Source: Candidatus Poribacteria bacterium (GTDB lineage: Bacteria > Poribacteria > WGA-4E > WGA-3G). From it: DNA of 64,000 nucleotides. The translations under genes and the position numbers were made by a program. Below, piece after piece: positions 1 to 64,000 of this stretch. A model generated the notes under the pieces. The model was not told the DNA's origin. It did no database searches and worked only from the letters and a program-made list of their open reading frames with translations. The stretch is taken from contig CAXXUA010000004.1 of assembly GCA_963663765.2 (NCBI GenBank), forward strand, positions 576,001 to 640,000, given 5' to 3'. The first letter of the stretch is position 1, and each line of letters opens with the position of its first letter.

Positions 1-93
1 AATCAACGGTATGAATGCCAAAGGGCATTCCCCGGGTATGAATGCCAAAGGGCATTCCCCGAGTATGAATGCCCTTTGGCATTCCCCGCCTAC
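1..93. repeat. Three tandem ~28-bp hairpin units (GGTATGAATGCC-N-GGCATTCCCC) abutting a GTAG-type REP end
   Basis: Three consecutive copies at ~8-87 followed by GCCTAC; the same cassette recurs at 2827, 19129, 56914 and 57810. Confidence 0.8.
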
Positions 94-255
94 AGAAAGA
101 GTGTAAACTTAATTGTATTTTTCACTATATAAAGATTTTGCGAATTGGAAGACACAGTGGTATTGCGCTATATTCTGTGTTTAGGTTTGTTCATTAATTC
201 GTTTTGGGTTGGATGTTGTTGTGTTAATCAAAGAAGGGATGGTTTACAAATAGGA

Positions 256-329
256 TGGGCTTACCTGGAATCGAACCAGGGACCTCGCGCTTATCAGGCG
301 CGCGCTCTAACCTTCTGAGCTATAAGCCC
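256..329 (-). tRNA. tRNA-Ile (GAT)
   Basis: Reverse complement GGGCTTATAGCTCAGAAGGTTAGAGCGCGCGCCTGATAAGCGCGAGGTCCCTGGTTCGATTCCAGGTAAGCCCA folds as a cloverleaf with anticodon GAT; it lies just downstream of 16S. Confidence 0.97.
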
Positions 330-442
330 CTGAGTGTAGTCAGAAAGTATGTTCAAGAAAGTTAAATAGTAGTTGTGCGTGTCTGTTAAGGTTCAGAGCT
401 AATTGAACAAAGAGATTGTGTTAGAATCATCGTTGTTTAATG

Positions 443-1999
<1,557 letters not shown>

Positions 2000-2122
2000 A
2001 AAGTATTGAAGTACATCTTCAAATAATTGAAGCGCACTCACAAGCTATAAAATAGGCACGTCACGTAAACTATTTAACTTTCAAAGAACATCTTCACCTT
2101 CCTATAATGAAAGGTAAAGTTA

Positions 2123-2151
2123 ATTATACTTCCTTAAAATAGGTTTGTCAA
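2123..2151 (-). promoter_or_regulatory. sigma70 promoter of the rRNA unit
   Basis: Perfect TTGACA-N17-TATAAT on the minus strand, AT-rich upstream region, boxA-like TGTTCTTTGAAAG downstream (~2078-2090). Confidence 0.85.
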
Positions 2152-2387
2152 ATAAAAATGTAAAAAAATGCGTAATTTAGACAGAAAGTAAGTAAAATAA
2201 ACGAATTATTCCTATTTTCGCATGCAAAGTTTTTTAATTGGCATAAATACGATAAAACGTATCTTTTAAATCTCGGTATACACAAACCTAAGAGAACTAT
2301 TATAGTGAATCCATTGCAAGTCTCACTGAAAAGGTGAGGAGTCCAAAGCCGGCTGCGGATGGGTGTGGGGGTTTCTTGTATGGGATA

Positions 2388-2925
2388 GGGTGTGTAAAGA
2401 TTTTGCACAGAGGTACAAACTTTCGTTCTCTTTAGTCCCGTAGGGACGCAATGTTTATAGAAAGACGTTATACATCCCCTCTCTTGAGTTCCGTAGGAAC
2501 GACATAGAAGGATAAACATATCGTCCCTACGGGACTAAAAAGACGTGGGGATATGTATTTCTATAAACATATCGTCCCTACGGGACTGAAGAATATGGTT
2601 AATATTAACAATATTTCTTTATATTGACACCTAATGAAGTTTGACAATCAAAATCGGTAGTTGAATTCGTAGGGGTTGGGTTCCCCAACCCGTTTGGTTT
2701 TTGAGTTTGCGTAGATCATGTGTGGCAACCACGCCCCTACGAATACACAACTTGAACGTCAAAACTCATTAGGACTCTGCGTCCGCAATCTCTCATTTAA
2801 TCAGTTACGGCGGGGCAGAGAGACCCGGGGAATGCCTAAATGGCATTCATACCGTTGATTTCTTGATTTCTTGATTTCGCCCTACAATGGAGAGTGGGAT
2901 GTTAGTGCAAAAACTTTACACACCC
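2388..2925. mobile_element. MITE with ISKra4-type terminal inverted repeats, containing REPs and a nested MITE
   Basis: Ends GGGTGTGTAAAGATTTTGCAC and GTGCAAAAACTTTACACACCC match the TIRs of the full IS at 39306-40764; no TSD visible. Confidence 0.75.
2630..2773. mobile_element. MITE-like element (CCTAATGAAGTTTGAC...GTCAAAACTCATTAGG) with internal REP pair; second copy at 3320-3463
   Basis: Imperfect 16-bp TIRs, near-identical second copy, partial copy at ~12432-12497. Confidence 0.65.
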
Positions 2926-3084
2926 CGATCACCCCTCTCTTGAGTTCCGTAGGAACGACATAGAAGGTTAAAACATATCGTCCCTACGGGACTAAAAAAG
3001 ACGTGAGGATATGTATTTCTATAAACATTGCGTCCCTACGGGACTGAAGCGTATGGTTGATATTAACAATATTTCCTTATATTG

Positions 3085-3309
3085 ACGAGTTGTGCTAAAT
3101 AACTATATGTTGATCATTGTTTCACATATGCATCACGTTTTGCAGGTGTCCTTCATAGTTTGAAACGATCTTCAGTCCCGTAGGGACGATATGTTTATAG
3201 AAAAACGTCATAGTACATCCTCTTTAGTCCCGTAGGGACGATATGTGTGCATTATAAACCTAATATATGTAAAAACTTTAAAAACAATGGGTTAACTGGC
3301 ACAAGTCGT
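3085..3309. mobile_element. 225-bp MITE (ACGAGTTGTGCTAAATAA...TTAACTGGCACAAGTCGT)
   Basis: TIRs, TSD TATATTG on both sides, empty site in the paralogous segment at ~2620-2626; further copies at 28710-28934 and 56452-56675. Confidence 0.9.
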
Positions 3310-3730
3310 TATATTGACACCTAATGAAGTTTGACAATCAAAATCGGTAGTTGAATTCGTAGGGGTTGGGTTCCCCAACCCGTTTGGTTTTTGAGTTTGC
3401 GTAGATCATGTGTGGCAACCACGCCCCTACGAATACACAACTTGAACGTCAAAACTCATTAGGACTCTGTGTCCGCAATCTCTCATTTAATCAGTTGGGG
3501 CGGGGACAGAGCCCCGCCCTACAATGAAGAATGAGTAGTTTGTGCAAACATTTTACTATGGGATATTCTTGCTTGACAATACTTTTAACTGGAGACTGCC
3601 ATCTCGTAACTTGAGACTGCCATCTCGGTGTTTATAGGATGTAAATCAACACTGAACGTGCAGACTGAAATCCACGGAACGCTTCTGTTTTTAGATAAAA
3701 CATATTTTTATAATTCGCCATATATAATGG

Positions 3731-3962
3731 TTAATCCTACTTTCCGCACTTTAAATTTGCGTTTTTCGATATTAATATGGTAAACCCTTACGTAGCCTAA
3801 GTTTAGCAAACATTTTCAATATTAAAGATTCAATAACAAGTTGAATCCAGTCTAAAAATTTAGAACACGAGATCTCCATTATTGTGTGCGAATCCTTGTT
3901 TGACATGGGTTTATTCTAATATTATAAAAATCTCTCAAAACAAGTGCGGAAAGTAAGGTTAA
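3731..3962. mobile_element. MITE-like element with 21-bp TIRs
   Basis: TTAATCCTACTTTCCGCACTT ... AAGTGCGGAAAGTAAGGTTAA enclosing a non-coding interior. Confidence 0.65.
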
Positions 3963-4021
3963 TGCAACTTGACACCAAATGCTGCAAGGTATTTGGTGTC
4001 AAGTTGTATTAATATGAGAGA

Positions 4022-5524
4022 TTATTTCAAAGGTTTTTGAGATGAGCTTTCAAGAATGTCTATTTTGAGCTGATTGAGAGTGTTAGAAACTCCCTCTGTC
4101 AATTCTATTAGTGTATCCGATTCCAAGTTGCTTCCTGCCAGTTGGATATGATTTGCATCGGCGATCATCTGTCCTAATGTTGGTTCCATTGGGATCCAGG
4201 TACCGACGTAAACCTCGGGCCAAAAATGGTAATAAAAGGCATTTCCCGAAAATGCTAAACCTGAACAGATTCGTGCTGGAATTCCGACTGATCGCGCTAA
4301 GGCAGTCAACAACACGCTGAGTTCTGTACAGTCACCGGTAAGGGACTCAAGGGTTGTCAGTGAAGTGGCAAAACCGTTGTTAATCTTTTTCCGAGTTGAT
4401 TTGTAAACCCATTGGTATAATTTTTTTGCTGCTCGCCATGAGTTGGTTTCACCATCCAAGATTTCTAACGCTTTTGCCCTGATAGTTGGATGATCAGCTT
4501 GGACATAAGCAGTTGCGGATAGAAAAGGCTTAAGTTCCGGATGTTTGATCGGCAAATTTGGACTATTTTTCGCGTTGACCTTCGGAACATTAATGGTGAG
4601 TTTTCCCCGCATGTCGGAAACGTTCTCCAGTTTTTGGCGACTGTTGGTCATAATGGTTTGGTCAATTTTTCCTTTTTTGACTTGTACATTTGCAATCAGT
4701 CGTGATGCTTTAGGTCTCAGTTTTTTACCTGTCGGTAAGATACGCGACTTTAAAATAATATCCACCTCTTCTACATCGCCCAATGCAGTTTTTTTATCTG
4801 TTTTGGTCACCATTATAGATACACCCGCTCTATCCTTTGACTCTGATCTGTATATCGTCCCATCAGGACTAACCCAATGTCGTAGATTAATTCCACCTAC
4901 AATGTCAACCTTTTCTTGTAAAATGTATACATGCTTTTCCTCTGATTGATAAGTAAGAATCTCTTCTCCCATGATTCTGATTTCTGATTTTGCTGGTTGA
5001 AAAAGTTCAAAAACAAAAGTGTGAAAATTTCGTTTTATGCCAATTTTTACGTTGTTTCCCGCCAAAAAAGAATATATAGCCATGTGTTCAGAAACGGTGT
5101 CTGGAGGAAAAACTACCCTCGATTCCGTTGTTTCACCATTGAGGATGGTCTTGATGTGTGCTACTCCATTTAATACCTCACCTTCAACTTGTTTCGATTC
5201 GCCTTGATTGGTAGTTGAAGAAAAGTAACGCGGTGTAAAATTGGAATCTATGTATTCAACGAGAGTAACCTCATTTTTCATTTTTGCCCTAATTCCCTTA
5301 ACCTGTGTCATTATCTTTGTTTTACTCAGGATCATGGGCTCTCCCTGATATTCGGTTTTTTCAAGAGATATATGCATATAACCGATCTTTGACCCATCCA
5401 TGGCGACGTTATACCAATGTTCTTCTGGATGTTGTAGCATGCCTTCAAAATTAAAGGTATATACTGTTGTCACTATTGAAATAAACAGTAAAATAGATAA
5501 AAAGTAAATTTTTAAACGCTTCAT
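4022..5524 (-). CDS. Secreted transglutaminase-like domain protein
   Basis: N-terminal signal/TM segment; GDCTE, RSVGIPAR, HFWPEVY and W..MEPT motifs (Cys-His-acid triad). Confidence 0.88.
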   Translation of the reverse strand: MKRLKIYFLSILLFISIVTTVYTFNFEGMLQHPEEHWYNVAMDGSKIGYMHISLEKTEYQGEPMILSKTKIMTQVKGIRAKMKNEVTLVEYIDSNFTPRYFSSTTNQGESKQVEGEVLNGVAHIKTILNGETTESRVVFPPDTVSEHMAIYSFLAGNNVKIGIKRNFHTFVFELFQPAKSEIRIMGEEILTYQSEEKHVYILQEKVDIVGGINLRHWVSPDGTIYRSESKDRAGVSIMVTKTDKKTALGDVEEVDIILKSRILPTGKKLRPKASRLIANVQVKKGKIDQTIMTNSRQKLENVSDMRGKLTINVPKVNAKNSPNLPIKHPELKPFLSATAYVQADHPTIRAKALEILDGETNSWRAAKKLYQWVYKSTRKKINNGFATSLTTLESLTGDCTELSVLLTALARSVGIPARICSGLAFSGNAFYYHFWPEVYVGTWIPMEPTLGQMIADANHIQLAGSNLESDTLIELTEGVSNTLNQLKIDILESSSQKPLK

Positions 5525-5891
5525 AACAATTATTTCTCCATAAAATATAATTATTATAGTAGAATTTAGAATTACCTGAACACTTTGATCTACGCGTTTA
5601 GCAAAACTTGTAGCATAACCTGTTAGGTTGTGCTACAGTAGTGTAAAGATAATTACAGATTTTACAATAATATCAAAACTCACAGGTAATGCAACAAACC
5701 GGTAATGCAACAAACCGTGTTTACGATGTTTATGTTTTTTAATCAAAACTGCAAAAATTCACCCAATTTTCTGTGTCTTTTGATGTTATTAGGTATTTCT
5801 AATAACAAACTTTACTTTGATACAGATCACTGGGTGACCATTGTTCTATGATTTCCAACTGAGGTTTCTATTCATCTGCGGGTTCAAGTGT

Positions 5892-6527
5892 TCAGTTAGC
5901 ATTAAAAACTTCAACAGAAGCATTAGATGATGATTTAAAACGTTGTACTGCCTCATAAACTTTGATAAGCTTTCCTAATTGTTGACGCTTTTCGTTTTCC
6001 TCGGGTAAAACCGATATTAATTCCTCAAGAACTTCAATTATTTCTCCAATATTTGCATCTCCACTTTCTATTATTTTATTGTGTTTCTCAAGTACAGCTT
6101 GAACTTCGGGACTCATTATTGCCAATTCCTCAGGAGAGAAATATTCTGTATCTGACTCTAAACCATGAAGTGTCGATTTAGCATCAAATTTAGGTTTGGA
6201 TTTAGCATCAAATTTAGGTTTGGATGCGCCTTGATCTATCTCGTTGCCTGCTATCTCAGAAATCGCTTGTTTAGATTCTGATGGAGATTCTGTTTGATTA
6301 TCTATATTTTGGTTGGCAGTTTTTTCTAATGGTGTAGGCATAGCTTGATCTGGTGTAGGCATAGCTTGATCTGGTGTAGGCATAGCTTGATCGGAATGTG
6401 TTTCCCCTAATTCTGAGACGAAACGACTGTAATCCCATCGTGTGTAAAAATAGAAACTGCCATAACTAAATACTGCGATAATGAATACAATTCCGAGTAT
6501 TATTCTAGAATCTGAATTTTTTAACAT
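5892..6527 (-). CDS. Hypothetical membrane-anchored protein with short internal repeats
   Basis: RBS AAGGAG, N-terminal TM helix, DQAMPTP x3 and SKPKFDAK x2. Confidence 0.8.
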   Translation of the reverse strand: MLKNSDSRIILGIVFIIAVFSYGSFYFYTRWDYSRFVSELGETHSDQAMPTPDQAMPTPDQAMPTPLEKTANQNIDNQTESPSESKQAISEIAGNEIDQGASKPKFDAKSKPKFDAKSTLHGLESDTEYFSPEELAIMSPEVQAVLEKHNKIIESGDANIGEIIEVLEELISVLPEENEKRQQLGKLIKVYEAVQRFKSSSNASVEVFNAN

Positions 6528-6964
6528 CTTTACTCCTTATTCTAAAAGTTTAAACAATTTACAAACTTTTAGATTTTCAAAGCGACATTTGTAATAGAAT
6601 ATTGCTCATATTTTAAAGTTTCAACCTAACAGTCGGTATAAAATCTAACAGTCGGTATAAAATTTCAATTTTATATTAATATTTTACAGTATTTCATTAA
6701 ACCAAACTACCACATAAAAACTAAAACACTTCCAGTCTATTAACAAATGATCACCAATTATATTGTATGTTTCATTTTAATTGAGAAATGCCTCGGTAGG
6801 TACAACTACAAACTGTACCTACCGAGGCTGAAGGACCGGAACCAAAAACCCAAAAGAATTCTGTAATTCTTATTGACGATCTCACAAGAGTCATTAGAAA
6901 TCTATTGACAACCCATTATTGATACAATCGTTAAGGGTTACGGCTTACAGTGTTCACATCCTTC

Positions 6965-7432
6965 TCATTCCTTTAATAATTCCTCTAACTCAATAACTGT
7001 TAACTCAATAACTGTTGAGATATCAGTTTCTTCAAAGTTTTCGGAATTTTCTAAGAATTCCTTGAACTCAAATGGATCAGCGAATTCGTGCGTGGAACTG
7101 TCCACTTCCACATCTACATTAACAGGTGCATCTCCACCAAAGATTGATTTAATGTCGTCAAATAGAGCCATTAAGTCATCCATAGATTGAAGACTCTCTG
7201 CATCGATATGATCAGCAGGTAATGCCGAGTTCAAATTATCAAAGGCTTCAATTAACCCATCAAAATCAGTTACTTCTGCCAATTCGTCAACTGCTGAATT
7301 AATTTCTGCCAAAACATCTTCTGCACAGTGACTGTTGTAATCCCAGCGTGCGTCAAGATGGACACCAGCATAGACAGGTGCTGTAGCAATCAGCAAAGCT
7401 AGGAATATTCCGAAACCAAATGTTTTTAACAT
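6965..7432 (-). CDS. Hypothetical secreted, highly acidic protein
   Basis: RBS AAAGGAG, signal peptide ending VYA, D/E-rich mature part. Confidence 0.8.
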   Translation of the reverse strand: MLKTFGFGIFLALLIATAPVYAGVHLDARWDYNSHCAEDVLAEINSAVDELAEVTDFDGLIEAFDNLNSALPADHIDAESLQSMDDLMALFDDIKSIFGGDAPVNVDVEVDSSTHEFADPFEFKEFLENSENFEETDISTVIELTVIELEELLKE

Positions 7433-7628
7433 TGTTTTACTCCTTTGTAAAATTAAATTTAGACAGTATAATTACACTGTCTGAATGACTACTTCAGAAA
7501 AATATGAAGTAGATCATTTGAGATATAAAGACATATTTTATAATTCTAAGAAGATAAAATAACAAATATGTCTATACATCACTTACATTCAGTATATACA
7601 CTATGTATCTCAAAATGTTCCCAATAAA

Positions 7629-7919
7629 TTATAAAGATTGGGTAGATGTTACTATGGTGCCGCCGCTGATGGCAGGAAGGAAATGGAGTTCGGACTCTTC
7701 GTCAACATGATCATGCATAGCGGTTCTGGTCAGCACACCGTTGATATAGACATTGACACTGGGGTGTATACGGTCACCGTCACATAACTTTTCCTTTGTG
7801 CCGGGATAGCGTTTTTCAAGGTTGTCAATGATCTCGCGGAGTGTATTGCCTTTCACTGAGACAATATCTTTACCGCCAGTCAGGTTTCGCATAAGGGATG
7901 GGATGGCTACGGTTGGCAT
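7629..7919 (-). CDS. moaD: MoaD/ThiS family sulfur carrier
   Basis: Ubiquitin-like pattern ending FLPAISGG plus a short tail; downstream of the Mo-enzyme operon. Confidence 0.85.
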   Translation of the reverse strand: MPTVAIPSLMRNLTGGKDIVSVKGNTLREIIDNLEKRYPGTKEKLCDGDRIHPSVNVYINGVLTRTAMHDHVDEESELHFLPAISGGTIVTSTQSL

Positions 7920-7998
7920 TCTTGTAGTTCCTGATTGGATAGGCGCGACATGACACCGCGCCTAAAGAATTGTAGAAACTTGTAACTATGATGAAGTG

Positions 7999-10254
7999 CT
8001 ATATTTTACCCATTGCTTTCAAGAGACGGTCGGGGGACATCGGGAGTTCTGTCATGCGGACACCGATTGCGTCGTAAATGGCGTTAGCAATTGCTGCTGG
8101 TGGCGGAATAATTGGCACTTCACCTACACCGCGCACTCCGTACGGGTGTCCTGGATTCGGCACTTCTACGATGACAGTATCAATCATCGGGAGGTCCAAA
8201 CAGGTTGGCATGCGATAATCTAAAAAACTGGCGTTTGTCATTGCACCATCAGCATTGTATATGTATTCCTCGTTTAATGCCCAACCGATACCTTGAACGA
8301 CTCCACCTTGTATTTGTCCTTCAACATAACTCGGATGTATGGCTTTTCCAGCATCTTGCGTCGCGGTGTATCGTAGGATTTCAACCTTGCCGGTTTCGAC
8401 ATCCACTGCAACATCAACGACGTGTGTTGCGAATGCACCACCTGCACCTGCGGGGTTCATTGTGGCTCTGCCGATAACAGGTCCGCCAGTTTCACCGAGT
8501 CTTGCGGATAGATCGCGGAAACTGATCTGTTGCTCTTTTCCGTTGATACTTGAGAATTCACCATCAACAAACTGTATATTGTCTTCTTTAACATCCCAGA
8601 GTTTTGCAGCACGTGTCTTCATCTGTTGGACAACATCTTGTGCTGCTTGATATGCTGCATAACCTGTAGCGTAAGTTGTACGGCTACCACCTGTCACTGC
8701 AGTATAACCGATGGAATTGGTATCCACCACGGTTGGATTAACAGATTCAGCGGGAATGCCGAGGACTTCTGCTGCTTGCATAGCGATTGAGGCGCGAGTG
8801 CCACCGATATCTGTAGAACCTTCAACAAGGTTGACCGTACCATCAGGATTGACGTTGATAGTAACGCTGGATTCCAGGCCGATATTAAACCAGAAACCTG
8901 ATGCGACGCCACGTCCATGATACTTTTTACCGTTTGATGAGGCATAATGTGGGTGTTCTTTGGCTGCTTCAATTGATTCTATGAATCCAATGCGTGGGAA
9001 AACAGGACCGTCTGCGCGTCGATCCCCTTCTTTTGCACCATTTTTTAGCCGTATCTCAAGTGGATCTATGTATAATGTTTCGGCGAGTTCGTCAATGACG
9101 GTTTCTGTACCGAATGCAGCATTCGTTGCACCTGGTGCGCGATAGGGTGCAGTTTTCGGTTTGTTCACCACGACATCGTATCCATCAATCAGGACATTTT
9201 CAATGTTGTAAGGGGCAAAGACACACATCGCACCTGCACCGACCGGTGATCCCGGATATGCGCCTGCTTCAAAGACAAGTGATGTTTGTGCTGCAGTGAT
9301 TTTACCATCGTTTGTAGCTCCAATTTTTATCGTAATGTAAGAAGCAGGCGTTGGTCCAGTGCCTTCAAATACATCAGCACGGTTCATCAAGACCTTAACC
9401 GGTTTGCCTGTTTTCTTTGCAAGGAGAGCAGCGACTGGTTTGATATAGACGTTAATCTTCCCACCAAAACCGCCGCCAATCTCTAATGGGACAACCTTGA
9501 TTTTTGAAATCGGGTATTGGAGGATTTCCGCAAGTTGTTCACGAACAGTAAATGCACCCTGTGTGCTGCACCAAACGGTCAACTGCCCGTCTGGGTTGTA
9601 AAGCGCGGTGGCGTTGTGTGGTTCAATATATCCTTGATGAACGGTACCAGTAACGAATTCTCTTTCAATCACGACATCAGCTTCGGTGAAGCCTTTTTCA
9701 ATGTCTCCTTTTTTGTGCTGAAGATGGCTTGCAACATTACTCGGTTTATCTCCAGTTTCGCCAAGTGAGGATGTTCTTATATTATCGTGCAGAATTGGTG
9801 CGTCCGGTTCCATTGCTTGTCGTACTTCTAACACTGGGGGTAACACTTCGTATTCAACATCAATAAGTGTGCAAGCCTCTTCTGCAATATGCGGATTGCT
9901 TGCAGCAACGGCTGCGATGGCATGTCCTTTATAGAGTGCTTTGTCACTGGCTAAAATGTTGTCACAGAGGTATTTGAGATTGACTGCGCCTTCACCAAGG
10001 TCAGCCATTTTGTCCTCTGCTGCGGGTAGGTCTTGTGCGGTAACGATTCCTTTCACACCAGGAAGTGCTTCAGCGCGACTTGTGTCTATTGAGACGATTT
10101 TGGCGTGTGCATGCGGACTGCGTAAGACTCTACCATGCAAGAGTCCAGTAATCTGAAAATCTGCTCCGTATATTGCTCTACCTGTGACTTTATCAACACC
10201 ATCATGCCGGATGGGTCGGGTTCCAATAACTTTATATTCTTTTTTTTCAGACAT
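7999..10254 (-). CDS. Xanthine dehydrogenase/CoxL-family molybdopterin-binding large subunit
   Basis: KVTGRAIYGAD, GGGFGGK, YRAPG, QIQGGVVQGIG, GVRGVGE motifs. Confidence 0.95.
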   Translation of the reverse strand: MSEKKEYKVIGTRPIRHDGVDKVTGRAIYGADFQITGLLHGRVLRSPHAHAKIVSIDTSRAEALPGVKGIVTAQDLPAAEDKMADLGEGAVNLKYLCDNILASDKALYKGHAIAAVAASNPHIAEEACTLIDVEYEVLPPVLEVRQAMEPDAPILHDNIRTSSLGETGDKPSNVASHLQHKKGDIEKGFTEADVVIEREFVTGTVHQGYIEPHNATALYNPDGQLTVWCSTQGAFTVREQLAEILQYPISKIKVVPLEIGGGFGGKINVYIKPVAALLAKKTGKPVKVLMNRADVFEGTGPTPASYITIKIGATNDGKITAAQTSLVFEAGAYPGSPVGAGAMCVFAPYNIENVLIDGYDVVVNKPKTAPYRAPGATNAAFGTETVIDELAETLYIDPLEIRLKNGAKEGDRRADGPVFPRIGFIESIEAAKEHPHYASSNGKKYHGRGVASGFWFNIGLESSVTINVNPDGTVNLVEGSTDIGGTRASIAMQAAEVLGIPAESVNPTVVDTNSIGYTAVTGGSRTTYATGYAAYQAAQDVVQQMKTRAAKLWDVKEDNIQFVDGEFSSINGKEQQISFRDLSARLGETGGPVIGRATMNPAGAGGAFATHVVDVAVDVETGKVEILRYTATQDAGKAIHPSYVEGQIQGGVVQGIGWALNEEYIYNADGAMTNASFLDYRMPTCLDLPMIDTVIVEVPNPGHPYGVRGVGEVPIIPPPAAIANAIYDAIGVRMTELPMSPDRLLKAMGKI

Positions 10255-10266
10255 AAAGATACTCCT

Positions 10267-10737
10267 TTACGTAGCTGCGACTGCATCAAGTACAGCACGC
10301 ACAATTTTATCGTAACCTGTACAACGGCACAAATTTCCTGCTAACCAGTATCGGACTTCGTGTTCTGTTGGGTTTGGGTTCTTATCAAGCAGTGCTTTTG
10401 CGCTCATGATAAAACCGGGTGTGCAGATACCACACTGGAGTGCGGCGTTTTCAAGAAAGGCATCTTGTATCGGGTGCAATTTATCTGGTTCGGCAAGCCC
10501 CTCAATGGTTTCAACAGATTTGCCATCAATCTCTACACCTAAGACGAGGCAAGAATTCACAAGTCTGCCATCAAGGATAACACTGCAGGCACCACAATTT
10601 CCGTTGTTGCATCCCTCTTTTGCACCTGTGAGGTGGAGTTCATCTCGTAAGACTTCTAATAGACTTTGTCGTGGTTCACAGAGAAATTCCACCGTTTCAC
10701 CATTGATTGTGGTTTGAACGTGCGATTTTCTGACCAT
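10267..10737 (-). CDS. (2Fe-2S) small subunit, CoxS/XdhC-like
   Basis: GCNNGNCGAC, QCGICTPG, NLCRCTGY. Confidence 0.96.
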   Translation of the reverse strand: MVRKSHVQTTINGETVEFLCEPRQSLLEVLRDELHLTGAKEGCNNGNCGACSVILDGRLVNSCLVLGVEIDGKSVETIEGLAEPDKLHPIQDAFLENAALQCGICTPGFIMSAKALLDKNPNPTEHEVRYWLAGNLCRCTGYDKIVRAVLDAVAAT

Positions 10738-10815
10738 AGTATCTGTTCCTTCTATTTTAAAGTTCGGGTATCAATCCGTGTCAATCCCTCATAAATATAT
10801 ATGGTGGTATTACAA

Positions 10816-11694
10816 TTATGCTGCGTCTCTGACTCTTTGGATAGCACCGTTGAGTGCGCGTCGTGTGAGAACACCAACGAGGTGCGTTCGTTGTTCCGCA
10901 GTCCCGCGCATGTCGCTAATCGGACGAGCGATAACTTGTGCAGCTTGTGCGGCTTCGTCAATAGCGGCTTCGGATATTTCCCTGTCAGCGAGAAGTGTGC
11001 TTGCTTCTTCCGCAAATAATGGTGTGGGAGCCACTGCAGCGAGTGCGATTCGTGCAGAGATAATACGTTCTTTCTTATCATCTAATACTACTGCTGCACC
11101 TGCACCGACGACTGCTATATCCATTTCGTTGCGTGGTATAAATCTGAGATAGTATGAGCTTGAATTTTGTTGAGGTGCAGGAATTTTTATGGAGACAAGC
11201 ATCTCTCCTTTTTCAAGTACTGTTTGCCCGGGAGCAGTACAGAAATCTTCAACAGGGATTTCACGTTTACCGTTCGTGCCTGCAATGTTACAAGTAGCAT
11301 TTAGCACTATTAGGGGTGGGATACCATCTGCAGCGGGTGATGCGTTACATAGATTTCCACCGACCCCCGCGCGTCCCTGAATTGCAGTGCCACCGATGAT
11401 TGTGGTTGCGTCAATTAAACCGGGGTATGCATTGCAAACCGCATCAGCAGCATATATCTGATAACACGGGACTGATGCACCGAGGGTTAATCCTGTTTCT
11501 GAGTCATAAGATAATTCATTGACATCGGGAATGGATTTGATGTCAATCATCCAGCCAAGTGTTCTTTTACCCTCTCTTGCTTGAACGATCAGGTCGGTAC
11601 CACCCGCAAGGATACGTGCTTTGTCACCTTTTTCGTACAGCAGTGATACTGCTTCGGATACCGTTTTAGCATTGATATACTCAAATGCTTGCAT
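10816..11694 (-). CDS. FAD-binding medium subunit, CoxM-like
   Basis: LAGGTDL, GGNLCNASPAAD, PISDMRGT. Confidence 0.95.
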   Translation of the reverse strand: MQAFEYINAKTVSEAVSLLYEKGDKARILAGGTDLIVQAREGKRTLGWMIDIKSIPDVNELSYDSETGLTLGASVPCYQIYAADAVCNAYPGLIDATTIIGGTAIQGRAGVGGNLCNASPAADGIPPLIVLNATCNIAGTNGKREIPVEDFCTAPGQTVLEKGEMLVSIKIPAPQQNSSSYYLRFIPRNEMDIAVVGAGAAVVLDDKKERIISARIALAAVAPTPLFAEEASTLLADREISEAAIDEAAQAAQVIARPISDMRGTAEQRTHLVGVLTRRALNGAIQRVRDAA

Positions 11695-11904
11695 GGCAAC
11701 AATCTCCTTTCTTCTGATTAAACTGTCATTTCAAAATTGATTATACCACATTTAAGAATAGTTGCAAGTTTTTTCGTTGAAAATGTCAAGGACAGACGTA
11801 TATCGGGGTTGGAACCCTTCCTACAAGTATAAGAACATAGGGAAAAAAAATAGCGATGGTTCAACACTTGCTGAACAACCGCACGATAGGAGTCATAATA
11901 AAAA

Positions 11905-11980
11905 TGGTGGAGGATACCAGACTTGAACTGGTGACCCCTTGCATGCCATGCAAGTGCTCTCCCAACTGAGCTAATCCCCC
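11905..11980 (-). tRNA. tRNA-Ala (GGC), CCA encoded
   Basis: Reverse complement GGGGGATTAGCTCAGTTGGGAGAGCACTTGCATGGCATGCAAGGGGTCACCAGTTCAAGTCTGGTATCCTCCACCA. Confidence 0.97.
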
Positions 11981-12241
11981 ACTTTGTTTGTCTTTATATA
12001 ATAACATATATTTTTCCAAAAAGCAAATAAAATATTAATCACGGTATCAATCATAGGGAGTGCTAAACTGGAATGTCTTAGGTAGCATACATCAGATCAA
12101 AGGTATGAATGCCGTTGGGTGAATTCTCGTTTTGCATTCGCTATGATTCCCCGGAAATCTTACCTACGATAAGGATGAAGACGGCGCAGCGTAGTGCCCC
12201 GAAATTGGGTGTAGAAATTGAAGGGTCTTGTGTAAGTTATG

Positions 12242-12598
12242 GGGTATGTAAAGTTTTGGTTACTGGATGTAGGGGCGGGGTCTCCCTGCCCTATAGGCGT
12301 CAATTTAAGAAGTAGTGTTGCATTTTCTCTTGTGGGAGGGGTTTTCAACCCCGATTTGAGAGGAAAAGCGCATAAATTCGGGGTTGAAAACCCCTCCCAC
12401 AATACGTCAAAATCCTTAAATTGACGCTTATGGGGCGTGGCAACCACGCCCCTACGAATACACAAAATACACAACTTGAACGTCAAAACTCATTAGGGCT
12501 CTGTACCCCGCAATCTCTCATTTAATCAGTTGGAGTGGGTACAGAGTCCCACCCTACAATGAAGAATGAGTAGTTTGTGCAAAAGTTTTTGCACACCC
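12242..12598. mobile_element. ISKra4-type MITE packed with REP hairpins
   Basis: Ends GGGTATGTAAAGTTTTGG and GCAAAAGTTTTTGCACACCC; GTAAGTTATG directly repeated at 12232-12241 and 12599-12608 (9-10 bp TSD). Confidence 0.8.
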
Positions 12599-12615
12599 GT
12601 AAGTTATGTACTCTA

Positions 12616-12644
12616 TTGACATCTGTATAGAACTTCTGTATAAT
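12616..12644 (+). promoter_or_regulatory. sigma70 promoter upstream of the GTPase gene
   Basis: Perfect TTGACA-N17-TATAAT. Confidence 0.75.
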
Positions 12645-12807
12645 AATTTAATACAACGTATCTCAAAAATGCGATTTTGTTTAAATTCACAGGAACGTGT
12701 GTCGCGTAAATCGGGGTTAGTAAGCCTTCCAACCATTTTTGAGATTGGTTGTAGGAGAAAAGCACAAAAACGATTGACAGAATATTGACTGTCCTTTGAG
12801 GTGGCAA

Positions 12808-13767
12808 ATGCCAGCAAATCTTCCACCAACATACTATAAACTCAAACATCAGCATGAAGCTGCCAAAACGGATTCGGAGCGGTTGAGTCTGTTAGAAGAG
12901 ATGTTGCGTATTGTTCCGAAACACAAAGGCACTGAAAAGGTAGTATCTGACCTACGCAAACGTATCGCAGTGCTTAAAAAAGGGTCGTTAGGGAAAGGTG
13001 GAAAAGGGGCAGGTAAAAAGGGTTATAGTGAACATATACCAAAACAGGGTGCTGGTCAACTTGTGATGTTAGGACCTCCTAATAGTGGAAAGTCGCATAT
13101 CCTTGCTAACTGGACAAAAGCAAAACCTGAAGTATCCCCTACACCCTATACAACAACGATTCCAGTTGTGGGAATGTTGCCGTATGAGAATATTCAGTTC
13201 CAACTCATTGATACGCCGTCTTTGATGCCAGACTTTATTTTACCAAACGTCTTGACGTTAGTTAGAAATGCGGATTTGTGTTTAGGTGTCGTGAGCCTTG
13301 CCAATGATAATCTGTTAGATGACTTGGACTCGATTTTGACATTGTTCAAGGAGCAAAGAGGAGATGCTGAGGATGGCTCTTTGGGGTATATTGTTGTGGC
13401 AAATCAAATCGACACACCTGGAGCATCTGATAGGTTAGAGATTCTCACTGAGTTTTATGGGGATTCTATGCCTATCTATCCAATTTCAGCAGAAACGGGT
13501 GAAGGCAAAGATGCTATCCTACAAGGCTTATATAAGACATTGGATATTGTGCGTGTCTACCCGAAAGCGCCGGGGAAATCGGTAGAACGTGATGATCCGA
13601 TTGTGCTTCTGAATGGTGCGACGGTGCTTGACGCTGCGATGGGACTACACAAAGATTTTGCGGAGTTCAAGTTTGCGAGGATTTGGGGATCTGCATGGCA
13701 CGACGGTCAACCTGTTAGTCGAAATGATGTAATACATGATGGGGATGTAGTGGAATTTCATTTATAG
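12808..13767 (+). CDS. DRG/OBG-family GTPase with C-terminal TGS domain
   Basis: MPANLPP start, PKHKGTEK, G1 GPPNSGKS, PYTT, C-terminal DGDVVEFH. Confidence 0.88.
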   Translation: MPANLPPTYYKLKHQHEAAKTDSERLSLLEEMLRIVPKHKGTEKVVSDLRKRIAVLKKGSLGKGGKGAGKKGYSEHIPKQGAGQLVMLGPPNSGKSHILANWTKAKPEVSPTPYTTTIPVVGMLPYENIQFQLIDTPSLMPDFILPNVLTLVRNADLCLGVVSLANDNLLDDLDSILTLFKEQRGDAEDGSLGYIVVANQIDTPGASDRLEILTEFYGDSMPIYPISAETGEGKDAILQGLYKTLDIVRVYPKAPGKSVERDDPIVLLNGATVLDAAMGLHKDFAEFKFARIWGSAWHDGQPVSRNDVIHDGDVVEFHL

Positions 13768-13843
13768 ATGTTGTTGTATCAACGTAAGCGATATTATACC
13801 AGTTTACCTAATAGGCAATTTGTGGTCATTAGGTTTGCATATC

Positions 13844-15412
13844 ATGAAATACAAGAAATCTCGACAACCATTTTTGATATATTCAATTCTTTTGCACATT
13901 GTCCTGCTGTTTTGCGTGTGGTTGTTTTCTCCGAGAGAGGAATTACCAGATACGGTACACTTTCCTATCATTGACATTATACCGTTACCGCGTGAAACTG
14001 TCGTGAAGCCGCCAGTTGAAATTGAAGAACCGCTTGTACCTGTTGCGGAAGCAGCTGAACACGAAATAGTGGTAAAAACTCAACCACCACCTAAACCGAG
14101 TGTGGATTTGGATATGGATTGGTCTACGACTGAAAGCAATCCAGTTATTACACGACCACAGAAAAATTTAGCAGGACATAAAAAACCGGATCCTGAATTT
14201 GCAGACACCATTGCCATAAATGGGAATACTAAAGTATCCCAAAATCCGAGAACTCAAACATCAGTCCAAATTGAGCGTCACCATTTTTCAGTAACGTCTA
14301 CTTCTGATGGGACGACTGATGCACCACAAACAGAAATAGTCCCCATCCAGTTTGATTCTGAAGACAGTCCTAAGGGTGTTTCTCCTACCATTGGCACACC
14401 AAGCGTCAACTATGGCAGTCAGCGTGGAGATGCGTTTCATGTAGCAAGCATGAGCAATACTTGGGGTGGTGGGAGTACTCCTTCAAATACTGGCAAAGTC
14501 AGTGATGTCTACATCAAAATGATGACTGAAATTGCGCAAGGTCTGGCTGCTGCAACAAAATCTAAAAAGGTTGATGTCGTATTTATCTTGGACGAAACTG
14601 CGAGTATGGTTGATAATGTACGCGGTATCAGGGCATACATTGAGATCCTGTTTGATGCTTTCAAACGAGAGGGGCGGGATGTGACTTATGGATTGGTGAC
14701 GTTTACGGATAAGGCAAAATATCATGGACGTACTGCCAAACTTGGCACGTTTAAAAATTGGCTATTCAAAATTGATGTAGATAAAGGTGGTGACATCTCT
14801 GAAGCAGGATTAGATGCGTTGATGATGGCACTAAAAAAGAGTAAATTCCGGCGTGATGCACAACGGTTCTTTATCCTTGCGAGTGATGCTGCGTTCCATG
14901 ATGTTGATTATGATGGTAAGTCTGTGTATAGTCTGGACTCGGTGATTTCAACATTGCAGCGTGAAAAGGTGCGCGTGGAAGTCATCGGTATTGACTATTT
15001 GCCGATTAAGCAGATTGCCCTTGCTACGGGTGGTTCTTGGCGTGCAATTCCGGGGAAAGGTTATCTTGAATATACACCACCGTTGACTATGATGACAAAA
15101 ATGTTATCAAAATTGGGGACACTTAGTGGAGACGATAGCAGTGATAAGATCATAGTGCATGTGAACAACTTACCGCGTCCGAAACAGGTGACGTTGACAT
15201 GGAAGGTGCTTAATCCTTTAGGTGAGAAATGTTACGGTCCATTCAAGGAAACAAGAAACGTTCCGAATGATGATTCAACGAAAATAGAACTCACACCTAA
15301 TCTCAATCGCACTGTATTTCAGACTATTCCTGGGACTTATACAGTTATCTATCGTATTGAAAGTGATCGAGGTGAGAAAAGCATACTTCGCAGAACACTC
15401 GCCTATCAGTAA
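13844..15412 (+). CDS. Membrane-anchored vWA-domain protein
   Basis: SILLH TM segment, Pro-rich linker, MIDAS-like DVVFILDETASM and SDAAFH. Confidence 0.85.
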   Translation: MKYKKSRQPFLIYSILLHIVLLFCVWLFSPREELPDTVHFPIIDIIPLPRETVVKPPVEIEEPLVPVAEAAEHEIVVKTQPPPKPSVDLDMDWSTTESNPVITRPQKNLAGHKKPDPEFADTIAINGNTKVSQNPRTQTSVQIERHHFSVTSTSDGTTDAPQTEIVPIQFDSEDSPKGVSPTIGTPSVNYGSQRGDAFHVASMSNTWGGGSTPSNTGKVSDVYIKMMTEIAQGLAAATKSKKVDVVFILDETASMVDNVRGIRAYIEILFDAFKREGRDVTYGLVTFTDKAKYHGRTAKLGTFKNWLFKIDVDKGGDISEAGLDALMMALKKSKFRRDAQRFFILASDAAFHDVDYDGKSVYSLDSVISTLQREKVRVEVIGIDYLPIKQIALATGGSWRAIPGKGYLEYTPPLTMMTKMLSKLGTLSGDDSSDKIIVHVNNLPRPKQVTLTWKVLNPLGEKCYGPFKETRNVPNDDSTKIELTPNLNRTVFQTIPGTYTVIYRIESDRGEKSILRRTLAYQ

Positions 15413-15437
15413 CAGAGAATTGGAGCAATAGAGAGTA

Positions 15438-16607
15438 ATGAAAGATCTGATTTTTGAACATTGTCATCGTCATTTCACTGACATCGTTGCGATTCGTCGG
15501 GATATACATCGGCATCCTGAACTTGAGTTTGATGTGGAACGCACAGCAGGGATTGCTGCAGATTCGTTAGCTGCTCTTGGCATACCTGTTAAGACAGGAA
15601 TTGGCAGAACTGGCGTTGTGGGTGATCTGGAGGTATCTGGTGCGACAAAACGGATTGCTCTAAGAGCAGATATGGACGCGTTACCTATTCAGGAACAGAC
15701 AGATGTTCCCTATAAATCGATGTTTGATGGAAAAGCACATTTGTGCGGACACGATGCACACACTGCAATGCTCATCGGTACCGCAAGAATACTATCCGAA
15801 CTGAAAAGCCAACTGAAGGTTAATATCAGGTTTATCTTTCAACCTTGTGAAGAGGCATATCCTGGTGGTGCAGCAGCAATGATAGCCGATGACGTGCTGG
15901 AAGGTGTTGATGAAATCTACGGTATTCATGTCTTTCCGCTGTATCCTGTTGGGAAGTATGCGACTTGCGCTGGACCGATGCTTGCACAATCGGATACGTT
16001 TGAAATCACGATTACGGGACGAGGCGGTCATGCTGCATTTCCCCACCTGACTGTAGACCCTATCATCGTTGGGTCGCAGTTTGTCAACGCTGCTCAATCT
16101 GTGGTGTCAAGAAATGTGAACCCGTTGGACTCGGCAGTTGTCAGCATAACGCAGTTTCACGGTGGTGATGCAAAGAACGTTATTCCTCCCTCTGTAACAC
16201 TGGCGGGTACTGTCCGAACTTTAGACCCAAAGGTGCAGATGCATGTTAGGACTCAGTTGGAGAACATACTCGCTGGAATAGCGAAGGCGCATGACGCACA
16301 ATACACGTTTGCTTATCAGGAAGGATGTCCTGTGACTTACAACCATGAACCGTGTGTTGATATAGTTTTACGTTCAACTCACGAATTAGTGGGAGAGGAG
16401 AATGTGGATTATCCTATTTCACCGGTACTTGGTGGAGAAGATTTCGCATTTTATTCACAGCAGATCCCAGCATGTTTTGTCATGGTCGGTGCTGGCAATG
16501 AACAGAAAGGTATTATCAATATGTGTCATCATCCACAGTTTGATATTGATGAAACGTGTATGATTTACGGTATGGCACTCACGACGAGTCTGGGTTTAAT
16601 GGCGTAA
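15438..16607 (+). CDS. M20 family amidohydrolase
   Basis: HRHPEL, LRADMDALP, HLCGHDAH, FQPCEE, GEDF, HHPQF. Confidence 0.95.
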   Translation: MKDLIFEHCHRHFTDIVAIRRDIHRHPELEFDVERTAGIAADSLAALGIPVKTGIGRTGVVGDLEVSGATKRIALRADMDALPIQEQTDVPYKSMFDGKAHLCGHDAHTAMLIGTARILSELKSQLKVNIRFIFQPCEEAYPGGAAAMIADDVLEGVDEIYGIHVFPLYPVGKYATCAGPMLAQSDTFEITITGRGGHAAFPHLTVDPIIVGSQFVNAAQSVVSRNVNPLDSAVVSITQFHGGDAKNVIPPSVTLAGTVRTLDPKVQMHVRTQLENILAGIAKAHDAQYTFAYQEGCPVTYNHEPCVDIVLRSTHELVGEENVDYPISPVLGGEDFAFYSQQIPACFVMVGAGNEQKGIINMCHHPQFDIDETCMIYGMALTTSLGLMA

Positions 16608-16693
16608 TTATGGTGGTTGTGGTGTGTAATTATCAAGTAGCAAATTACAAAAACGAATTACAGTATGGACCGAACAGTAGAATGGAGAATTAA

Positions 16694-18994
16694 ATGTATA
16701 AATCAATCGCAGCATGGAAACGAATTGTAATCTCAGCACAAATATTGATCTTACTCCTATTTGTTGGAATTGATGTTTTTGCACAGGAGCAACCTAACAA
16801 TACGCAAACACAACAGGAGAGAATCCAAACTATAAGAGATATTCAAGCTGCAAACGATAACTATTATGAAAGACGTTATGCTGAAGCGATCAAGGCATAT
16901 CAAGCACTACTCAAAAAAGAAATTACACAGAACCAAAAGGATTCCATGCGGTTGATGCTTGGACAAAGTTATGCAAAACTCGGTGAAGATAAGGAAGCAA
17001 GAAGCATTTTAAAGGAAATTGTTGATGAAAATCCTGATGGTTCTTATGCGTCTCAAGCAGTGCATCAACTGTCAAACCTTTATAGTATGCGTTACAAGTA
17101 TAAAGAGGCGATTATTCTATGCAAACAGATACAACAACAACATCCGAAAAGTTCTGCGGCTGCGGTTGCAGCGTATCTCACAGCGTATCATCAATACTTA
17201 GATGGGAACTCTGAAGATGCGATCACAAGTTATAAGCATTTTCTTGATGAATATCCTACTTCCATTTATCGTTCTGCGGCAGTGAGTGGTCTTGTTCGTC
17301 TTTATACGCGAAATCAACAGTTCGCTGAAGCGGAAAAACTGATTAAGGAAAGGGTAAAACTAAATCCATCTGATACCACACTTTTAGAGGAATTGGCTAC
17401 CCTTTACCATCAACAGGGACAATCTCAGAAAGCACTTGAACTCTATGTAAGTGTGCTTGAAAAGAATCCTGCAAATACATCCATGCGTAGAAAACTTGGC
17501 AATCTCTATGCGGAACTTGGTAAGAAAGAACAGGCGATAGCAGAATGGAAAAAATCGGTTATAGGAAGCACGAGTCAATATCAGCAACTGGGTTCAATTT
17601 ACCTTTCACACAAGATGTATCCCGAAGCGGTAAAGGCGTTTCAACAAGCGATAGGAGCAAATCCAAGTTATTCCTACCTGTATATCCAGTTAGCATCAGT
17701 CTATAATATTCAGGGTGATATAGATAAAGCTGCGTCGACCTACCTTGATGGCTTACAGAGTGTTGGTCCCAGTGCAAGTCAACGGGACGCAATCTGGCAA
17801 GCTGTTCTTGAGATTTATGAAGGGGATAGACAGAAACCACTTAGAGAGAAGTTAATAGCTCAATACGAAAAGGTGTATCAGTCTTCGCCAAGAAACCTCA
17901 ATAACGCTTTGACGTTAGGTGAACTCTATTTCTATGCAGATCAACATGATAAAGCACTTCAAACATTTACTCAAACCCACCGAATTTATTCTACTTACGT
18001 GGATGCAACGTTGAAGAGATGTGCGAATTATTTACAACGCAAACAGCATCCTGCTGCGATTGACTTTTACAAGACACTGTTGCAGCTTTCAAGAAATAAC
18101 AGATATCTTTCCGAAGCAAGATATGCACTTGCAAGCATTTACGAAAACACAGAACAGTGGGAGGAAGCTGCTGAAGTCTTGAAGGAGATGAACAAAAACA
18201 GTACTACTTCTATTAACGGTCAAGTTTTACTTGCACAGATTCAGTTGCATGGTCTTCATGATCCAAAAGCTGCACAGATGACACTTCAACCTCTAATTGA
18301 CAGAAAGGTTTTATCTACTCAACACATAGAGTCCCAATTGGTTCTCGGTGAATGCCATCTACTCCTAAAGAGATATACGGTTGCGCGGCAAGTCTTAACA
18401 CCGATAGCAGACAGCAATGGTTGGTCAAGTGCATCAGCTTTTAAACTCATTGGAGACACATACTTTTTTGCCTCCGAATTTGATAATGCGACAGCAGAAT
18501 ATCGAAAGGTTCTAAGTGTCTCAACATCAGACAAACTCACGAATGATGCGCTTGAACAAATAGTGTTAATCCAAAGCAATACCGACTTTCTTACGATTCC
18601 ACTAACCGATTACGCAAACGCGCTTCAGCTGCACTTGAGTGGTAGCTCAAAGGCAGCGATCACGCAGTGTGAGGATACGATCTCACTCTATCCAAATGCA
18701 ATGGTCGTTGATGATTTGTGGATGCTTTTGGGATCCATATATATCTCACAGAAGGCTTATGGAGATGCAATTCATTCATATAAGCAGGTGGTTGCGCAGG
18801 AGAGTTCGTTAGCTGCTGAGGCTCTTACACAAATCGCTGACATATACAACAAGAAGAAAGATTATAAGAATGCAGCGGATACCTACACAACGCTACTGAC
18901 GACTTATCCTGACAATAGTATTGTTCCGCATGTCCGTCAGCAGTTGGACAAAATTACGAAGTTGATGGATACTACAAATCACAATTCTCCTTAA
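16694..18994 (+). CDS. Secreted tetratricopeptide-repeat protein
   Basis: Signal peptide and many TPR-like helical repeats. Confidence 0.88.
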   Translation: MYKSIAAWKRIVISAQILILLLFVGIDVFAQEQPNNTQTQQERIQTIRDIQAANDNYYERRYAEAIKAYQALLKKEITQNQKDSMRLMLGQSYAKLGEDKEARSILKEIVDENPDGSYASQAVHQLSNLYSMRYKYKEAIILCKQIQQQHPKSSAAAVAAYLTAYHQYLDGNSEDAITSYKHFLDEYPTSIYRSAAVSGLVRLYTRNQQFAEAEKLIKERVKLNPSDTTLLEELATLYHQQGQSQKALELYVSVLEKNPANTSMRRKLGNLYAELGKKEQAIAEWKKSVIGSTSQYQQLGSIYLSHKMYPEAVKAFQQAIGANPSYSYLYIQLASVYNIQGDIDKAASTYLDGLQSVGPSASQRDAIWQAVLEIYEGDRQKPLREKLIAQYEKVYQSSPRNLNNALTLGELYFYADQHDKALQTFTQTHRIYSTYVDATLKRCANYLQRKQHPAAIDFYKTLLQLSRNNRYLSEARYALASIYENTEQWEEAAEVLKEMNKNSTTSINGQVLLAQIQLHGLHDPKAAQMTLQPLIDRKVLSTQHIESQLVLGECHLLLKRYTVARQVLTPIADSNGWSSASAFKLIGDTYFFASEFDNATAEYRKVLSVSTSDKLTNDALEQIVLIQSNTDFLTIPLTDYANALQLHLSGSSKAAITQCEDTISLYPNAMVVDDLWMLLGSIYISQKAYGDAIHSYKQVVAQESSLAAEALTQIADIYNKKKDYKNAADTYTTLLTTYPDNSIVPHVRQQLDKITKLMDTTNHNSP

Positions 18995-18999
18995 TTGAA

Positions 19000-20080
19000 C
19001 AGGACTTACGGAGTTTTCTTGATTTATGAAGATTAATAAATGAATTAGGTAATTCTAAACCCTCCATGGTAGGCGTGCTTTGTAAGCGCGCTGTTGAGAC
19101 TTGATCTGCCAGTGCGCTTACAAAGCACCAAATCAAGAAATCAACGGTATGAATGCTATAAAGCATTCCCCGGGTATGAATACCATTTAGACATTCCCCG
19201 CCTACCGTTTTTGCTTAAGTCCTGATGAAGAAATAAGATGAAAATGATGTAATTATCAGCGTTTTTTATGGGTTTCCGGCGCGCTTACAAAGCACGCCTA
19301 CCGTTTTTGCTTAAGTCCTGATGAAGAAATAAGATGAAAATGATGTAATTATCAGCGTTTTTATGGGTTTCCGGCGCGCTTACAAAGCACGCCTACCGTT
19401 TTTGCTTAAGTCCTGATGAAGAAATAAGATGAAAATGATGTAATTATCAGCGTTTTTATGGGTTTCCGGCGCGCTTACAAAGCACGCCTACCGTTATTGC
19501 TTAAGTCCTGATGAAGAAATAAGATGAAAATGATGCCATTATCAGCGTTTTTATGGGTTTCCGGCGCGCTTACAAAGCACGCCTACCGTTATTGCTTAAG
19601 TCCTGATGAAGAAATAAGACGAAAATGATGCCATTATCAGCATTTTTATGGGTTTCCAGCGCGCTTACAAAGCACGCCTACCGTTTTTGCTTAAGTCCTG
19701 ATGAAGAAATAAGATGAAAATGATGTAATTATCGGCGTTTTTATGGGTTTCCGGCGCGCTTACAAAGCACGCCTACCGTTTTTGCTTAAGTCCTGATGAA
19801 GAAATAAGATGAAAATGATGCCATTATCAGCATTTTTATGGGTTTCCGGCGCGCTTACAAAGCACGCCTACCGTTTTTGCTTAAGTCCTGATGAAGAAAT
19901 AAGATGAAAATGATGCCATTATCGGCGTTTTTATGGGTTTCCGGCGGGCTTACAAAGCACGCCTACCGTTTTTGCTTAAGTCCTGATGAAGAAATAAGAT
20001 GAAAATGATGCCATTATCAGCGTTTTTATGGGTTTCCGGCGGGCTTACAAAGCACGCCTACCGTTTTTGCTTAAGTCCTG
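19000..20080. mobile_element. CAGGACTTACG-type MITE whose right part is amplified as 9 tandem 95-bp units (19225-20080)
   Basis: Left TIR at 19000; each unit ends GCTTAAGTCCTG and carries REP GCGCGCTTACAAAGCACGCCTAC; the whole structure is flanked by ATTGAA (18994-18999 and 20081-20086). Confidence 0.9.
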
Positions 20081-20108
20081 ATTGAATTCACCTTATTATA
20101 TTTTCAAA

Positions 20109-21773
20109 ATGGAATATCCTCAATATCTGTTACTTACCTACTTACTACTGTCCTCATGTCTTTTGCCATTAGATGCAGAGGAGACAAATATTCATTTTAT
20201 TGATCATACAGAAGCAGCAGGAATCAGCTTTAGACACGTCAACGGTGTGTCTAAACATAGGTATTTGCCAGAGACGATGGGAGCGGGTTGCCTCTTTTTT
20301 GATTACGACAATGACGGTCACCTTGATATCTATCTTGTCAACAGTGGGACTTCTTGTGAGGACGTGTCTCGTTCCCGAACGCAACCTAACGAGATTGACG
20401 TTCTTTATCGCAACAATGGTGATGGCACTTACACTGATGTTACTGCAAAAGCTGGAATTCGAGAGAATCTCGGATACGGCATGGGATGTCTTGCTGCTGA
20501 TTACGACAATGATGGCGATGCCGACCTATATCTCACCAATTATGGCAGAAATCAGCTTTATCGCAACAATGGTGATGGCACTTTTACTGATGTTACATCT
20601 ATAGCGGGTGTAGGGGATTCCCACTGGAGCGTCAGCTCTTCTTTCGGTGATTACAATTTGGATGGATACTTAGATCTGTATGTGGTGAATTATCTTGACT
20701 ATCAGGTTGAAACGGCACATGCGTGTTGGCTTGAAGGTATTCATATTTACTGCGGTCCACACGAATACCCAGGTGCACAGGATACACTATACCGCAACAA
20801 TGGGGATGGCACTTTCACTGATGTCACTACTCGTTCAGGTGTGCGTAATACTGGAAAGGGTTTAGGCGTCTTGTTCACAGATTACAATAACGATGGATTA
20901 CCGGATATTTTTGTTGCTAATGATGCAGTTCAGGATTACCTTTTTCGTAACAATGGTGATGGCACTTTTGCAGATGATGCAGTAACAGCAGGGGTTGCAT
21001 TTAATTCGGAAGGCCGCGCAACTGCAAGCATGGGAATCGCAAATGGTGATTACGATAATGATGGCATTCCAGACCTATTTATTACAAACTTTTCTATGGA
21101 AGTCAACAGCCTTTTTCACAATGATGGTGATGGTTTCTTTACAATGACAACTTTTGAAACAGGTCTTGCTGAACCCAGTTTTTCGCAACTCGGTTTTGGA
21201 ACACAGTTTCTTGATGCTGATAATGATGGGTATTTAGACATTTTCGTTGCGAATGGACATGTGTGGGATAATGTCGCCCAAATCACTCCTTCCCTTTCCT
21301 ACAAACAGAAATGTCAGTTTTTTCATAATAAAGGTACTGGAAGTTTCAATGATGTGTCCGAGTCTGTAGGGATGTTCTTTGCACGTCCAGTTGTGGCTCG
21401 AGGCACTGCTATTGGTGATTACGATAACGATGGAGACGTGGATATTCTGGTATCATGTTGTGGTGGGAGTCCTATGCTTCTAAGAAACGATTCACATACA
21501 ACGAATCATTGGCTGAAAATCCGATTGGTTGGTACTTCAAGCAACCGCGATGGAATTGGAACGAAAGTGAAAGTGAAAATCGCCGATAAGGTGCAGGTCA
21601 AAGAAGTTACTTGCGGTGGTAGTTATGCATCTGGAAGCGAACATTCCGTTCTTTTTGGACTTGGAGCACAATCAACAGTACAATCAGTTGAAATCCAATG
21701 GTTAGGAGGAGGGATCCAAAAACTAAAGAACATCCCAGCGAATCAAGTTATCCGAATTAAAGAAAATCAATAA
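20109..21773 (+). CDS. CRTAC1-family protein (FG-GAP repeats plus ASPIC/UnbV domain)
   Basis: Repeated DYDNDG.. and LYRNNGDGTF motifs; SNRDGIG; start assigned to ATG 20109. Confidence 0.92.
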   Translation: MEYPQYLLLTYLLLSSCLLPLDAEETNIHFIDHTEAAGISFRHVNGVSKHRYLPETMGAGCLFFDYDNDGHLDIYLVNSGTSCEDVSRSRTQPNEIDVLYRNNGDGTYTDVTAKAGIRENLGYGMGCLAADYDNDGDADLYLTNYGRNQLYRNNGDGTFTDVTSIAGVGDSHWSVSSSFGDYNLDGYLDLYVVNYLDYQVETAHACWLEGIHIYCGPHEYPGAQDTLYRNNGDGTFTDVTTRSGVRNTGKGLGVLFTDYNNDGLPDIFVANDAVQDYLFRNNGDGTFADDAVTAGVAFNSEGRATASMGIANGDYDNDGIPDLFITNFSMEVNSLFHNDGDGFFTMTTFETGLAEPSFSQLGFGTQFLDADNDGYLDIFVANGHVWDNVAQITPSLSYKQKCQFFHNKGTGSFNDVSESVGMFFARPVVARGTAIGDYDNDGDVDILVSCCGGSPMLLRNDSHTTNHWLKIRLVGTSSNRDGIGTKVKVKIADKVQVKEVTCGGSYASGSEHSVLFGLGAQSTVQSVEIQWLGGGIQKLKNIPANQVIRIKENQ

Positions 21774-21829
21774 TTATCCCTGATTCTCTGGTATATTATT
21801 ATTATTGGTTTTGTGAAAGTCATTTTGTG

Positions 21830-21858
21830 TTGACAAACGTGTTTAAATATTTTATTAT
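21830..21858 (+). promoter_or_regulatory. Putative sigma70 promoter
   Basis: TTGACA-N17-TATTAT followed by AAGGAGG RBS. Confidence 0.6.
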
Positions 21859-21878
21859 TAAAAACAAGGAGGTATAAT

Positions 21879-22646
21879 ATGAAAAGTTTAAAATATTGGA
21901 AAACTGTTAGTTACTGTTTAGTTTTGTGTATATTTACAGTCATGTCCGTAGGTATGGGTACTGTGCAAGCTGAAGTCTACTTTGGTGATCCATTTGAAGG
22001 TGGTGAACTGCAGAACCCAAATTGGAATTGGCAAAACGAACCACCTAATTGGGATCTCAGCAGTACACGCGATGGATTCCTTTACATGCAAGTTGACGAT
22101 ACAAGTAGGAATTTATGGGCTGACGATGGAACTCATCTTCTATATCAGGAAATTGATGTTGATGTGTTTGATGTTGAAACCCATTTCTTCGCCAGATGGG
22201 ATGCAAATTCTGGTGTTAGTGGAATTGTAGTAAAAAGTCCTGCTGATAATAACTGGGTAACTGTCAAGTTTTGGTCTCGTGATGCTAATGCCAGAGGTCA
22301 GATACAGTATCAAACAAAACAGAATGATAGCGGGAACGGTTTAACTGGAAACGCAGGATTTCAACCTGAGTATAGCAATACAGAACTTTTTCTACGTCTC
22401 AGGAAAAATGGTGATGAGTACACCTCATGGTATAAAACCGAAGAAGCGGCTGATTGGATTGAGATTGGCATTACCACTTTTGCTTTAACACCCCCGTTGT
22501 GGCTTGGAATTTATGTCGGAGATACAGATCTCAATGGTGGTCTTGAGGTAGAATACGAATATTTCAAGGACAATCTAAACGCTACTGATGTAGAACCTGA
22601 AGGTAAGGTTGCAACGACATGGGGTAAAGTAAAATCCCGTTATTAA
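21879..22646 (+). CDS. Secreted ConA-like/DUF1349-type beta-sandwich protein with C-terminal VEP-GK-TTWG motif
   Basis: Signal peptide; LRLRKNGDEYTSWY; ends VEPEGKVATTWGKVKSRY. Confidence 0.8.
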   Translation: MKSLKYWKTVSYCLVLCIFTVMSVGMGTVQAEVYFGDPFEGGELQNPNWNWQNEPPNWDLSSTRDGFLYMQVDDTSRNLWADDGTHLLYQEIDVDVFDVETHFFARWDANSGVSGIVVKSPADNNWVTVKFWSRDANARGQIQYQTKQNDSGNGLTGNAGFQPEYSNTELFLRLRKNGDEYTSWYKTEEAADWIEIGITTFALTPPLWLGIYVGDTDLNGGLEVEYEYFKDNLNATDVEPEGKVATTWGKVKSRY

Positions 22647-22919
22647 TTTGATAGTAGTTGTATCTTGATTAGATACCCTATAGAAGTCAAATTATAGAGT
22701 ATAACCTCTTGTGGAAGGGGTTTCTAACCCCTTCCACAAGAGAAACTCCAACATATTTTAAAATTGACACCTATGTAGTTCCTATTGGATACCACTACTC
22801 ATAAGGTTTTTTAAGAGTGCGAAATTATCAACAACGATTTTTGCAGACATATTTTTTATGTATGAAAAACACATCGTTATATTCATTAAGTTCATATTAG
22901 GTAGAAATTGGAGAAAATA

Positions 22920-23735
22920 ATGAAAAATCGAAAGTTAAGCGAATATTTACATAATCCTTATATTTTAAGCAGAAAAATTATAGGAGTTAGCCTTTTCATC
23001 TTTATGTTTACAACGTTAACGATTTGGATAGGTGATGCAGCCGATGCACAGTCGTTTGGTGATCCGTTTGACGGCAATGATTTAAATAATTCTAATTGGA
23101 AATGGCAAAACGAGCCGTCTGAATGGGATGTAGGTGGGACTCTTGATGGACACCTGTACATTATGACTGATGATGCAGATAGGAATCTCTGGGCAAACGA
23201 CATGTCACATTTCTTGTATCAAGAAACTGAGACTGATATGTTTGATGTTGAAACCCAATTCAACGTCAGATGGGATACGAATAGTAGCGTTCTTGGATTG
23301 GTTGTAAAGAGTCCTGGCAATGTAGAGGATGATACTGATGATAACTGGGTAACCCTCAAATTCTGGGCTCGGGATGCAGGCAACAGAGGGCAAATACAGT
23401 TCCAACGTAAACAATCAGGTATGGGACCCGCCGATATTGGTTGGAGGTTCGGTGATTGGGGTGACATTCAACTTTCCCTTCGACTCAAAAAGGAAGGTGA
23501 TACATACACTGCATGGTATAAAGCAGAGGAAGACGAGGATTGGGTCGATATTGGACAGGGCACTTTTACCCTGACATCTCCACTTTGGCTCGGTATCTAT
23601 GCGGGTGTTGGTAATGCTGAAGGGGGCACGCTTGAAGTTGAATATGATTATTTACAAGACAATTTGAACCAATTCCCAGTAGAACCGGACGGTAAAGCGA
23701 CTACAACATGGGGTGCAGTAAAAACCCGTTATTAA
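22920..23735 (+). CDS. Paralog of the preceding ConA-like secreted protein
   Basis: Colinear similarity (FGDPF, WQNEP, NLWA, WVTxKFW, PLWLGIY); ends VEPDGKATTTWGAVKTRY. Confidence 0.8.
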   Translation: MKNRKLSEYLHNPYILSRKIIGVSLFIFMFTTLTIWIGDAADAQSFGDPFDGNDLNNSNWKWQNEPSEWDVGGTLDGHLYIMTDDADRNLWANDMSHFLYQETETDMFDVETQFNVRWDTNSSVLGLVVKSPGNVEDDTDDNWVTLKFWARDAGNRGQIQFQRKQSGMGPADIGWRFGDWGDIQLSLRLKKEGDTYTAWYKAEEDEDWVDIGQGTFTLTSPLWLGIYAGVGNAEGGTLEVEYDYLQDNLNQFPVEPDGKATTTWGAVKTRY

Positions 23736-23749
23736 GGAGAATAGAGACT

Positions 23750-25654
23750 ATGCGATACAGTTTAATAAGCGTGCTCTGTTTCTGTGTCGTTTCTCCATTG
23801 TTAGCTGAGACTTTCACAGATGTCAGCATATTTGCAGGTGTACAACAACGTGAAACACCAATAGATGAAAACTCCGGTACCTGGTTTGGTCCCGGTACCG
23901 CCGCTGCAGACTATGATAACGATGGTTGCTGGCTTGACATCTTCGTTGTTGGTGATGGGGGACTCCCGAACTCACTTTACCATAATAATAGGGATGGAAC
24001 ATTTACTGATATTGCTGGTAAAGCAGGTGTTGACAACACCCCAAATGGTAGAGGATGCGTTTGGTTTGACTATAACAATGATGGTTGGCGAGACCTTTAT
24101 GTAACCTGTGCGGGACCGAACTATCTTTTTATGAACAACGGAGATTGCACGTTCACAGATGTCACTGAGCAGGCAGGTGTTGCTGATGCACAGCACGGTA
24201 CAAGTATCGCAGTCGCAGATTATGACCATGATGGGTGGTTGGATATATATGTTGCAAACTGGGGACGTCCAGCATCGCTTTTAGTTTTTCAACCCGATCC
24301 GAGTGTTAATGTACTTTATCGGAACAAAGGTGATGGCACTTTTGAAGATATGTCACAGGTCGCAGGAGTCGCAGATGGTGGAATTGGATGGGGGGCAATC
24401 TTTTTCGACTATGATGGCGATACATGGGCAGATTTGTTCGTTGCAAATGACCATGGACCTGATAAGTTATATCGCAACAAAGGGGACGGTACTTTCGTTG
24501 ATGTTTCTGATCAATCTGGTATTGTAACGCTCATCAGAGGAAAACCGACCGGCGCAATGGGATTTTGCGTCGGTGATTATGACAACGATACTGACCTTGA
24601 CCTTTTCGTTACGAACTATGATGAAGACCTTCTCTGGCGAAACAACGGTGATGGTACTTTCACTAATGTTGCTGAAGATGTTGGCGTAGCAAACGTCGGT
24701 GTCGGCTGGTATGCCTCTTTTGTTGACTACGACAATGATGGACATAGGGACCTATATGTCGTCAACGGTGATGTGGATAATTCGCAAAAGACCAACCGCA
24801 ACCGTCTCTATCATAATAATGGAAATGGGATGTTTGTGGATCGTTCCGATGAATTCAACACGGTTGTTGATGTTGTTGGGCGCGGTGCAACCACCGGAGA
24901 CTTTGATAACGATGGTGATGTTGATTTTTATATAGTAAACAACACTGGCAATACGCTTCTTCTAAACGATCTGGATCCTTCGTGGCCGTCCGATGATCCA
25001 CCATGGCAGTCAAATAGACATGCTACTCGACGCAACTTAGCTAAGAATCAACGTCTACAAATACGTTTGCATGGAACAAAGAGCAACCGTGACGGCATCG
25101 GAACACGGATCGCTGTAAGAGTAAAGGACTTTGTTCAGACACAAGAACTAATTTGCGGTACCGGTTTTCTCGGTAGTGATAGCTTAGAACTTGAGATTGG
25201 ACTTGCAGGTGCTTCTCGAATTGATGCTATTACTCTGACGTGGCCTTCCGGTCTTGTTGAAACCTATGAAAACCTATATGTAGCAGATCTGTTTGTTTTT
25301 ACTGAAGGTGAAAAAGAAAAATTTGTCGTATCGGTTGAACCGACAGGAAAACAAATTACAACATGGGGTAGGACGAAAAAAGCAGAAATTTATCAAAACT
25401 ATCCTAACCCATTTAACCCAGAAACATGGATTCCGTATAAACTTTTTGAAACCAGTGATGTTCAGGTTTCCATATTTTCCTCAACTGGAGAATTGGTTAG
25501 AGAATTCAAACTTGGACATCAGTATCAAGGTAATAAAAAGTTGCATTGGGATGGGAAGAACGCTCAGGGTGAAACTGTCTCCAGTGGAATCTATTTCTAT
25601 CAGTTTAAGGCGGGTAATACCACAAGTGTGCGGAAAATGTGGTTAATGAAATAG
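23750..25654 (+). CDS. FG-GAP/ASPIC protein with C-terminal FlgD-Ig/T9SS type A-like domain
   Basis: RBS AAGGAG, signal peptide, FG-GAP repeats, QNYPNPFNPETWIPY...WDGKN...SSGIYFY. Confidence 0.9.
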   Translation: MRYSLISVLCFCVVSPLLAETFTDVSIFAGVQQRETPIDENSGTWFGPGTAAADYDNDGCWLDIFVVGDGGLPNSLYHNNRDGTFTDIAGKAGVDNTPNGRGCVWFDYNNDGWRDLYVTCAGPNYLFMNNGDCTFTDVTEQAGVADAQHGTSIAVADYDHDGWLDIYVANWGRPASLLVFQPDPSVNVLYRNKGDGTFEDMSQVAGVADGGIGWGAIFFDYDGDTWADLFVANDHGPDKLYRNKGDGTFVDVSDQSGIVTLIRGKPTGAMGFCVGDYDNDTDLDLFVTNYDEDLLWRNNGDGTFTNVAEDVGVANVGVGWYASFVDYDNDGHRDLYVVNGDVDNSQKTNRNRLYHNNGNGMFVDRSDEFNTVVDVVGRGATTGDFDNDGDVDFYIVNNTGNTLLLNDLDPSWPSDDPPWQSNRHATRRNLAKNQRLQIRLHGTKSNRDGIGTRIAVRVKDFVQTQELICGTGFLGSDSLELEIGLAGASRIDAITLTWPSGLVETYENLYVADLFVFTEGEKEKFVVSVEPTGKQITTWGRTKKAEIYQNYPNPFNPETWIPYKLFETSDVQVSIFSSTGELVREFKLGHQYQGNKKLHWDGKNAQGETVSSGIYFYQFKAGNTTSVRKMWLMK

Positions 25655-25980
25655 ATTGATCCGACAAATATAAGGTGAGGAAAATGGTTGGAACGAATTG
25701 CATCACAGCGTAATTGCTACGACTCTTGTTGACTTTCTGCTTTATTACAACATGACCGCTCTCCTTTTTACATATAACCCTATGTCTATGTGCCATCCTT
25801 TAAACTTTAGAGTCTTGTTTTTGGTATATTTTTAAATAAATTACACACTTAACAGGTAGTAGCGACCTCCTGGTCGTGACCGGTAGGTCGCTACTACCAA
25901 ATGTAAAAGGCTAAATAAATAACACAATTCCAACGTCGTGAACTGAAGAAATGTATAATTCTTTTTAAAATCAACCCTAA

Positions 25981-26102
25981 CAGGACTTTCGCAGTAAACG
26001 GTAGGCGCGCTTTGTAAGCACGCTGAAAACTAAAAAAGTGCTGAAAATTACATCATTTTCACCATAATTCTTGATTAAATCTTGATAACTGCGTAAGTCC
26101 TG
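25981..26102. mobile_element. CAGGACTTACG-type MITE, single copy
   Basis: CAGGACTTTCGCA...TGCGTAAGTCCTG with internal GTAGGCGCGCTTTGTAAGC REP. Confidence 0.8.
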
Positions 26103-26187
26103 CATAAAAAAGATACCTTTAGTGTTTATCCCTGTAAATCGGTTTTAGTATTTCCTCATATACCAACAGATTAGGAGCAAGCAAATC

Positions 26188-27210
26188 GTGTCAATCCCTC
26201 CCAAAGTTCGCGTTGCTTTCTATGGATGTGGAAACTTTGCAAAAAGAACCCGAATACCCAACCTTTTACAACAGGAAGTTGTTAATATTGTTGCAGTGTG
26301 TGATAGCAATGTGAAAACAGCAACGGAAACAGCACAACTTTTTGACATTCCAAAAACCTACCACAATGAAAACGGTGGCGCACACGAAATGCTTGATACC
26401 GAAGATTTTGACGTGCTATACTCTATCGTACCTGCTTATGTGCGAACTGATGTTGAAGTCATTGCTGCAAAGAAAGGCATACACATCTTCAGTGAAAAGC
26501 CACAGGCAATTACTATGCAGGTAGCAAATCGCATTGACAGAGCCATTCGAAAAGCACGTGTCCTGAGTACCGTTGGATTTCGCGAACGGTATCGTCCAAT
26601 TTTTCAAAAAGCACGTGAATTTTTGTCTGATAAAAAGATTGTGCATGTTCGCTTCCAAAGTTATGGAGGATTACCCGCTGCTGCAAGTAGCGAAACAAAA
26701 TCGTGGTGGGCAGACATGGAGAAATCCGGTGGTCGCGCTCTTGATTGGGGTGTCCATGCCACTGATTATAGTCGTTATATGACGGGATTGAATGTTGCTC
26801 GCGTGCAAGCGTTCTATTGTGAACGCACAGAATACGCTGCACCACTAACGTGTAGTTTTCATTACTGTTTTGAGAACGGTGGGACGATGACTCTTAACTT
26901 TATTTCCGCTGGTCAGAGCCCAAAAGACGAACCCTGGTTTACCATCTTCTTTGAAGGTGGGTATCTTGCTATTTATAAATACGACAGAATTGTTGTCAAT
27001 TCAGACACATTCTATCAAGCAGAGGAGTTTGATCCGTGGTTAGAACAAGATAGAACCTTTATTCGTGCTGTTGAAACAGGGGATGCAAGTATATTACAAA
27101 GCGATTACCACGATGGACTTTTCTCTTTAGCCCCAATATTGGCAGGTTGGGAATCTGCACGCCGAAATGGTGAATGTATCGAACTGGATTCGTTCATGGA
27201 TGTCACCTAA
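26188..27210 (+). CDS. Gfo/Idh/MocA family oxidoreductase
   Basis: GCGNFA Rossmann motif, HIFSEKP, SGGRALDWGVH. Confidence 0.92.
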   Translation: MSIPPKVRVAFYGCGNFAKRTRIPNLLQQEVVNIVAVCDSNVKTATETAQLFDIPKTYHNENGGAHEMLDTEDFDVLYSIVPAYVRTDVEVIAAKKGIHIFSEKPQAITMQVANRIDRAIRKARVLSTVGFRERYRPIFQKAREFLSDKKIVHVRFQSYGGLPAAASSETKSWWADMEKSGGRALDWGVHATDYSRYMTGLNVARVQAFYCERTEYAAPLTCSFHYCFENGGTMTLNFISAGQSPKDEPWFTIFFEGGYLAIYKYDRIVVNSDTFYQAEEFDPWLEQDRTFIRAVETGDASILQSDYHDGLFSLAPILAGWESARRNGECIELDSFMDVT

Positions 27211-27279
27211 ATGTAATTTTTTTCGTATGATTAATTAAATAAGTTTACTATTTATTGCAATTTGGAGGAATTAGAAATA

Positions 27280-27495
27280 ATGGATGCAAAATTAAAAAAA
27301 GTGCAAATTACACCGATGAAATTTGATAAGGATGGTGACGTACAAAAAGAGGAATTTGCAACGTTGACAATAGAAGTGCCGATGGATAGCGCGGGACAAC
27401 GTGATTCAATTGTAAGTCTATTGCAACTTCTCAGTAGAGAATGGGTTGTCCTGCATGTAGAAGGCAAATCACCTGGCGCAGTGGGAACCGCCTAA
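27280..27495 (+). CDS. Small hypothetical protein (71 aa)
   Basis: GGAGG RBS before ATG 27280; ends 7 bp before the aminotransferase start. Confidence 0.7.
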   Translation: MDAKLKKVQITPMKFDKDGDVQKEEFATLTIEVPMDSAGQRDSIVSLLQLLSREWVVLHVEGKSPGAVGTA

Positions 27496-27502
27496 GTCTA
27501 TC

Positions 27503-28636
27503 ATGAAAAAAAAACACCTTTTTACCCCCGGTCCAACTCCAATTCCACCAGATGCCTATTTGGCAATGGTACAACCGATTGACTACCACCGCAGTGAAGA
27601 GAGTGTTGCTTTAATTAAAGACATCTTAGAAAAACTCAAACATGTATTTCAAACGGAGAATGATGTTCTTTTTCTGACATCCTCTGGCACTGGGGCGATG
27701 GAGGGTGCTGTTGCCAATCTGCTATGTCGTGGTGACAAGGCTTTAGTTATTCGGAGTGGTAAGTTTGGTGAACGGTGGGCAGAAATCTGCACGGCGTATG
27801 GGGTTGAGGTCGTTCCTATTGATGTGACCTATGGTGATTCAGTTGCACCAGAAGTCGTAGCAGAAAAGCTGACTACTAACTCTGATGTAACAGCAGTTTT
27901 TGCAACACTTTGCGAAACATCTACAGGTGCATTGCACGACATTGAAGCGATAGCAGGCATAACGAGAGACAGTCCAGTACTTCTTGTCGTTGATGCGGTT
28001 AGTGCACTCGGTGCAGACGATTTGCAGATGGACAGTTGGGGTGTAGATGTTGTTGTGTCCTGCTCACAAAAAGGATTGATGACTCCTCCGGGACTCGCTT
28101 TTGCTGCACTGAACTCTCGCGCTTGGGATGCAACAGAACGATCCGATCTTCCAAAATACTACCTCGACTACCGCAAGGCACATCAGCGCGGGTTAGAAGG
28201 GTCAGCACCATACACACCAGCAGTTACACTACTTGCAGGATTACAATTCGCACTCAATCATATCTGTGCGGAAGGTATCCGAAATACCATCTCGCGTCAT
28301 GCCCGAATGGCATCTGCTACGCGAAATGCCATCAAAGCCATCGGTCTACCGTTGTTTGCAACATCTCCTGCGAATACGTTAACCTCCATCCGTTTGCCCG
28401 AAGAAATTGATGGTAAAGCGTTTGTTAAGATGATGCGAGATAATCATGGCATCACTTATGCAGGCGGACAGGGGAATTTGAGTGGAAAGATTGTCCGTAT
28501 TGCACATCTCGGCTGGATGAACGAATACGATGTTATTGTTGCTATCTCTGCTTTTGAGAGAGGGATTGCAGAAATCGGATACGATGTACAACTCGGAGCG
28601 GGTGTTACAGCTGCACAAGAGGTTTTTTTAACCTAA
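27503..28636 (+). CDS. Class V PLP aminotransferase (serine-pyruvate/alanine-glyoxylate type)
   Basis: TPGPT, SSGTGAME, VDAVS, SQKGLMTPPG, RIAHLG. Confidence 0.93.
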   Translation: MKKKHLFTPGPTPIPPDAYLAMVQPIDYHRSEESVALIKDILEKLKHVFQTENDVLFLTSSGTGAMEGAVANLLCRGDKALVIRSGKFGERWAEICTAYGVEVVPIDVTYGDSVAPEVVAEKLTTNSDVTAVFATLCETSTGALHDIEAIAGITRDSPVLLVVDAVSALGADDLQMDSWGVDVVVSCSQKGLMTPPGLAFAALNSRAWDATERSDLPKYYLDYRKAHQRGLEGSAPYTPAVTLLAGLQFALNHICAEGIRNTISRHARMASATRNAIKAIGLPLFATSPANTLTSIRLPEEIDGKAFVKMMRDNHGITYAGGQGNLSGKIVRIAHLGWMNEYDVIVAISAFERGIAEIGYDVQLGAGVTAAQEVFLT

Positions 28637-28652
28637 GTATTGACAGAAAAGT

Positions 28653-29482
28653 AGGGTTATTCAGTTTTAAGAATCTATCGTTATGCCAGTTAATTTTGGG
28701 TTAAGATTAACGACTTGTGCCAGTTAACCCATTGTTTTCAAAGTTTTTACATATATTAGGTTTATAATGCATACATATCGTCCCTACGGGACTAAAGAGG
28801 ATGTACTATGCCGTTTTTCTATAAACATATCGTCCCTACGGGACTGAAGATCGTTTCAAACTATGAAGGACACCTGCAAAACACCATGCTTATGTGAAAC
28901 AATGATTAACATATAGTTATTTAGCACAACTCGTTAAATTACTAATTGGTAAAATTGGTAATTTTTTCTTCGGAAAAACCCAGTCATAGACAAGATTTGT
29001 GTACAGAAAAAATTACCAATTGCCTGAAAGTAGCGACTTGTACTAAATAACTATTTATTAAAAATTACTTCACATAGACAAGTGGATTTAACCGTCCTTC
29101 TTTTGCTTTGGATGATCTTTAGTCCCGTAGGGACGAAATGTTATATACCATACCCAATATATGTGAATTTAGTATAAACATTTAGTTAACTGGCACAAGT
29201 CGTAAGATTAGTAATTATATAGGATTTTTGTGGTATTCTTGATTTTGGTCTGAACTAGGATTTTCAGGATGAGTAGATTATCAAGATATTACTCATCAGA
29301 TCCTAATCCAAAAGAGAGCATAAACACATATCAAAAACCCTTGACGAGGTAAATCCTGCTAATCTGGTAATCCTGAAAATCCTGGTTCAGAAAAAGAATG
29401 GATTAACTCACAAGAATAAGCTCACTCAAGGATTAACAACTTTGATAGAATTTACTCAATAAATTGAAAACTGAATAACCCT
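28653..29482. mobile_element. Nested MITE cluster: outer element with AGGGTTATTCAGTTTT TIRs containing a composite ACGACTTGTGCC-type MITE (28710-29203) and other palindromes
   Basis: Outer TIR pair, with a partial copy at ~31720-31800; inner composite flanked by AAGATTA on both sides; 21/22-bp inverted repeat at ~29249-29391. Confidence 0.75.
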
Positions 29483-29568
29483 GTCCTATTGATTTAGGAG
29501 TTGTTTTTTTCTGATGAATTCTGATACAATAATAAGATAAGTTGAACATCAGAAAAAACAATTCTTTT

Positions 29569-30312
29569 TTCTATTTCATTTAGGGGATTGACAACCCCCT
29601 AATACTTATCAATATTGTATCATATATTGTACAGGACTTACGCAGTTTTCTTGATTTAATCAAAAATTATGATGAAAATGATGCCATTATCAGCGTTTTT
29701 ATGGGTTTCCGGCGCGCTTACAAAGCACGCCTACCGTTGGGTGCGTAAGTCCTGTTTCTAATTCATTTAGGGATTGACAACCCCCTAATACTTATCAATA
29801 TTGTATCATATATTGTACAGGACTTACGCAGTTTTCTTGATTTAATCAAAAATTATGATGAAAATGATGCCATTATCAGCGTTTTTATGGGTTTCCGGCG
29901 CGCTTACAAAGCACGCCTACCGTTGGGTGCGTAAGTCTTGTTTCTAATTCATTTAGGGATTGACAACCCCCTAATACTTATCAATATTGTTTCATATATT
30001 GTACAGGACTTACGCAGTTTTCTTGATTTAATCAAAAATTATGATGAAAATGATGCCATTATCAGCGTTTTTATGGGTTTCCGGCGCGCTTACAAAGCAC
30101 GCCTACCGTTGGGTGCGTAAGTCCTGTTTCTAATTCATTTAGTGATTGACAACCCCCTAATACTTATCAATATTGTTTCATATATTGTACAGGACTTACG
30201 CAGTTTTCTTGATTTAATCATAAACTATGACGAAAATGATGCCATTATCAGCGTTTTTATGGGTTTCCGGCGCGCTTACAAAGCACGCCTACCGTTGGGT
30301 GCGTAAGTCCTG
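29569..30312. repeat. Four tandem 186-bp units, each 63 bp of flank plus a complete 123-bp CAGGACTTACGCA MITE
   Basis: TIR starts at 29632, 29818, 30004 and 30190; TSD TTGTA. Confidence 0.92.
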
Positions 30313-30426
30313 TTGTAATTAAGACAAGCAATAAATCCATTCTATGTATAGGCTTATAGCAGTTTTATTGAATCCCAAAACAACTAATTCCCAAGCTAAA
30401 TAACTCTGACCAGATATGTTTTCTTA

Positions 30427-30455
30427 TTGACATTCAATAAAAAACATGTTAACAT
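30427..30455 (+). promoter_or_regulatory. sigma70 promoter of the candidate selenoprotein gene
   Basis: TTGACA-N17-TAACAT with extended -10 TG; palindrome ATGTTAACAT overlaps the -10. Confidence 0.65.
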
Positions 30456-30538
30456 TTATACAAAATTAAGAACAAATTTGACTTATACCTAACTAAAATA
30501 CATTGTAGGTAAAAACTAATATTCGTGAGGATTTAACA

Positions 30539-31594
30539 ATGAAAAATCTACTTACAGCAATACTTGTTATACAGTTCGTTTTCATTTCTCTCGGTTTCGC
30601 ACAAGAGAGCTGAGGTGCGTGAAGCAACCCCACAATCCCACTCAGTGGGGGAGATGAAGTTAGTTTAACTTCAGAGCAAAAGAGATTTCAAATTACATTT
30701 GGCACACGAACTTTTAATGCCCATGGTGGACACGATGAAGTTAATGGTATATCGGCATTTGGTGAACCACCAGAACCTGTTGCTGCACACCGTCATGAAG
30801 TTGAGATGAATGTAGTGCGCTTTGAAATCGGATTAAAATACAAAATAAACAAGAATTGGCAACTGGAAACTATAGTTCCTTATGAGATAAAAGACCAGAA
30901 TGCTAATGTAAGTGGACTTGAAAACATTGATGATTCTGAAATGCACAGGAAAATACTACTCTATCAAAATATTCATCATCGGGATGAAACCTATCAAGGT
31001 ATCTCGGATATGGATCTATTGATGTCTTATCACAAGCATGGTCTTCTGATGAAAAATGATATGTTAACCGCGAAATTTGGATCAACAATACCGGTTGGAA
31101 AAACAGAAAAAGACCCATGGAAACTTGGTGATATGGGGATGGAACATCTCCATCTTCAATTCGGCACTGGGACATTTAATCCCATCGCAGACCTGCGTTA
31201 CTCCTTTCCAGTATATGCTGGATTGTCTGTAAATGCAGGTGTTCGCAGTAAGGTGCCTTTCTATGAAAACAGTAAGACATATCTCGGCTCATGGGAAGTT
31301 ACCTATACTGGTGGATTGAGATATAAAGTCGTAGACTGGCTTTCAGTACAGTCAAGTTTTCTTGGACTATATCAATCCTTTGCACATTGGGATGGAGAAA
31401 TTGACATCAATACAGGATTGCAGTTTAGTATGGCTTCTTTGGGAGCATCTTTCTCAACTCCTTACAATGTCCCTTTGACTATTACATTGATGTTGCCAAT
31501 ACAACAAGAAACCCTTTACGAAGACTCGCAGAATGGCAGTGATGCTTTCAAATTGAGTATGTTAGTTTCTCTAACTGCGTTGTATTCCTTTTGA
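30539..31594 (+). CDS. Putative outer-membrane beta-barrel transporter, candidate selenoprotein with UxxU motif (351 aa by readthrough)
   Basis: GAGG RBS, ATG 30539, signal peptide MKNLLTAILVIQFVFISLGFA, then QES-TGA-GA-TGA-SNPT; the frame continues without another stop into the 30806 ORF; LQFGTG motif and C-terminal YSF. Confidence 0.75.
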
Positions 31595-31936
31595 TCTTAG
31601 CTCCAAGATAGAATTTGACACAAATATTGTGAGTCGTAATTCATCGTAAAAGAGTTCATAGACAAGTGTTTTTCTGCTCAGTTCCTCGCTTCATTTAGAA
31701 TGATACCAACTCCTTCCCCCAGGGTTATTCAGTTTTCAATTTATTGAGTAAATTCTATCACAGTCGTTAATTCTTGAGTTTGCTTATTTTTGGGGTTAAC
31801 TTATTCTTTGTTTGAAAAACCTGGTTTCGACATAAATAATAACTTTGCACACGCATACAGTTTAGGTTGAAAACCGTGAATTATTCTGATAAAATTATAT
31901 AGAAACATCAGAACTTCTTATAACAAAAGAGGCGAT

Positions 31937-33232
31937 ATGCAACATCTTTACGATACACAACCCATCAATCCACCATCTCGTGCGATCCTTGTCGGTGTGA
32001 AGCTGAGAAATGCATTGATGCACGAAACAGAAGAATCTTTACAGGAGCTTCGACAGCTCACTGAAACTGCTGGAATTGAAGTTGTTTGTGAGACAATTCA
32101 ACCTCGCAATGTTCCGAATCCGACCTACTTTATAGGTGAAGGTAAAGTTGAAGAACTTAAGAACGTGGCAGCGGAATTGGAGGCGGATGCAATCATCTTT
32201 GACGAGGAACTATCCCCTGCACAGACACGAAATATTGAAAACGTACTTGAAATTGCGACCGTTGATAGAACAGGGCTCATCCTACAGGTTTTTGCACAAC
32301 GTGCATTGACCAGTGAAGCACGGTTACAAGTTACATTAGCACAGTTAGAATATGCTCTACCACGACTCACACGGATGTGGACACACCTTTCACGACTTGC
32401 CACAAGCGGGGGTAGTGGAAGCGGGGCATTACGGGGTCCAGGTGAAACGCAACTTGAAATGGACCGTCGGTGGGTTCGTAGACAAATCGCTCAAGTCAAA
32501 AAATCGTTAGAGACGGTAGAAAAGCGCAGACAACTTCAACGACAGAACAGAACCGAAAAAAACAAAGTGTCCCTTGTAGGCTATACCAACGCAGGGAAAT
32601 CAACTCTATTCAATACGTTAACAGGTGAAAATGTCTTAGCGGAAGACAAACTTTTTGCTACTTTGGATTCAACAACGCGACGAGTGAGTCTACCAGATAA
32701 TCAGAATATTCTGTTAAGTGATACCGTCGGTTTTATAAAAAAGTTACCACACCAACTGATAGCAGCCTTCAAAGCAACTTTGGAGGAAGTTACGCAAGCA
32801 GACCTACTATTGCATGTCGTTGATATAAGCCATCCGGAAGCAGAAGCACAGATCGCTGCAGTAGATAAAGTCCTTGTAGAACTTGATGCCGCAGACATTC
32901 CTATGGTAGTGGTATTCAATAAAATTGACCAGCTTGAAACGGAAGACCAATTCCATATCCAAAAAACACGTTATCCAAATGCGGTACCTATATCGGCACA
33001 GCGCGGTGACGGTATCTCAGAACTAATGGAGAAATTAGCGGATCATTTTGTTTCACACAGTGTCCTCCTAAATTTGAGTATCCCATATACAGATGGAAAA
33101 ACTTTAGATATGCTATATAAACACGGGACAGTGTTGGAGACAGAATATGTGGAGGCAGCAGTTCTCGTCAAAGCCCGTTTGCCAAGCCGTTATCTCAAAT
33201 CAGTGTCACAATTTGCTGTAAAGGATACATAA
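31937..33232 (+). CDS. hflX: GTPase HflX
   Basis: RGPGETQLE, GYTNAGKS, LFATLD, DTVGFI, NKID. Confidence 0.97.
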   Translation: MQHLYDTQPINPPSRAILVGVKLRNALMHETEESLQELRQLTETAGIEVVCETIQPRNVPNPTYFIGEGKVEELKNVAAELEADAIIFDEELSPAQTRNIENVLEIATVDRTGLILQVFAQRALTSEARLQVTLAQLEYALPRLTRMWTHLSRLATSGGSGSGALRGPGETQLEMDRRWVRRQIAQVKKSLETVEKRRQLQRQNRTEKNKVSLVGYTNAGKSTLFNTLTGENVLAEDKLFATLDSTTRRVSLPDNQNILLSDTVGFIKKLPHQLIAAFKATLEEVTQADLLLHVVDISHPEAEAQIAAVDKVLVELDAADIPMVVVFNKIDQLETEDQFHIQKTRYPNAVPISAQRGDGISELMEKLADHFVSHSVLLNLSIPYTDGKTLDMLYKHGTVLETEYVEAAVLVKARLPSRYLKSVSQFAVKDT

Positions 33233-33307
33233 TCTCTGCAAACTACCACATACACATAAATATTGAAACAATTTGTTTCTCACCGAAAAGGAGAATAAAA
33301 ACATAAT

Positions 33308-34099
33308 ATGAAAATAGGCGTTACCCAAATTATTCTTGGAAACATGTCACTGGAAGATACACTTTCGTTGTGCCAAGATGCTGGCTACGATGCAGTTGAA
33401 CTTACCTTTCGTGAAAGCAAGGATACAGACATCAACCTAAGTGATACAGAACTAAAAGGCATCGCTGCAAAATGTGAATCTGCTGGTGTTGAAATAAGCA
33501 GTATCACCGCAGGATACAATAATCGTGGAAATCTACTCAGCATGGATGCAGAACAACGTGAGAACGGCGCTAAATCGCTTGCGCGTGGCTTAGAAGTCGC
33601 AGGAGCACTCGGTGTAGGCGGGATATTGTTGCACCCGGGACAACTCAGCGTTGAAGGCACGTACCAGCAAGTATGGGATAACCTCGTCGGCATCCTAAAA
33701 GACCTCGCACCTTCCGCCGAAGCACACAAAGTTGCTATCGGGTTAGAAAATGTATGGAATAAATTTTTGCTGAGCCCAAAAGAGATGCGCGAAATTGTAG
33801 ATGAAATAGGAAGTGACTGGGTCGGCACCTATCTTGATACCGCAAACATGATGGCGTACGGATATCCTGAACATTGGATACGCGAACTCGGGCATCGCAT
33901 CAAACGTGTGCATTTCAAGGATTTCTCGCGAGGTGCACATCGCTTTGTCAACCTATTAGATGGAGATACAGATTGGGCAGCTGTAATGGAAGCATTCCGT
34001 AATGTTGGGTATGATGGTTACGTGATTCACGAAGTCGGTGGGGATAGGGACGCACAAATTGATCTTGCAAAACGGATGCGAAAAATTATAGCAATGTAG
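33308..34099 (+). CDS. Sugar phosphate isomerase/epimerase (xylose isomerase-like TIM barrel)
   Basis: LENVWNKFLLSP, DTAN, VHFKDF, GDTDW. Confidence 0.92.
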   Translation: MKIGVTQIILGNMSLEDTLSLCQDAGYDAVELTFRESKDTDINLSDTELKGIAAKCESAGVEISSITAGYNNRGNLLSMDAEQRENGAKSLARGLEVAGALGVGGILLHPGQLSVEGTYQQVWDNLVGILKDLAPSAEAHKVAIGLENVWNKFLLSPKEMREIVDEIGSDWVGTYLDTANMMAYGYPEHWIRELGHRIKRVHFKDFSRGAHRFVNLLDGDTDWAAVMEAFRNVGYDGYVIHEVGGDRDAQIDLAKRMRKIIAM

Positions 34100-34140
34100 C
34101 CATTAAAAGGAAAACAATGGTGTTTTTTCACCATTGTGAA

Positions 34141-34225
34141 TGCCGGAGGTCGGACTCGAACCGACATGGACCTAGGGCCCGCTGGATTTTGAGTCCAGTG
34201 CGTCTACCAATTTCACCACTCCGGC
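34141..34225 (-). tRNA. tRNA-Leu (CAA)
   Basis: Reverse complement GCCGGAGTGGTGAAATTGGTAGACGCACTGGACTCAAAATCCAGCGGGCC...GTTCGAGTCCGACCTCCGGCA, long variable arm. Confidence 0.96.
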
Positions 34226-34286
34226 GGATCGACAATAAAAACAACAATTAAAATATAACACATTTGGAGAGAAATGTCAAAATATT

Positions 34287-35138
34287 ATGGCACAGCAACA
34301 AAGAGGACTCGCAACTGAAAGCATTTTTAAACGCGCTACTACCGCTGTACTGGGATTCCTATCGCTTCTGATTGAAAGAGAAACTTGGCAGGCACTGGTA
34401 CGTTGGGTGCTCTGGCGTGTGATACCGAGGCGGCGACGTATTCTAAGACTAATGCGTGAACTACATCCCCTTGCTGTAGATGCACCACCCGAAATGCATG
34501 CACTCAGGGATGAGGTTTTTCTAAAGTGCTGCCTTGAACTGCGACAACCACAAGACCAACAAGTCCTCTTGGATATCCTCAACCATGTAGAACTTCCACA
34601 CGGATTAGAACAAATATTTTTTACATCAATATATCCTGTATTGGTAAAACGTGATCTGGAAGCTCTTGCTGTTAAAGTTGATACACATCATCGACTTGAA
34701 GTTGAGATCGGGTATCTGGCACACAACGAAGACTACTTTTTCTGGGTTTTTGAGATTGATAGTGAACGGCGCATGTCACTCAAGACACCACTTCAAGTTC
34801 GGGAGGCACAACGTGAAGACAAGAAGTATGTGATTTATACACTTGGTTGTACAGGTCTCGTAGAAACAGATTTTGCTGCGTATGCGGAACAGTGGCTGCT
34901 GAATGCACCGCGTTTATCCATTGCACTGCCACTTCTTGCTACTGCGTATGCGGATCAGTGGATACTTAATGCACGGGTCTATTTCTCACACATATTAAAT
35001 GATTTGAAGAAGCGCAATTACAAGGTCACAGCAGAAGCAATACCTGATTTTGAACGGGGACGGTTGTCAATACTACGCCATCTCGCCCATCTCCAGACAA
35101 AAAAACGTCAATTTCAGTCCTCACGCCGAAAGCGTTGA
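34287..35138 (+). CDS. Hypothetical protein
   Basis: 283-aa ORF filling the gap between tRNA-Leu and the M24 peptidase; no motif recognised. Confidence 0.7.
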   Translation: MAQQQRGLATESIFKRATTAVLGFLSLLIERETWQALVRWVLWRVIPRRRRILRLMRELHPLAVDAPPEMHALRDEVFLKCCLELRQPQDQQVLLDILNHVELPHGLEQIFFTSIYPVLVKRDLEALAVKVDTHHRLEVEIGYLAHNEDYFFWVFEIDSERRMSLKTPLQVREAQREDKKYVIYTLGCTGLVETDFAAYAEQWLLNAPRLSIALPLLATAYADQWILNARVYFSHILNDLKKRNYKVTAEAIPDFERGRLSILRHLAHLQTKKRQFQSSRRKR

Positions 35139-36207
35139 GATAGATACCCGGTTCAATTGTGAAGCATGTGCCTTCAATAAGTTCCCGTGTATCTCGAGTC
35201 TCCAGATTGTCTAAATTCGCACCGTTGCCATGGATTTCTATACCCAGGCTATGGCCGGTACGGTGAATAAAGTATTCTCCATACCCCATTTCTGTTATGT
35301 ACTCACGCACGCAATCGTCAACAGCACAACCCGGTATCGGTTCATTCGCTGCCCATTTCTCACGAATAAACGCAACTGCTCTATCACGTGCTTCCCTAAC
35401 TACCTCAAAGACAGCACGGTATTGGTCAGGAACCGAATTTCCTGCATAAGCGACCCAGGTGGAATCAGCGAAAACTGCATCAACGTTTTTCTGTTTTGCC
35501 CAGAGATCAATTAAGATGCAATCCCCCTCTTTAATTTGTTGGGTGCGGGTTGCAGTTGGTGCGTAATGCGGATCACTGCTATTCGCATTCACGGCAACGA
35601 TTGGGGGATGATTCGTTACCAGATCCATTTCATCAAACTGCTTGAGAATATGTTGCTGAACATCATATTCCGTGAAATTATTACCTGCGATGAGTTGATC
35701 TTTTATCCACATAAAGGCATTATCTTTCGCTTGAATGGTGAGTTTTGCGGATTTTTGATGTCCTTCAAACTGTGCATCGGTTAACCGTGCTTCTACATAT
35801 TGAGCAAGTTCTGCTGAAGACTTCACCGTAATTCCAAAAGAGCGAATCCACTCCAACGTTCCAGCGTCTACTCGTGATATATACGGAATTTCGCCATCAG
35901 GCGAATACTCCATTGCAACCGATGTGACACCATCAAGGAGTTTTGACATCTCATCTTTGAGTTCCTGCCATCCAGCATACAGAGAGATGTTACCGGGGAC
36001 ATCAGTAAAGTTTGATGTTTCAATGCGATGAATTAACCATCGTGGTTCACCTTGTGAAGGAATCAGACAGAACCATCGTCGTGTGACATTTTTCCCGGTT
36101 AGTCCGGCAGCGTTTTGAGCAATCGGGTTGATACCCCGGAAATCATACAGCAACCAGGCGTCCAGGTCTAATGTTGCCAAAGCAGATTGTATTTCAGATA
36201 TTTGCAT
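35026..36207 (-). CDS. M24 family Xaa-Pro aminopeptidase
   Basis: DPHY, LIDLWAK, HRTGHSLG, TIEPGIY, GVRTEID. Confidence 0.93.
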   Translation of the reverse strand: MQISEIQSALATLDLDAWLLYDFRGINPIAQNAAGLTGKNVTRRWFCLIPSQGEPRWLIHRIETSNFTDVPGNISLYAGWQELKDEMSKLLDGVTSVAMEYSPDGEIPYISRVDAGTLEWIRSFGITVKSSAELAQYVEARLTDAQFEGHQKSAKLTIQAKDNAFMWIKDQLIAGNNFTEYDVQQHILKQFDEMDLVTNHPPIVAVNANSSDPHYAPTATRTQQIKEGDCILIDLWAKQKNVDAVFADSTWVAYAGNSVPDQYRAVFEVVREARDRAVAFIREKWAANEPIPGCAVDDCVREYITEMGYGEYFIHRTGHSLGIEIHGNGANLDNLETRDTRELIEGTCFTIEPGIYLNAFGVRTEIDVFLSGDGRDGVVLTTVPVQNQVLLLL

Positions 36208-36290
36208 TTTTTTCGGTTGTCCTCAGAATAGAATATGGTATGTCCTTCACATAGTAGCATAAGCATGAGTTGTTGTCAAAAGTAACGGTT

Positions 36291-37829
36291 TCATGTGACA
36301 GAACCATCAAGATCACTGATTCCAAGCATAAGTTTACCCAATGCCTGTCGATCTGTCTCATCCGTTTTGACAATACCTACGATCTTTCCATTGTACATCA
36401 CTGCGATCCTGTCGCTCAGTTTTAGCAGTTCATCCAGTTCAGAAGATACGAGTACGACAGATTTTCCACGGTTACGTGCCTGCAGCAGACGGCTATGGAC
36501 GAAATCTGCCGCATGTATATCTAATCCCCGCGTCGGATGCGCAGCAATTATCACCGTCGGACCTCCTGATAACTCCCGTGCTACAACAACCTTTTGCTGA
36601 TTGCCACCAGAGAGGGTTTTGATAGGATGAGAAATGTCTCCAACTTGAATTTGATACTTGTCCAGTGCATTCATAGAGAATCGTCGAATGTTTTCAGGAT
36701 TCAATATCCCATTCTTACAAAACACGTTTCGTTTATGTTGTCCGACAATTAGGTTTTCATCAATCCGACTGTCTAAACTGATTCCATGCCGATGTCTATC
36801 TGCGGGTAGGTGAACTATGCCTTTTTCACGAAATTTCGCAGGTGTTGCATTGACCATTGAATCACCATTTATCGTTATTATACCATCCAGAACTTTACGT
36901 AATCCTGTGGCAACTTCAATTAATTCCGTTTGACCGTTTCCTTCTACACCCGCGATCCCAACGATTTCTCCAGAGAACACATCAAGGTTAATGCAATTCA
37001 AAAGCACTTTCCCTTTGTTTGTTTTCACAGTTATATCTGCTAAGTGCAGGATCGAATTTTCTTGTTCAATTTCCTTACGTTCTATTGGACTATGACTAAC
37101 TTCCTCTCCAAGCATTTGTTCTGCCAATTGATGCGGGTCTGTATCAGAAATATTACAAGTTGCAACGGCTTTTCCTTGTCGCATGACAGTGACAGAATCC
37201 GCTATTGCCATCACCTCATCAAGTTTATGTGTGATAATGATGATACTATTTCCTTCCTTTTTGATACCGCGCAAACAGTCAAACAGACCGTCAATTTCTT
37301 GCGGCACAAGCACAGCAGTCGGTTCGTCCATAATCAGTATTTCTGCACCATGATATAACACTTTCAGGATTTCTGTGTGCTGGTGTGAACCAATTGGGAG
37401 CGACTCTATGGGTGTATTCAATTGTACATCAAACCCAAGTTGGTCAGCAAGTTCTGTGATTTTAGTTTCCGCAGATTGGTAGTCAACGAGGGTTGCGAAT
37501 TTGCGCGGTTCTTTAGCAAGAATGATATTCTGAATAGCAGTGAATGTAGGAATGAGTGTGAAATGTTGCTGTATCATACCTAAACCGAGACGCATAGCAC
37601 GGCGCGGTGAAGTAATTTTCACGAATGTTCCATCAACGCAGATCTCACCATTATCTGGTTGGTAGAGACCGTATAGGATTTTCATTAGTGTAGATTTACC
37701 CGCACCATTTTCACCAACAATAGCGTGTATTTCTCCGCGTTGTAGCGTAAAATCCACAGAATCGTTTGCCTGTACCTGTCCAAATCTTTTGCTAATGTTA
37801 CGCATTTCAATAATTGGTGTTAGTGACAT
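36291..37829 (-). CDS. ABC transporter ATP-binding protein (sugar/nucleoside, two fused domains)
   Basis: GENGAGKST, DEPT, LSGGNQQK, PTRGLD. Confidence 0.95.
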   Translation of the reverse strand: MSLTPIIEMRNISKRFGQVQANDSVDFTLQRGEIHAIVGENGAGKSTLMKILYGLYQPDNGEICVDGTFVKITSPRRAMRLGLGMIQQHFTLIPTFTAIQNIILAKEPRKFATLVDYQSAETKITELADQLGFDVQLNTPIESLPIGSHQHTEILKVLYHGAEILIMDEPTAVLVPQEIDGLFDCLRGIKKEGNSIIIITHKLDEVMAIADSVTVMRQGKAVATCNISDTDPHQLAEQMLGEEVSHSPIERKEIEQENSILHLADITVKTNKGKVLLNCINLDVFSGEIVGIAGVEGNGQTELIEVATGLRKVLDGIITINGDSMVNATPAKFREKGIVHLPADRHRHGISLDSRIDENLIVGQHKRNVFCKNGILNPENIRRFSMNALDKYQIQVGDISHPIKTLSGGNQQKVVVARELSGGPTVIIAAHPTRGLDIHAADFVHSRLLQARNRGKSVVLVSSELDELLKLSDRIAVMYNGKIVGIVKTDETDRQALGKLMLGISDLDGSVT

Positions 37830-37877
37830 AATACTACCTAATAAACTCTGGTTGATAATTGGTGATTCTGAATATCG

Positions 37878-39050
37878 TTATTTACCGCGTGGTGAGAAGC
37901 ACTTTCTATATAGCGCGATGATTTCTTCTTGTGTTGCTTGGCGGGGATTGTTCGTTGGACTTCCACTTGCGATTGCATCCGCTGCCATCTGTTCAACGAC
38001 CTGCTCAAACTTCTGTTTGTCAATACCGATTTCTCCGAGACGTGGCATCTGAATATCGTTCACAAGACGTTCAACTGCAGATATTGCTGCATCCGCTTGC
38101 TGCATCGGAGAAAGTCCATCAATCGTTTCCCCCATTGCTATCGCAATGTCAGCAAATTGTTGGGGTGCACCGACAATGGTAAACTCCATCACATCCAACA
38201 GCAACACAGCATTTGATAGACCGTGATGAATGTGAAAGTATGCACCGATAGGTCGGGACATGCCGTGCACCAAAGCGACTGAAGAATTGCTAAACGCCAT
38301 ACCCGCAATGGACGCACCCAGCATCATTTCAGTTCGCGCAGAGATGTTGTCGCCATCTGCCCACGCTTGACGAAGCGAACCTGAAATCAATCTGATTGCT
38401 TCCAATGCAAGTGCATCCGTAATCGGTTGTGCACGCTTAGAGATGTATGCTTCAATTGCATGTGTCAACGCATCAACGCCGACTGCTGCAGTTAGATGGG
38501 GTGGCGTTGTGAGGGATAGCAACGGATCAACCAAAGCAACAGATGGTAATAAACAACTACTACTCAGCATCATCTTGACATTGCGATCCGTATCGGTAAT
38601 AACAGTGACTTTTGAAACTTCACTTCCTGTCCCAGCAGTAGTCGGTATAGCAATTAAGGGAGTACCCGGTATCGGGATTTTGTCTACACCCATGTAGTCA
38701 GCAAATTCGCCATCGTTCGTGTGTTTGACAGCGATACCTTTACCGCAGTCAATTGCACTGCCGCCACCGATACTAACAATCACATCACAGTTTTCATCAC
38801 GGTATAACTTTAGTCCATCAGTGACGTTTTGTAAAGTTGGGTCAGGGGTGACATTGGAGAATATAGAACACGCAATTCCAGTATTTTGCAAGTTCTTGGC
38901 TATTTGATCTGCGTAACCGATCTTTGCAATTCCCGGATCAGTCACAATTAGTGCTTTCGTTGCACCGAGTCGTTTTGCTTCTTCACCTGCTTTTTCGGAT
39001 GCACCAACACTGGTAATTATTGTGGAAGGAATTGAGAATGTGGTAGGCAA
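37878..39050 (-). CDS. Iron-containing alcohol dehydrogenase
   Basis: GGGSAID, PTTAGTGSE, DALTHAIE, HGMS, HHGLSNA; TTG start. Confidence 0.95.
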   Translation of the reverse strand: MPTTFSIPSTIITSVGASEKAGEEAKRLGATKALIVTDPGIAKIGYADQIAKNLQNTGIACSIFSNVTPDPTLQNVTDGLKLYRDENCDVIVSIGGGSAIDCGKGIAVKHTNDGEFADYMGVDKIPIPGTPLIAIPTTAGTGSEVSKVTVITDTDRNVKMMLSSSCLLPSVALVDPLLSLTTPPHLTAAVGVDALTHAIEAYISKRAQPITDALALEAIRLISGSLRQAWADGDNISARTEMMLGASIAGMAFSNSSVALVHGMSRPIGAYFHIHHGLSNAVLLLDVMEFTIVGAPQQFADIAIAMGETIDGLSPMQQADAAISAVERLVNDIQMPRLGEIGIDKQKFEQVVEQMAADAIASGSPTNNPRQATQEEIIALYRKCFSPRGK

Positions 39051-39116
39051 TTTTTGTTTTCCTAATTAGGCTGTTTATCTTTTCCAACACGACTTGAAAT
39101 GAATATGTTTTCATGT

Positions 39117-39238
39117 CAGGACTTACGCACCCAACGGTAGGCGCGCTTTGTAAGCGCGCTGGAAACCGAAAAAATGCTGAAAATTACACCATTTTCGTCA
39201 TAATTCTTCATCAAATCATGAAAACTGCGTAAGTCATG
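39117..39238. mobile_element. CAGGACTTACG-type MITE, single copy
   Basis: TIRs with 5-bp TSD CATGT on both sides. Confidence 0.85.
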
Positions 39239-39305
39239 CATGTATCTCCATCTCCTACAGAGTATACCACAAGACACATTAATATACAATGTATATCTAT
39301 TGTGA

Positions 39306-40764
39306 GGGTGTGTAAAGTTTTTGGCATGGACATCATGCTGCTTTTGTGTTTGGATACCAATATCTTTCCCAAGCCTTATTCTTTGACAAACATCTCCACT
39401 TTAGCACAGCATTGATGCCCGGTTGCTCCCATCTCATAGCTGCTTGTTTACACCTTTCTCCGACAACATGTTTACATGCACTTTCAATCACACCACTTCC
39501 AATCATATACCCTTTTTCTCTAAACGCTTTATACTGCATGCGGTTTGCATGTTTTTCAAAATATCTTGCTTCTCTTTCTAAACTCTCTGACACCTCTGGG
39601 TGCTGTGTGGCTAAGGCACGAATGCTTGAGGCAACTTCTGCGATGTTCCCATCATGCAGAAAACATTCTGTTTCTTTTATCCACGCTTCAAACAGCTCCG
39701 TTTCTGTCTCTTCAAACACAAGTTTCGCAACATCATACAGATGAGACACGGCGTGTGGATAATCCACAATCTGAACAGCATTCGGAAAGTATTCTTTACA
39801 AAGGTTCCAAATCCACGCAGCACCATCTCCGATAAATACAATCTCTTGTGTATTTATATCTTTTTGATAGATGCCACTTTGTAGTGCTAACGCATACAAC
39901 TTTTTACCAAATGCGGCGGCATTTTGACGACCCGCAACATACCGAATACTTTCTGTTCTCACACTCGGGGTCCCACCCGAAACAGGTTGTGGATAATCTC
40001 TGTAAATACACCCCACTTTCACCTCTTTCCACCCATCCGGAGAGTTCGTGTGGCACCCATCGCAACTCACATACCAACGCTGATTTTCCGCAAGTTCTTG
40101 AGCCTCTACTTGTTCACATACATCCAAATCTTCTGCCAACTTACACACACTTTGATGAAGTGTCGTGTGACTCACTTCTATCCCTTGATGAGACAACTCC
40201 TCTGATGCTTCCCTATAGTCAAGCCGCGCAGACAAACGACACATCGCTTCAACGACACGATGCGTGTATTGATCCGATAACTTCTGTTTGACTTCCCACG
40301 GGGCATGCCTATGTCCGTGTTCACAACAATACACCCAACGCCTTGGACTTATTTTGCCACAAAGAGTTGTTAGATGTTTCGCACGCTTGCGTAATGGACG
40401 ACAAGGTGCTTGACACTCTGGACATTCAACAGGTTCACTCTCTTTCTTACCTGCCTTTTTAGACACACACACTTCTAAAAACTTTTGTTCAAAAGAACGA
40501 AATTCTTCGGAAACACGAACTTCAACATCATCTAAAGATAAACTCTCGTCAGCATCAATGTCTCTATAGAGATCGGTTACTTCTTTGACAATCTTTCTAA
40601 AATCATCTTCCCAATCATTGCTTTCATGAACACTTAATGATATACTTGACATTGGTATCCTCTCCTAAAATTGGAATTTATTTATTAGGTTAGGATACCA
40701 TGTGTATACATTCTGAGCAAGAACTCCATTCAAGGCATTTTCATGCCAAAAACTTTACACACCC
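39306..40764 (-). mobile_element. Complete ISKra4-family insertion sequence
   Basis: TIRs GGGTGTGTAAAGTTTTTGGCAT and ATGCCAAAAACTTTACACACCC; perfect 9-bp TSD CTATTGTGA. Confidence 0.93.
39333..40652 (-). CDS. ISKra4-family (UPF0236-like) DDE transposase
   Basis: SCDG, WKEVKVG, GDGAAWIW, DYPHA, IGSGVIESACK; N-terminal CxxC zinc ribbon. Confidence 0.92.
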   Translation of the reverse strand: MSSISLSVHESNDWEDDFRKIVKEVTDLYRDIDADESLSLDDVEVRVSEEFRSFEQKFLEVCVSKKAGKKESEPVECPECQAPCRPLRKRAKHLTTLCGKISPRRWVYCCEHGHRHAPWEVKQKLSDQYTHRVVEAMCRLSARLDYREASEELSHQGIEVSHTTLHQSVCKLAEDLDVCEQVEAQELAENQRWYVSCDGCHTNSPDGWKEVKVGCIYRDYPQPVSGGTPSVRTESIRYVAGRQNAAAFGKKLYALALQSGIYQKDINTQEIVFIGDGAAWIWNLCKEYFPNAVQIVDYPHAVSHLYDVAKLVFEETETELFEAWIKETECFLHDGNIAEVASSIRALATQHPEVSESLEREARYFEKHANRMQYKAFREKGYMIGSGVIESACKHVVGERCKQAAMRWEQPGINAVLKWRCLSKNKAWERYWYPNTKAA

Positions 40765-40851
40765 CTATTGTGAAATCAAAGTGTTACCACTTGAATAATA
40801 CATAACTCTTTGGTATACTTTTACCAACACCACATGAAAGGAAGTACACAC

Positions 40852-43305
40852 ATGGCAATAAAGAAATCACAACTCTATGCATCATTATGGGAAAGCTGCA
40901 ACAAACTCCGCGGTGGAATGGATGCATCGCAATACAAAGACTATATTCTCACGCTCCTGTTCATGAAATATGTCTCCGACAAGGCAGAGAGAAATCCTCG
41001 CGAGGTAATAATAGTACCAGAAGGCGGTAGTTTCTCCGATATTGTGGAATTGAAAGGTGACAAGGAGATCGGTGATAAGATTAACAAAATTATTGATAGA
41101 TTCGCTGAGGCAAACGAACAGATAAGCGACTTTAATCAGGCTGATTTCAATGACGATAGTAAACTCGGTAAAGGCAAAGAGATGGTGGATCGCCTTACCG
41201 GTCTCGTGGAAATCTTCAACAATCTCGACCTCAGTACCAATCGCGCTGCAGGAGATGACCTACTCGGTGATGCTTACGAATATCTTATGAGACATTTCGC
41301 CACAGAGTCGGGCAAAAGCAAAGGGCAGTTCTATACACCTGCCGAAGTTTCGCGAATCATGGCGAAGGTTATCGGCATCGGTCCAGATACACAAAGGATA
41401 CATACAATATACGATCCCACATGCGGTTCAGGTTCTCTATTGCTTAAGGCAGCAGATGAAACGCAACGCGGAATTAGTATCTATGGACAGGAAAAGGACA
41501 ATGCAACCTACGGACTCGCCCGCATGAATATGATACTTCACGGCAATGCAACAGCTGAGATAAGTCACGGGAACACACTATCCGCACCTAACTTCACAGA
41601 CTCACCCACAAGCCTCAAACGTTTCGACTTTGCCGTTGCAAATCCACCTTTTTCTGACAAAGAATGGATAACCGGTTTAAAACCCAATGAGGACCAATAT
41701 GATCGTTTTGAATACGGTATCCCACCAGGGAAAAATGGTGATTATGCGTTCCTTTTGCACTTCCTCAAATCACTCAAAAGCACAGGCAAAGGTGCAATTA
41801 TCCTACCTCACGGCGTGCTGTTCCGCGGCAACAAAGAGGCAGATATCCGCAGAAACCTCATTAAACATAAGTTTATCAAAGGCATTATAGGCTTACCTGC
41901 CAATCTGTTTTACGGCACTGGCATCCCTGCCTGTATCATCGTTATTGACAAAGAGAACGCCAAACACCGCACCGGCATCTTTATGATAGACGCAAGTAAG
42001 GGTTTCCTCAAAGATGGCAACAAAAACCGCCTTCGCGCACAGGACATCCACAAAATCGTGTCCGTGTTCAATGCACAAACCGAAATAGACCGATATTCCC
42101 GCATGGTGCCAACCTCCGAAATTGCCAACTCAGCAAACAACTACAACCTCAATATACCGCGCTATATTGACAATAGCGACCCCGAAGACCTCCACGACCT
42201 CGACGCACACCTCAACGGTGGTATCCCCGACGCCGATATTGACGCACTCAACGACTATTGGCAGGTATTCCCAACGTTACGCAACACACTGTTCACAGAA
42301 AACGGCAGACCCGGTTATAGCGACCCACTGGTAGACACGCAGCAGGTGAAAGCGACCATCCTCTCACATAACGAGTTCACCGATTACCAACAGCGCGTCA
42401 CGGCTATCTTTGACACATGGCGTGCGACACACGAATCCCTACTGGGTGGTATCAATGATAAAACCAAGCTGAGAGATATTATAGACGCGCTGTCGGAAGA
42501 CCTATTGACGCAATTCAATGACCTACTACTCCTTGACCCTTACGATGTCTACCAAAAACTGATGGACTATTGGGATGAGGTGATGCAGGACGATGTGTAT
42601 CTCATCACCACAGATGGATGGGAAAAGGCATCGCAACCGCGCGACATTATCCAAGAGAAAAACCTCAAGGAAACCCCCGACCTCACCATCAATAGAAAGA
42701 AGTACAAAATGGACCTCATACCACCCGCCCTGATAATTAACCGATACTTCCCCGAAGAACAAGCAGAAATTGACACACTCCAAACCGCACAAGAAACCGC
42801 CACCCAAGAATTAGACGAATACATTGAAGAACACACCACAGAAGACGGACTACTCACAGATGCCACTACAGAGGCAGGAAGTGACACCAAAACCAGTGTC
42901 AACGCACGACTCAAAGAACTCACACCCAACCTCATGACCCACAACGACGCACAAGACAACGACGACGAACACGATGCACTTAAACACTGCCAAACACTCA
43001 TCAACGCAAAAGCGAAAGCAGACAAGACAGTAAAAGACGCACAACTCGCACTGGATGAAAAAGTATTAGCACACTACGCCACACTCAACGAAACCGAAAT
43101 CAAGCAACTCGTCATAGACGATAAATGGTTCGCCACAATCCAAGCCGAAGTTACGGGTGAGGTGCAGCGGTTGACGCAGAACCTCACAGAGCGCGTGAAG
43201 GAATTGGAAGAACGATACACCCAACCATTACCAACGTTGGAAAGCGAAGTAAACGACTTTACCCAAAAAGTCAAAGACCACCTATCAAACATGGGAGTAT
43301 CTTAG
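40852..43305 (+). CDS. hsdM: Type I R-M methyltransferase subunit
   Basis: GQFYTP, YDPTCGSG, ANPPF, LPHGVLFRG. Confidence 0.97.
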   Translation: MAIKKSQLYASLWESCNKLRGGMDASQYKDYILTLLFMKYVSDKAERNPREVIIVPEGGSFSDIVELKGDKEIGDKINKIIDRFAEANEQISDFNQADFNDDSKLGKGKEMVDRLTGLVEIFNNLDLSTNRAAGDDLLGDAYEYLMRHFATESGKSKGQFYTPAEVSRIMAKVIGIGPDTQRIHTIYDPTCGSGSLLLKAADETQRGISIYGQEKDNATYGLARMNMILHGNATAEISHGNTLSAPNFTDSPTSLKRFDFAVANPPFSDKEWITGLKPNEDQYDRFEYGIPPGKNGDYAFLLHFLKSLKSTGKGAIILPHGVLFRGNKEADIRRNLIKHKFIKGIIGLPANLFYGTGIPACIIVIDKENAKHRTGIFMIDASKGFLKDGNKNRLRAQDIHKIVSVFNAQTEIDRYSRMVPTSEIANSANNYNLNIPRYIDNSDPEDLHDLDAHLNGGIPDADIDALNDYWQVFPTLRNTLFTENGRPGYSDPLVDTQQVKATILSHNEFTDYQQRVTAIFDTWRATHESLLGGINDKTKLRDIIDALSEDLLTQFNDLLLLDPYDVYQKLMDYWDEVMQDDVYLITTDGWEKASQPRDIIQEKNLKETPDLTINRKKYKMDLIPPALIINRYFPEEQAEIDTLQTAQETATQELDEYIEEHTTEDGLLTDATTEAGSDTKTSVNARLKELTPNLMTHNDAQDNDDEHDALKHCQTLINAKAKADKTVKDAQLALDEKVLAHYATLNETEIKQLVIDDKWFATIQAEVTGEVQRLTQNLTERVKELEERYTQPLPTLESEVNDFTQKVKDHLSNMGVS

Positions 43306-43307
43306 TA

Positions 43308-44507
43308 ATGAATACAAACGAACGTTTCAGCGGAAAATGGCAAACAAAGCAATTGAAAGAATTTGGCTCGTTTGGCAAAGGTCGTGGGATAAAGCGCGAT
43401 GATGTCTCTGACGATGGATTACCATGTATTCGTTACGGAGAACTGTATACACGATACCAAGACTACATTTTGAAGGTAGCCTCTCGAATACCACAAAGTG
43501 TTGCTGAAACAGCACTACCGATCAAAACAGGAGATCTCTTATTTGCAGGATCAGGTGAAACAGCAGAGGAAATTGGGCGATGCGCGGCATATCTTGGTGA
43601 AGAACAAGCATACGCAGGTGGAGATGTCATCGTATTTACACCATCAGGACAAGATTCTATTTATCTCGGTCATTTGATGAATTCTCCAATAGTCTCAACG
43701 CAGAAGGCTCGTATGGGGCAAGGTGACGCAGTTGTTCATATCTATATCAACAATTTGGCTCAAGTGCTGATAGATCTTCCACCATTCCAAGAACAACGCG
43801 CCATCGGCGAAGTCCTGTCAGATGTAGATGGACTCATCAACGCATTGGATGCACTCATCGCCAAAAAGCGCGCCATCAAGCAAGCCACCATGCAGCAACT
43901 CCTCACCGGCAAGACGCGCCTGCCGGGATTTAGCGGTGATTGGGAGGCAAAGCGGTTAGGGGAGATTGCTAATTGCTTGGACAACGTCCGTGTTCCTTTG
44001 AATGAGGCACAACGTGCCAGCATGCAAGGTCCTTATCCATATTGTGGTGCAAACGGTGTACTTGATTATGTGAATGACTATGTTCTAGACGATGACGTGG
44101 TTCTAATAGCCGAAGATGGCGGATATTTTGATGAATTTCTTACTCGTCCAATTGCATATCGTATGAGCGGAAAAATTTGGGTCAACAACCACGCCCATAT
44201 CCTTAAGGCAAAATCTGATTACGATCAAGGCTTTTTGTATTATTCGTTGGTGCACAAAAATATACTCCCCTATTTGTCAGGTGGAACGAGAGCGAAACTC
44301 AACAAGTTTGAAATGTATAAGATTGAGATTAACGTCCCTAACGATATTAACGAACAGCGCGCCATTGCCACCGTCCTCTCCGATATGGATGCCGAGATCA
44401 CAGCACTGGAACACCGTAGAGATAAAACCATCGCTATCAAACAGGGCATGATGCAGCAACTGCTCACAGGCAAGGTACGCTTGTTGAAATCTTGGAGGAA
44501 CTCTTAA
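43308..44507 (+). CDS. hsdS: Type I R-M specificity subunit
   Basis: Two TRDs separated by conserved EQRAI...MQQLLTGK segments. Confidence 0.96.
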   Translation: MNTNERFSGKWQTKQLKEFGSFGKGRGIKRDDVSDDGLPCIRYGELYTRYQDYILKVASRIPQSVAETALPIKTGDLLFAGSGETAEEIGRCAAYLGEEQAYAGGDVIVFTPSGQDSIYLGHLMNSPIVSTQKARMGQGDAVVHIYINNLAQVLIDLPPFQEQRAIGEVLSDVDGLINALDALIAKKRAIKQATMQQLLTGKTRLPGFSGDWEAKRLGEIANCLDNVRVPLNEAQRASMQGPYPYCGANGVLDYVNDYVLDDDVVLIAEDGGYFDEFLTRPIAYRMSGKIWVNNHAHILKAKSDYDQGFLYYSLVHKNILPYLSGGTRAKLNKFEMYKIEINVPNDINEQRAIATVLSDMDAEITALEHRRDKTIAIKQGMMQQLLTGKVRLLKSWRNS

Positions 44508-45082
44508 TGACGGTAAAAGAGACAAAACTGAGCAAAGAAGATTATATACCACCGAGCATAAGAATTCCTAATTTGGATTTTGATTCTTGCTTGAAACATG
44601 TAGATTACAATATTGAAAAATTGTCAGAAATGTTGACTAATGAAGGAATAGTACACCCTTTTAATGTGTTAAATTACATTGTGTCTATAATTACAAACGT
44701 CTGTAAATTAGTAGAGAAGCCAACACAGGGACATGCAGATGACACCTTTTGTTTACAGACACGTCTTAAATCCTGTCACCAAGAGGACATAGAAAAGTTG
44801 AAACGTGAATTGGGAAACATCAGAGGGAATGATATTTTTGGGAAACTCAAAAATGCTCGAAATAAGACCGTTGCCCACATAAATCTTTCACACCAAGGTT
44901 ATGGGGCTACTCAGAAAGCGTTAGTAAAGGCTGCAACATATTTAATTGAACGTGAGGATCGGTTAAAAAATTTGGTATCTAACATAAAATCTCTGATACA
45001 TGACGTTGAGATGTCAGTTCGGAAGAAGGAAGGCAAACCGCTAAATGTTGATACATTCACTATACAATTCTACAGAACATAA
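44507..45082 (+). CDS. Putative HEPN-domain protein (AbiU2-like)
   Basis: TAATG overlap with hsdS; helical protein containing RNKTVAH. Confidence 0.6.
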   Translation: MTVKETKLSKEDYIPPSIRIPNLDFDSCLKHVDYNIEKLSEMLTNEGIVHPFNVLNYIVSIITNVCKLVEKPTQGHADDTFCLQTRLKSCHQEDIEKLKRELGNIRGNDIFGKLKNARNKTVAHINLSHQGYGATQKALVKAATYLIEREDRLKNLVSNIKSLIHDVEMSVRKKEGKPLNVDTFTIQFYRT

Positions 45083-45548
45083 GACTTATCGCATTCTGTA
45101 GGAGGGAACTCCGATTCCCGACTATACTACCGCGTATCGGAAATCGCTCCTACAAATATCAGATTGGTCGCGATTCGGAGATCGCTCCTACAAAACATAA
45201 GACTTATCGCATTCTGTAGGAGGGAACTCCGATTCCCGACTATACTACCGCGTATCGGAAATCGCTCCTACAAATATCAGATTGGTCGCGATTCGGAGAT
45301 CGCTCCTACAAAACATAAGACTTATCGCATTCTGTAGGAGGGAACTCCGATTCCCGACTATACTACCGCGTATCGGAAATCGGTCCTACAAATATCAGAT
45401 TGGTCGCGATTCGGAGATCGCTCCTACAAAACATAAGACTTATCGCATTCTGTAGGAGGGAACTCCGATTCCCGACTATACTACCGCGTATCGGAAATCG
45501 GTCCAACAAATATCAGATTGGTCGCGATTCGGAGATCGCTCCTACAGA
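45077..45548. repeat. Four tandem 118-bp units, each with three REP hairpins
   Basis: Units start at 45077, 45195, 45313 and 45431; contain GTAGGAGGGAACTCCGATTCCCGA and two ...ATCGCTCCTAC elements. Confidence 0.93.
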
Positions 45549-45597
45549 ACATAAGACAAATATATCGCGATTCGGAAATCGCTCCTACAAAGAAATC

Positions 45598-46077
45598 ATG
45601 AATAAAATACCTAATAAAGGTCATCAACAATTGCGAAAAGGCAGGAAATCTATTCCCGGTACATATTATTCTATTACACTTGCTACATACAATAGGTCAC
45701 CTCTCCTAACAACCCCTGGCATTCCGAACATCATCTATGATTCTTTTTATTGGCTTGAAACTGACAAACAACTAAAATGGATATGTATCATGGTAATGCC
45801 AGACCATATTCATGCCGTTTTTCAACTTGGGAATAAGAAAACGTTGTCGGCACTTATTCAATCTTTTAGGCGATTCACAGCAAACCAAATTAACGCACAT
45901 CTCAAGCAAACTGGGACCATTTGGCAAGACAACTTCTATGACCATGGCATACGCTATGATGAATCTTTGCACAAGATTGTTCGTTATTGTTACGAAAACC
46001 CTGTCAGGAAAAACCTTGTGGAACGTGCAGAGGATTATCCGCATTGGAGATGTAAATTTCAGATGTCCGACTGGTAG
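45598..46077 (+). CDS. REP-associated tyrosine transposase (RAYT/TnpA-REP, Y1 HUH)
   Basis: YSIT, VMPDHIH (HUH), IWQDNFYDHGIR, YCYENPV; flanked by REPs on both sides. Confidence 0.92.
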   Translation: MNKIPNKGHQQLRKGRKSIPGTYYSITLATYNRSPLLTTPGIPNIIYDSFYWLETDKQLKWICIMVMPDHIHAVFQLGNKKTLSALIQSFRRFTANQINAHLKQTGTIWQDNFYDHGIRYDESLHKIVRYCYENPVRKNLVERAEDYPHWRCKFQMSDW

Positions 46078-47932
46078 GAGGGGTCTCCGAATTCCGATAT
46101 ATTGTGAAGGTCGGGAATCGGAGTTCCCTCCTACAGAATGTGGCATATCGGGAATCGCTCCTACAGAATAATGTGGCATATAGGGAATCGGTGATCCCTC
46201 CTACAGAATGTGGCATATCGGGAATCGGAGTTACCTCCTACAGAATAAGGCATATCGGGAATCGGAGTTACCTCCTACAGAATAATGTGGCATATAGGGA
46301 ATCGGAGTTCCCTCCTACAGAATAAGGCATATCGGGAATCGCTCCTACAGAATGTGGCATATCGGGAATCGGAGTTCCCTCCTACAGAATAATGTGGCAT
46401 ATCGGGAATCGGAGTAGGAGGGGCTCCGAATTCCGATATATTGTGAAGGTCGGGAATCGGAGTTACCTCCTACAGAATAAGGCATATCGGGAATCGGAGT
46501 TACCTCCTACAGAATAAGGCATATCGGGAATCGGAGTTACCTCCTACAGAATAAGGCATATCGGGAATCGGAGTTACCTCCTACAGAATAAGGCATATCG
46601 GGAATCGGAGTTACCTCCTACAGAATAATGTGGTATATCGGGAATCGGAGTTCCCTCCTACAGAATGTGGCATATCGGGAATCGCTCCTACAGAATGTGG
46701 CATATCGGGAATCGGAGTTACCTCCTACAGAATGTGGCATATCGGGAATCGGAGTTCCCTCCTACAGAATGTGGCATATCGGGAATCGCTCCTACAGAAT
46801 GTGGCATATCGGGAATCGCTCCTACAGAATGTGGCATATCGGGAATCGGTGATCCCTCCTACAGAATGTGGCATATCGGGAATCGGAGTTCCCTCCTACA
46901 GAATAATGTGGTATATCGGGAATCGGTGATCCCTCCTACAGAATAATGTGGTATATCGGGAATCGGTGATCCCTCCTACAGAATGTGGCATATCGGGAAT
47001 CGGAGTTCCCTCCTACAGAATAATGTGGTATATCGGGAATCGGTGATCCCTCCTACAGAATAAGGCATATCGGGAATCGGAGTTCCCTCCTACAGAATAA
47101 GGCATATCGGGAATCGCTCCTACAGAATGTGGCATATCGGGAATCGGAGTTCCCTCCTACAGAATAATGTGGTATATCGGGAATCGGAGTTCCCTCCTAC
47201 AGAATAATGTGGTATATCGGGAATCGGAGTTCCCTCCTACAGAATGTGGCATATCGGGAATCGGAGTTCCCTCCTACAGAATGTGGCATATCGGGAATCG
47301 GAGTTCCCTCCTACAGAATAATGTGGTATATCGGGAATCGGAGTTCCCTCCTACAGAATAATGTGGTATATCGGGAATCGGAGTTCCCTCCTACAGAATA
47401 ATGTGGTATATCGGGAATCGGAGTTCCCTCCTACAGAATAATGTGGTATATCGGGAATCGGAGTTCCCTCCTACAGAATGTGGCATATCGGGAATCGGAG
47501 TTCCCTCCTACAGAATGTGGCATATCGGGAATCGGAGTTCCCTCCTACAGAATGTGGCATATCGGGAATCGGAGTTCCCTCCTACAGAATGTGGCATATC
47601 GGGAATCGGTGATCCCTCCTACAGAATGTGGCATATCGGGAATCGGAGTTCCCTCCTACAGAATAATGTGGTATATCGGGAATCGGAGTTCCCTCCTACA
47701 GAATAATGTGGTATATCGGGAATCGGAGTTCCCTCCTACAGAATAATGTGGTATATCGGGAATCGGAGTTCCCTCCTACAGAATGTGGCATATCGGGAAT
47801 CGGAGTTCCCTCCTACAGAATAATGTGGTATATCGGGAATCGGAGTTCCCTCCTACAGAATGTGGCATATCGGGAATCGGTGATCCCTCCTACAGAATGT
47901 GGCATATCGGGAATCGGAGTTCCCTCTTACAA
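46075..47932. repeat. ~1.85-kb head-to-tail REP array (roughly 45-50 units, mostly 29/37/40 bp)
   Basis: Unit ATCGGGAATCGGAGTTCCCTCCTACAGAAT(AAT)GTGGCAT with a few recurring variants. Confidence 0.95.
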
Positions 47933-47961
47933 CGATCTACTATAATCAAACCTATATAATT

Positions 47962-49455
47962 ATGAATACCATCCGAATTTTCATCAGCAGCGTCCAAAGA
48001 GAATTTGCACAGGAACGGATAGCACTGCGCGACTTTCTGCGGGACGACCCGTTGATGTGTCGGTTCTTTGATGTATTCCTGTTTGAAGATGTACCTGCGT
48101 CAGATCGACGACCAGATGCACTCTATCTGGATGAAGTTGAGCAGTCTGACCTTTATGTAGGATTGTTCGGCAACGACTACGGCTTTGAAGATGCTAATGG
48201 TGTATCCCCAACAGAACGCGAGTTTGATCGAGCAACTGTTACCGGCATACACTGGCTGATTTTCATGAAAGGGACAGATGACAACGCGCGGCATCCGAAG
48301 ATGCAAGCACTTATCCGAAAAGCACAAGCCGGACTCATCCGAAAACGATTTACCACCTCGGAAGAATTAGTAACAGCACTCTACGCAGCATTGGTGGAAT
48401 ACCTTGATAGCAAAAACCTCATCCGTTCTGAACCTTTTGACGCGGCACCTTGCTTAAATGCATCGTTGGATGATCTCGACACCGAGAAAATGACTCGCTT
48501 TATCCGAATTGCACGCGGTGCAAGAGCATTCCCGCTAACTGAAGATGTTTCAATGGAAGAATTGTTAGGACACCTCAACCTACTAAATGATGGACGACCA
48601 ACGAACGCTGCGGTGCTTCTGTTTGGCAAATCACCACAGCAGTTACTAATGTCCTCAGGGGTTAAGTGTGTCCATTACCATGGAACTCAGGTAGCCAAAC
48701 CGATCCCGTCACACCAAATCTATAACGGAACAGCGTTTCAACTCGTGGATCAAGCGGTGGATTTTGTACTTAGCAAGATCAATCTATGGGTAGGTACACG
48801 CGCGGAAAGCACCCAAGCACCCGTCGCCTATGAAATACCGAAGGAAGTTGTAACGGAAGCAATCGTCAATGCCGTAGCACATCGGGACTATACCAGTAAT
48901 GCCAGCGTCCAGGTGATGCTGTTTTCAGATCGGCTTGAGGTCTGGAATCCCGGAGGATTACCACCACCTCTGACTCTGGAACAACTGCGAGATACGCACC
49001 CATCAATTCCGAATAACCGATTACTTGCACGTTCACTGTACCTCACCCGATACATTGAAGAGATGGGAACAGGGACATTAGACATGATTCACCGTTGCAG
49101 TGATGCCGGCTTACCCGAACCGGAATTCAACGACAGCAGCGGATTCAAAACGACAATATGGCGTGCCGCACCTTCAGGACTGCCAGAGTCACTGCCAGAG
49201 TCACTGCCAGAGTCACAACCTGAAGATATGCAATCCAAAGTGATAAAACTACTTGCTACCGGACCAATGCAAAAATCTGAATTGTCCAAAAATTTAGGAC
49301 AGAAAGCAATCTCTGCACAACTCAACGCTGTTGTGCGAAAGCTTGTGGCAGATCAGTTAATAGAATACACGATACCCGACAAACCGAATAGCCGATTACA
49401 AAAGTACCGGTTGACAGAAAAGGGTAGAACGCAACTATTAAATCTCAAATCATGA
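47962..49455 (+). CDS. DUF4062 plus HATPase_c_4 (RecG C-terminal-like) plus C-terminal HTH protein
   Basis: IFISSVQREF..ER, EAIVNAVAHRDY, DRLEVWNPG, IEEMGTG, KPNSRLQKYRLT. Confidence 0.85.
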   Translation: MNTIRIFISSVQREFAQERIALRDFLRDDPLMCRFFDVFLFEDVPASDRRPDALYLDEVEQSDLYVGLFGNDYGFEDANGVSPTEREFDRATVTGIHWLIFMKGTDDNARHPKMQALIRKAQAGLIRKRFTTSEELVTALYAALVEYLDSKNLIRSEPFDAAPCLNASLDDLDTEKMTRFIRIARGARAFPLTEDVSMEELLGHLNLLNDGRPTNAAVLLFGKSPQQLLMSSGVKCVHYHGTQVAKPIPSHQIYNGTAFQLVDQAVDFVLSKINLWVGTRAESTQAPVAYEIPKEVVTEAIVNAVAHRDYTSNASVQVMLFSDRLEVWNPGGLPPPLTLEQLRDTHPSIPNNRLLARSLYLTRYIEEMGTGTLDMIHRCSDAGLPEPEFNDSSGFKTTIWRAAPSGLPESLPESLPESQPEDMQSKVIKLLATGPMQKSELSKNLGQKAISAQLNAVVRKLVADQLIEYTIPDKPNSRLQKYRLTEKGRTQLLNLKS

Positions 49456-49645
49456 AATGCAGTATATGTGCAGTATAAGATGCAGTATAAGTTGTAGGAG
49501 GAAACTCCGAGTCCTAACTATAATGTAATGGTCGCGATTCGGAGATCGCTCCTACCTTCAGATTGGGAATAACAAAGTTCACGTGTATTTTGTAGCACAA
49601 TCTGTTAGATTGTGTTTTCAGTACAACCACAAGGGGAGAGAAAAC

Positions 49646-52600
49646 ATGAACATCGTTCGTGAAACAGAACAAGACACGCAAGAACGCGTCATAGAATTCT
49701 TCCAAGATACTTTAAACTACACGTATCTCGGCAAATGGTCAGATAGCGTAGAAGATAACAGCAATATCATCCCTGAAGACCTTACGGACTGGCTGCGGAG
49801 ACAAAACCATGAACCCGATATTATCAAAAAAGCAATACGCCAACTACAACAAGAAGCAAAAATCGGTGGCAGTAGAACCCTATATGACGCAAACTTGGAA
49901 GTCTATGAAAGCCTACGTTACGGTGTGAAGGTTCAACCGGATATCAGTCAAGATCATGAAACCATCTTTCTGATAGATTGGAACAACCCAGAAAATAACG
50001 ACTTCGGCATCGCGGAAGAGGTCACAATCAGAGGAAAACACAACAAACGTCCCGATCTCGTGCTATACATCAACGGCATCGCAATAGGTGTGTTAGAGTT
50101 GAAAAGTGCCACAGTCTCTGTTTCTAAAGGTATCCGTCAAAATCTAACAAACCAAACAGAGGATTTCATTGAGTGGTTTTTCAGCACAGTGCAACTTGTG
50201 ATGGCGGGAAATGAGACTGAAGGAATGCGTTACGGTGTTATCAAGACACCCGAAAAATACTGGTTGCGATGGAAAGAACGCGATGCAGATGCTGAGACTG
50301 AAACCAATCCCTTACTCAGAGAACTCAAACATTTTTGCAACAAAGAACGTATGCTCGAAATACTCCACGACTTCATCGTTTTTGATGCTGGCATAAAGAA
50401 GATATGCCGTCATAGTCAATACTTCGGAGTGAAGGCAGCACAGAAACGCGTCCAGAGTAAAGAGGATGGTATTATCTGGCATACACAAGGCAGCGGCAAA
50501 AGTTTGACGATGGTCTGGTTGGCAAAATGGATCCTCGCAAACAATCCTAATGCTCGGGTACTCATCATCACCGACCGAACAGAATTGGACGAACAAATTG
50601 AAGGTGTTTTTAAGGGAGTCAGCGAGGACATCATACGCACGAAAAGCGGTGATGATCTGAAGGAAGTGCTTAGCAATTCGATAAATCGATTAGCCTGTTC
50701 CCTTGTCCACAAGTTCGGAAGGTCGGGAGAGTTAGAAGACGTAGATGTTGATACTTATGTATATGATCTAAAACAGAAACTCTCCGACGGTCTACCAGAT
50801 AAGGATGAATTCTTTGTCTTTGTAGACGAATGCCACCGCACACAGTCGGGTAAACTCCATAAGGCAATGAAGGAACTCCTTCCCAACGCAATGCTAATTG
50901 GGTTCACTGGCACACCATTACTAAAGGCAGACAAAAGAAGAAGCAACGAAACCTTCGGCACATTTATTGACACTTATAAATATGATGAAGCAGTCAAGGA
51001 TGAAGTCGTGCTCGATTTGCAGTATGAAGCACGTGATATAGACCAAGACCTGACTTCACAGGAACGAATTGACCAATTTTTTGATAGCAAAACCCACGGG
51101 TTAAACGATGTAGTAAAAGCGCAGCTTAAACAACGATGGGGAACGATGCTAAATGTGGAAAGTTCAATAGATCGTTTGCGGAAAATTGTAGCAGACATTG
51201 TTCTGGACATGGGGATGCGTGACCGTCTGAAAAGCGGTAAAGGTAACGCAATGCTTATCGCAAACAGTATCCTATCAGCCTCCCGACTCTACAATCTTTT
51301 TCAAGATACACCTTTGCGGGGTAAATGTGCTGTCATTACATCCTATAGACTTTTCACAGGTGCCATCAGATTGGAAGAAACTGGTGCAGGACAAACCGAA
51401 AACCAACTGAAATACAATACATACAGAGAAATGCTCGCAGCACACTTTGACGAACCACCAGATACAGCAATGAATAAGGTGGATCGATTTGAACAGGAGA
51501 TAAAGAAACGTTTCATTTATGAACCTTCGCAGATGAAACTCCTCATCGTCGTAGACAAATTGCTCACAGGTTTTGATGCACCACCAGCTACCTATCTCTA
51601 CATTGATAAAAGCATGCAGGATCACGGGTTGTTTCAAGCAATCTGCCGCGTCAATCGGATTGATACTGATGACAAGGAATTCGGCTACATTGTTGATTAC
51701 AAAGACCTGTTCGGATCTCTGCAAGAAGCAATGACTGACTACACTGGTGGTGCATTTGAGGATTACGACGACGAAGATGTGGAAGGATTATTGAAGGATC
51801 GGCTTGAAAAAGGCAGAGAACGATTAGAGGACGCTCGCGAAGCTATTAAAGCATTATGTGAACCTGTCGATCCACCGAAACAGATACAAGATTATATCCG
51901 TTACTTCTGTAGTGATGAAAGTGCAAACGACGATGAAATTAAAAAGAAAGAGCAGAAACGGGTAAAGCTCTATAAGTTGACTGCTGCCTTAGTGCGTGCA
52001 TATTCTAACCTTGCCAATGAGATGGAGGATGCAGGATACAACGCAGAAGAAACAGAGAAAATCAAAAAAGAGGTGGAAGACTACGAATATGTCCGTCAAC
52101 AAGTGAAACTCGCAAGTGGTGATTATATTGATCTGAAGATGTTTGAGCCTGATATGCGACACCTGTTAGACACATACATCCAAGCCAAAGACAGCGAGAA
52201 GGTCTCAGAATTTGACAACATCCCTCTTGTTCAACTGATTGTGGATACTGGTGTTGATAATGCAATTGATAATCTACCTGAAGGCATTCGTTCAAATAGA
52301 GAGGCGGTCGCCGCAACAATAGAAAACAACATACGCCGCGTCATTGTTGACAGGTCAGAGATCAATCCCAGATATTATGAAGAAATGTCACGCCTGCTTG
52401 ATAAACTAATTCGTCAGCGGCGACAGGATGCAAACAATTATCGGCAATATTTAGCCGATGTTACAAGGTTGAGCAATCAGGTTACCGATTCTACTGCTCA
52501 TTCTAACTATCCACCAGATATTGATACAACACCAAAACAAGCGTTCTATGATAACTTCCCAGACGATATACCTCCTGACCGTAAAACAGCAATTGCGATA

Positions 52601-52771
52601 ACGGTAGACAATGAGATTATTTATGCAAGAAGTGATAATTGGAAAGGGCATGAAATCAAAGAACGTGTGGTCCGCAATACGATCAATAAAGTTATTTTAG
52701 ATGATTTTGATGAAGATACTATTGACATTGATTTAATATTCAATATTGCAAAAAACCAAGATGAATACTGA
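49646..52771 (+). CDS. hsdR: Type I R-M restriction subunit
   Basis: RPDLVLYING..ELK nuclease motif, HTQGSGKS, DECHR, GFTGTP, QAICRVNR. Confidence 0.97.
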   Translation: MNIVRETEQDTQERVIEFFQDTLNYTYLGKWSDSVEDNSNIIPEDLTDWLRRQNHEPDIIKKAIRQLQQEAKIGGSRTLYDANLEVYESLRYGVKVQPDISQDHETIFLIDWNNPENNDFGIAEEVTIRGKHNKRPDLVLYINGIAIGVLELKSATVSVSKGIRQNLTNQTEDFIEWFFSTVQLVMAGNETEGMRYGVIKTPEKYWLRWKERDADAETETNPLLRELKHFCNKERMLEILHDFIVFDAGIKKICRHSQYFGVKAAQKRVQSKEDGIIWHTQGSGKSLTMVWLAKWILANNPNARVLIITDRTELDEQIEGVFKGVSEDIIRTKSGDDLKEVLSNSINRLACSLVHKFGRSGELEDVDVDTYVYDLKQKLSDGLPDKDEFFVFVDECHRTQSGKLHKAMKELLPNAMLIGFTGTPLLKADKRRSNETFGTFIDTYKYDEAVKDEVVLDLQYEARDIDQDLTSQERIDQFFDSKTHGLNDVVKAQLKQRWGTMLNVESSIDRLRKIVADIVLDMGMRDRLKSGKGNAMLIANSILSASRLYNLFQDTPLRGKCAVITSYRLFTGAIRLEETGAGQTENQLKYNTYREMLAAHFDEPPDTAMNKVDRFEQEIKKRFIYEPSQMKLLIVVDKLLTGFDAPPATYLYIDKSMQDHGLFQAICRVNRIDTDDKEFGYIVDYKDLFGSLQEAMTDYTGGAFEDYDDEDVEGLLKDRLEKGRERLEDAREAIKALCEPVDPPKQIQDYIRYFCSDESANDDEIKKKEQKRVKLYKLTAALVRAYSNLANEMEDAGYNAEETEKIKKEVEDYEYVRQQVKLASGDYIDLKMFEPDMRHLLDTYIQAKDSEKVSEFDNIPLVQLIVDTGVDNAIDNLPEGIRSNREAVAATIENNIRRVIVDRSEINPRYYEEMSRLLDKLIRQRRQDANNYRQYLADVTRLSNQVTDSTAHSNYPPDIDTTPKQAFYDNFPDDIPPDRKTAIAITVDNEIIYARSDNWKGHEIKERVVRNTINKVILDDFDEDTIDIDLIFNIAKNQDEY

Positions 52772-53495
52772 ATCCTATAAAACTCTTATAGAAGTAAACG
52801 ATCTCTCAATAGAGATCGTCCGTAAAGACATCAAACATTTCTACATTGGTGTTCATCCACCAAACGGACAGATACGGGTGTCTGCACCGCTACGTCTTGA
52901 CGATGATGCCGTGCGAATGGCTATCATTTCGCGTTTAGGATGGATTAAACGCAAACAAGCCCCATATAAAAATCAAGTACGCCAATCACAACGCGAGTAT
53001 GTATCAGGTGAAAGCCACTTTTTTGCAGGAAGACGTTACCGCCTCAAAGTTTCAGAGCAAAATTCACCACCGAAAGTGCAACTCCTTAACAATACAAGAA
53101 TCAGACTTACCGTGCGTCCAGGCACTGATAGAGACAAACGGGAACAAGTCCTAAATGAATGGTATAGAGAGCAGCTCCGCACGCAACTGCCACCACTTAT
53201 CGAAAAATGGGAGCCAAAGATGGAGGTGTCTGTAAACGAAGTCCGCATCAGGAAAATGAAAACACTTTGGGGTTCATGTAACATCCAGGCGAAACGTATC
53301 TGGCTTAATCTTGAGTTGGCGAAAAAACCGAAATCGTGTCTGATATATGTGCTGATTCACGAGATGACGCATCTTTTGGAACGACATCACAATGATCGAT
53401 TTCGTGAATTGATGGATACCTTTTTACCGCAGTGGCGCACCTATCGCGACGAACTGAACAAAGCACCGCTGACACACGAAAATTGGCGATATTGA
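52761..53495 (+). CDS. M48/YgjP-like (DUF45) metalloprotein
   Basis: MKTLWGSC, HEMTH..HHNDRF; typical neighbour of hsdR. Confidence 0.9.
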   Translation: MNTESYKTLIEVNDLSIEIVRKDIKHFYIGVHPPNGQIRVSAPLRLDDDAVRMAIISRLGWIKRKQAPYKNQVRQSQREYVSGESHFFAGRRYRLKVSEQNSPPKVQLLNNTRIRLTVRPGTDRDKREQVLNEWYREQLRTQLPPLIEKWEPKMEVSVNEVRIRKMKTLWGSCNIQAKRIWLNLELAKKPKSCLIYVLIHEMTHLLERHHNDRFRELMDTFLPQWRTYRDELNKAPLTHENWRY

Positions 53496-53527
53496 ACAGT
53501 TCTCAGGACTACCGAAGGTATACACAA

Positions 53528-55090
53528 CTAATGTCGGAAATGTCGGACACCCGTAAACACCATCGCTATACCGTAGGTATCTGCAGTTTCAATCACAGAT
53601 TCGTCATTGACAGAGCCACCGGGTTGAATAATAGCACGTATACCTGCATCGCCAGCAATCTCAACACCATCGGGAAATGGGAAGAAAGCATCGGACGCTA
53701 AAACAGCATCTTTCGCTTTATCGCCTGCCTTACGTACAGCGATGATCGCGGCATCTACACGGCTCATCTGCCCCGCACCGATACCGACTGTTTGCGTGCC
53801 TTGCGCAAGCAGGATACAGTTGGATTTGACATGCTTACACGTTTTCCACGCAAAAAGCAGAGAATCTATCTCATTGTCTGAAGGTTTACGTTTGGTTACA
53901 AATTGTAAATCACTTTTTACAATGTTTTGCACATCCGGATCTTGAATTAGCACACCCCCAGTTACATTACGAACTTGCATCACCGGTTTTGATCCTGAAA
54001 GTGAACCTGCCTCAAGGATTCTGCGACTTTCAACGCGAGACAACGCACGTAAAGCCTTTTCGGTGTAACTCGGTGCGATGACCGCCTCAATTTTTACGCC
54101 TGACCTTGCAGCATCACGTATAGTATTTGCCGTTTGAACAGTCACTTTACGATTTAACCCAACGATTGATCCGAATGCAGAAGTCCTATCACATTCAAGT
54201 GCATTGTTGAAAGCATCTTGTAGGTTGCCAGCCGCTGCAAGTCCACACGGGTTATTATGCTTGATGATAGCACACGCGGGGGTCTTAAAGTCCTTGACAA
54301 TCTCTAATGCAGCATCTAAATCAAGAATATTGTTGAACGACAACGGAGGTCCATTCAGTTGTTTTGCCCATGCAGCACTTGGTCCCGGTGAAGAATCAGT
54401 TCTGTAGAAAGCAGCGCGTTGATGTGGATTCTCCCCATATCTCAGCGACTCACCCTTCTGATAATGTTGTGTTAGAACATCACCAAATTCGTCATCACAA
54501 TCTAAATTGGAAAGATATGTAGAGATCGCGCTGTCATAATGTGCAGTATGTTGGAATGCCATCTTGGCTAATTCAAATCGTCTCTCTTGAGACAGGCATC
54601 CATTATTAGCATCTAACTCTGTGATGATGTGCTTGTATTGATTAGGGCTTGTTAGGACAGCAACGTGTTGATTATTCTTAGCAGCAGCTCGAATCATCGT
54701 CGGTCCACCAATGTCAATGTTTTCAATCGCTTCTTCAAGCGTTACATCTGGTCTGGCAATGGTTTCTTCAAATGGATATAGATTACAAATCACCATATCA
54801 ATTGGTGTGATTCCATTGTCTATTGCTTGTGATGCATGTTCTACGTTATCCCATTGAGCAAGCAGACCGCCATGGATTCTTGGGTGCAGAGTCTTGACCC
54901 TTCCATCTAACATTTCAGGAAAACCTGTATAGTCAGAAACATCAATGATTTCAATGCCATTTTCACGTAGATGTTTGGCTGTACCGCCTGTGGACAGGAT
55001 TTCGACATCATATCGGACAAGTGTATTAGCTAACTCTAACAGACCTGATTTGTCATAAGTGCTGATTAGCGCGCGTGTTATTTTCTTCAT
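53528..55090 (-). CDS. purH: Bifunctional AICAR transformylase/IMP cyclohydrolase
   Basis: GRVKTLHP, IDIGGPTM, LRYGENPHQ, ASDAFFPF, RHFRH. Confidence 0.98.
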   Translation of the reverse strand: MKKITRALISTYDKSGLLELANTLVRYDVEILSTGGTAKHLRENGIEIIDVSDYTGFPEMLDGRVKTLHPRIHGGLLAQWDNVEHASQAIDNGITPIDMVICNLYPFEETIARPDVTLEEAIENIDIGGPTMIRAAAKNNQHVAVLTSPNQYKHIITELDANNGCLSQERRFELAKMAFQHTAHYDSAISTYLSNLDCDDEFGDVLTQHYQKGESLRYGENPHQRAAFYRTDSSPGPSAAWAKQLNGPPLSFNNILDLDAALEIVKDFKTPACAIIKHNNPCGLAAAGNLQDAFNNALECDRTSAFGSIVGLNRKVTVQTANTIRDAARSGVKIEAVIAPSYTEKALRALSRVESRRILEAGSLSGSKPVMQVRNVTGGVLIQDPDVQNIVKSDLQFVTKRKPSDNEIDSLLFAWKTCKHVKSNCILLAQGTQTVGIGAGQMSRVDAAIIAVRKAGDKAKDAVLASDAFFPFPDGVEIAGDAGIRAIIQPGGSVNDESVIETADTYGIAMVFTGVRHFRH

Positions 55091-55153
55091 ATTTCATCTA
55101 TTCCGTTTCTTGTTTTCTTGGGATAATAAGTAGGATTAAAACAATACGATAAA

Positions 55154-56428
55154 CTATGTCACATATCTGGGAAATCCGAAACCATCATTTGCCACGTGGC
55201 TTCGTGCGGGAATCTGTGCGCGGGTAGGTATAATGAGATCCATTTCAGACGTGTTTTCTATAACAGTGCCATCCCCGATACGCACCTCATCACCGATCAT
55301 GATTTTCCCAGGATGTTCCGCTGCCCCGCGTATCGTTCCAATGACAACTGATGACCCGATACGACATCTTTGATCAATTTCAACAAACCCGTATATTTCT
55401 GTATTGGTACCGATGGTCGTATAGTCAGCAATTTGCACAGGGCCGAGGAGGCTGGTATCTGTGCCGATTTCAACGAAGTCACCAATTACAGGGTGTCGTT
55501 GCTTAACTTTGACACTCAAACCGCCAAGTGTACAAGGATAGATAACACACCCGCATCCAATAATCCCTGTTTGTCCGGTCGTCACACCACGGTGTGGGTG
55601 TTCCAGTAGATTCGCATCGCCAATGATAGTTTCTGGGTGTAAATCTGCTTGATAGTAACGTCCACCAAGTTCAGCAATTGCCCGAGGTAGCAAGGGGACC
55701 GGAATTCTGTGCAGGGCAGGATTATCTTCTGGTGGTTCGCTCCGCGTCAAAGCATGGGCGACATCATGGTAGAACAAAACACGCCATCCAGGATATGTGC
55801 TGACAACCAGTTGGAGTTGATACTCAAAAACTGGAGCAAGGTTTAAAGTACCAAGAAAATCTTGGTATGGGTCAAAACTTCGTTCCTTGATTGCGTTGTC
55901 AATCTGTGCGCGGAAATCAAGGGCTGCAAGTTTTTCACGAGAAATACCGTTATGCAAAAGGTATGCATCCCAAACTGCCGGGTCTTTAAGGGAGGCAAAC
56001 CGATTCCATAGCGCGCGACTCTTCAACCGGGGTAGTTCCCATAGCAGGGCAAAGGCGATTTCAAGCGCAGCATCAAGATGCGTTTCATCTGAAACTGCTA
56101 AAAACGATTGCGCTACCATCGCATATAACTGGTCTGCTACCTCTTCAATCGCTTCAGGAAGTTCACGTTTTTGGTTAAAGAGGTGTGGTGCATTATGTGA
56201 ACCGGGAGCTACGCATTCTAACAGATTACCCAGAACGGTTTCAAGAATATCACGGTTGACAAACCCACGTCCTGAACGTTGTGATAATCCCTCGCGGCTT
56301 GTACTGTCTATACGCAGCGCATTCAGTTCCGACTTACTGTAGGTAGGACGCAGCCGATCTACAGTTTTGGTCAGAAGTGGCTTTTTCCTTTGTTCGTATG
56401 AGACATCAAATAGCGTTGTTTCAGACAT
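55154..56428 (-). CDS. Divergent serine O-acetyltransferase-like protein (left-handed beta-helix)
   Basis: DLHPETIIG, TLGG..QRHPVIGD, hexapeptide repeats; long unrecognised N-terminus. Confidence 0.7.
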   Translation of the reverse strand: MSETTLFDVSYEQRKKPLLTKTVDRLRPTYSKSELNALRIDSTSREGLSQRSGRGFVNRDILETVLGNLLECVAPGSHNAPHLFNQKRELPEAIEEVADQLYAMVAQSFLAVSDETHLDAALEIAFALLWELPRLKSRALWNRFASLKDPAVWDAYLLHNGISREKLAALDFRAQIDNAIKERSFDPYQDFLGTLNLAPVFEYQLQLVVSTYPGWRVLFYHDVAHALTRSEPPEDNPALHRIPVPLLPRAIAELGGRYYQADLHPETIIGDANLLEHPHRGVTTGQTGIIGCGCVIYPCTLGGLSVKVKQRHPVIGDFVEIGTDTSLLGPVQIADYTTIGTNTEIYGFVEIDQRCRIGSSVVIGTIRGAAEHPGKIMIGDEVRIGDGTVIENTSEMDLIIPTRAQIPARSHVANDGFGFPRYVT

Positions 56429-56451
56429 GTTATATAATATATATGGTTCTA

Positions 56452-56675
56452 ACGAGTTGTGCTAAATAACTATATGTTAATCATTGTTTCACATAAGCAT
56501 GACGTTTCGCAGGTGTCTTTCATAGTTTGAAACGATCTTCAGTCCCGTAGGGATGATATGTTTATAGAAAACGTCATAGTACATCCTCTTTAGTCCCGTA
56601 GGGACGATATGTGTGCATTATAAACCTAATATATGCAAAAACTTTGAAAACAATGGGTTAACTGGCACAAGTCGT
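56452..56675. mobile_element. Copy of the ACGAGTTGTGC-type MITE
   Basis: Near-identical to 3085-3309; flanks GGTTCTA and GATTCTA. Confidence 0.88.
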
Positions 56676-56990
56676 GATTCTAGGTAATCTTATCCAAACC
56701 TACTACCATATCAATAGTTTAAAGTTTTAGCATTCCTAAATTATACTACTTGATGGTATTGAAAGCAATAGAATTTATTAAGAAAAACGACTTGTACCAG
56801 TTAACAATATGTTTTGTTTGTTTTCACATATTTTCGCATTAGTGCTATAAACAGATCGTCCCTAATGAAGATTAATTTATTAATTCGGTAATAAATATTC
56901 CTACACGGTAGGCGGGGAATGTCTAAATGGCATTCATCCTGTTGATTTCTTGATTTACTGGTCGCGACTGTTTTGATACATGGTCTCCAT

Positions 56991-57721
56991 ACGGTCGCGA
57001 CCGGGAGGTCGCTCCTACCCACGCAGGATACGGTCGCGACCGGGAGGTCGCTCCTACCCACGCAGGATACGGTCGTGACCGGGAGGTCGCTCCTACCCAC
57101 GCAGGGTACGGTCGCGACCGGGAGGTCGCTCCTACCCACGCAGGATACGGTCGCGACCGGGAGGTCGCTCCTACCCACGCAGGATACGGTCGCGACCGGG
57201 AGGTCGCTCCTACCCACGCAGGGTACGGTCGCGACCGGGAGGTCGCTCCTACCCACGCAGGGTACGGTCGTGACCAAGTGGTCGCTCCTACCCACGCAGG
57301 GTACGGTCGTGACCAAGTGGTCGCTCCTACCCACGCAGGGTACGGTCGCGACCGGGAGGTCGCTCCTACCCACGCAGGGTACGGTCGCGACCGGGAGGTC
57401 GCTCCTACCCACGCAGGGTACGGTCGCGACCGGGAGGTCGCTCCTACCCACGCAAGGTACGGTCGCGACCGGGAGGTCGCTCCTACCCACGCAGGGTACG
57501 GTCGCGACCGGGAGGTCGCTCCTACCCACGCAGGGTACGGTCGCGACCGGGAGGTCGCTCCTACCCACGCAGGATACGGTCGCGACCGGGAGGTCGCTCC
57601 TACACACGCAGGATACGGTCGTGACCGGGAGGTCGCTCCTACCCACGCAGGGTACGGTCGTGACCAAGTGGTCGCTCCTACCCACGCAGGGAACGGTCGC
57701 GACCGGGAGGTCGCTCCTACC
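56991..57721. repeat. 19 tandem 39-bp REP units
   Basis: Unit ACGGTCGCGACCGGGAGGTCGCTCCTACCCACGCAGG(A/G)T; REP on the minus strand is GTAGGAGCGACCTCCCGGTCGCGACC. Confidence 0.95.
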
Positions 57722-58919
57722 TATGCAAGTGTGTAATTAATTCCATAATTTACCATAAATGAAGATTAGTTTATTAAATAGGTGATCATATAGTTCTCAC
57801 TCAGTAGGTGGGGAATGCCATACGCGCAGTCTTACCGATGATTTCTTGATTTGGTGCTTTGTATGCGCGCAGGTATGTCAAATCCCAATGGATATCTATT
57901 GGTGATCTATTGGAAATCCCAATAAACAGACTCCCAAAAAACTACAAAAACCATAAAAATCATATATAATATATACAAAAGAAAAGCACACAACAAAAAC
58001 ACTATGCAAAACTAACACCCAAACACAAAAAATATACAAACAAAAAACCGTACCAAAAAATGAAATTAATTTCTCTAAAAAACACAACAAAACCCCAATA
58101 AAGCCTTATAGATACTGGACGCACAACGACTTAACAAAACCGTACCGCAAACCGAGAAAACCGTACCTTTTGGTACGGTTTTGATAGTAGTAAATTATTA
58201 TGAATTCTCAAGAAAAACACAAACAATTGGCAGTGATTCCTCATAGAAAAAATAATAAAACAAGAAGCAACGACACCATATTAAAAAGCAGATATACAAG
58301 AAACTCACAAAAACCATTACGTTTTCGAAAAAACATGCTTTCAGGACTTACTACGACTAATTTAAAAGCCAATTTGCAAAACATCCACAGTATGTTATTT
58401 CATACCACGCGGTCTGTTTTGCACAATTCGGACTAACGACAAATTGAATGTAAAATTCTATTCTATAGAAGACTTTAGAATTAATTGGACATTATGTTCG
58501 GTTATGAAACCGAACATATCAAGGGTGTTGTAGCAACTTGAGTTAAAATTAGTTGAATTAGTTGAAATATCAGCAGTGACGATTCTATAATGTTTTTTTC
58601 TTGCATTTATTAATAAAAAATGCTATAATTTTTTAGAATTTGTTAATTTGACCCAAAAATAAACGTATTATAATCGTAACAAAGGATAATTTAATTAATA
58701 AGTTGGCAATATCGGTATTATTTTACTGTGTTCAGTTGCCCTTTATTGTTTGGTTTATGTCAAATTCTGTAGTATAAATAAAAAGATCTATTTCGGTATA
58801 GCTAGCAAATCGAAGTAGAATTTAGATATATATATAACATTAGTATGATATTTTGGTAAGCGCGCTTTTTGCCAAGATACCATAAGAATGAGATAGATTG
58901 AAAAGGAGAATTCATAGCT

Positions 58920-59642
58920 ATGAAAAGAACAGCAATTTTATTAGTAATAATTGCTTTTATTGCCATCGCACCTTCAGCCTTTGCACAAGAGTGGCAACCT
59001 GCTGGTGATACGTGGATAGAAAAATGGTGGGGTCTTGATTTAGTTCGTAACACAGGTGCGCATACTGATGCTGCTGCACGCGACTTTCTTGATGAAGGCA
59101 CAGGTGGTGAAATTAATAATTATAGTGCTTCCACACGTTATGGTGCTGGTTTAACTGGACAAATCACGATCAACCTTCCTGACAATGGCGGTGCTCTTGG
59201 ATGGTCTGTGATCACTCTTGAAACAGACAGTGATCGGAACATTTCAAGGAGCCACGGTTTTACTGATGAGGGCAGTGTTGCCTGGCACGGGATTATTCTT
59301 GTGTTGTCTCCAGATGACAGGACGACGACAATTTATCCCACACACGATGACAATGCTCAAATCTGGCTAAACGGAGAACAAGTTTATACTAACCCAGCAT
59401 GGACAGGTGGTGTATATAATTCCCCTTCACCCGCAGAAGTTGAACTTATCAAGGGTGAAAACTTTCTACACTACAAGGTAAGTGAAGGCGGCGGCGGAGA
59501 TTATGTGAATCTTCGTTTTGATGAAGCTGATACTGACCTTAGGATTGCTCCAACCGTTGATGAACGTTTTCTTGATGTGCTGACTCCAGTTGAACCGAAA
59601 GGTAAACTGACAACTATGTGGGCAGACATCAAACGTAAGTAA
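58920..59642 (+). CDS. Secreted beta-sandwich protein with C-terminal VEP-GK-TTMW motif
   Basis: AAGGAG RBS, signal peptide ending AFA, HDDNAQIWLNG, ends VEPKGKLTTMWADIKRK. Confidence 0.85.
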   Translation: MKRTAILLVIIAFIAIAPSAFAQEWQPAGDTWIEKWWGLDLVRNTGAHTDAAARDFLDEGTGGEINNYSASTRYGAGLTGQITINLPDNGGALGWSVITLETDSDRNISRSHGFTDEGSVAWHGIILVLSPDDRTTTIYPTHDDNAQIWLNGEQVYTNPAWTGGVYNSPSPAEVELIKGENFLHYKVSEGGGGDYVNLRFDEADTDLRIAPTVDERFLDVLTPVEPKGKLTTMWADIKRK

Positions 59643-59663
59643 TTCACAAAAAAGTGATCACAA

Positions 59664-59706
59664 AGCAAGAATCCGTTTCCTTTTGGGATGCGGATTTTTG
59701 CTTTTT
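59664..59706 (+). terminator. Rho-independent terminator
   Basis: AGCAAGAATCCG...CGGATTTTTGCT stem followed by a T-run. Confidence 0.7.
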
Positions 59707-60413
59707 AAATAAAGGATAGCAAATCAGTGTATTATGGTCCTGTAAACAAACTAAGCATCAAGAACGTTGGAAGTGATTGATTGTAAGAAACATTACATGA
59801 ATTTAAAATACATATATACTTTCATTGATTGACGTTTTGCTTGGAAATATTCAATCAAATAATTGTATACTATAACTTGGACAGTTTTTTCCAAACATGA
59901 GTTGATCAGAAATTGATTCACCGCTTATGTTACCAAATCAAAACACAACGAACAATACAGAATCCTTCTTTACTCCAGCGGAACAATGTGTTTATAGCCA
60001 CATTTTTCAACCGAAAACTCTGTTCCAGCGGAGCAGTATGTAAGTTCCAACACATAGCACTCCGCTGGATTACAAGTATGTTAGAATACCGTTTTCTATA
60101 ATATAGCACTCCTCTGGAGTACAGTATTTTCTCCGGTTTCACGAATATGCGAAACTCGTAGAAAAATAGAAACACCTTTGAAAACCGACTTGCAACAATC
60201 GGAATGTGTCCAAACTATAGTAAATATAAAAACAATATAAGTTGTTGCCTACAAGATTTTAAGCAGATAGTTACTGGTTATTACTAATAAAACAACGTTT
60301 TTGCATCTATTTTAATTATTTTTATTCTAAATCGTGGTTAGAAACCCCTCCTACAAGAGTAATCCGAATTAGGTAGCAGCTTGAGTTAATATTATCTTCA
60401 TAATTATCTATAT

Positions 60414-62738
60414 ATGTTAACGCGTATAATATTAATGTTAGAAAAGGAGTCTTCATTGTTGAAAAGTTTTTTCTATCTTCTAATGGTTTTACTAATACCG
60501 GTAGTCGCGTTTTCTCAAACGGGAGATATTGAAGGTACAGTTCTTAGCAGAAACACAAATGAACCATTAGTAGGTGCAGAGATTCACATCATTGATATTG
60601 ACATACGCGTAACGACTGATGATAAAGGTATGTTTGTGATAAATGAAATTCCACCTGGGAGCTATACCACGACTATTACGTTACCCAATTCAGAGATAAT
60701 AGAAAAAACTATATTGATAGTAACAGCAGACGAAATCCTGAAACCACAGATTCTCATTAGTACCGTTGATTTTGAACTTGATAGTATAAAGGTAACCACA
60801 AAACGTGAACCTAAGACTATTGTAAAAAAGACCATACAGTCCAAAGAAATCACAAGGTTACCAGGAACTGCAGGGGATGTTCTTCGTGCGCTTCCAGTGA
60901 TACCAGGGATTGGTGTTGCAAATGATTTTAGTGGTGCTCTCTATATTCGTGGCGGGTCTGATGAAGATAATTTATACTATTTTGACCGTGTTCCTGTTGG
61001 CTATCCTTACCACTTTGGTGGTCTTGTTTCATCAATCAGTTCTGAAATTATAGATCGTATTGATGTCTATGCTGGCGGGTATGGTGCAGAATTTGGAGTG
61101 GATTCTCAAGCGGTGATAGACATATATTCGAAGGACAGCAGTCAAGATAATTTGCGTGGGAAATTCAACCTTAATCTGCTTTACTCAGAGGGTTTGTTTC
61201 AAGGGAAAATTGGAGAAAAAGGATATTGGTATGCTGCAGGACGTAGGAGTTACATTGACCTTTTCGTTGGTTCTCTTTCTTTTGAAACAGGTGCAATCAC
61301 TGCATTTCCCCGTTTTTGGGATTATCAATTAAAGACTGGGTATGATTTTAATGAGAAACATCAACTCTATATCAATTTTTTTGCGTCAGGCGATAAGTTT
61401 GCTGTGCAATTAGATGGCGAAAATGTAGATGAGGACTTCAGGGGAAGTACGAGTTTTGAAAGTGGTTTTGAGGGTGCAGGTATACATCTACGTTCAACAT
61501 TGACCGAACGTCTTACATCTTATTTGTCGCTTACACGTTCAAACTTTCTATTTGATGTCAACTTTGGACCATTAATTTCTCTTATTATTGATGCACCTAC
61601 TTACACTCTTAGGGAAGATCTTACTTATGAAATTAATGAGAAGCATCGTTTGGAAACTGGTTTGATTCTCGGTCTGGAACCCGGTGAGGTAAGTGGTAGT
61701 TTCACACGAATACCCGATGAGGGTGAAGTAGATTTTGATATCCGTTTTGAAACGAAGTATGAAATTGATGAAACTGTGCGTGGGCAACGGATTGAAGCAT
61801 ATATACAAGATAGGTATAAATTGCTACCCTATTTATCAGCAGTAATAGGGCTTCGGGTTGACTATTTTAGCGAAATTGATGAACTATCAATACAACCTCG
61901 TGGCAGCATACGTTTGGAACTCCCCAACAGTTCAGAACTACAATTTGCTTACGGTATTTACAATCAATCACCGATACCTGGACAACTTTCTCCGAGTGTT
62001 GGAAATCCAGAGTTGAAATCCAGCCAAGCGAGTCATTACATACTTGAACTTAAACGGCAGCTTTCCGCTGACACAGAAATAAAAATGGCTGCATATTACA
62101 AAGACTTGGTTAACCTTGTTACATCTGACGACACTTATGTCTACCTTAATCAAGGTGAAGGTTATGCACAAGGCACTGAAATTTTTCTAAGGCATCAAAG
62201 CAGTGAAAAGTTTTTGAGTTGGATTTCTTACGCATATACACTTTCAAAACGGCGTGATCGTATTGATGAGCCCTACCGATTCTATTCGTTTGATCAGACG
62301 CATGTTGCCACCTTAGCTGCGAGTTTTAAACCTACATCTACATGGGAAATTGGAGCGAAATGGCAATATCGAACAGGTAATCCCTATACTCCTGTCATTG
62401 ATGCCGATCCCCTACCAGATCCAAGATATATTGAAGAAATTGGGGGTTTACAGAATCTAAAGTACGAAAGTTCATCCGATATACTTGCTAACATCATCTA
62501 CATTCCAGTCTATGGTGATACAAACTCTGGAAGATTACCTGCCTACCACAGATTGGATATTCGTCTGAGCAAAACCTTCCGTTTTAGTAGTTGGGAATTA
62601 GGTCTCTTCTTGGAACTTCTAAATGTGTATAACCGGAAAAATTTACTTGATTATCAATATAATGAAGATTATTCTGAGACAACCCCAATAAACCAACTTC
62701 CTTTTATTCCATACTTAGGAATTACTGCTGAATTCTAA
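60414..62738 (+). CDS. TonB-dependent receptor with N-terminal carboxypeptidase-regulatory-like domain (true start probably TTG ~60457)
   Basis: Plug motifs LYIRGG and IDVYAGGYGAEFG; RLPAYHRLD; C-terminal Phe. Confidence 0.93.
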   Translation: MLTRIILMLEKESSLLKSFFYLLMVLLIPVVAFSQTGDIEGTVLSRNTNEPLVGAEIHIIDIDIRVTTDDKGMFVINEIPPGSYTTTITLPNSEIIEKTILIVTADEILKPQILISTVDFELDSIKVTTKREPKTIVKKTIQSKEITRLPGTAGDVLRALPVIPGIGVANDFSGALYIRGGSDEDNLYYFDRVPVGYPYHFGGLVSSISSEIIDRIDVYAGGYGAEFGVDSQAVIDIYSKDSSQDNLRGKFNLNLLYSEGLFQGKIGEKGYWYAAGRRSYIDLFVGSLSFETGAITAFPRFWDYQLKTGYDFNEKHQLYINFFASGDKFAVQLDGENVDEDFRGSTSFESGFEGAGIHLRSTLTERLTSYLSLTRSNFLFDVNFGPLISLIIDAPTYTLREDLTYEINEKHRLETGLILGLEPGEVSGSFTRIPDEGEVDFDIRFETKYEIDETVRGQRIEAYIQDRYKLLPYLSAVIGLRVDYFSEIDELSIQPRGSIRLELPNSSELQFAYGIYNQSPIPGQLSPSVGNPELKSSQASHYILELKRQLSADTEIKMAAYYKDLVNLVTSDDTYVYLNQGEGYAQGTEIFLRHQSSEKFLSWISYAYTLSKRRDRIDEPYRFYSFDQTHVATLAASFKPTSTWEIGAKWQYRTGNPYTPVIDADPLPDPRYIEEIGGLQNLKYESSSDILANIIYIPVYGDTNSGRLPAYHRLDIRLSKTFRFSSWELGLFLELLNVYNRKNLLDYQYNEDYSETTPINQLPFIPYLGITAEF

Positions 62739-64000
62739 ATGGATTTTCCATATAATAAACCTCTTCAGTCGGTAACCGTTCTTATTATTTTCAATATTAT
62801 TTTGTTTTCTGCATTCGGACAGATTGATGAAACTAATGTGGAAGAACAAAAAGGTAATGTTGTGATATTGCCACCCGTTGAAGTAATATTAGAACGAATT
62901 GAAAAGAAACCGAAACATACTTTTGGAAATCAATTAATTACCCGTTCCGTTGGGAGTGGTGGCGACCCTATACGAGTTTTGAACCTGCTACCCAGTGTAG
63001 GTGTATTGAATGATTTCGTTGGAATCCTCTCCATACGTGGTGGTGGACCAGAAGACAATCTCTATTATTTTGATCGATTACCTTTGGGTTATCCGTATCA
63101 TCTACTTGGTATTGTTTCAACTGTGAATGCAGAAGTCATAGAGACTATAGATGTATATCCTGGTGGCTACGGTGCAGAATATGGTTCAGATGCCCAGGCA
63201 GTGATTGACATAAACTCCAGAAGAATCACAGACTCCTACTTCGGTGGAAAACTAAACCTAAATCCGGTGTATTCTCAAGCATTTCTTGAAGGTAATTTGG
63301 GACAACGCGGGTATTGGTATGTTTTTGGTCGCAGGAGTTATATGAGGACTCTTTTTGAGCTTTTACCCAAATTACTTGATATTGATGATGACTTGGTTAC
63401 ACAAGTTCCAAGTTTTTGGAGTTATCAAGGTAAGTTCGTATATCAATTAACAGAAAATCATAGAGCGGTTTTCAATACAATCGCCGCAGATGACTCAGCA
63501 GAATTTAGATTCACCTCTAACGAAGTCTCAGAAAGTGATTTGCAAGGTCCTTTGCAAACGGAGAATCCTTTTGATTCACAAGGTATCCATCTCTATTCTG
63601 AAAAAGAGGAGACATTTAAGTCTATACTTTCTTTGACTCGTTCTTTTTCTGGAACACAACTTGATTTTGGTGAAGGTTATTTCTTTAAGAGTACTGATAC
63701 AGTCACATCGTTACGTGGTGACCTTCAATACTGGGTAAAATTTCCTAAGACTTTGTTAGAAACTGGTTTTGATTTCTCAAGTACTCCCACAAATGTTATA
63801 AGTATCGGTGCGCGACCGCTTGATGAAGGTGATTGGGACTATGATTTTAGGATAAAAATGGATGGAGAAAAAGTACTGACTAACACAACAAATAATTTAC
63901 ATCGTCTGGAAGGATATGCTCAAGTAACACATGATCTTTTTGCATCCCCCTTTGTTGATCTGTATGCTACGTTTGGCTTGCGTTCAAGCTACTTTAATTT
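62739..64000 (+). CDS. Second TonB-dependent receptor, truncated by the window end
   Basis: ATG directly after the previous TAA; translates to GDPIRVLNLLPSVG..LSIRGGGPEDNLYYFD..IDVYPGGYGAEYG, paralogous to the previous gene; absent from the ORF track. Confidence 0.9.
   Translation, partial: MDFPYNKPLQSVTVLIIFNIILFSAFGQIDETNVEEQKGNVVILPPVEVILERIEKKPKHTFGNQLITRSVGSGGDPIRVLNLLPSVGVLNDFVGILSIRGGGPEDNLYYFDRLPLGYPYHLLGIVSTVNAEVIETIDVYPGGYGAEYGSDAQAVIDINSRRITDSYFGGKLNLNPVYSQAFLEGNLGQRGYWYVFGRRSYMRTLFELLPKLLDIDDDLVTQVPSFWSYQGKFVYQLTENHRAVFNTIAADDSAEFRFTSNEVSESDLQGPLQTENPFDSQGIHLYSEKEETFKSILSLTRSFSGTQLDFGEGYFFKSTDTVTSLRGDLQYWVKFPKTLLETGFDFSSTPTNVISIGARPLDEGDWDYDFRIKMDGEKVLTNTTNNLHRLEGYAQVTHDLFASPFVDLYATFGLRSSYFN

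Follow-up and report, generated by a model that had tools for sequence, protein, structure and literature searches.

Introduction

In the MerP-MerT relay, soft metals are passed between paired cysteine sites. To our knowledge, the textbook mer system has no dedicated outer-membrane component, and the standard mer model leaves out the passage of Hg(II) through the outer membrane towards MerP and MerT. In the accessible part of a 2021 mer survey, the outer membrane is mentioned only in a figure legend (PMC8261052). Several selenoproteins also belong to the handling of such metals. In the HMA-type metal-binding selenoprotein NF041115, two selenocysteines (Sec) in UxxU spacing replace the CxxC of a soft-metal site (PMC13188914), and other mercury- or copper-related selenoproteins are MerT-like (C/SxxU), YHS (GxU), MerB-like and HgcA/B proteins (PMC13188914, Table 1). 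These proteins provide a precedent for two bacterial UGAs placed 9 nt apart and for the use of Sec in dealing with mercury and copper, but they are soluble or inner-membrane proteins with other folds. The same UxxU spacing as in the protein described here occurs in Selenoprotein L, which is eukaryotic, has a thioredoxin fold and depends on a 3'-UTR SECIS.

Here we describe a gene from a 64,000-nt stretch of Poribacteria DNA (the whole stretch is called the window below) that almost certainly encodes an exported beta-barrel with two selenocysteines. Poribacteria are uncultured sponge symbionts. An earlier, sequence-only reading of the locus had cited a Sec-containing porin, ExtI of Geobacter, as a parallel. 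This was wrong: in the part of the source available, the proposed selenoprotein of the cluster is the cytochrome ExtKL, and the porin ExtI is not so described (PMC5877670).

Reading frame and signals

Under translation table 11, the gene appears as a 262-aa ORF that starts at 30806 and lacks a signal peptide. Direct reading bore out the earlier proposal that the frame extends upstream to an ATG at 30539-30541, with no stops before 30806 other than two in-frame TGA codons at 30611-30613 (codon 25) and 30620-30622 (codon 28), and that this extension supplies the missing signal peptide (by inspection). The features of the frame are as follows.

30427-30455, + strand: promoter-like TTGACA-17 nt-TAACAT with TG ahead of the -10 hexamer, 10 of 12 consensus matches
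30527-30530, + strand: Shine-Dalgarno-like GAGG, 8 nt upstream of the ATG, read from the sequence
30539-31594, + strand: full coding sequence, 351 codons plus terminal TGA, with two internal UGAs taken as Sec
30539-30601, + strand: signal peptide by inspection, residues 1-21, with probable cleavage after LGFA
30611-30613, + strand: UGA, putative Sec25, first of the pair (TGA in 47 and Cys in 3 of 50 aligned sequences)
30620-30622, + strand: UGA, putative Sec28, second of the pair (TGA in 50 of 50 aligned sequences)

Translated with readthrough, the product is MKNLLTAILVIQFVFISLGFA followed, after the probable cleavage site, by QESUGAUSNPTIPLSGG..., and it ends in YSF before the frame closes at TGA 31592-31594. 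The stop codon at this position is mixed across 50 aligned genes (TAA 22, TAG 17, TGA 11), and the terminal TGA is therefore a true stop. The signal peptide has a basic N-terminus, a hydrophobic core and an A-x-A-like end, features seen in all 50 relatives, and its residues 2-19 form a helix in the AlphaFold2 model. Of the upstream signals named in the earlier reading, the ribosome-binding site stands (GAGG). The sigma70 promoter is present as a site, but it is a consensus match that is weak alone because the region holds 9 sigma-70-like sites versus 6.3 expected from shuffles.

Conservation of the two TGA codons

Related genomes yielded 90 matches (in 54 of 61 genomes), and two in-frame TGAs are kept in 86 of the 90, down to 33% identity. 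The genus of the window's genome has two paralogues per genome. The motif Q-[ED]-x-[U/C]-x-A-U-S-N-P is common to all 50 aligned sequences; 47 of them have TGA at both sites, and in the other 3 the first site is a Cys codon (TGT or TGC) and the second TGA. Because 86 of 90 matches keep both TGAs and 50 of 50 share the motif, the twin-TGA feature is far beyond chance.

A search for related loci, seeded with a 6-row alignment (A4), extended this picture. Among 77 further loci (77 of 79, loci L090 and L091 being left out for want of a match to the motif pattern), 39 are CxxU, 23 UxxU and 15 CxxC, and none is UxxC. The second position is TGA in all 62 Sec-form loci and is Cys only in CxxC forms, while the CPAU clade and the CxxC forms have Cys at the first position. 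The CxxU forms make up a Poribacteria paralogue clade; the CxxC forms are from Bacteroidota and more distant sources. Twelve full-length distant proteins carry C-x-x-C-x-N-P, the aligned site reading CPACSNP, CAGCRNP or CAACSNP. In the 17-row alignment of Cys and Sec forms (A3), identity falls as low as 23%, yet C/U25, C/U28, N30 and P31 never vary. The expectation that homologues would keep Cys or TGA at codons 25 and 28 is thus matched by the data: Cys, and no other residue, aligns at both positions.

The hidden extension is under purifying selection, as had been predicted for 30539-30806: dN/dS is 0.12 for codons 1-89, versus 0.08 for codons 90-351. A recent pseudogene is ruled out by this value and by the conservation of the TGAs in relatives. 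Gene callers uniformly start 3' of the TGAs, and the N-terminus is cut off in all 120 database homologues among the matches listed. An RNA-library contig from a related strain runs across the two TGAs, which are intact in it, and 4 of its 5 differences are synonymous, although this is weak evidence since such libraries can contain DNA. RNA-library contigs cover the gene in part, and the gaps (30400-30567, 30807-30986 and others) carry no meaning.

Selenocysteine machinery and genetic code

A search of the genome for selA, selB, selC and selD found all four, each exceeding its curated cut-off. Every check by which the earlier reading could have fallen, this one included, turned out in favour of Sec. 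The selA match scores 545 bits and the tRNA-Sec (selC) 78.5 bits; selB (361.6 bits) adjoins the tRNA-Sec gene; and selD has an in-frame TGA of its own, being Sec-containing. The selD mRNA has a proximal hairpin with a G-rich loop about 16 nt past the UGA, and a second stable hairpin. Global recoding of TGA is ruled out because TGA is an ordinary stop in this genome, closing 457 of 2438 long frames (19%).

Conserved hairpins downstream of the UGAs

Just 3' of the second TGA, the mRNA can form the following elements.

30628-30650, + strand: proximal hairpin with two alternative 5' arms and one 3' arm, candidate SECIS
30628-30633, + strand: proximal outer 5' arm CCCCAC, over the N-P codons
30636-30641, + strand: proximal inner 5' arm UCCCAC, over the I-P codons
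30645-30650, + strand: proximal common 3' arm GUGGGG
30655-30673, + strand: distal hairpin UGAAGUUA-GUU-UAACUUCA, 8 bp with loop GUU, backed by covariation

All three helices are backed by covariation and by slide controls. The outer register of the proximal hairpin is paired in 86.3% of alignment cells (slid controls 34-61%), with -10.7 kcal/mol and an 11-nt loop in the window, and the inner register in 89.3% (slid controls 36-68%), with -7.1 kcal/mol. The inner loop is UCA, without a G, and lies 28 nt past the first UGA (UGA1) and 19 nt past the second (UGA2). The distal hairpin is paired in 92.5% of cells (slid controls 25-48%), 36 of them showing double changes; it reaches -6.3 kcal/mol in the window, and its loop lies 49 nt past UGA1 and 40 nt past UGA2. 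It is present in 62 of 65 UxxU and 41 of 41 CxxU sequences and in none of 14 CxxC sequences. The structures of the Sec forms are stabler than those of synonymous-codon randomisations, with mean z-scores of -1.2 to -3.1, versus -0.4 to -0.9 for the Cys forms. Folded as a single sequence, positions 30605-30670 are not unusual (z -0.45), and support for the predicted structures comes only from comparative analysis.

An Rfam scan of 28500-31700 at E<=5 returned no SECIS family, only chance-level snoRNA and sRNA matches. No single hairpin of the window fits all four published bSECIS criteria (PMC13188914). Some real bSECIS elements also fail the bSECIS model (PMC13188914). Among relatives, the inner proximal hairpin fits all four in 19 of 65 UxxU and 17 of 41 CxxU sequences, and its distance suits the two UGAs in 65/65 and 63/65.

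One tentative model, which we consider doubtful, is that a composite, re-registering SECIS serves both UGAs, 9 nt apart. The G-rich 3' arm would pair first with the C-rich N-P codons, starting 14 nt past UGA1. As the ribosome moves three codons it would melt the outer arm, and the 3' arm would then pair with the near-identical I-P codons 8 nt on, 13-14 nt past UGA2. For the second insertion, this would recreate the spacing to the distal hairpin with its invariant GUU loop, the presumed SelB site. If this were true, the strictly conserved peptide S-N-P-x-I-P-x-x-G would be set by the RNA rather than by protein function, and the element would be the first described mechanism of tandem Sec insertion in bacteria.

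Barrel fold, histidine cluster and family status

30686-31591, + strand: predicted 12-stranded beta-barrel domain, residues about 50-351, aromatic end Y-S-F (AlphaFold2)
30731-31153, + strand: span of the invariant histidine cluster (46-sequence alignment)

The AlphaFold2 model has 12 strands (pLDDT 78.5, pTM 0.77), while the N-terminal arm has pLDDT < 50. VIA-align placed it closest to 4rl8_A (Z 25.1, rmsd 2.7 Å over 251 residues) and 5o65_A (Z 24.3), and Foldseek to FapF (E 5e-12) and the COG4313 channel 4RL8 (E 4.8e-10); every one of the top structural matches is an outer-membrane barrel. With its signal peptide (by inspection), an even number of strands (12) and a C-terminal aromatic residue, the protein has the hallmarks of an outer-membrane beta-barrel. 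The exported barrel of the earlier reading thus finds support in the model and in the fold searches.

In the 46-sequence alignment, H65, H84, H86, H146-H147-R148, H203 and H205 are invariant, the last two within the motif HLH-[IL]-QFGTGT. Down to 23% identity, across Cys and Sec forms, H65, H86, H146, H147, R148, H203 and H205 stay invariant. General barrel topology, rather than coordinates, would place this cluster near the outer mouth or the constriction. The family is defined by the N-terminal C/U-x-x-C/U-x-N-P together with the invariant His cluster.

Pfam gave only a sub-threshold TonB barrel match for the window protein (E 0.0078, 16.5 bits versus a cut-off of 27). NCBIfam gave no family at E<=1, and for two relatives returned chance-level matches to unrelated models; the curated models NF041115, NF041027 and NF049945 did not match the window protein. 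Nor did PF13557 (Phenol_MetA_deg) at E<=0.01, so that the likeness to COG4313 is structural only; among the relatives listed, 2 of 120 have precomputed PF13557 matches. The family is uncatalogued: neither Pfam nor NCBIfam nor the 2026 catalogue of 119 selenoprotein families (PMC13188914) contains it, in agreement with the earlier impression that it is not a described one.

Gene neighbourhoods and domain fusions

The context counts below come from related genomes, so the loci are not independent. Near the Cys forms we found an HMA-thioredoxin gene in 9 of 10 loci, MerT-HMA in 6 of 10, MerA in 2 of 10 and a heavy-metal P-type ATPase in 5 of 10. The Cys forms of Bacteroidota belong to mer operons, and ArsR-type regulators occur at these loci. 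In the CxxU clade, a YHS protein and an OEP are each found at 24 of 32 loci. In one genome, the YHS and OEP genes next to the CxxU paralogue run on into a CusB-like protein and an RND pump, each with an HMBD, and this paralogue heads a Cus-like efflux operon. Barrels are also fused to HMA, to thioredoxin, or to thioredoxin plus cupredoxin, through His/Asp-rich linkers, a thioredoxin domain with a WCxPC motif being the commonest fusion or neighbour. A complex prediction for a Bacteroidota barrel and the adjoining HMA-thioredoxin scored 0.00 and, run without controls, bears on binding neither way.

Metal neighbours are missing from all 18 Poribacteria UxxU loci, and the one UxxU locus of 19 that has any is from Acidobacteriota. 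The window gene does not lie in a mer operon, and its neighbours, such as HflX and an aminotransferase, are unrelated genes. Searching its own genome by tblastn with HMA-thioredoxin, MerT-HMA, YHS and MerA queries, we found no close partner; the MerA-like matches at 29-32% identity are probably ordinary flavoprotein disulfide reductases. The earlier suggestion of a metal-binding UxxU gains indirect support from the neighbourhoods and fusion proteins of relatives, but not from the surroundings of the window gene itself. Uptake of selenium, offered as another function, gained no support.

Discussion

We favour, as the probable explanation, a two-Sec barrel with hairpin-aided decoding that handles soft metals at the outer membrane. 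The signal peptide would export the product, and a 12-stranded barrel would form in the outer membrane, its mature N-terminus being a flexible arm that starts Q-E-S-Sec-G-A-Sec-S-N-P. The conserved mRNA hairpins just 3' would help to decode both UGAs as selenocysteine. To judge by its relatives, the family most likely handles soft metal ions such as Hg(II), Cu(I) and Ag(I): a metal ion would be held by histidines near the outer mouth or the constriction together with the arm's Cys/Sec pair, and be handed on between the exterior and partners in the periplasm; selenolates instead of thiolates may give tighter, oxidation-tolerant binding. Taken alone, a metal-handling function is only somewhat better than an even chance, and we infer the insertion of selenium itself, which metals are bound, which way they travel, where the His cluster lies and how the arm works. 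The motif and His cluster are invariant from mer-linked Cys forms to Poribacteria Sec forms, which argues for one shared chemistry.

The pair could instead be a redox centre, the protein acting as an outer-membrane thiol/selenol oxidoreductase or a redox-gated channel that alternates between the diselenide and diselenol states. A periplasmic thioredoxin would reduce it, and its substrate would be, for example, a disulfide, selenite/tellurite or peroxide. Most catalogued selenoproteins have one of the classic redox motifs CxxC, CxxU and UxxU (PMC13188914), and the prevalence of the WCxPC thioredoxin domain fits such a role. However, this thioredoxin partner nearly always comes with an HMA metal-binding domain too (9 of 10 Cys-form loci), mer, Cus, P-type ATPase and YHS genes make up the wider contexts, and the seven invariant histidines and the His/Asp-rich linkers point to metal binding, making a redox centre unlikely in our estimate. 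The redox and metal readings are compatible, since the only role of the thioredoxin may be to maintain the pair in a reduced state for binding metal.

It is rather improbable, on balance, that the barrel is a COG4313/FapF-type channel for hydrophobic molecules or peptides, with the arm as a plug and the pair as its latch. The metal neighbourhoods in other phyla would then be a specialisation absent from the orphan Poribacteria UxxU copies, and indeed metal genes are lacking around the window gene and the remaining Poribacteria UxxU loci, the model most resembles these two 12-stranded channels, and a few relatives have precomputed PF13557 matches. Against this stand the invariance of motif and His cluster across mer-linked and Poribacteria forms, the two costly selenocysteines, which are hard to explain for a passive latch, and the position of the window protein below every Pfam threshold.

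That no Sec is made, the product being the 262-aa ORF behind a non-coding or pseudogene stretch, or UGA being read as Trp or Cys, is highly improbable: the uniform 3' starts of gene callers, the W at the TGA sites of two database entries (P0204, P0179) and the absence from the window of a hairpin fitting the full bSECIS model speak for it, but the short product would miss the signal peptide and first barrel strands, dN/dS is low over codons 1-89, the TGAs are kept across paralogues and families to 33% identity and align only with Cys, the Sec machinery is complete in a genome where TGA is an ordinary stop, and the W entries are explained most simply by translation with a table in which TGA means Trp.

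The two-Sec barrel adds a widespread family to the prokaryotic selenoproteome, one whose N-terminus gene callers systematically clip. It also brings in a small channel-type protein of the outer membrane whose arm holds two selenocysteines and which, should the metal reading be right, would provide a dedicated outer-membrane step in mercury and copper handling. The occurrence of CxxC, CxxU and UxxU in one family, and never UxxC, amounts to a natural experiment on the reasons for Cys-to-Sec replacement and on its sites, and the same series bears on how one mRNA element may direct two adjacent Sec insertions. Selenium-dependent envelope proteins also bear on the trace-element ecology of Poribacteria.

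Compared with known systems, the Cys-form barrels share operons with MerT-HMA, HMA and MerA, and so stand beside the MerP-MerT relay. The catalogued Sec-containing outer-membrane barrels, the GSU2204/MtrB-PioB family (NF041027) and a TonB-dependent receptor with an FCYXU motif (NF049945) (PMC13188914, Table 1), differ in being much larger and in having a single Sec and other motifs. PcoB (7PGE) is a small outer-membrane copper barrel, but its match to the model is weak (Z 11.9) and it has no CxxC arm. The nearest solved folds carry hydrophobic molecules or polypeptides, not metals. FapF, the amyloid-subunit secretion channel of Pseudomonas (5O65), shares the 12-stranded barrel and an N-terminal element at the pore, but differs in its polypeptide cargo, has 12% identity and shows neither a Cys/Sec pair nor a metal context. 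Pput2725, the COG4313 channel of Pseudomonas putida F1 (4RL8), is the best structural match and the same 12-stranded outer-membrane barrel, with a sequence identity of only 12%. COG4313 proteins are thought to pass hydrophobic molecules, and we know of none with the N-terminal CxxC/UxxU-x-NP arm or the invariant His cluster that mark the family described here.

Reading frame and coding of the extension

The barrel gene at window positions 30539-31594 (+) is very probably a real but mis-annotated gene whose predicted product is an outer-membrane barrel with two selenocysteines (Sec, U). Translation table 11 gives an ORF of 262 aa from an ATG at 30806, starting MNVVRFEIG and without a signal peptide, as the sequence-only reading had described. 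The upstream start and ribosome-binding site that it proposed are found in the sequence, and between the two ATGs the frame is interrupted, as claimed, by two TGAs and by no other stop. Of the sigma70 promoter proposed with them, both boxes are present, as a consensus match only.

30427-30455, + strand: promoter-like TTGACA-17-TAACAT (consensus match only)
30527-30530, + strand: Shine-Dalgarno-like GAGG (read from sequence, as are the next four)
30539, + strand: start ATG
30611, + strand: in-frame TGA, codon 25
30620, + strand: in-frame TGA, codon 28
31592, + strand: TGA, end of frame

Reading TGA as U gives MKNLLTAILVIQFVFISLGFA-QESUGAUSNPTIPLSGG..., with ...LYSF at the end. Just 5' of the promoter region lies a tandem array (29568-30314), in which a 186-nt unit is repeated 4.0 times at 98% match; it is enclosed in an AT-rich stretch of 1.9 kb (28637-30538) that, outside the repeat, has no ORF reaching 50 aa.

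Substitution patterns indicate that the hidden extension encodes protein. In 23 orthologues of the same length, the Nei-Gojobori dN/dS came to 0.120 over codons 1-89 (233 usable pairs) and 0.110 over codons 22-89, against 0.078 over codons 90-351, in agreement with the purifying selection expected across 30539-30806. A 239-nt RNA-library contig from a related strain spans 30568-30806 with both TGAs intact and differs from the window at five positions, four of them synonymous in the barrel frame and one giving I71L; it is a hint only, because DNA can occur in such libraries.

The genome also carries the complete Sec machinery that had been set as a check, all above curated cut-offs: selA (545 bits), selB (361.6 bits), the adjoining tRNA-Sec (selC; 78.5 bits) and selD, which has one in-frame TGA of its own. 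This selD, outside the window (contig C2, 220603-221529, -), is itself a selenoprotein gene, with its TGA in the motif C-A-G-U-A-S-K followed by two consecutive hairpins. Across the genome, 457 of 2438 long open frames end in TGA, so the codon is not recoded globally. A tRNA-like sequence at window positions 34142-34225 (-) scores 39.5 bits against the tRNA-Sec model, short of the gathering score, and probably represents an ordinary tRNA with a long arm.

Conservation of the UGA pair and its cysteine counterparts

A six-frame search of the window's genome and 60 relatives recovered the barrel gene in 54 of 61 genomes (by family of relatives: f1 36/36, f2 9/9, f3 1/8, f4 7/7). Two in-frame TGAs are present in 86 of the 90 matches listed, which reach down to 33% identity; three have one TGA, and one, a C-terminal fragment, has none. 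Genomes of the genus hold two barrel paralogues, about 52% identical to each other and each with two TGAs. The second paralogue of the window's genome (contig C5, 450667-451737, +; outside the window; 52% identical; motif UGAU, as in the window's gene) is flanked by genes for an aldo-keto reductase and a conserved 146-aa membrane protein, an order shared with G003. A third copy in G021, a genome of the genus (C1:1198170-1198771, -), is broken into one piece for residues 6-112, which has two TGAs, and another for residues 261-351, and has probably decayed.

All sequences in an alignment of 50 (30 orthologues and 20 paralogues or members of other families) carry Q-[E/D]-x-[U/C]-x-A-U-S-N-P right behind the signal peptide. 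The first site is TGA in 47 and TGT or TGC in three; the second is TGA in all 50. Terminal stops in the same genes vary (TAA 22, TAG 17, TGA 11), so the third TGA of the window's gene is a true stop.

The 120 database homologues listed are 262-321 aa long, span no more than 88% of the query and all start 3' of the TGAs. An exhaustive HMMER search returned 378 relatives, and those called full-length through the N-terminus have CPACSNP, CAGCRNP, CAACSNP, CPACQNP, CAACGNP, CPGCSNP or CSGCTNP at the aligned site. The public translations P0204 and P0179 have W where the TGAs stand (DSWGAWSNP, DACSLWSNP). The simplest explanation is that these contigs were translated with a TGA=Trp code, a practice that invites mis-annotation of Sec genes.

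Among 79 loci from named genomes, 77 had a recognisable motif: CxxU in 39, UxxU in 23, CxxC in 15 and UxxC in none. The expectation of homologues with Cys or a conserved TGA at codons 25 and 28 was thereby realised. In a 17-row alignment reaching 23% identity, both C/U positions, N30, P31, H65, H86, H146, H147, R148, H203 and H205 are invariant. A 131-row tree groups all Poribacteria forms in one clade of 102 rows (61 UxxU and 41 CxxU; support 100), with CxxU confined to a single clade of 37, motif CPAU, and four separate lone rows. This tree came from a quick search and was midpoint-rooted for drawing only, and we therefore draw no direction of Sec/Cys change from it.

RNA hairpins after the UGAs

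A common fold in all 50 aligned sequences comprises a proximal hairpin, in which two C-rich 5' arms set 8 nt apart are alternative partners of one G-rich 3' arm, and a distal hairpin of 7-8 bp.

30628-33, + strand: proximal 5' arm, outer register (N-P codons)
30636-41, + strand: proximal 5' arm, inner register (I-P codons)
30645-50, + strand: shared G-rich 3' arm of the proximal hairpin
30655-73, + strand: distal hairpin, loop GUU

Paired cells reached 86.3% in the outer register (slid controls 34-61%; 23 double-change cells), 89.3% in the inner register (36-68%; 19) and 92.5% in the distal helix (25-48%; 36). For each of the three helices, none of 500 shuffles matched the observed percentage paired, double-change cells or covariation score; the two measures counting pairs or pair types were unexceptional.

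We compared Sec and Cys classes in 120 distinct sequences, scoring the distal hairpin as present with at least 6 bp and a loop of 3-5 nt containing GU or GG; the Cys forms belong to another phylum, and the CxxU-UxxU contrast counts as about one evolutionary event because mainly one clade is behind it.

Hairpins by Sec/Cys class
Measure; UxxU (65); CxxU (41); CxxC (14)
Distal hairpin; 62/65; 41/41; 0/14
N-P arm pairing; 49/65; 3/41; 2/14
I-P arm pairing; 62/65; 39/41; 8/14
Mean z against synonymous randomisation (moderate scores); -1.7, -1.3, -1.2; -2.7, -3.1, -1.7; -0.9, -0.8, -0.4

The classes fall as predicted if the hairpins act as a SECIS. The bSECIS model asks for a loop of 3-9 nt, a distance of 16-37 nt from the UGA, a G in loop positions 1-2 and an MFE of at most -7.5 kcal/mol (PMC13188914). 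In the 65 UxxU sequences, the inner proximal hairpin has such a loop length in 65, lies at such a distance from UGA1 in 65 and from UGA2 in 63, has the G in 30 and the MFE in 49; all four coincide in 19. The window's own inner hairpin has loop UCA and -7.1 kcal/mol and lies 28 nt from UGA1 and 19 nt from UGA2, and its distal hairpin has a canonical G-U loop, yet is 40 and 49 nt away. The simplest reading for the two Sec insertions, 9 nt apart on the mRNA, is that one proximal SECIS serves both UGAs, with distances suiting each; a bolder one is that a re-registering adaptor and a distal SelB site serve the two.

Barrel fold

The beta-barrel suggested by the YSF end was recovered in an AlphaFold2 model built on a 46-row alignment (mean pLDDT 78.5, pTM 0.77), with a signal-peptide helix at residues 2-19, 12 long strands between residues 50 and 350, and a low-confidence arm (pLDDT <50 at 15-28 and 37-45). 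The best structural matches are the COG4313 channel 4rl8_A (Z 25.1, rmsd 2.7 Å, 251 residues; Foldseek E 4.8e-10) and FapF 5o65_A (Z 24.3; E 5e-12), followed by autotransporter barrels (Z 17-20) and PcoB (Z 11.9).

Outer-membrane barrels of this type usually have periplasmic termini and long loops outside. Applying this topology to the model would place H65 (end of strand 1), H84 and H86 (start of strand 2), H146-H147-R148, and the pair H203 and H205 (long third loop) at outer strand ends or in long loops, and the Sec pair on an arm of about 25 residues at the periplasmic end.

Metal context of the family

Three independent lines link the family to soft metals: domain fusions, the loci of Bacteroidota Cys forms and the CPAU operon. 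Longer relatives continue the barrel, through His/Asp-rich linkers, into an HMA domain (P0135), a thioredoxin (six proteins), or a thioredoxin and a cupredoxin-like domain (P0214, P0229 and, weakly, P0197). Of eight annotated loci of the Bacteroidota Cys forms, seven have, directly 5' of the barrel, a gene encoding an exported HMA-thioredoxin fusion, and ArsR-type regulators, MerT-HMA, HMA, MerA-type reductases with N-terminal HMA or heavy-metal P-type ATPases occur around it. Neighbours were counted by tblastn in those of the 77 loci that had 3 kb or more on both sides, 61 in all.

Loci with the gene nearby
Neighbour; CxxC (10); CxxU (32); UxxU (19)
HMA-thioredoxin; 9; 0; 1 (Acidobacteriota UPAU locus L109; Poribacteria 0/18)
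MerT-HMA; 6; 0; 0
MerA; 2; 0; 0
P-type ATPase; 5; 0; 0
YHS-domain protein; 0; 24; 0
TolC-like OEP; 0; 24; 0
Small Cys-rich 146-aa protein; 0; 30; 0

The Poribacteria CPAU order is small Cys-rich protein, CPAU barrel, then YHS-domain protein and TolC-like OEPs; in the one genome extended further, a CusB-like protein with HMBD domains and an RND pump with an HMBD insert (ACR_tran, E 7e-209) follow. The exported Cys-rich protein of about 146 aa directly upstream (L115:6138-6575 and relatives) has CxxxC and CC motifs and matches no Pfam family; a homologue at 32% identity lies in the window's genome (C13:472533-472901, -), and in an f4 genome a comparable Cys-rich ORF of 134 aa stands before the barrel (L075:7512-7913). 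At two f4 loci (L077:6558-7968, and L078, judged by gene sizes only), the UxxU barrel has immediately 5' of it, on its own strand, a BlaI/BlaR1-like pair of a Penicillinase_R repressor and an M56 sensor-protease, which may be a dedicated regulator.

Gene context is not conserved among Poribacteria UxxU barrels, and the window's own barrel neighbours (GFO/IDH/MocA oxidoreductase, class-V aminotransferase, HflX, AP-endonuclease-like TIM barrel, M24 peptidase) give no functional clue. The aminotransferase (27503-28636, +; Aminotran_5, E 5e-23) lies 1.9 kb upstream; cysteine desulfurases and selenocysteine lyases belong to the same fold family. The window's genome contains neither a close HMA-thioredoxin or MerT nor a CPAU paralogue (its barrel matches are two only), so a metal role for this gene would follow from the motif and His cluster being conserved throughout the family, with indirect backing from fusions and neighbours in relatives, and not from its own context. 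The role that we modestly favour as most likely is to capture soft metals, or let them pass, at the outer membrane.

Comparison with described families

The protein belongs to an uncatalogued CxxC/CxxU/UxxU-x-NP family with a His cluster. The impression that it was not a described family agrees with Pfam, with NCBIfam release 20 (no match at E<=1) and with the 119 families in Table 1 of a 2026 review (PMC13188914), and we found no description of such a barrel in full-text searches of open-access articles. The part of the mer survey PMC8261052 consulted mentions no outer-membrane mer component. The outer-membrane entries in Table 1 of PMC13188914 are the GSU2204/MtrB-PioB family and an FCYXU TonB receptor; UxxU is entered there for a Prx-like protein, the HMA-type NF041115 and an FmdB-family protein.
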